This document shows positions 1 to 25,782 of a DNA stretch of 25,782 nucleotides, in pieces. Position numbers and translations under genes: made by a program. Every line of letters starts with the position of its first letter. The stretch's first letter is position 1. Origin of the DNA: a virus (taxonomy: Duplodnaviria; Caudoviricetes). The notes beneath the pieces were generated by a model. The model was not told the DNA's origin and did no database searches. It saw only the letters and a list, made by a program, of their open reading frames with translations. Where the stretch lies: positions 1 to 25,782 of the IMG/VR virus record IMGVR_UViG_3300028414_000055, one strand, 5' to 3'.

Positions 1-1
1 C

Positions 2-367
2 GACAATGATTGCGAAGAAATTCAAACTAGACTTGTCGATAACCCAGATCATTTACAAGTATTAATCGATAAAGGATATGAATGTAAAGATGGTTGTTGT
101 TCTAAACAAGTAACTAAAAAAGAAGTCTTACATGCCGAATCTAATGCTATCACAAAGGTGGCCCAAACTACGATAAGTTCGACAGGGGCGGCGCTATATG
201 TCACTACCTCTCCCTGTTTTGACTGTTCAAAACTGATAATACAATCAGGAATTAAAAAGGTATATTGGACTGAAGCATATAGAGACCTATCAGGTATAGA
301 ACTATTAAAAAAAGCAAATATAGAAGTAGAAAGAATTCATCCTAAAGATTTAAACATTAATGAGTAA
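2..367 (+). CDS. dCMP deaminase (5'-truncated; ORF extends upstream of the 158 start given in the track)
   Basis: Frame 2 is open from base 2: DNDCEE...KEVLHAESNAITKVAQ...LYVTTSPCFDCSKLIIQSGIKKV. This contains the HAE and PCxxC zinc-binding motifs of the cytidine/dCMP deaminase family. Confidence 0.93.
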   Translation, partial: DNDCEEIQTRLVDNPDHLQVLIDKGYECKDGCCSKQVTKKEVLHAESNAITKVAQTTISSTGAALYVTTSPCFDCSKLIIQSGIKKVYWTEAYRDLSGIELLKKANIEVERIHPKDLNINE

Positions 368-2171
368 TATAAAAGAGATAATAGACAATGCACTAGATAA
401 GAAACTATTTGGTAAAGACTTTAAATTTAGAACTAACCAAAGAGAAACTATAGAAGCAATATGCGATTTATATCTCAAAGACCAAGAAAGTACTGTAATA
501 CTAGATGCTCCTACAGGTACAGGTAAATCTATAATAGCCTTATGGTCTTCATACGTATTAAAAGAATTAGGAAATTCAGGATATTTACTAACCTCCGACA
601 AATCACTTCAAGACCAGTACGAAAAAGACATAATTGGGTTCAAAACTGGATGGGCTTCAGTACGTGGTATCGATAATTACACTTGTGACTTAAACGGACT
701 TTCTTATAGTATGGGAGAGTGCAAGATGAGAGGTTACAGTATGAAACAGTCTTTGGCCCTTCAGTGTTCATCCACCTGTGGATATATTATTGGTCGCCAA
801 AAAGCAATCCATAGTCCCGTTACTTTAGCAAACTACAGTTGGTGGCTAATACAACAGAATTATGTTAATCTTAAGATTGCGCAGCATCAGGCAAGTTTAG
901 AGAAATCCAATACTGGGCCGAAGGCCCTTGATACTAGCATAGATTTGGATGAATATGATAATTTTTTTCCGTTTCGTAAACGGGACTTTGCTTTCTTTGA
1001 TGAAGCTCATAAAGTAGACGAAATAGTGCAGCAACATTTTTCTCCAATTTTGAAAAAATTTCCCCTTTTTTCAACGGTAGATTTGATTGACTTCTTGATT
1101 TCAGAGGGCATAAGAACTTCAACAGCTGGAAGGGCATACATTGAAGGTCTAATAGATGACATCTTGTTTGAGAAGACTAATGAAGGAATGTTCTTTAAAT
1201 TAAATAAACTCAAGACATTCTTAAGTGGTGTTCTCTCAAAAAGAAAAGATTTGCAAAAAGTAAGTAGGCATAAATTTGGAAGAAATGTTGATAAACCACT
1301 TCCTAAAAAATGGAACAAGGCTTTTAAACATTTTGACTACATAAAAGATGTTCATTGCAAATTAGAAGACTATTTAGAAATAATAGAAAAAGAAGGGCTT
1401 CAATCAATGCTCTTTAGTAAAAATATCCAAGAAGGTGAAATAAAGTTGATGTGTCTTAGTGAGGCAGCAATGATTAGAAAACATCTACATCAGAGAGCAG
1501 GCTTTAAGGTATTTATGTCAGCAACAATTGGAGACCCTAAAACCTATATTAAAGTTATGGGTATAGAAAATGCTAACGTCATTAAACTATCAAACGACTT
1601 TAATTATGAGAAGTCACCTATTATATTTGTTAATAGATTTAAGATGTCAATGCAACATAAAGAGAAAAGTCTTCCTGAAGCGATTAAGATACTAGATCAG
1701 ATACTAAGTAAACATAAGGACCAGAGAGGACTTATCCACACAGGTAGCTACGAGTTTACGCAATATATAAAACAACACTCAAATCATATTAGAAGAATTA
1801 TAGAATATAAGAATTCTTCTGAGAAAGAAGACGCATTAATAAAGTTTAAGAAGGGTGTTAATGGTATAATTATGGGGCCCTCTATTTTAGAAGGACTAGA
1901 TTTTAATGATGAATCGTGTAGATTTCAAATATTCTTTAAAATACCGTTTCCTTCATTGGGAGACCCTTTAACGATTGCAAAAATGAAAGGTTCTCCAGGG
2001 TGGTATGATTGGAAAACTGGAGTTACAATAGAACAGGGCATTGGTAGATCTGTTAGGAATTCTAAAGATTGGGCAATTACCTACATATTAGATGCCTGTT
2101 TTAATAATATAATGCATAAAACCGATTTTTTATCAGAAGATTTAAAGAATCGTATTAAAGTAATAAAGTAA
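360..2171 (+). CDS. dinG: DinG/Rad3(XPD)-family SF2 DNA helicase with putative 4Fe-4S cluster
   Basis: Q-motif FRTNQ, Walker A DAPTGTGKS, four Cys (NYTC..EC..C...C) after motif Ia, DEAH motif II, MSAT motif III, EGLDF motif V, KIPFPSLGDP, QGIGRSVR motif VI. Confidence 0.9.
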   Translation: MSNIKEIIDNALDKKLFGKDFKFRTNQRETIEAICDLYLKDQESTVILDAPTGTGKSIIALWSSYVLKELGNSGYLLTSDKSLQDQYEKDIIGFKTGWASVRGIDNYTCDLNGLSYSMGECKMRGYSMKQSLALQCSSTCGYIIGRQKAIHSPVTLANYSWWLIQQNYVNLKIAQHQASLEKSNTGPKALDTSIDLDEYDNFFPFRKRDFAFFDEAHKVDEIVQQHFSPILKKFPLFSTVDLIDFLISEGIRTSTAGRAYIEGLIDDILFEKTNEGMFFKLNKLKTFLSGVLSKRKDLQKVSRHKFGRNVDKPLPKKWNKAFKHFDYIKDVHCKLEDYLEIIEKEGLQSMLFSKNIQEGEIKLMCLSEAAMIRKHLHQRAGFKVFMSATIGDPKTYIKVMGIENANVIKLSNDFNYEKSPIIFVNRFKMSMQHKEKSLPEAIKILDQILSKHKDQRGLIHTGSYEFTQYIKQHSNHIRRIIEYKNSSEKEDALIKFKKGVNGIIMGPSILEGLDFNDESCRFQIFFKIPFPSLGDPLTIAKMKGSPGWYDWKTGVTIEQGIGRSVRNSKDWAITYILDACFNNIMHKTDFLSEDLKNRIKVIK

Positions 2172-2188
2172 TAATATAATATAGTAAT

Positions 2189-2386
2189 ATGAGTATAAGA
2201 AGATACAGAGTAGAAAGTCTTGATTTTGTTAAAAAACAATATGAAAAATGGGGTAGAGAGAAATTCTTTAACCATTATGTAAAAGGAGATGCTTTTATAG
2301 GCAATAAAGAAGGAATAGACTTTATTGACGAGGTTTTAAAAGAAAACATCGAAGGTTGGATAGTTAGAGATGAAAACGAAGACTAA
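2189..2386 (+). CDS. Hypothetical protein (65 aa)
   Basis: Fills the gap between neighbours, co-oriented, codon usage like neighbours. No recognisable motif. Confidence 0.65.
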   Translation: MSIRRYRVESLDFVKKQYEKWGREKFFNHYVKGDAFIGNKEGIDFIDEVLKENIEGWIVRDENED

Positions 2387-2397
2387 ATAAATGTGAT

Positions 2398-3045
2398 ATG
2401 GGTTTCCTAAAGAAACTTTTTGGAAAAACTAAATATAAAGTTAAAAATAGAACAATGACAGAACAAGTTGAAGAACAAGTCGATAGTAAAATATATGTTT
2501 GGACAAAATCTGAGCGTGCTGGTAAAATAGTAGTAGAAGATTCTACACGAGACGGCTGGTTATATTTTACAGATGGGTCTAGAATAAACCCTAAATTAGT
2601 TAATGAGTTTTTACAATTATGTGAAAATATGGATGAAGCTGAAGAGAATTCAAGCATATTAAGTGCAAGCGCTACAGAACCTCAAAAACCAACATCACCT
2701 CCAAGTCAAATGATAAAAGAAGTTGAAAGCCCAAATAAAATCAGTAGGCAGGTCCATGTAACCGGTGATAACCCGCAATATGTAAACGAAGAAGAGACTG
2801 CTGCTAGTAGTAGCTCTATTATATCGAGTATAGTTTCCAAGCTAAGTAAAAAGAAAAAGACAAATTTTGAAATTAAAATAGGAGTTAACGTTCCTGGAAA
2901 AACAGTGTTTAATGCTTTAAAAGAAGAATTAGGAGAAGAAGAACTTTTAGAAGGACTAGACTATCATGTAGAAAATCAAATAAATAATATAATCGAAGAT
3001 ATTAAAAATCAAGTAAAAACCCAAATATCAAAAACTTATGAGTAA
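2398..3045 (+). CDS. Hypothetical protein (215 aa): small N-terminal beta domain, S/P-rich linker, helical C-terminus
   Basis: ORF track; stop overlaps the next start (ATGAGTAA). Confidence 0.8.
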   Translation: MGFLKKLFGKTKYKVKNRTMTEQVEEQVDSKIYVWTKSERAGKIVVEDSTRDGWLYFTDGSRINPKLVNEFLQLCENMDEAEENSSILSASATEPQKPTSPPSQMIKEVESPNKISRQVHVTGDNPQYVNEEETAASSSSIISSIVSKLSKKKKTNFEIKIGVNVPGKTVFNALKEELGEEELLEGLDYHVENQINNIIEDIKNQVKTQISKTYE

Positions 3046-3406
3046 TAGAAGAGAAAAGAGAAGAATGTTTAAGCAATTAGGGATACTTAAAAAATTAAGT
3101 AAACTACAATTCATGGACCCTACTAAAGTTGAGTTTAGAAAAAGAAATAGAGCTGAGGGAAAAGCAAAACATGAGAAAATGGTTGAAGAATTAGAAAATG
3201 CAAGATATGAAAGATTAGAGCATTTGTCAGCAGCATATTTGGCTAAAATGAAAGAAGAAGGTTATAATACTAAAGAGCTTACATTATTAGAGGAAGCATT
3301 CGCTTTAAAGTCTGTAAAAACTGAAACTTATAGAGCAGATAGAAAAAAAGCAAAAGAATTAGAAACTGAAGCTTTAGCTTCTATGGAAAATAGAAATAAA
3401 AAGTAA
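3038..3406 (+). CDS. Hypothetical basic, helical/coiled-coil protein (122 aa)
   Basis: Starts MSNRREKRR; K/E/R-rich; 8-nt overlap upstream and TAATG overlap downstream. Confidence 0.8.
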   Translation: MSNRREKRRMFKQLGILKKLSKLQFMDPTKVEFRKRNRAEGKAKHEKMVEELENARYERLEHLSAAYLAKMKEEGYNTKELTLLEEAFALKSVKTETYRADRKKAKELETEALASMENRNKK

Positions 3407-3750
3407 TGATTAACATCAACATAGAATTAGCAAATAACGGAGTTATTAAAATTGTTGAAGACGATAATATTAACGGTGCTGGTGAAGTATTTACTACCAG
3501 CACTGTATATCCTTTTGAAGATGATCCGGAATTTAAAAATAGATTAAAATTCATAAATGATATTTGTTTAGATGTTGGTTTAGAAAAAGGTAGTGATTTA
3601 GACCCTAAAAAATTAGAAGTTAAAGTTACTCCAAAACCTAAAAAAATAGAAGAATTAACGGCAGTAGAATTAAAAGCTAGAATAACTAGCGCTGAAAGAC
3701 TTCTTGATAGGTATAAAAAACAACTTACCAAATATGAAGTTAAAAGTTGA
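3406..3750 (+). CDS. Hypothetical protein (114 aa)
   Basis: ORF track; TAATG coupling with the upstream gene. Confidence 0.8.
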   Translation: MININIELANNGVIKIVEDDNINGAGEVFTTSTVYPFEDDPEFKNRLKFINDICLDVGLEKGSDLDPKKLEVKVTPKPKKIEELTAVELKARITSAERLLDRYKKQLTKYEVKS

Positions 3751-4180
3751 TTGCATCTGGTGCAAAAATAAAACACAGTTCAATAAACTTGCTAAAGAAA
3801 TAAGAAAGCAAGATGATTTTGACAAAACAAAAACCCAAATAATTTCTTATAACGAAGTCTGTGATAGGTTATCTAAAAGTGACCCATTTGGACACGTTCC
3901 TTCTGATACTTTGATTTCTTTACAAATACAGAAGATGATAAGAAACTTAATTGAAAAAAACAAAAAATCAGAAACTTATCAAGAGGAAGACACTGCGTCT
4001 ATCACGTATCTCTTAAAAAACTTAGATAAAGATAATGTATTAAATTTTAAAAACTTTCTATCTGATATCTCAGGTGGTTTAGAATTTGATTTAGTAGTTA
4101 TTAGTAGAGAAGATAATTTAGACCCTTCTGTATTAAGTAAGTTTGATAACGTTAAGTTTTTAGATAATGATCAGGCATAA
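3734..4180 (+). CDS. Hypothetical protein (148 aa), possibly a degenerate P-loop kinase-like fold
   Basis: ATG at 3734 (MKLKVDCIWC) preferred over the non-ATG start at 3704. Alternating beta/alpha pattern; no intact Walker A. Confidence 0.75.
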   Translation: MKLKVDCIWCKNKTQFNKLAKEIRKQDDFDKTKTQIISYNEVCDRLSKSDPFGHVPSDTLISLQIQKMIRNLIEKNKKSETYQEEDTASITYLLKNLDKDNVLNFKNFLSDISGGLEFDLVVISREDNLDPSVLSKFDNVKFLDNDQA

Positions 4181-4760
4181 ACTCTTTTCTAAAGGAGATT
4201 CAATACATGCTTTAATCTCTACTACAACACACCCTAATATTTTATTCGCGGTTAGAGGAGTTATTTATGACATTAAGTTTGATGAATACAATCCGCAATA
4301 CCAAATTAAAATAGACAAAATGTACGAAGATGTTGCATTTGTAAAAAGGTTTTTGATTAAAGGCAGAACTATTAGAGATTTTGAAGGTGCTGACACTAGA
4401 TACAAGTTAGTTAGAAAAAACATCAAGACCATAGATGAATTTGTAGAAAAAACATATAATGGTGATAATTGGGAAAAGTATCTAGTTGTTGTAGATAGTG
4501 TATATTGTTGTAAAACAAGAAAAGAGCAAAGAGACTTCTTTAATAATATACAAACATTCCTTATAGAACAAAATCTTAAAGAATTATATGATATGAGTAC
4601 CAGAAGCCAATATAGCAAAGGAGAACTCTATTTTCATACTAGATTTGATTTCATTAATTCCCTTAAAAAATTCTTAGGAGAAAGGGCTCCAAATAATAAA
4701 GCATGGTTTGATAATTTAACTGAAAAACCCAATGTAGAAGATTTAGACAAACATATCTAA
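4167..4760 (+). CDS. Hypothetical protein (197 aa), N-terminus possibly SH3/KOW-like
   Basis: ORF track; FSKGDSIHAL...VRGVIYDI...YQIKI resembles a small beta-barrel pattern (weak). Confidence 0.8.
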   Translation: MIRHKLFSKGDSIHALISTTTHPNILFAVRGVIYDIKFDEYNPQYQIKIDKMYEDVAFVKRFLIKGRTIRDFEGADTRYKLVRKNIKTIDEFVEKTYNGDNWEKYLVVVDSVYCCKTRKEQRDFFNNIQTFLIEQNLKELYDMSTRSQYSKGELYFHTRFDFINSLKKFLGERAPNNKAWFDNLTEKPNVEDLDKHI

Positions 4761-4768
4761 ATTTATTA

Positions 4769-4777
4769 GATATATAA
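4769..4777 (+). promoter_or_regulatory. Putative phage late promoter (GATATATAA) at the start of the structural module
   Basis: Intergenic. The same RATAWATA core recurs at 10671, 11855, 13122 and 15315 and resembles the T4 late promoter TATAAATA. Confidence 0.5.
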
Positions 4778-4799
4778 TAAAAAAATCTTTTATAATTTT

Positions 4800-6536
4800 A
4801 TGGGTTTCTTTGACGATTTAGTATACAAGGCACAGGAAGCAGGAGAATGGATATACACGAATGTTAAAACCGGAGTAGATGAAGCTAAATCTGGAAGAGT
4901 TGAAGGTGCTAAAGGAAATCCTGCAAAAAGTAAAGCTGAAAGAGAACGTGCTGCTAATGCTGAATTATTAGGAAACACATCTGAGCTTGCAGATAGTCCA
5001 TCAGAAAAAGGAGATATTCCTCCTGCTTTTGACCAACTTAAAAGACCTGCAAAATATAATATCAGTGGTAAAACAAACAAAATAGAGATTTTTCAAGAAA
5101 AAGGAACTTCGCCAAGGTCTATAGCTAATAAATGGAGTTTATTTAGATACAGAGGTACTCCAATGCAGGGTATAGGAAATGATGAAGGTATACCAAAAGT
5201 TGGTTACACAAAGGCTCAAGTTTTTAGAATAGGAAACTCCGGTTCTCCTAAAAACCCAACTGCTAAAGTAATTATTGAAGAATGCGGAAAACTTACAGGT
5301 TCTCCAGGATATCAATATCGATATGAGGATTTTATTTACACAAAATATTATGGAAAAATACCTAATAACCAGTTGCTTACTCTTAGGAGATTTGCATTTC
5401 CAGTTATGGATAATATTATAAGACCTGTTCAATTTAATGCAGATGGTAAACCATTTAAAAATTTACAGCCAGCACTTGCACAAGCTGTAACTTTTATGGG
5501 TGAAAAGCCTGGAAATAACATGAAAGAAATACTTAAATTTACAGTTGGTTTTAAATGGAAAGAAGCTACTTCAGAATTACAAACTATTAATAGTCAACCT
5601 AGAGATAGAGGTAAACTTGGCGGTTTTATAGATTCCATGCCTTTTTCACAAAATATACAAGGAGGTCTTGCGGGAGAAAGTGCTTCGCAAACTAGAATAA
5701 GACAGCAACAAGGTGACGGTTATGACCCTGTAAAACAAACATATCCTAATCATGAATTTTCACCTTTAAATATAATAAAGAAAGTTAATATGAGAGAGGC
5801 TGGTTTAAATTTTAGCCAAGAATTCTCTTTAAAATTTCAATATGATTTAAAGGGTATTCCTGGTGTAAGTCCTAAACTTGCATTTTTAGATGTTCTTGCA
5901 AACCTTTTAATTTTAACATACAATGAAGCGCCGTTTTGGGGTGGAGCTGTAAGATATACAGGTGGTGGTAAAAAAGGTAAACCTTTTGGAGACCTTAAAA
6001 AACTACAAAGCGGAGATATTAAAGGATTTATGGGTAGTGTTGTTAAAGATTTAGCAGGAACTATTACAAAGGGTGTTAAAGATATTATGAAAGGTGGAGA
6101 TAGTAAAATATTAAATAATATTTTGGGTGGAGCTATGATGGACTTATTAGGAGGACCTCAAGGTGGTACAGTAGCGGCAGCATTCTTAACTGGAGACCCT
6201 ACAGGACCATGGCACCTTACAGTAGGAAATCCTCTTAACCCAATCGCTGTTATAGGAAATTTAGCATGTACTGATACTACATTTGAATTTGAAGGGCCGT
6301 TGGGTTACGAAGATTTTCCAACTACACTTAATGTAACTATTAAATTAAAACCAGGTATGCCAAGAGATAAAGGTGCTATTGAATCAATGTTTAACGCTGG
6401 TAGAGGTAGATTATATTTGGCAGAAGATGGAGTATTAGATCCTGGTGTAACTTATGATGTAGATGCGTATGGTAAAGTACAGGGAGACAAAAACGGAAAC
6501 TTAGCTAGAGCTGCGGCAAAATTTGCAAACGGATAA
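4800..6536 (+). CDS. Virion/baseplate protein, possible tail-tube initiator (gp48/gp54-like)
   Basis: First gene of the module and directly upstream of the gp53/LysM-like gene. The C-terminal beta-rich segment (WHLTVGNPLNPIAVIGNLACTDTTFEFEGPLGYEDFPTTLNVTIKLKP) fits a tube-fold pattern. Function inferred mainly from position. Confidence 0.45.
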   Translation: MGFFDDLVYKAQEAGEWIYTNVKTGVDEAKSGRVEGAKGNPAKSKAERERAANAELLGNTSELADSPSEKGDIPPAFDQLKRPAKYNISGKTNKIEIFQEKGTSPRSIANKWSLFRYRGTPMQGIGNDEGIPKVGYTKAQVFRIGNSGSPKNPTAKVIIEECGKLTGSPGYQYRYEDFIYTKYYGKIPNNQLLTLRRFAFPVMDNIIRPVQFNADGKPFKNLQPALAQAVTFMGEKPGNNMKEILKFTVGFKWKEATSELQTINSQPRDRGKLGGFIDSMPFSQNIQGGLAGESASQTRIRQQQGDGYDPVKQTYPNHEFSPLNIIKKVNMREAGLNFSQEFSLKFQYDLKGIPGVSPKLAFLDVLANLLILTYNEAPFWGGAVRYTGGGKKGKPFGDLKKLQSGDIKGFMGSVVKDLAGTITKGVKDIMKGGDSKILNNILGGAMMDLLGGPQGGTVAAAFLTGDPTGPWHLTVGNPLNPIAVIGNLACTDTTFEFEGPLGYEDFPTTLNVTIKLKPGMPRDKGAIESMFNAGRGRLYLAEDGVLDPGVTYDVDAYGKVQGDKNGNLARAAAKFANG

Positions 6537-7594
6537 TGGAACTTAGAAGTATATTAGATAAAATAGTTGAGGCTGGTAGATTGATTCTTACTCAGCCTAC
6601 AATGTTGTTTATAAACAAGGGAAATATTAAGGTTATAAAAGAACACTATGTTACCAGCGATGAACAAGGTAGAATAGATTTAATTTGTTTAGATTATTAT
6701 AACACTGATGAACACATGGACTATCTTTTAAAATTTAATGGAATATCTGACCCTTTTTCTATAAAAGAAGGTGACATTCTAAAAATACCAGTTATTGGTA
6801 ATAATTTTAAAGCATTAGAAAGACCTGAAGAATCTAAAGATAATATAGTTAGGCAAGAATTTTTAGATACTAAAAGATTGACGCCAAAAGACCAAAAAAG
6901 AGTAGAATTTCTTAAGAAGAAACATAAACTTAAAGAGGTATTACCACCTAATGTTCTTAAAACAGGATATAAAACTTTTAAATTTACAGAAAGAGATGGC
7001 GAAAAAGCAACTGAGTTTGGAATGGGCGCTATGTTACCTGAACCAGTAAAACCTAAAAAAGATAAAATTAGAGTTTCCAAAGGTTTAGGTAATGTTGCTG
7101 ATGAAAATTGGAAAAAAGTAGATCCTGCAATATTTGATAAAGGTATGAAAGATTTAACTTTAAAAGAAGTAGATATACTTAAAAATGCAGGAATACCACT
7201 AGAAGAATTTGAAAAAGCAAAAGCTGCTAAATTAGAAGGTGATAAAAGTATTTCTGGAAAGGCAGATGTTAAAGATGTACTTGATGATAAAGGTAAAGTA
7301 ATTGGTAAAGAATCTACTAAAAAATCTATAGTATACGATGCTGGTAAAAAGACTACAACTACTACTAAAACTACGGTAAAATATGATGGTACTATAGAAA
7401 CAAGTCAGCAAACTACGTTTTCACTAGCAGGTGATAAGTCTAATAATTTAGATATTGAAAAGCAAAAGAAAAAGTCTAAGAATACTGAAAAAGGACTAGA
7501 CGAAAAACTTAAGAATAAAAAGATTCTTAAGAAAAAAGATATTCTTAAGAAAAAAGAGAGCGATAGAAGGAGTAAACGTAATAAGAAGAGATAA
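6536..7594 (+). CDS. Baseplate wedge gp53/LysM (tail X)-like protein with a long Lys-rich C-terminal extension
   Basis: HYVTSDEQGRIDLICLDYYNTDEHMDYLLKFNGISDPFSIKEGDILKIP matches the gp53/LysM-like consensus (R.DL.a..yY......i...N.i.dP..l..G..l.IP). Confidence 0.75.
   Translation: MELRSILDKIVEAGRLILTQPTMLFINKGNIKVIKEHYVTSDEQGRIDLICLDYYNTDEHMDYLLKFNGISDPFSIKEGDILKIPVIGNNFKALERPEESKDNIVRQEFLDTKRLTPKDQKRVEFLKKKHKLKEVLPPNVLKTGYKTFKFTERDGEKATEFGMGAMLPEPVKPKKDKIRVSKGLGNVADENWKKVDPAIFDKGMKDLTLKEVDILKNAGIPLEEFEKAKAAKLEGDKSISGKADVKDVLDDKGKVIGKESTKKSIVYDAGKKTTTTTKTTVKYDGTIETSQQTTFSLAGDKSNNLDIEKQKKKSKNTEKGLDEKLKNKKILKKKDILKKKESDRRSKRNKKR
7505..7558 (+). repeat. 3 x 18-bp imperfect tandem repeat encoding KLKNKK/ILKKKD/ILKKKE
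   Basis: aaacttaagaataaaaag / attcttaagaaaaaagat / attcttaagaaaaaagag. Confidence 0.7.
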
Positions 7595-9096
7595 TGGCAG
7601 AATTAGATAATAATATATTAGTAGTATCTGAACCTTCTATTAGACCTTATAAAATCGAGGTACCTAGATTAGATGAAGATGAAGGTGGAGATAAGCAAAC
7701 AAAAACTTTTGGAATTGATGTTCCTACTGTAACAATAAACGGTTATGATTTTCAAGACCATGATATTATGTCTTTTAGACTTTCAATAACTGATGAAATA
7801 CCTGAACTTACTGTAAGATTAAAAGATTCTCAAGGAACATTTGATACTTCTCAATATCCAAGAGATGGAGACGCTATTACAATATACATTGGTTCAAAAA
7901 ATGAGGATACATTTAAAAGTATTCACATGGATTTTGATATAGTTTCTATAACTTCTCCTAGAAAAGGTTTACCTCATAGTGAAAGAACTTATGGGTTTAC
8001 TGGAATTGCAAAAATACCTGGACTTTTTACAGAAGAATGTAGAGCATTTGATGAAGGTAATAGTTTAGAGCATATTCAGCAGGTTTCTTCTAATTTAGGT
8101 TTGGGAATGGCTACAAATATTAATTCAGCAAACGATTCGCAAGTAAGAATTCAGGCTTATGAAAGAACTGTTGATTTCGTGAAAGGGGTTGTAAACGCTT
8201 CATATATAAAAGAAGAAGCATTTCAGACTTTTTATATAGACCAGTATTATTATTTGAATTTTATAGAAGTAAACAAAATTTTTAATTCTAAAAATGTTAA
8301 AGGAGAAGATGGTCAAGATTTTATAACTTCATTTAGTAGGTCAGTTTCTCAAGAAAGTACAAATGAAGATAATGACCAAATAACTTCAAAACTATATTTG
8401 ACTAACAACCACTCAGCAGACGGCACTGGTAATAAAATATCTCAATGGGCTTTAAGTAATGATTCTAGCAAAATATCATTAAAGAATGGATATAAAAGAA
8501 TCCTACAGATGTACGATGAACTTGAGGGAGAAAAGCTGATAGAATTCGATATTGAATCATATACAAGCACTAATTTAAGAGATACTGAAGAACCTCTTAA
8601 AGGTAGAAGAGATGAATTTCACTACGAAAGTCACATAAAACATAAATATATCGGTAGACAGCAAGACTATTCTTTAAATGGTAATGTGCATTCTAACCAC
8701 AAATATTCGATGCTTAATAACTATCAAAATTTAAGAGAGTTAGAAAAAATACAATTAACAGTAGAGCTAGAAGCTTTTAATCCTGGACTTTATAGATATC
8801 AAAAAATTCCAGTTATAATGTACAATGTTGAGCCAACTAAGGTTGCAATGAATAAAGAGACTGATAAAGTATTAAAAGAAAAAGGGGCAAAGGCAGAAGA
8901 AAAAGCCTTTGATTTTAAGGATGAAGGAGAATCAGATGAAGGTCAAGAAGTTACACTTGATGATTTTGTTTCTGGTCACTACATCATAGGTGGTATAGAA
9001 TATATATACAGGACTGGAGAACCATCGATTAGGCAAAAATTAACTCTTTTAAGAAGAGAATGGCCAGTTTTAGCAAATAGTATTAAATATAAATAA
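7594..9096 (+). CDS. Baseplate hub protein (gp27/VgrG N-terminal-like)
   Basis: Lies between the gp53-like and spike genes. Pattern IPELTVRLKDSQG...DGDAITIYI, Q..E...DFVK, FYIDQYYYLNF, and a C-terminal SGHYIIGGIEYIY...QKLTLLRR typical of hub proteins. Confidence 0.6.
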   Translation: MAELDNNILVVSEPSIRPYKIEVPRLDEDEGGDKQTKTFGIDVPTVTINGYDFQDHDIMSFRLSITDEIPELTVRLKDSQGTFDTSQYPRDGDAITIYIGSKNEDTFKSIHMDFDIVSITSPRKGLPHSERTYGFTGIAKIPGLFTEECRAFDEGNSLEHIQQVSSNLGLGMATNINSANDSQVRIQAYERTVDFVKGVVNASYIKEEAFQTFYIDQYYYLNFIEVNKIFNSKNVKGEDGQDFITSFSRSVSQESTNEDNDQITSKLYLTNNHSADGTGNKISQWALSNDSSKISLKNGYKRILQMYDELEGEKLIEFDIESYTSTNLRDTEEPLKGRRDEFHYESHIKHKYIGRQQDYSLNGNVHSNHKYSMLNNYQNLRELEKIQLTVELEAFNPGLYRYQKIPVIMYNVEPTKVAMNKETDKVLKEKGAKAEEKAFDFKDEGESDEGQEVTLDDFVSGHYIIGGIEYIYRTGEPSIRQKLTLLRREWPVLANSIKYK

Positions 9097-9097
9097 C

Positions 9098-10525
9098 ATG
9101 GATAAATTTACTAGAAATAAATGGCAAAAGGGCTACAGATCACACCAATACGGTGACCCAACATATATTAGCTTCTTTTTAATGTTTGATTGGGGAGAAT
9201 CTCCTCTTTTTAACGGAGTAGCCGAAGATTTTTTAAGAAATGTTTTATTCGAACCGGAAAGAGCTGATAAACTTGTAAGGTTTACAAAACTTCTACAAAA
9301 ATTGAATAGAGAAATGCCTTGGTATTTTTATGAAATAGAGGGTTTTGAAAATGTTTATAAATTTGAAAATTTAAAAGAAGCATATAGAGGTACTGACGAC
9401 GGTATAAAAATAAAAACCATAGAAACTTTAGATTTAATGGTTGCTGGTTTAATGGATATGTATAGAGATGTTGCATTTGATATGGATAGGTGGTGCGAAG
9501 TTTTACCACATAATATGACTTATTTTAGTCTTACCATAATTGTTTCAGAATGTAGAACTATTGCTAATAGAAAGTTAAATACTAATAAAAATCAAACTAA
9601 TGATTTTCAAAATGAAGAAAGAGAGTATACTGTAATAAATCAAGATATTGCATATAGTGCAAAATCACATTTTGCTGTTAAATTAGGAAAATGTTCTTTT
9701 CATACAGATTCAGGAGTTGGTATATTTGGAGGATTATCGACTTCAGAGCCTAAAATTGCAGAAAATCAAATTCAAATTAAGTATCAAACAGTAAAGTATT
9801 ACAGTAAACAATACTTGAATGAATTTGAGGGTACTTTAGCTGAAAATAAACTATCTGAAGTTGGAAGTAATACTCCTAATACTGCAGGAAATGATGAAAA
9901 TACTACAACGCCTTCAAGTGAGGGTGATAAAAGAAGTGGCAAAGAAGAATCTAATACTAAATCTAATAATGATACGACCAATGTTACTTTTACCGGTAAA
10001 ACTGTAGAAAAGGTTGAAGGTTTTGAACAGCAGCCGCTTGAAGAAGTTTTAAGTACCGAAAGAATAGACGGTTTTGAACAGCAGCCACTTGAAGAAGTTT
10101 TAAGTACCGAAAGAATAGACGGTTTTGGAGAAAATCAAAACACAGAAAACCCCATTGAATTTGGTAGTCCAGGAAGATTAGGAGAAAACTTACTTGCTGA
10201 TGCATTAGCAGAACTTGAAGGTGCTGGACAGCGTTTAAAACAAGATACTTTAGCAAAACTTCTTTTAGGAAACGTATATGGTTTAAATGCTGCTTCTAAT
10301 ATACAAGATGCTCTTGCTGCTGGAAGTTTAAACGGACTTAGAAATTTAGCAGTAAAAACTGCACAGGCATTAACAGACGATTCATCTCAAAATTCTAATA
10401 TCGGTGCAAGTGTTGGAGATAATGTATTTCCGGAATCAATTCCTGAAGTTCCACTTAAACCTACTAACAATATTCAATCACCTCCACCTGAAAAGGATTC
10501 TAATTTAGGAAACATACATGGATAA
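9098..10525 (+). CDS. Virion/baseplate protein, possible second tube-fold (gp54/gp19-like) domain plus low-complexity C-terminal half
   Basis: Position in the baseplate module. The N-terminal ~240 aa look globular (PWYFYEIEG...IKIKTIETLDL...MYRDVAFD); the C-terminus is N/S/T/E-rich with a tandem repeat. Confidence 0.4.
   Translation: MDKFTRNKWQKGYRSHQYGDPTYISFFLMFDWGESPLFNGVAEDFLRNVLFEPERADKLVRFTKLLQKLNREMPWYFYEIEGFENVYKFENLKEAYRGTDDGIKIKTIETLDLMVAGLMDMYRDVAFDMDRWCEVLPHNMTYFSLTIIVSECRTIANRKLNTNKNQTNDFQNEEREYTVINQDIAYSAKSHFAVKLGKCSFHTDSGVGIFGGLSTSEPKIAENQIQIKYQTVKYYSKQYLNEFEGTLAENKLSEVGSNTPNTAGNDENTTTPSSEGDKRSGKEESNTKSNNDTTNVTFTGKTVEKVEGFEQQPLEEVLSTERIDGFEQQPLEEVLSTERIDGFGENQNTENPIEFGSPGRLGENLLADALAELEGAGQRLKQDTLAKLLLGNVYGLNAASNIQDALAAGSLNGLRNLAVKTAQALTDDSSQNSNIGASVGDNVFPESIPEVPLKPTNNIQSPPPEKDSNLGNIHG
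10019..10127 (+). repeat. 51-bp in-frame tandem repeat, 2 copies plus a 7-bp partial (GFEQQPLEEVLSTERID x2)
   Basis: 10019-10069 and 10070-10120 are identical except for one synonymous change (ccg/cca); ggttttg follows. Confidence 0.97.
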
Positions 10526-10670
10526 AGACACTGAAGCAAGAATAAAAGAAATTTGCGAACATATCATAAATGGTGAATTTGAAAGACTCCGTGAACCTGA
10601 ATATTTACAATTTTATTTAAACTATAGTACTGAGATAGAAGATGCTCTCAAGAATTGGTCTAAAAAATAA
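10518..10670 (+). CDS. Small hypothetical protein (50 aa) missing from the ORF track
   Basis: MDKDTEARIKEICEHIINGEFERLREPEYLQFYLNYSTEIEDALKNWSKK*. It fills the gap exactly, and its ATG overlaps the upstream stop as ATGGATAA, the same 8-nt overlap type as at 360 and 3038. Confidence 0.7.
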   Translation: MDKDTEARIKEICEHIINGEFERLREPEYLQFYLNYSTEIEDALKNWSKK

Positions 10671-10678
10671 GATAAATA
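10660..10678 (+). promoter_or_regulatory. 19-nt element CTAAAAAATAAGATAAATA, 4 nt upstream of the spike ATG (copy 1)
   Basis: Exact match to 15304-15322 with the same spacing to ATGGA. Confidence 0.6.
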
Positions 10679-10682
10679 TAAT

Positions 10683-11366
10683 ATGGATTCTAAAGAATTA
10701 AATATAGATAATTTAAGAGATAGTCACTGGATAGGTGAGGTTGTAGATAATTCTGACCCTTTATTAGATGGTAGATGTAGAGTAAGGGTATTTGGAAAAT
10801 TTGATAATATTCCTACAAGCTCTATTCCTTGGGCAACGCCTTCAAATAGAAATACACCAGGAGCCCATGCAGTTCCTAGAGTTGGTGATATTGTTGCTAT
10901 TAATTTTGATAATGGAGATATTTACCACCCTGAATATATTTACCATGTTAATCAAAATTCTGATTTTAAATCTGATATTTTATCAGAAAGTGGAGCTCCT
11001 CAAAATTGTATATCTTTAGTATATGATGCTGTCAGAAATTTAAGAGCGTACTACAGTCCTGAAAAAGGATTCATAGTAACTACAGGGGCCGGTGCTGAAG
11101 AATCTCCTTTAATTCAACTAGACTCTGAAAATAGAATTTATCTTTTTACGGAAAATGAAGTTGAAGTAAAAGCCCCAAGGGTATATGTAAACAGTCCTAA
11201 TATAGAATTAGGAGAAGCTGCTGCAGAACAAGTAATTAAAGGAAATACATTCCAAGCGCTGTTTAATGCACATACACATGGTAGTGCATCACCAGGAACC
11301 CCAACAACACCTCCAATTGTATTATTAAATGGAGCAGAATTAAGTCAAGTCACTAAAACACAATAG
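10683..11366 (+). CDS. Baseplate central spike: gp5 N-terminal OB-fold plus short beta-helix and HxH apex (gpV-like), no lysozyme domain
   Basis: WIGEVVDNSDPLLDGRCRVRVFG...IPWATP...VPRVGDIVAINFDNGDIYHPEY is the Gp5_OB signature; C-terminal FNAHTHG is the metal-binding tip motif. Confidence 0.88.
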   Translation: MDSKELNIDNLRDSHWIGEVVDNSDPLLDGRCRVRVFGKFDNIPTSSIPWATPSNRNTPGAHAVPRVGDIVAINFDNGDIYHPEYIYHVNQNSDFKSDILSESGAPQNCISLVYDAVRNLRAYYSPEKGFIVTTGAGAEESPLIQLDSENRIYLFTENEVEVKAPRVYVNSPNIELGEAAAEQVIKGNTFQALFNAHTHGSASPGTPTTPPIVLLNGAELSQVTKTQ

Positions 11367-11367
11367 T

Positions 11368-11847
11368 ATGTTAAATAAAAACGGATTAAAATCTAAAATA
11401 GAAAAAAGAATTAAAGAGTTAGAAGAGCCACTTGCTAAAAAGCTTGCAGGTGGAGATAGTAAAGTAAGAGTATCTAACTTTGTAACAGATGCATTCGATA
11501 CTGAAGATTTAGTTATGCCACCTGCTGGTTTATACAAAGCTCAGAAAAATATTGATAAATGGTATCAAGATAATTTAGAGCCTCCAGGAATAGATCAGAA
11601 CAGTTTTAAAAAGAAGCAGTGGAAAAACTTTGCAGATGAAGTATCGGGACAAATATCAAAAGAGTTAATTGATGTCTTATCAAAAGAACTTTCTAAAATT
11701 ATAGCCGAAGAGATAGATGCTTATGTAAAAGATGCAGATATAAAATTGACAATACCTCCAGGGTTTTTACAATTGCAGAGTCCAGCAGGTCCAGCTACAA
11801 ATGCAGCACCAATTACACTTAACCCATTGAACTTTTCGTTTAAATAA
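11368..11847 (+). CDS. Hypothetical virion protein (159 aa), probably spike-associated
   Basis: Starts 1 nt after the spike stop; helical region followed by EIDAYVKDADIKLTIPPG...SPAGPAT. Confidence 0.6.
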   Translation: MLNKNGLKSKIEKRIKELEEPLAKKLAGGDSKVRVSNFVTDAFDTEDLVMPPAGLYKAQKNIDKWYQDNLEPPGIDQNSFKKKQWKNFADEVSGQISKELIDVLSKELSKIIAEEIDAYVKDADIKLTIPPGFLQLQSPAGPATNAAPITLNPLNFSFK

Positions 11848-11853
11848 TTAAAA

Positions 11854-11863
11854 GAATATATAA
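11854..11863 (+). promoter_or_regulatory. Putative late promoter (GAATATATAA) upstream of the S1-like gene
   Basis: RATAWATA core in the 38-nt intergenic gap, followed by the A-rich leader ttaaaccttaaaaatataacaaATG. Confidence 0.4.
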
Positions 11864-11885
11864 TTAAACCTTAAAAATATAACAA

Positions 11886-13091
11886 ATGATTAACAAATCT
11901 GACGCCGATTGGTTTGATGCCGACGGTAACTTTGATTGGGATGGCTATGAAGCCACTTGCCCATCAGCAATTAGGAAGGGAAATCCTCACATTAAAACAA
12001 ACGATCCAAAACACAAAGTATTTTGTAGAGAAAGCTACGCACAGGAGCTTTATGATAAGTACAACAAACATGATGAAGACTCAAATACTTTGTCAAAAGT
12101 TGAACACGGCGTTCAATACACCGGTACTGTTTATTCTACTAAAGGCAGTACATCTACTGTCGATATTGGATATAGACAACTTGTCTTTATTAATCTACAA
12201 AAAGAAGACCCTGCATTTAGAGAATTAGGAAAAACAATAGGCTCTGAAGTAGACGTTACAATTACTTCTGACCCTTTTGATGATTCAGTATCTCTATACG
12301 GTTCATTAACTGAAGGAGCTAGAAAAAAGACATTCACTGAAATGCAAGCTGCTATCGAAACACAAGATACAGCATGGAGTGGTAATGTTACTAAAATGAT
12401 GCAAGAAGCAGGATATATTGTTCGTGTAAATGGAATTGATTGCTTTATGCCGGGTAGTTTAGCTGGTATTAATAAACTACATGATTTCTCTAGTATTATA
12501 GACACTGACATGTATGTTGTTCCAGTAAGTTTTTCTAAAGAAAAAGGAACTATTGTAGTTTCACATAGAGCTTATTTAAAGACTATGATTCCAGGTACTA
12601 TTGATAAACTTAAAGAAAATTTAACTCAAGAAATTACTGGTACCGTTACAGGTTCAGCCAAGTATGGAGTATTCTGTGAATTTAATGAATGCTTAACTGG
12701 TATGATTCATGTAAATGATTTAGATTCTGATTTGTTAGTAAGACATAAGAATAGAGAAATAGTTCCAGGAGAAGAGATTACATTTAGAATCAAAGATATT
12801 ATTTCAAATGATAAAATAACTCTTACTCAAAAAGATGAGGTTGCTGCAAATCCTTGGTTAAAAATCAATGAGAAGTTTAAACCTAATTCTGATGTTTTAG
12901 CAACTGTAAAATCATGTAAAGATTATGGATTGTTTATTGAAATAGCGGAAGGTATTGTTGGCTTATTACATGTAAGTGAATTTGAAAATACAGAAGCTTT
13001 AAAATCGTATAAACCTAAGCATAAAATAAACGTTACAATAACTAGAATAGAGGAAGATACAAAGAAAGTTTTCTTAAAACTTGCTGAGTAA
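11886..13091 (+). CDS. rpsA: Phage-encoded ribosomal protein S1 homologue (four S1/OB domains)
   Basis: NFDWDGYE N-terminus; D1 GTV...VDIGY; D2 GYIVRVNGIDCFMPGS...IVVSHRAYL; D3 GTVTGSAKYGVFCE...GMIHVNDL; linker NPW; D4 DYGLFIEIAEGIVGLLHVSEF. Collinear with bS1 domains 1-4. Confidence 0.9.
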   Translation: MINKSDADWFDADGNFDWDGYEATCPSAIRKGNPHIKTNDPKHKVFCRESYAQELYDKYNKHDEDSNTLSKVEHGVQYTGTVYSTKGSTSTVDIGYRQLVFINLQKEDPAFRELGKTIGSEVDVTITSDPFDDSVSLYGSLTEGARKKTFTEMQAAIETQDTAWSGNVTKMMQEAGYIVRVNGIDCFMPGSLAGINKLHDFSSIIDTDMYVVPVSFSKEKGTIVVSHRAYLKTMIPGTIDKLKENLTQEITGTVTGSAKYGVFCEFNECLTGMIHVNDLDSDLLVRHKNREIVPGEEITFRIKDIISNDKITLTQKDEVAANPWLKINEKFKPNSDVLATVKSCKDYGLFIEIAEGIVGLLHVSEFENTEALKSYKPKHKINVTITRIEEDTKKVFLKLAE

Positions 13092-13121
13092 AATCTATTT
13101 TTAGATTATTAGATTATACGT

Positions 13122-13130
13122 GATATATAA
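13122..13130 (+). promoter_or_regulatory. Putative late promoter (GATATATAA) upstream of the amidoligase gene
   Basis: Same 9-mer as 4769-4777; intergenic. Confidence 0.5.
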
Positions 13131-13148
13131 AGAAAGTAAATTTATCAC

Positions 13149-14462
13149 ATGCTCACGTATCAAATTATTAATGACGATAGAAAAGAAGACATTCTAGAAA
13201 TGGGGCTAGTTGGAGTAGAATTCGAATTTTACTCCAACAAGTCTTTAGAAGATACTAGAAAAGAAATAGCATCTCTTTTAGGTAAAAAGGTTAGGTTAGA
13301 AGATAAAGCGCATAGTGACTTCCAACCAACTAAAAAAGAGTTTAAATTAGAACCTGACATGTCAGGTGGTAAAGGCTTGGTCGAATTAGTTACTGGAGCC
13401 ATACCTTATAACGATGCTAGAAAGATGATTATCGACATGTTAGCATGGATCGATAAGAATGGATATACTACTGAAAAGTCATCAATACACTTAAATGTAA
13501 GTTTTGATTCTGACAAAGTAGAGTACCCTGAATTTATTCAAAGAATGGATGCTTTAAAGTTTATATTAGACTTTAACGAGGCTGAAGTTTACAAAATGTT
13601 TCCAAATAGAGAAAATAGTGTATACGCAAAATCAATTAAGTGGGTAGTACCTAAATTAGAATCTACTTATTTTAATGGACAGCATATTAACCCAATGTCA
13701 TTTGACTTTCCTAATGAAAAGTATTATGGAGTAAACTTTGAAAAATTACAAAAAGGATATTTAGAGTTTAGATATATTGGCGGTAAAGATTATCAAAAGA
13801 AGACTTCAAATATTCTTTATTTATTAGAAAGATTTTTATTTCAATTATGGAATACTGCAAAAAGTAAATCATACACTCAATTAAATCTTTTAGAATTAAA
13901 GAGAATATTGAATAAAAACAATCCATATATTTCAGTACTTAAAGACCATACAAGGTTTAAAGAGTTTTTTCCAGAAATAGAGTTAACCGTTGATTTAAAG
14001 AAATCTGATAAAATCATATCTCTTTATTGGGACAAGATTAAGTTTAGTGTAGTTAAGTTAATCAGCCATGGCTCTTTGTCGAAAGGTTATATTAACTATG
14101 ATAGCGACATTGGAAGAGTTCAGGTTAAAGAAGGTGAACTATCGAATTGTTTCGATTTGAATAATTACGACTTTATAGACTGCAAGATATCTGGAACTTT
14201 TTCTTTTTGTGATATATTTAGATCTGAAATAAAAGATGCTAATATGTTAAGGTGTAACCTTTATCAAAACACTATGGTTTCAGGTTCTAAAGTAGAATCT
14301 TGTTATGTTAGTAGAGAATGTGAACTTACAAACTGTTATGTTTTCCAATGGGATTCAATATTTAAAGGAAGAATGATTGGTGGTATATTTAGACATGGCA
14401 AAATAAGCAAGTCTGCAGAGTTTGATAAAACTGAAATAATAAATAGTAAAAAAATAGATTAA
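13149..14462 (+). CDS. Putative amidoligase (COOH-NH2 ligase, Amidoligase_2-like) with a C-terminal beta-helix
   Basis: Ordered motifs GVEFEF, EPDMS, ELVTG, SSIHLNVS, KYYGVNF and YLEFRYIGG; the last ~110 aa are short Cys/Ile-periodic repeats. Confidence 0.8.
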   Translation: MLTYQIINDDRKEDILEMGLVGVEFEFYSNKSLEDTRKEIASLLGKKVRLEDKAHSDFQPTKKEFKLEPDMSGGKGLVELVTGAIPYNDARKMIIDMLAWIDKNGYTTEKSSIHLNVSFDSDKVEYPEFIQRMDALKFILDFNEAEVYKMFPNRENSVYAKSIKWVVPKLESTYFNGQHINPMSFDFPNEKYYGVNFEKLQKGYLEFRYIGGKDYQKKTSNILYLLERFLFQLWNTAKSKSYTQLNLLELKRILNKNNPYISVLKDHTRFKEFFPEIELTVDLKKSDKIISLYWDKIKFSVVKLISHGSLSKGYINYDSDIGRVQVKEGELSNCFDLNNYDFIDCKISGTFSFCDIFRSEIKDANMLRCNLYQNTMVSGSKVESCYVSRECELTNCYVFQWDSIFKGRMIGGIFRHGKISKSAEFDKTEIINSKKID

Positions 14463-14464
14463 AA

Positions 14465-15307
14465 ATGGCAAAAATAAGAACAGGAGAACCCTTAGATTTT
14501 CAAAATGAAAGAGACTATGGTGCAGAATGTCTAGCTGCTTTTTTAGCAGAAATTGGTTCAGAAATTACAGGTGCATGTATGGTACCTTTAAATTTACCAG
14601 AGCCTGAAGTTAAAAATATAACTAAAAGGGCTATTAAGTGGTTTAGAAAAAATTACGAATATAGTTTAAGACAAAACTATTATCATGTTCCTTCTGAAGT
14701 TTTTTCATCTGATTATTTTAAAGATAACAGATCAGTAAATTTTGGACCACAGGAACTTGATGGTTCTGGTGAAGTTTTTTCTATTTATGGAGTTTACGAT
14801 TTAGCATCTGGTTGGAATTCAGGAGCGTCTGGTTTTGACTTAAGATTTACTGAAGGGAATGACTTCGCTATTGATAAAATGTTATTTAGAAATGCATTTG
14901 AAGGTTCAGGTGCTTCAGAGTCTGCTGAAGAGTTACAATACTATGTAATTAACCAAAGTTACTTTGATATGGCTAGACAAATATTAGAGAATCCTTTAAG
15001 TTTCCATTATTCACAATTAACTGGTGAATTGAAATTTATGGGAGATACTCCTAAAGGTGATGTTATTTTAGAGCTTTACGAAAGTATTCCTGATTGTGCA
15101 TTGTATAATGATGAAATCTTTTTTAGATATGTTGCAGCTAAAGTAAAAGTTGCAATTGGTTCTAAATTATCAGTGTTTAAGTTTTCTCTACCAGGTGGAG
15201 TTGAAATAGACTATGATGGTATTTTATCAATGGGACAAGAAGAACTGGAAGGTGTTAAAGAAGAAATAAAAGGAGATGAAGGAGTAGATTGGATGTTTCA
15301 CTCCTAA
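14465..15307 (+). CDS. Neck / head-tail adaptor protein (T4 gp13-like)
   Basis: N-terminal LNLPEPEVKNITKRAIKWF...Y and C-terminal FSLPGGVEIDYDGILSMGQEELEGVKEEI match the gp13 pattern LPGGV...G..E...L.EE. Confidence 0.75.
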   Translation: MAKIRTGEPLDFQNERDYGAECLAAFLAEIGSEITGACMVPLNLPEPEVKNITKRAIKWFRKNYEYSLRQNYYHVPSEVFSSDYFKDNRSVNFGPQELDGSGEVFSIYGVYDLASGWNSGASGFDLRFTEGNDFAIDKMLFRNAFEGSGASESAEELQYYVINQSYFDMARQILENPLSFHYSQLTGELKFMGDTPKGDVILELYESIPDCALYNDEIFFRYVAAKVKVAIGSKLSVFKFSLPGGVEIDYDGILSMGQEELEGVKEEIKGDEGVDWMFHS

Positions 15308-15322
15308 AAAATAAGATAAATA
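15304..15322 (+). promoter_or_regulatory. 19-nt element CTAAAAAATAAGATAAATA, 4 nt upstream of the gp25 ATG (copy 2)
   Basis: Exact match to 10660-10678. Confidence 0.6.
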
Positions 15323-15326
15323 ATCT

Positions 15327-15683
15327 ATGGAATTATATGTTAAAACGATAGAAGACCCAAATCACAATGTAAATACGGTTCATATTGAGAATGAGATATC
15401 ACAACTTATTACTCAAATTGAGACTATGCTTTTTACAGATAAGGGTACCGTTTTAGGAGAACCTGGATTTGGTGCAAGTTTAGAAACTTTAATATATGAA
15501 CTGAATGCAAATGAAGAGCAAGTTAAAGGACTTGTTAAGGAGCAAATAGACATGTATATCCCTTTAGCACAAAAGTATGATACTAGAGTAGATATTACTT
15601 TTCAAAGAGGAGAAATAAGAGATATTGCAAACTTAAATGTAATAATTGACTCTCAATATTTAGTTGGGGTCAGGATAGAATAA
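15327..15683 (+). CDS. Baseplate wedge / sheath initiator (gp25/gpW-like)
   Basis: IETMLFTDKGTVLGEPGFGASLETLIYE...IDMYIP is the GPW_gp25 signature; 118 aa. Confidence 0.88.
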   Translation: MELYVKTIEDPNHNVNTVHIENEISQLITQIETMLFTDKGTVLGEPGFGASLETLIYELNANEEQVKGLVKEQIDMYIPLAQKYDTRVDITFQRGEIRDIANLNVIIDSQYLVGVRIE

Positions 15684-15694
15684 TAAATAAAAAA

Positions 15695-17551
15695 ATGGCT
15701 GAATTAAAATTTTTAGAAAAAGCAAGAGTTAATGCTAAGCAAATATATGGCGATGCTTCTAATTATATTGGAAGAGTCTATGGAAGAGCTGGTGACTTTT
15801 TTACAACAGCTTCACCATTTGCTCAAATATTAGAAGTAATGTCTGAGATGAATGAAATGCTTATGTTCTATATAGAAGACTCTACAGTAGAGCAAAACAT
15901 TTACACTGCACAGCAGCCTGAATCTATATATGGACTTGCTAGACTTGCCGGTCATGACCCAACAAGAGGGTTTGCAGCAACTGGAGAAATTAGGTTTAGA
16001 TGGAAACCAGGTGCTAAAGATGATATTGCTGGAAACAATTTAATTATACCTGTAAATACTAAAATTACATTTGAAAATAATGGTCTTACTTATTTCTTAA
16101 GAACGCAAAAAGATGAGTTTCTTTTACCTAAATCTTCAAATGGCTGGGTTCAAGCAAGTATAATGCAGGGCGAATTAGAATCTCAAACAGTTACTGGAAC
16201 TGGAGAAAAGATGCAAAGTTTTAATATTAAAGTACCCGGAACAACAGACCACAACTATGTTAAAGTATCTGTAAATGGCGAATTATGGACTAAATTTGAT
16301 AGTCTATATGAAATGAGACCTACAGATAAAGGAGTTTTGATTAAAAGCGGAATTAGTGGTGGAATTGATATTTACTTTGGAACTGGTAATTTTGGTTCTA
16401 TACCTCAAAATGGAGCAGCAATAGAAATACAATATTTAAAATGTGATGGAGCTGCAGGAAACTTAAATCAATCAGGTGATTTAAGTTTTAACTGGATTGA
16501 AGAGGGTTCTGATTCAACAGGAGAAGATTATGACTTAAATGAACTACTAGATTCTGAAGTATTGATTACTCCTTTTATGGGAGCAGATCCAGAGTCTACT
16601 GAATTTACAAAAATGCTAACACCAATGGCTAGCAAAAGTTATGTTTTGTCAAATCCTGACAACTATGAATATTTCTTATCTAAATACGGTCAATTTAGTT
16701 ATTTAGATGCATATAATACAACAGAAGACGGCTATTTAGATGATGACAACGTTATTTATATTTTTGCTATTCCAGATTTAGAAAAAAGATTATTGTCTGG
16801 TACTGATTATTTTTCAGTTCCGCAAGAAGAATTCTTTTTCAGCAAAGAAGAAACTGATAGATTTATTGGTGTTATAGAGGATAGTGGTCAACAAATGGTT
16901 ACAAGTGAAGCTGTATTCGTAGAGCCTAAAGCTATTAAATATAGAATGGATATATCTATAAGATGGTTTGAAGGATTTAAGCAAGAAGATATTTTTAATG
17001 ACATCAGAGCTGCGGTTAGTAATTACCTTATAAAAATTACAAGAAGGGATAAACTTCCTAAAAGTGATATCGTTGCCTTAATCGAGGATGTTGAAGGTGT
17101 TGATGCCGTAAATGTTCAATTTGTTTCGAGTGTTGAAGAAGAGGCTAGAAGAAATGGATACTACACTTATAAAAAGATTACAGTTACCCCCACAACGCCT
17201 GAACTCCTCGGCAACGACGGAGACCAAAAAAGATTAGTGTTCTTTAAAAGAACAGAAGAAATTAAAAAAATAACGCTTGACCAGCCAGACATGTTAATTC
17301 CTGTTTCAGGAGGAGATAAGGCTATAGAAGATTGGTACAATAAAATAGGTTTAGATAAGTATGGTGACATTATTTTAGATAAAGATGAAGTTGCTGTATT
17401 TAGAGGAAATTGGGAAGATAGAGATGGGAATCTTGTAAAAGATACTCCAGCTATTGGTGAAATGAGTTCACTTTCAATTTATTTTGATAATCCACCAGTT
17501 CCTAGAACTATTTATAGTAGAATTCAAGCAGGAAATAGAAGAGCATTGTAA
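15695..17551 (+). CDS. Baseplate wedge protein (gp6 / baseplate J-like)
   Basis: Follows gp25. EQNIYTAQQPESIYGLARLAGHDP, IYFGTGNFGSIP, YLKCDGAAGN and GADPES...DNYE motifs of gp6. Confidence 0.85.
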   Translation: MAELKFLEKARVNAKQIYGDASNYIGRVYGRAGDFFTTASPFAQILEVMSEMNEMLMFYIEDSTVEQNIYTAQQPESIYGLARLAGHDPTRGFAATGEIRFRWKPGAKDDIAGNNLIIPVNTKITFENNGLTYFLRTQKDEFLLPKSSNGWVQASIMQGELESQTVTGTGEKMQSFNIKVPGTTDHNYVKVSVNGELWTKFDSLYEMRPTDKGVLIKSGISGGIDIYFGTGNFGSIPQNGAAIEIQYLKCDGAAGNLNQSGDLSFNWIEEGSDSTGEDYDLNELLDSEVLITPFMGADPESTEFTKMLTPMASKSYVLSNPDNYEYFLSKYGQFSYLDAYNTTEDGYLDDDNVIYIFAIPDLEKRLLSGTDYFSVPQEEFFFSKEETDRFIGVIEDSGQQMVTSEAVFVEPKAIKYRMDISIRWFEGFKQEDIFNDIRAAVSNYLIKITRRDKLPKSDIVALIEDVEGVDAVNVQFVSSVEEEARRNGYYTYKKITVTPTTPELLGNDGDQKRLVFFKRTEEIKKITLDQPDMLIPVSGGDKAIEDWYNKIGLDKYGDIILDKDEVAVFRGNWEDRDGNLVKDTPAIGEMSSLSIYFDNPPVPRTIYSRIQAGNRRAL

Positions 17552-17820
17552 TGGGACTATACGACGATTTATATAGATATAAAAGAGAAAAAAGATATAA
17601 TTACCAGAAGGTACGAAAAGACAATAGACTTAATTTAGGTTATGACTATTCTGATGACCTTATTAGGAATAATATCTCTAGTCATATTTTTAGAAATGAC
17701 ACTATTCGAGATTTTATAGGTTTTTGTACAGATTATTATATGAATACAATAAAACAAATCCGTAAAATGAAAAATTGGAAAAACTTTACGGTCGATAAAG
17801 ATGATAAAAACGTAAGATAA
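17551..17820 (+). CDS. Small hypothetical protein (89 aa), probably baseplate-associated
   Basis: TAATG-coupled on both sides between gp6 and the gp7-like gene. Confidence 0.7.
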   Translation: MGLYDDLYRYKREKRYNYQKVRKDNRLNLGYDYSDDLIRNNISSHIFRNDTIRDFIGFCTDYYMNTIKQIRKMKNWKNFTVDKDDKNVR

Positions 17821-20609
17821 TGGCAGAATATCCTTATTTAAGATTTTTTAATGGTGTAGAAAATGAACTAAATTTAAAAGAAGATTTAGTTTCTGGAGTT
17901 TTAAAAGGTTCAATCTTTTTACCAGAAGTTTCTACAGGTTTATATGAATCTGCAAACCTTTTTATTCTTGAAGAGCAAAAAGATGCTCAAGGAAACCCAG
18001 TATGGGGTACTCCAATTGGGGAATCCGGATCAACTCAATTTAAAGTTGAATGGGTTGATGATGTTTATTCAAGCAATGACTTGTTTTTCTATGGTACTAG
18101 AATAGAAGATGAAACTGTAAAAATTCAAGAATTAGATACTTTAACTTTAGATACTTTAGACCATACAAACCTAGTATCTACTGACGTTACAGGTCTTAAA
18201 GAAGTTTCTGATTATATTAATAGTGCTATGCAAATTAATATTGGTTTATCTTCTGCAAATGAAGGTAGACATGATAAAGTTTTAAGAATATCTGATACCT
18301 TTGATGATACTGTTTTGGCTGAAATATTAGTGTATGGCGAAACTATCGGCGAAGATGAAAGATTAAGAGACCTTTTACAAAATTTAGGAGGCACATTAGA
18401 TGATGGCGATTTTATTATGTTTAAAGAGCATGATATTAATGAGTATGGAATTGATTGGAAATTAATGAACCAAAAAAGAAGAGAACTTCTTTTAGAATTA
18501 CATAATATAAAACCATTTGTAGGAACATATAAAGCAGTGTTGAATGCAATTGACTTTTTTGGATATAACAATATCACATTAAAAGAATATTGGTTAAATA
18601 TAAATCAAGAGAGCGGAGCTTTTGGAAAATTACAAGCAGTTCCAGTACCTGATACAAATAGTGGTTTTTCATATAAGAAACGAAAAAAGTTTAATTTACC
18701 AAATTCTAATTTAAAGAAGACTTCTAGATTTTCTTTAGTTTACAAATTAAATAACCCAACTGGTGGGTTTGATAATTGGGATATTCCAGAAGTGGAAGAG
18801 GCTTTTGATTTTACACCTGAAGAAGTATTAATAAAATTATATGGTCTAAAGAGTAAATTACAAAGAGACTATTTACCATTACAGGCAAAGATTGTAGATA
18901 TTACCGGAGAAGGAGACTTTTTTGACCAAAAAAACATAAACACTTGGAATAATCAAGAGCCTATTGCTCTTTTTAATGAAGGAAAAGATGTTGATTTTAA
19001 AGTTTTTCCGGAAAATAAACAATTGTACATAGAAGACTATAAACTATTAACAGACTCTAATATACTTATTGGAACTTCTCCTGGTTCTATTATAGGACTG
19101 GAAGAATTTGATGACATATCTCAATCAGATAGAGAATTACTTCTTTCTGACTTTGAAAATTTCTATTTAAAATATTACGAAGAAGATAAAGATAGTTTCA
19201 ACAATAGTGTTCTTGGGTACTATGACGTACCTGTTGGTTCTCCATTAATTTTAGAATGTACTTCATTACCACAAACTTGGGAAGATGCTGATTTTCCATG
19301 GGCAGATGCAATAGACCCTCAAATTACATGGAATAACTGGTGGAAAAGAAATGTTTATGAAATTGAATGGAAAGTAACTGGTCCTAGAGGATATTCTCAA
19401 TCTTTTAAAGGAGACATTGGATATTGGGAAACTAATGGTCTTACTTCACCTGATGAAATTTTGACATGGCATCCAGAAATGCTAAAACTTGCAATTATAG
19501 TACCATATACTGGAGATTATGCAGTTGAATTAAGACTTACTGACTTAAATGGTTTTACAAGTTTCCATAAAAAACAAGATGTATTTAACGTTAAAGTTAA
19601 ACCTATTGAATTGTATGGAATTTATCAATGGAAAGAAAATACTGATTGGAGAAAATGGAAAACTTCATGGGATAATACTGGAGGATATTGGGATTTGCCT
19701 ACTGAAAATTTAGAAAAAGTTAGAGATAGTTTTCAAAGTTTATATCTTACAATGGATAGAAATAATTATCTATATGATGAATCTCAAGGAAAGCAATTTT
19801 CAACGGTTAGAAGATTTATAGACAATGACCCTTCTAATTTAACAGGTTATGGAGAAACTACAGGACCATATACATGGGATGCAATTGATGAAGTAAGGTG
19901 GAATGATTTTAAACATGCTTGGTGGAATTCAACTAGAATAGGTTCAGATTTAGCAGCTAGTTTTAAAATATCAGATGCTTATCAAGGTAATGTTTTAACA
20001 ATAAAGCATTTCGATCCTATTACAAAAGAAAATAAAATTGGATATCATACTATTGTTTCTTCCACACCAACCGGTACTGGAGACATTGCTGGATGGCAAG
20101 CAATTGCTGATGAATTAAACGCATCAACAGATGAAATAATTTCTAAATTTAATTACAATCCAGTATTTGAAGATACTAATAACGACGGTGCGGTAGATAC
20201 TTTTAATTTTATGTTAGGTGTAGGTAAAAACTATTCTTATTCATATGACTTTGATAGTGTATATTTCAGCATAGGTTCTGGTACGGCAAATGGTCTAATT
20301 ATAGGTGAAGTTCATTTTACTTCTTATAACCCAACATTTGATAGTGTTCGTATTATAAATGGCAGCGCTGATATTGAAAGGTCTACACATGTAACTATTT
20401 CAGTTGATAAAACTCAGATGCCTGGTATTAAAAATCCAGTATGGAAAATATATAAAGATACTAACGCAGATTACAGTGATATATATTATGATAATATGTG
20501 GTTACCATACTTATTTCAAAAACAAGGTTCTTATAGAATATCCTTAGAATTGGAAGACAGTAACGGTAATAAGAATAGTATCGAAAGAAATATGATAAAC
20601 GTAAAATAA
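17820..20609 (+). CDS. Large baseplate wedge protein (gp7/P2 gpI-like) with Ig/PKD-like modules
   Basis: Follows gp6. FVGTYKAVLNAIDFFGYNNITLKEYW resembles the gpI/gp7 'GT...i...l..~G....i.EyW' core; PKD-like strands GDYAVELRLTDLNG and GSYRISLELEDSNGN. Confidence 0.6.
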   Translation: MAEYPYLRFFNGVENELNLKEDLVSGVLKGSIFLPEVSTGLYESANLFILEEQKDAQGNPVWGTPIGESGSTQFKVEWVDDVYSSNDLFFYGTRIEDETVKIQELDTLTLDTLDHTNLVSTDVTGLKEVSDYINSAMQINIGLSSANEGRHDKVLRISDTFDDTVLAEILVYGETIGEDERLRDLLQNLGGTLDDGDFIMFKEHDINEYGIDWKLMNQKRRELLLELHNIKPFVGTYKAVLNAIDFFGYNNITLKEYWLNINQESGAFGKLQAVPVPDTNSGFSYKKRKKFNLPNSNLKKTSRFSLVYKLNNPTGGFDNWDIPEVEEAFDFTPEEVLIKLYGLKSKLQRDYLPLQAKIVDITGEGDFFDQKNINTWNNQEPIALFNEGKDVDFKVFPENKQLYIEDYKLLTDSNILIGTSPGSIIGLEEFDDISQSDRELLLSDFENFYLKYYEEDKDSFNNSVLGYYDVPVGSPLILECTSLPQTWEDADFPWADAIDPQITWNNWWKRNVYEIEWKVTGPRGYSQSFKGDIGYWETNGLTSPDEILTWHPEMLKLAIIVPYTGDYAVELRLTDLNGFTSFHKKQDVFNVKVKPIELYGIYQWKENTDWRKWKTSWDNTGGYWDLPTENLEKVRDSFQSLYLTMDRNNYLYDESQGKQFSTVRRFIDNDPSNLTGYGETTGPYTWDAIDEVRWNDFKHAWWNSTRIGSDLAASFKISDAYQGNVLTIKHFDPITKENKIGYHTIVSSTPTGTGDIAGWQAIADELNASTDEIISKFNYNPVFEDTNNDGAVDTFNFMLGVGKNYSYSYDFDSVYFSIGSGTANGLIIGEVHFTSYNPTFDSVRIINGSADIERSTHVTISVDKTQMPGIKNPVWKIYKDTNADYSDIYYDNMWLPYLFQKQGSYRISLELEDSNGNKNSIERNMINVK

Positions 20610-20623
20610 AAAAACAATAAAAA

Positions 20624-21154
20624 ATGGCAGTTATAGAAATTTTAGGAACAGATTCATTATCTTCGTCAAGAACGACACTTAATGATAACTTTAATGCTTT
20701 ACAAGATGAGATAGTAGACATCAAAGCATTATTAGATCCGACAACAAACACATTAACGGGAGTTAATGCAAATTTACTTTCATTAGTTGTATCTGGTGCT
20801 ACTACTCTAGCAACATTAAGTTCAACTTCACTTGACAATACTGGCGAAAGTAATTTGGGAGGAAGCGTAATAAAGTCTGGTTCTTATCAGGATATCGCAA
20901 CACCTTCAGCAACCTTACCAGCTACATTAACAGATTATAACTATTTTGTTGATTGTACAGTCGCATTAACATTAGTTGCAGGTTCAGAAGGTCAAGAAAT
21001 TACATTAATAGCAGGAGTTGCAGGAGATGTAGATGCAACAAGCGTCGCAGCAGCTACTAATATTACATTAAACAGCGTAGGGAGTACATTATCACTAAGA
21101 TACTTAGGTTCTAGTTGGTATGTTGTAGGTTCTCATGGCGTTACAATATCTTAA
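20624..21154 (+). CDS. Small structural protein, gp9/gp10-like baseplate-fibre connector or short fibre
   Basis: N-terminal DSLSSSRTTLNDNFNAL (the 'IN.NF..L' trimer-anchor pattern); T/A/S-rich; C-terminal SLRYLGSSWYVVG beta-sandwich end. Confidence 0.45.
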   Translation: MAVIEILGTDSLSSSRTTLNDNFNALQDEIVDIKALLDPTTNTLTGVNANLLSLVVSGATTLATLSSTSLDNTGESNLGGSVIKSGSYQDIATPSATLPATLTDYNYFVDCTVALTLVAGSEGQEITLIAGVAGDVDATSVAAATNITLNSVGSTLSLRYLGSSWYVVGSHGVTIS

Positions 21155-21170
21155 TAAAAACAATAAGTAA

Positions 21171-23090
21171 ATGGCTACACCGTTAGTAAGAATACCACAA
21201 GTACAAGGAGGCACAATGTATGCCTTCGCAAATGGAACAAGAGATTTAACAAGGGCATTTAATAATGCAGACCTTGAATTTGACTTTTCAAAGTATGCTC
21301 TTTTAGATTTGCCTAATTTTCAAGCACCTTCGAGTGGAGAAAATACAATTCAGTTTGATTCATTAATAGATTATTCAGGAGCGGCTTACGTTCCTTCTTC
21401 TAACGCTGCTGTAGAATTTGCTAAAACTTTTCAAAATTATGCACTTAACTTGGAAGATTTACTTTTACAAGATGATGATTTTGATTCTACTCTTTTTAGT
21501 TCAGATGCAGAAAAGATATTTTTTAAATGGATGGAAAAAACCGGAGCAATTAGATTCAAAACTGCCGATTCTAATGAAGCTGCAAATGTTGGTTTTTCTA
21601 CAGAAGAATTTAATGCTTCTGGAACTGGGACAGATTATGAAAGAGTAGTAAAATATTTAGGTACTATTGATGTTGGAAATGATATCAACTATAAAGGACA
21701 AGCATATCAAGAAGTTTTTATAAATGTACCATCTAGCATAGGTTACACACCAACTATTTTATTCAATAATACAAACTATAATACTACACAAACTTCTATT
21801 CTAGGAGAGGCTGATATTAATGGTAGAGCTGGAACAACACATCCAGATATAAACTTAGATACTGAAACTCTTGCTGATGTCGCTTCTGGTGAATATTTAG
21901 TAGGACCAACATCTTCTAATTATGGAATTGATTGGGAGGCTGATAACTATGCTAATATTGTAAATTCTTCAACATTACAAACTTTAGAAGATTTTGCAAA
22001 AACTGGTCAAGATTTTAGATTTAATGCTGTATTAATTTATTATGACCTTTATAGCAAATCAGTACCTTCTAACAGGTCAACAAATCTTTATGGTATCTTA
22101 ATACTAGATAACCCACAAGATAATCCAGGTGCAGCAAGTAGTTCATATATTCCTGAAATTGTAAAATACAAACCTAATGAAATTACTGGTTTAAATGGTA
22201 ATGCATTTGGTCTTAAATTAAATCTTAAATTTAATTCATCTTTAGATAATGTTGGGGTTGAAGTAAACGTAAATGACTTTACGACATTCTCAATGGACTT
22301 ATTTATGGATACGACAAGTTCATTAGAGCAAGCAACTAAGATTTTAAGAGATGCTAATATTAGATATAACACAATTTCTTCAAGAGTTGATGAGGTTGAA
22401 AACTTAATAGCAACAACAGAAGGAACTGATTTAATAATTAGCAGGTTAAACGAATTAGAATCTTCTTTAGAAAATGCTTCACTAAACCTTGCTGATGCAG
22501 ATAGTTTACTCAGCTTAATCACAAGTGCTAACAATAGAATCAATCAGATAGTTGATGGAACTATTCCTACAGAGGTTCAATATAACACTGATGTATTGGC
22601 TGCTGGAAATGGAATTCTTTTAGATAAAAGTATACCAAATAAAATAAAAGTTAATAATAATCTAAAAGGATATTCTTTAAATAGACCTTATAGATTTAAC
22701 GAAAACACATTGACAAGATATACTGAAATTTCAGCGGCGTCTCAATACGATCCGACACAATCTTCAACTTATGGTATTTGGACTCAAATTAAAGATTTTT
22801 CAAATCAGTTAAGATTAGCAGGAAAAGTTACTTCCGGAAGTGCTGATACAAATATCAATATATACTTAGACGATAAACTTATTAAATGGTCAGATGGTCA
22901 AAGTTTTAAAGTTGTTTTTGAAAATTTAGATTTGAATGGATATTCAATAAATATTTGGACAAATTACTTAAACAATTATAATACACAAATTGGAAGTTTA
23001 TCAGATGCTCAATTGAGCGATAACCCTTATTTTGAAATAGTATGCGTAAATGCTGCTAGTTATGATTTCGAAATTGATATAATAAGATAA
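21171..23090 (+). CDS. Unknown virion structural protein (639 aa) with a central coiled coil
   Basis: Acidic N/T/S/D-rich composition; heptad-like stretch LEQATKILRDAN...INQIV; position in the module. Confidence 0.65.
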   Translation: MATPLVRIPQVQGGTMYAFANGTRDLTRAFNNADLEFDFSKYALLDLPNFQAPSSGENTIQFDSLIDYSGAAYVPSSNAAVEFAKTFQNYALNLEDLLLQDDDFDSTLFSSDAEKIFFKWMEKTGAIRFKTADSNEAANVGFSTEEFNASGTGTDYERVVKYLGTIDVGNDINYKGQAYQEVFINVPSSIGYTPTILFNNTNYNTTQTSILGEADINGRAGTTHPDINLDTETLADVASGEYLVGPTSSNYGIDWEADNYANIVNSSTLQTLEDFAKTGQDFRFNAVLIYYDLYSKSVPSNRSTNLYGILILDNPQDNPGAASSSYIPEIVKYKPNEITGLNGNAFGLKLNLKFNSSLDNVGVEVNVNDFTTFSMDLFMDTTSSLEQATKILRDANIRYNTISSRVDEVENLIATTEGTDLIISRLNELESSLENASLNLADADSLLSLITSANNRINQIVDGTIPTEVQYNTDVLAAGNGILLDKSIPNKIKVNNNLKGYSLNRPYRFNENTLTRYTEISAASQYDPTQSSTYGIWTQIKDFSNQLRLAGKVTSGSADTNINIYLDDKLIKWSDGQSFKVVFENLDLNGYSINIWTNYLNNYNTQIGSLSDAQLSDNPYFEIVCVNAASYDFEIDIIR

Positions 23091-23096
23091 GAATAA

Positions 23097-25782
23097 ATGG
23101 ACACACAAAACTCATTAAATAGCGTTATTAGACAGTTCACTCAAATGAACACAAATGCTTTAGAAACTTTTGAAAGAATTAATCAAGCAGTAACAACTCA
23201 AGATGAATCAATAACAGTTTCCATAGATTTATTTGGTACTCCAGACGAGGATGGTAATACTACAATAAAGACTTATCAAATACCTTCTTTTGGTTTCTTA
23301 AATAAAGAAATGAAAAGACTTGAAAACAATATCAAAGCGCTTAGTGGTGTTGGTACTTCAAATGCAACAGTTCAATTACCTGATGGCAGCTTTCAAAGAG
23401 TTATCACTAAAAAACTAAAGACACCTGCAAATGATTTAGAGGTTATTGATTTACCAACTTCTTTTGAAACTACAGATAATGACTTTTTTGAAGATTTTCT
23501 TAACCCTTTATTAACTGTAAAATTTAATGTTAGTGGTCAAATTGACACTGATACTGAAAGGGTTTTAGTTAAAAGATTTATATTTCCAGCTGAAGATGAT
23601 TTTGCACCTTCTTATTTTGATGACAATTACAAGAATTTAGAAGAGTTAGATTATGAAACTGCTCTTGGTGATATTATTTCAGATGGTGTAAATATAACAA
23701 TTGATGAGCAAGTAAGAGATTTACCTTTTAAATCTACTCAATATTATGGTGGGTTTGATGTTATCAATGTAGAAAATGTATCTAGAACTTTTCAAGTTGA
23801 TGGAGAAGATGTTACAAGAACCGTAAAACTATTTACACTTAATAAATTAACATATAGTGATGGGGAAAAGTCACTAAAAGATACCGAGCTTTTAAGTATA
23901 GGAGATAATCTTCTGGTTAATTCTGGTAACAATAGCACAAGGTATGAGATAACTAACATTTATTCAGGTACAAGTCAACTGGAGTTAAAGCTGATAGAAG
24001 GATTTGACTCTGTATCTATTGGTGCTGATGTTTTAAAAATTTATAAAAATTTAGAAGATTCAGTAAGCCTAAGTATTAATGTAGGTTTTAATGAAAGACA
24101 AATTGTGTTCTTTAAAGCAATTGACCCTTCTTCTAAAATTATAGCAGAAAACTGGTCACCTGGTGTTGGGTTCTATTCAAACGAATTAACAATTGAAGAG
24201 GTTGATGGAAGTACTTCAACTTTAGCAGCATATTATAGAAATAATGTAGCTGATTTCGGACAATTTATTAAATCACTTAAAGAAGATTTCATTCCACCTG
24301 CAACTGTAGGAATTGTTCCAGATCCAGTTGAATTATTACCAGGTAATTTTTCAGTAGTTCAAGTAAATACTCACTTAACATCTAATGATGCATTCGATTC
24401 TATCAAAAAACTATCAAGTGATAAAGTTACTGTTTTAGAATCAATTAAAAAATTAGATGATACTATTTCAAATAAAAGATCCGAGATAGCAACTAAGAAA
24501 TACACTTCTAAAATAGAGCAAAATAAAGATAAAAATAATCTTAACTCTCTAATTGAAAAAAGAAGTGGAGAAGCAAAACTTTATACTTCAATAGTAAATC
24601 AAATTCAAAGTATTAGTACTGACCAAGGTATAGCTGATATCAGTGCAAAATATAGAGTTAGAGGTTTTTGGGCTATTCCAGAAGCAAAAGATAACGAAGA
24701 CACTTTACCACAAGAAATAGTTCAATTTAAGATTCAATATAGATATGTTTCATCTAGCGGAAAAACTTCTAACATAGAGCAAATTCCTTTTGAAACAAAT
24801 GGACAAACTACAACAGCAAGTTTTTCTAATTGGAATCAATATGAAACCCCTGTTAGAAAAAGACTTAGAGATTCTGTAACAGGTAAATATGTTTGGGTTT
24901 CTGAATCAGTTGAAGATGGACAAGAAATAAACTTTAACCAATTAGATATTCCAATTAATTTAGGAGAAAGTGTAGAAATAAGAATAAAATCTATTTCTGA
25001 AGCAGGATATCCTTCTAACCCTTTAGAATCTGATTGGAGTGAAATTACTAAAATTGATTTTCCAGAAGGTCTTTTAGATACTACAAATATAGTTAATTTA
25101 ATTGAAGAAAATTCTAAAGAAACTACATTTGTAAAATTATTAGATGAATTAGAATCTAAAGGTTTTTATGAGCATATTGCACAATCTGTTATTGCTAACG
25201 AAAAATACTTTGCACATGGTGCTAAAGATATTAATTCTGGATTCTTATCTGGAGAGCAAACACCAATAACATTATTTGATAAATTAATAGACCTTCAAAA
25301 AGAAATAGAAACTCTTAGAGGAGTTATAGAAAATGCAGAAGGAGAATTAACAGTTACTTTAGTTGATGAAGAAGGAGCTACTACTCAGATAGAAGCTAAC
25401 CAAACAGCAAAAGTATTTGCTGGATATTATGTTGATGAGGTTGCAGACTTAAATATTAAAAAAGGTCATATTGTTACTAAGACTTTTAAACTTTTATTAG
25501 AAAATACAAAAGCGACAGATTTAGAATTAGTTGCTAGAGTTATTGGTAAAAGATCCGATGCAGTTTATCATTCTTCTTCTACTGGAACTGAAGTTGATTT
25601 TGAAATGGGAACAAATGATTTTGCTGTTACACCATCACCAACACTAGCATCAAGAGTTGAAAATGATACTTATTATACAGTAGAGGCTAAATATGACTTA
25701 GTGCCAATACAATATCAAAATATGTCAAGTGCCGAGGCAGCTGCTGAAATTTTCAATAATGCATCGCCTTTTCAATCAGCAC
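23097..25782 (+). CDS. Large virion protein, 3'-truncated (>895 aa), with coiled coil and FN3-like domain; absent from the ORF track
   Basis: ATG at 23097 (MDTQNSLNSVIRQF...), still in the same open frame at the window end (...AAEIFNNASPFQSA). Contains KYRVRGFW...FKIQYRY...VEIRIKSISEAGYPSNPLESDWS. Confidence 0.85.
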   Translation, partial: MDTQNSLNSVIRQFTQMNTNALETFERINQAVTTQDESITVSIDLFGTPDEDGNTTIKTYQIPSFGFLNKEMKRLENNIKALSGVGTSNATVQLPDGSFQRVITKKLKTPANDLEVIDLPTSFETTDNDFFEDFLNPLLTVKFNVSGQIDTDTERVLVKRFIFPAEDDFAPSYFDDNYKNLEELDYETALGDIISDGVNITIDEQVRDLPFKSTQYYGGFDVINVENVSRTFQVDGEDVTRTVKLFTLNKLTYSDGEKSLKDTELLSIGDNLLVNSGNNSTRYEITNIYSGTSQLELKLIEGFDSVSIGADVLKIYKNLEDSVSLSINVGFNERQIVFFKAIDPSSKIIAENWSPGVGFYSNELTIEEVDGSTSTLAAYYRNNVADFGQFIKSLKEDFIPPATVGIVPDPVELLPGNFSVVQVNTHLTSNDAFDSIKKLSSDKVTVLESIKKLDDTISNKRSEIATKKYTSKIEQNKDKNNLNSLIEKRSGEAKLYTSIVNQIQSISTDQGIADISAKYRVRGFWAIPEAKDNEDTLPQEIVQFKIQYRYVSSSGKTSNIEQIPFETNGQTTTASFSNWNQYETPVRKRLRDSVTGKYVWVSESVEDGQEINFNQLDIPINLGESVEIRIKSISEAGYPSNPLESDWSEITKIDFPEGLLDTTNIVNLIEENSKETTFVKLLDELESKGFYEHIAQSVIANEKYFAHGAKDINSGFLSGEQTPITLFDKLIDLQKEIETLRGVIENAEGELTVTLVDEEGATTQIEANQTAKVFAGYYVDEVADLNIKKGHIVTKTFKLLLENTKATDLELVARVIGKRSDAVYHSSSTGTEVDFEMGTNDFAVTPSPTLASRVENDTYYTVEAKYDLVPIQYQNMSSAEAAAEIFNNASPFQSA

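Follow-up and report, generated by a model that had tools for sequence, protein, structure and literature searches.

A phage-encoded, four-domain homologue of ribosomal protein bS1 with a putative Bacteroidia-type N-terminal anchor

Introduction

The Caudoviricetes record IMGVR_UViG_3300028414_000055, of which a stretch of 25,782 nucleotides was analysed (the window), encodes at 11886..13091 on the forward strand a 401-amino acid (aa) homologue of ribosomal protein bS1 with four S1 domains. It is a genuine gene of a large marine phage and not a chimera, and it is under purifying selection. The N-terminus of the protein carries what residue conservation supports as a Bacteroidia-type anchor motif, and we favour, with moderate confidence, the view that the protein is a bS1 paralogue, probably produced in the late phase of infection, that would dock on the 30S subunit of a likely Bacteroidia host and there help to load phage mRNAs lacking a Shine-Dalgarno (SD) sequence.

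Phage S1 genes are already in print (2013, 2020), and the gene described here is not new in kind. Published work is cited by identifier, for those portions of each source that were accessible. S1 has been recorded in viromes (2013; PMC3877843) and in a cyanophage (2026; PMC13157829). Al-Shayeb et al. (2020) described huge-phage S1 proteins of up to six domains, tied them to a lack of SD sequences and proposed a role in initiation (PMC7162821); a search of the accessible supplements of that paper for S1 terms found nothing. Whether phage S1 is a real ribosomal protein has been left open, since Mizuno et al. (2019) set it aside as ambiguous and excluded it (PMC6375957) and a 'true' rpS1 was judged hard to confirm in PMC7162821. 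The accessible text and the two searched supplements of Chen et al. (2022; PMC9723584) contain no mention of bS1, nor do the accessible portions of PMC7824862 and PMC6784885, and the literature searched, which largely excluded subscription papers, yielded no study in which the function of a phage bS1 was tested.

Results

A bS1 homologue with four S1 domains

A preliminary description made from the sequence alone had proposed at this position a protein of 401 aa containing four S1 domains. Its coordinates, length and motifs (FDWDGYE, HVNDL and HVSEF, all present in the translation) are correct, and the four domains are seen in an alignment and in an AlphaFold model. Pfam S1 matches the protein with E = 3e-19, two stretches passing independently. 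Eleven NCBIfam rpsA models match at 64–141 bits, all under their cut-offs, and non-ribosomal S1 families reach at most 61 bits; the HMM scan that had been suggested as a check therefore ranks rpsA/bS1 above the non-ribosomal families. The six-domain equivalog TIGR00717 gives 134.8 bits against a cut-off of 577, which none of 30 Bacteroidia genomes reaches either (506–573 bits). Residues 79–383 align to residues 25–324 of the 557-aa bS1 chain 6h4n_y, which we take from its known sequence and length to be E. coli bS1, and the four beta-barrel domains that the E. coli alignment reveals are also found in the AlphaFold model (30 sequences; mean pLDDT 80.7, pTM 0.49), together with two N-terminal helices. 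Foldseek searches with this model return bS1 chains in 30S complexes as the best matches (9gut_B, E = 9e-27). By NCBIfam, PDB sequence and fold alike, the best match class is ribosomal bS1, and not PNPase, RNase R, CvfD or NusA. Residues 1–70 had no match of at least 0.9 in the ESM Atlas, and no PHROG structural family matched the protein.

The S1 domains of bS1 fall into types 1, 2, 3, 4–5 and 6 (PMC2760812). Domain 1 of the phage protein (12099..12305, +) is of the D1 type, with an arginine, R97, where E. coli has K43 (PMC10123108); it is the main anchor domain and the least conserved across the family. Domain 2 (12366..12569, +), the most conserved, is of the D2 type, has the equivalents of E. 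coli F120, F130 and R163, and lacks basic residues at E. coli positions 139 and 142. Domain 3 (12624..12830, +) stands at the D3 place and is D4/5-like by turn length and score, and domain 4 (12882..13082, +) is of the D4/5 type.

A conserved phage neighbourhood

Upstream of the S1 gene, on the same strand, lie a gp5-type spike/hub OB gene (PF04717; 10683-11366, +) and a 159-aa open reading frame (ORF) of no family (11368-11847, +). Downstream are an Amidoligase_2 gene (13149..14462, +; Pfam E = 4.7e-6), which has its own GATATATA box at 13122-13129, and a block at 14465..17551 (+) comprising a head-tail adaptor or neck gene (phrog_211), a gp25-like ORF and a gp6-like wedge gene. The location given in the preliminary description, between a spike-associated gene and neck/gp25 genes, is thus right as to the spike and the neck, but it skipped the amidoligase gene, and the gp25 label of the 118-aa ORF is weakly supported (phrog_43, E = 0.021). 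The C-terminal part of the Amidoligase_2 gene resembles short repeats, and an amidoligase gene also lies near S1 in LR756500.1. To link the two genes by function, with the amidoligase modifying a ribosomal protein by peptide addition, for instance, would be speculation. Elsewhere in the window, the ORF at 9098-10525 contains a direct repeat of ~60 nt (9956-10076), which yields a doubled EGFEQQPLEEVLSTERID-like peptide.

Homologues numbered 1262 out of 4924 candidates, and among the 120 matches listed they are 340–447 aa long and share 51–96% identity. In IMG/VR a relative is encoded in 111 of 123 matched stretches, and 80 loci were retained; these are a sample, drawn by a three-row alignment scan covering 1/64 of the collection, they do not name the closest cell, and many are near-copies, with 43 distinct translations among the 78 that are uncut. 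The amidoligase gene is directly downstream of S1 in all 80 loci, the neck gene follows in 78 (the other two end early) and the spike gene precedes S1 in 76 (the other four are too short). Within the window GC content is flat. Three pairwise comparisons gave dN/dS of 0.113, 0.072 and 0.084 for the S1 gene, and seven neighbouring genes gave 0.04–0.29. A relative, G001 (205 kb, 75% complete), encodes T4-like portal, protease, capsid, sheath and tube proteins and a gp55-type late sigma factor, and the locus in contig G153 matches the window at 99.97% identity across 13,203 bases.

Assembly chimerism or host contamination, the outcome that would have undone the preliminary description, is exceedingly improbable. 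S1 matches in phage collections are often host DNA (one rpsA was flanked by cmk and himD), and caution on this point is urged in PMC3877843; here, however, the idea is refuted by the fixed neighbours and flat GC, by an identity to cellular bS1 of only ~25–30%, and by the phage-only group in both of the trees described below.

Two variants were seen among the relatives. In one locus (L046) the S1 frame stops after 103 codons, through assembly error or as a broken allele. Members of 420–447 aa have an extension of 30–45 aa at the N-terminus of the alignment, opening with a basic K-R-x-R-I, which the subgroup containing the window protein (395–405 aa) lacks.

A putative Bacteroidia-type anchor at the N-terminus

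In the Flavobacterium johnsoniae 30S subunit, bS1 residues 1–42 sit on uS2 and uS8 as a helix-loop-helix, in which the helix FLANFNWHNF contacts uS8, and the N-terminal density of bS1 is unstable without bS21 (PMC13000457). The phage protein begins with a G-x-F-D-W-x-x-Y helix (residues 14–24; 11925..11957, +), a predicted counterpart of the uS8-contacting helix, in which F16, W18 and F/Y21 correspond to the aromatic residues of FLANFNWHNF and are kept in 84/84 family members. An ESYAQELY helix (residues 48–59; 12027..12062, +), with Y51, A52 and Q53 invariant in the family alignment, probably corresponds to the N-terminal helix that binds uS2. Between the two lies a phage-specific insert of ~25 aa (11958..12023, +) with C25 and N33 invariant. 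The AlphaFold model places helices at residues 18–24 and 52–59. The spacing from the phenylalanine to D1 is 83 in the window protein versus mostly 58 in Bacteroidia.

Of 28 Bacteroidia, 21 have F[DN]W ahead of D1 (a looser count gives 24 of 30); the motif has this position in none of 20 genomes from the rest of the phylum and in none of 69 Proteobacteria. Here the Bacteroidia set is the class of the Flavobacteriales record G006 and the other genomes of the phylum were grouped by sequence. When profiles of the whole N-terminus are compared, the similarity to Bacteroidia is weak (HHalign probability of 6% with E = 0.0017; HMM medians of ~1–2 bits) and is interrupted by the 25-aa insert; ESYAQELY resembles ESFAQLF at a place where the profile alignment is likewise weak. 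Among 41 full-length phage-type representatives, F[DNS]W is present in 10 and absent from 31, so the wider family manages without the motif.

Candidate ribosome-binding and RNA-binding residues

The residues Y/F260, F263, H275, K310, Y347, F350, H362 and K/R394, presumably the usual RNA face of S1 domains, are kept in 84/84 family members. The tryptophan that follows the His motif in domains 3 and 4 is missing from all 84, compared with its presence in 28/29 and 29/29 Bacteroidia bS1 respectively. The suggestion that both RNA faces have diverged is thus borne out for the loop tryptophans but not for the Y/F-G-x-F, His and Lys positions.

E. coli K43, which belongs to the uS2 pocket, and F120 and F130 (PMC10123108), with R163 (PMC10983998), correspond to R97, Y177, F187 and R/K220 of the phage protein, each kept in 84/84 members; by alignment, the equivalent of E. 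coli K117 is not kept in the phage family. T4 ModB modifies E. coli bS1 at the D2 positions R139 and R142 (PMC10931766). These positions are K/R in 120/120 cellular proteins and basic in 0/84 family members, and position 142 is non-basic in 48/48 phage-type representatives. The invariant K197, in the domain 2 loop at residues 196–199, adjoins position 139, so the charge may merely have moved. The ADP-ribosyltransferase family PF03496 was found in none of five records searched, two of them incomplete, by a profile that ModB-like enzymes may evade.

Origin of the domains

In each of the three host groups, the profile of phage domain 1 has its highest score on host D1 and that of phage domain 2 on host D2. 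Domain 3 is colinear with D3, including the linker, yet its beta2-beta3 turn has seven residues in 84/84 family members and in 33/33 pattern-matched proteins (51 examined); the turn in hosts has six residues in D3 (19/19) and seven in D4/D5, and that of LR756500.1 has six. A profile of domains 3 and 4 scores higher on D4D5 than on D3D4 in 26/26, 17/21 and 67/69 hosts of the three groups, the sets being smaller where motifs were unmatched. In an unconstrained domain tree, domains 3 and 4 of the phage proteins pair with each other (support 96), which could reflect duplication or long-branch pull. A D3 origin of domain 3 was not rejected (AU p = 0.35) in this tree of few columns, where none of four AU tests rejected anything. 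With a D4/5-like domain 3 and a D3 origin not rejected, 'C-terminally truncated' is one of two readings: the protein has four domains against six, but the earlier statement that it keeps D3–D4 and lacks D5–D6 is not established.

A phylogeny against bS1 had also been suggested. Trees of 59 and 40 rows set the phage proteins apart by a long branch (SH-aLRT 100), as a phage-only group outside Bacteroidia, the first built minus three Bacteroidia rows whose anchoring failed and the second minus 19 further rows. Constraining the phage proteins with Bacteroidia gave AU p = 0.278, by which that grouping is neither rejected nor shown. The family profile scores E. coli bS1 at 185 bits versus 145 for the 591-aa Flavobacterium chain 9zcd_A, assigned to F. 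johnsoniae through the bS21 that 9zcd shares with 7jil. Given the trees and the higher E. coli score, the label 'Bacteroidetes-type' fits the F-D-W motif (21/28 Bacteroidia, 0/89 others) but does not denote a demonstrated donor.

Upstream boxes and transcription

A RATATATA box, the candidate late promoter, occupies 11855..11862 (+), 31 nt before the ATG. It occurs in 30/30 upstream regions, 31–49 nt before the S1 start in each of the distinct upstream 60-mers, compared with 6.4% of shuffles, and in 33/33 distinct S1-amidoligase spacers. In G001, GATATATA is found 43 times on the coding strand versus five on the other, and RATATATA precedes 30 of 198 ORFs, including portal, protease, sheath and tube. 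As the box is common to S1 and virion genes, and a gp55-type late sigma factor is encoded, RATATATA is taken as a late promoter and late timing of S1 is likely. The proposal that the gene has its own promoter is sustained in this phage-type form, and not in that of a host or T4 consensus, matches to which were at chance: sigma-70 (8 sites vs 8.5 in shuffles), the Bacteroidetes-type TAnnTTTG (45 vs 39.4) and the T4-type TATAAATA (3 vs 6.2) were all rejected.

The short leader contains an AACCTT-like box (11866..11872, +), of which a variant occurs in 29/30 distinct upstream regions, the pattern having been derived from the same sequences in which it was counted. This AACCTT/CACCTT-like box is a possible autoregulatory site. 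By eye, it is absent before the other genes of the window. No SD sequence was found upstream of S1 in any of the 30 distinct upstream regions.

Five seawater metatranscriptome assemblies contain the stretch, one of them at 0.92 of its words. RNA contigs of three of four runs cover the S1 gene and those of run X5 do not; runs X4–X8 hold only small shares of the stretch. The contigs of X1, X2 and X3 start at 11898, 11910 and 11894, without loose ends, and 11789-11893 is covered by no contig of the four RNA runs. These starts fit a transcript start just ahead of S1, a weak hint given that assembled contigs, possibly from one campaign and with no DNA run as comparison, do not allow level, strand or start to be read.

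Host, bS21 and SD usage

A bS21 gene is present in eight of ten viral contigs examined (5/5 long contigs, then 3/5 more) and in three of five public huge-phage records; none was found in LR756500.1 and Lak-A2. The bS21 gene of G153 (L370 1483-1680) lies ~17 kb upstream of S1, and its product has as best PDB match 7jil, the F. johnsoniae ribosome (E = 1e-7). It keeps Tyr at position 54, the equivalent of which holds the anti-SD in F. johnsoniae (PMC7797042). In its first helix, Ile-Leu stands in place of the Arg-Tyr of the F. johnsoniae protein, and neither an SD sequence nor a RATATATA box lies within 40 nt upstream of the gene. In G001 the two genes are on one strand, with bS21 ~18 kb upstream of S1 and a long way from the head genes. 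Sequence comparisons thus make Bacteroidia the likely hosts.

SD sequences are not enriched in G001 (13 of 198 ORFs vs 16 in a control window) or in G003 (5 of 169 vs 9). Bacteroidia host mRNAs likewise lack them (PMC7797042), so SD absence gives no ground for selectivity. In F. johnsoniae, bS21 steadies bS1 on the 30S subunit (PMC13000457) and bS1 doubles initiation on an SD-less mRNA (PMC9976891).

Discussion

The phage protein retains residues known for contact with uS8, uS2 and mRNA, and a bS21 gene is present in the same phage population. The host group, late timing, ribosome binding and mRNA loading are inferred. Under the reading that we favour, S1 protein would be made late in infection from the RATATATA-type promoter; its two N-terminal helices and D1 would dock on uS8 and uS2, beside phage bS21; the docked protein would add to or displace host bS1 on the 30S subunit; and D2 with the two distal domains would load A/U-rich, SD-less phage leaders. 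Four domains could suffice for this, because in E. coli the mRNA follows OB2–OB4 without visible contact to OB5–OB6 (PMC10983998). A preference for phage over host mRNA is the least supported element. A bolder version, which we think quite unlikely, is that the phage's own bS21 and a remodelled bS1 form a matched pair that would make a ribosome preferring late mRNA and resisting inactivation aimed at host bS1; the remodelling would consist of the insert-bearing anchor, D1–D2 and two D4/5-type domains, without the Trp loops and without the basic D2 sites.

Several off-ribosome roles of bS1 are known in phage infection (PMC10931766), and the protein could act as an RNA chaperone or enzyme cofactor, as host bS1 does with T4 RegB or Q-beta replicase, and might for instance protect or sort late mRNA, its anchor motifs being relics or binding free uS2. 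This is unlikely. In its favour, RegB stimulation requires at least D4–D5 (PMC10931766) and phage domains 3 and 4 look D4/5-type, D1 is the most variable domain, F[DNS]W is absent from 31 of 41 phage-type representatives, and 'on or off the ribosome' is left undecided in PMC7162821. Retention of F16, W18, Y51 and R97 in 84/84 members at 51–95% overall identity is, however, hard to explain without 30S partners, and S1 co-occurs with bS21. The loss of basic residues at the ModB target positions (basic in 120/120 cells, 0/84 family members) and of the loop Trp in both distal domains would suit instead a resistant spare for modified or destroyed host bS1, or a site blocker that shuts down host translation. 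We find this doubtful: no PF03496 enzyme appeared in the five records, subject to the incompleteness and possible escape already mentioned, K197 may keep the charge, and the invariant core RNA-face residues are unlike those of a dead decoy.

Very improbable is a virion or baseplate component, or a protein packaged and injected, a possibility raised in the preliminary description. The gene does lie between spike and neck/wedge genes in 76–78 of 80 loci and in LR756500.1, and its box is common to virion genes; but the Lak-A2, Lak-B5 and four other huge-phage records have no baseplate-module homologue within 8 kb of S1, the S1 and amidoligase genes each have a separate promoter box, and the protein has no PHROG structural match and a fold that matches ribosomal proteins.

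If ribosome docking by the late-made paralogue is true, phage remodelling of the ribosome would reach beyond small proteins to the one chiefly responsible for recruiting mRNA. Since the family keeps a docking motif that is specific to a host class and has had a solved structure since 2026, it offers a sharp test in F. johnsoniae.

Comparison with known S1 and bS21 systems

Thirty-five phage records match the protein, including 15 Prevotella Lak records and six records of 462–735 kb, with no cultured member among them judging by their titles. A phage-type D2 signature was found by profile search in 48 of 150 representatives, all of them 476 aa or shorter; another 64 match neither pattern. The huge-phage rpS1 proteins (LR756500–LR756504, LR745206 and 15 Lak) form one tree group with the window protein, have in common the signature FMP[GN][ST][LM]A[GA]xN in D2, and are 29–40% identical to it. 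LR756500.1 has the order spike, S1, amidoligase, neck as in the window, whereas the baseplate location is absent from the six other records examined (Lak-A2, Lak-B5 and four huge-phage records). The synteny survey that had been envisaged therefore returned an order fixed in 80/80 loci but a baseplate position that is clade-specific. Lak proteins have three domains with a divergent D1, compared with four in the window protein; they keep the F-x-W helix and a similar insert, while the four largest huge-phage records are without FDW. In Lak-A2 (L085 7950-9059) and Lak-B5 (L088 7947-9056) the protein has an acidic, helix-like tail and its gene lies among non-baseplate genes. Domain typing, anchor analysis and a promoter for huge-phage rpS1 are not given in the accessible portion of PMC7162821.

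Bacteroidia bS1, as in F. johnsoniae, has the same F-[DN]-W helix, a second helix and then D1- and D2-type domains. It has six domains against four; the phage protein differs further in the 25-aa anchor insert, shares ~25–28% identity, lacks Trp after the His motifs and basic residues at 139 and 142, and is not nested within Bacteroidia in the trees. Four domains are normal for bS1 in Firmicutes and Actinobacteria (PMC6705787), whose proteins of ~390–400 aa are like the window protein; as far as compared, the resemblance is one of size only, the window protein scoring 107 against a cut-off of 368 for PRK06676 and the one Firmicute row used being without FDW. The bS21 of Bacteroidetes phages (PMC9723584, PMC6375957) follows the same proposed logic, a late swap of a loosely bound 30S protein, and differs in placement, being on the reverse strand among head genes, unlike the bS21 of G001.
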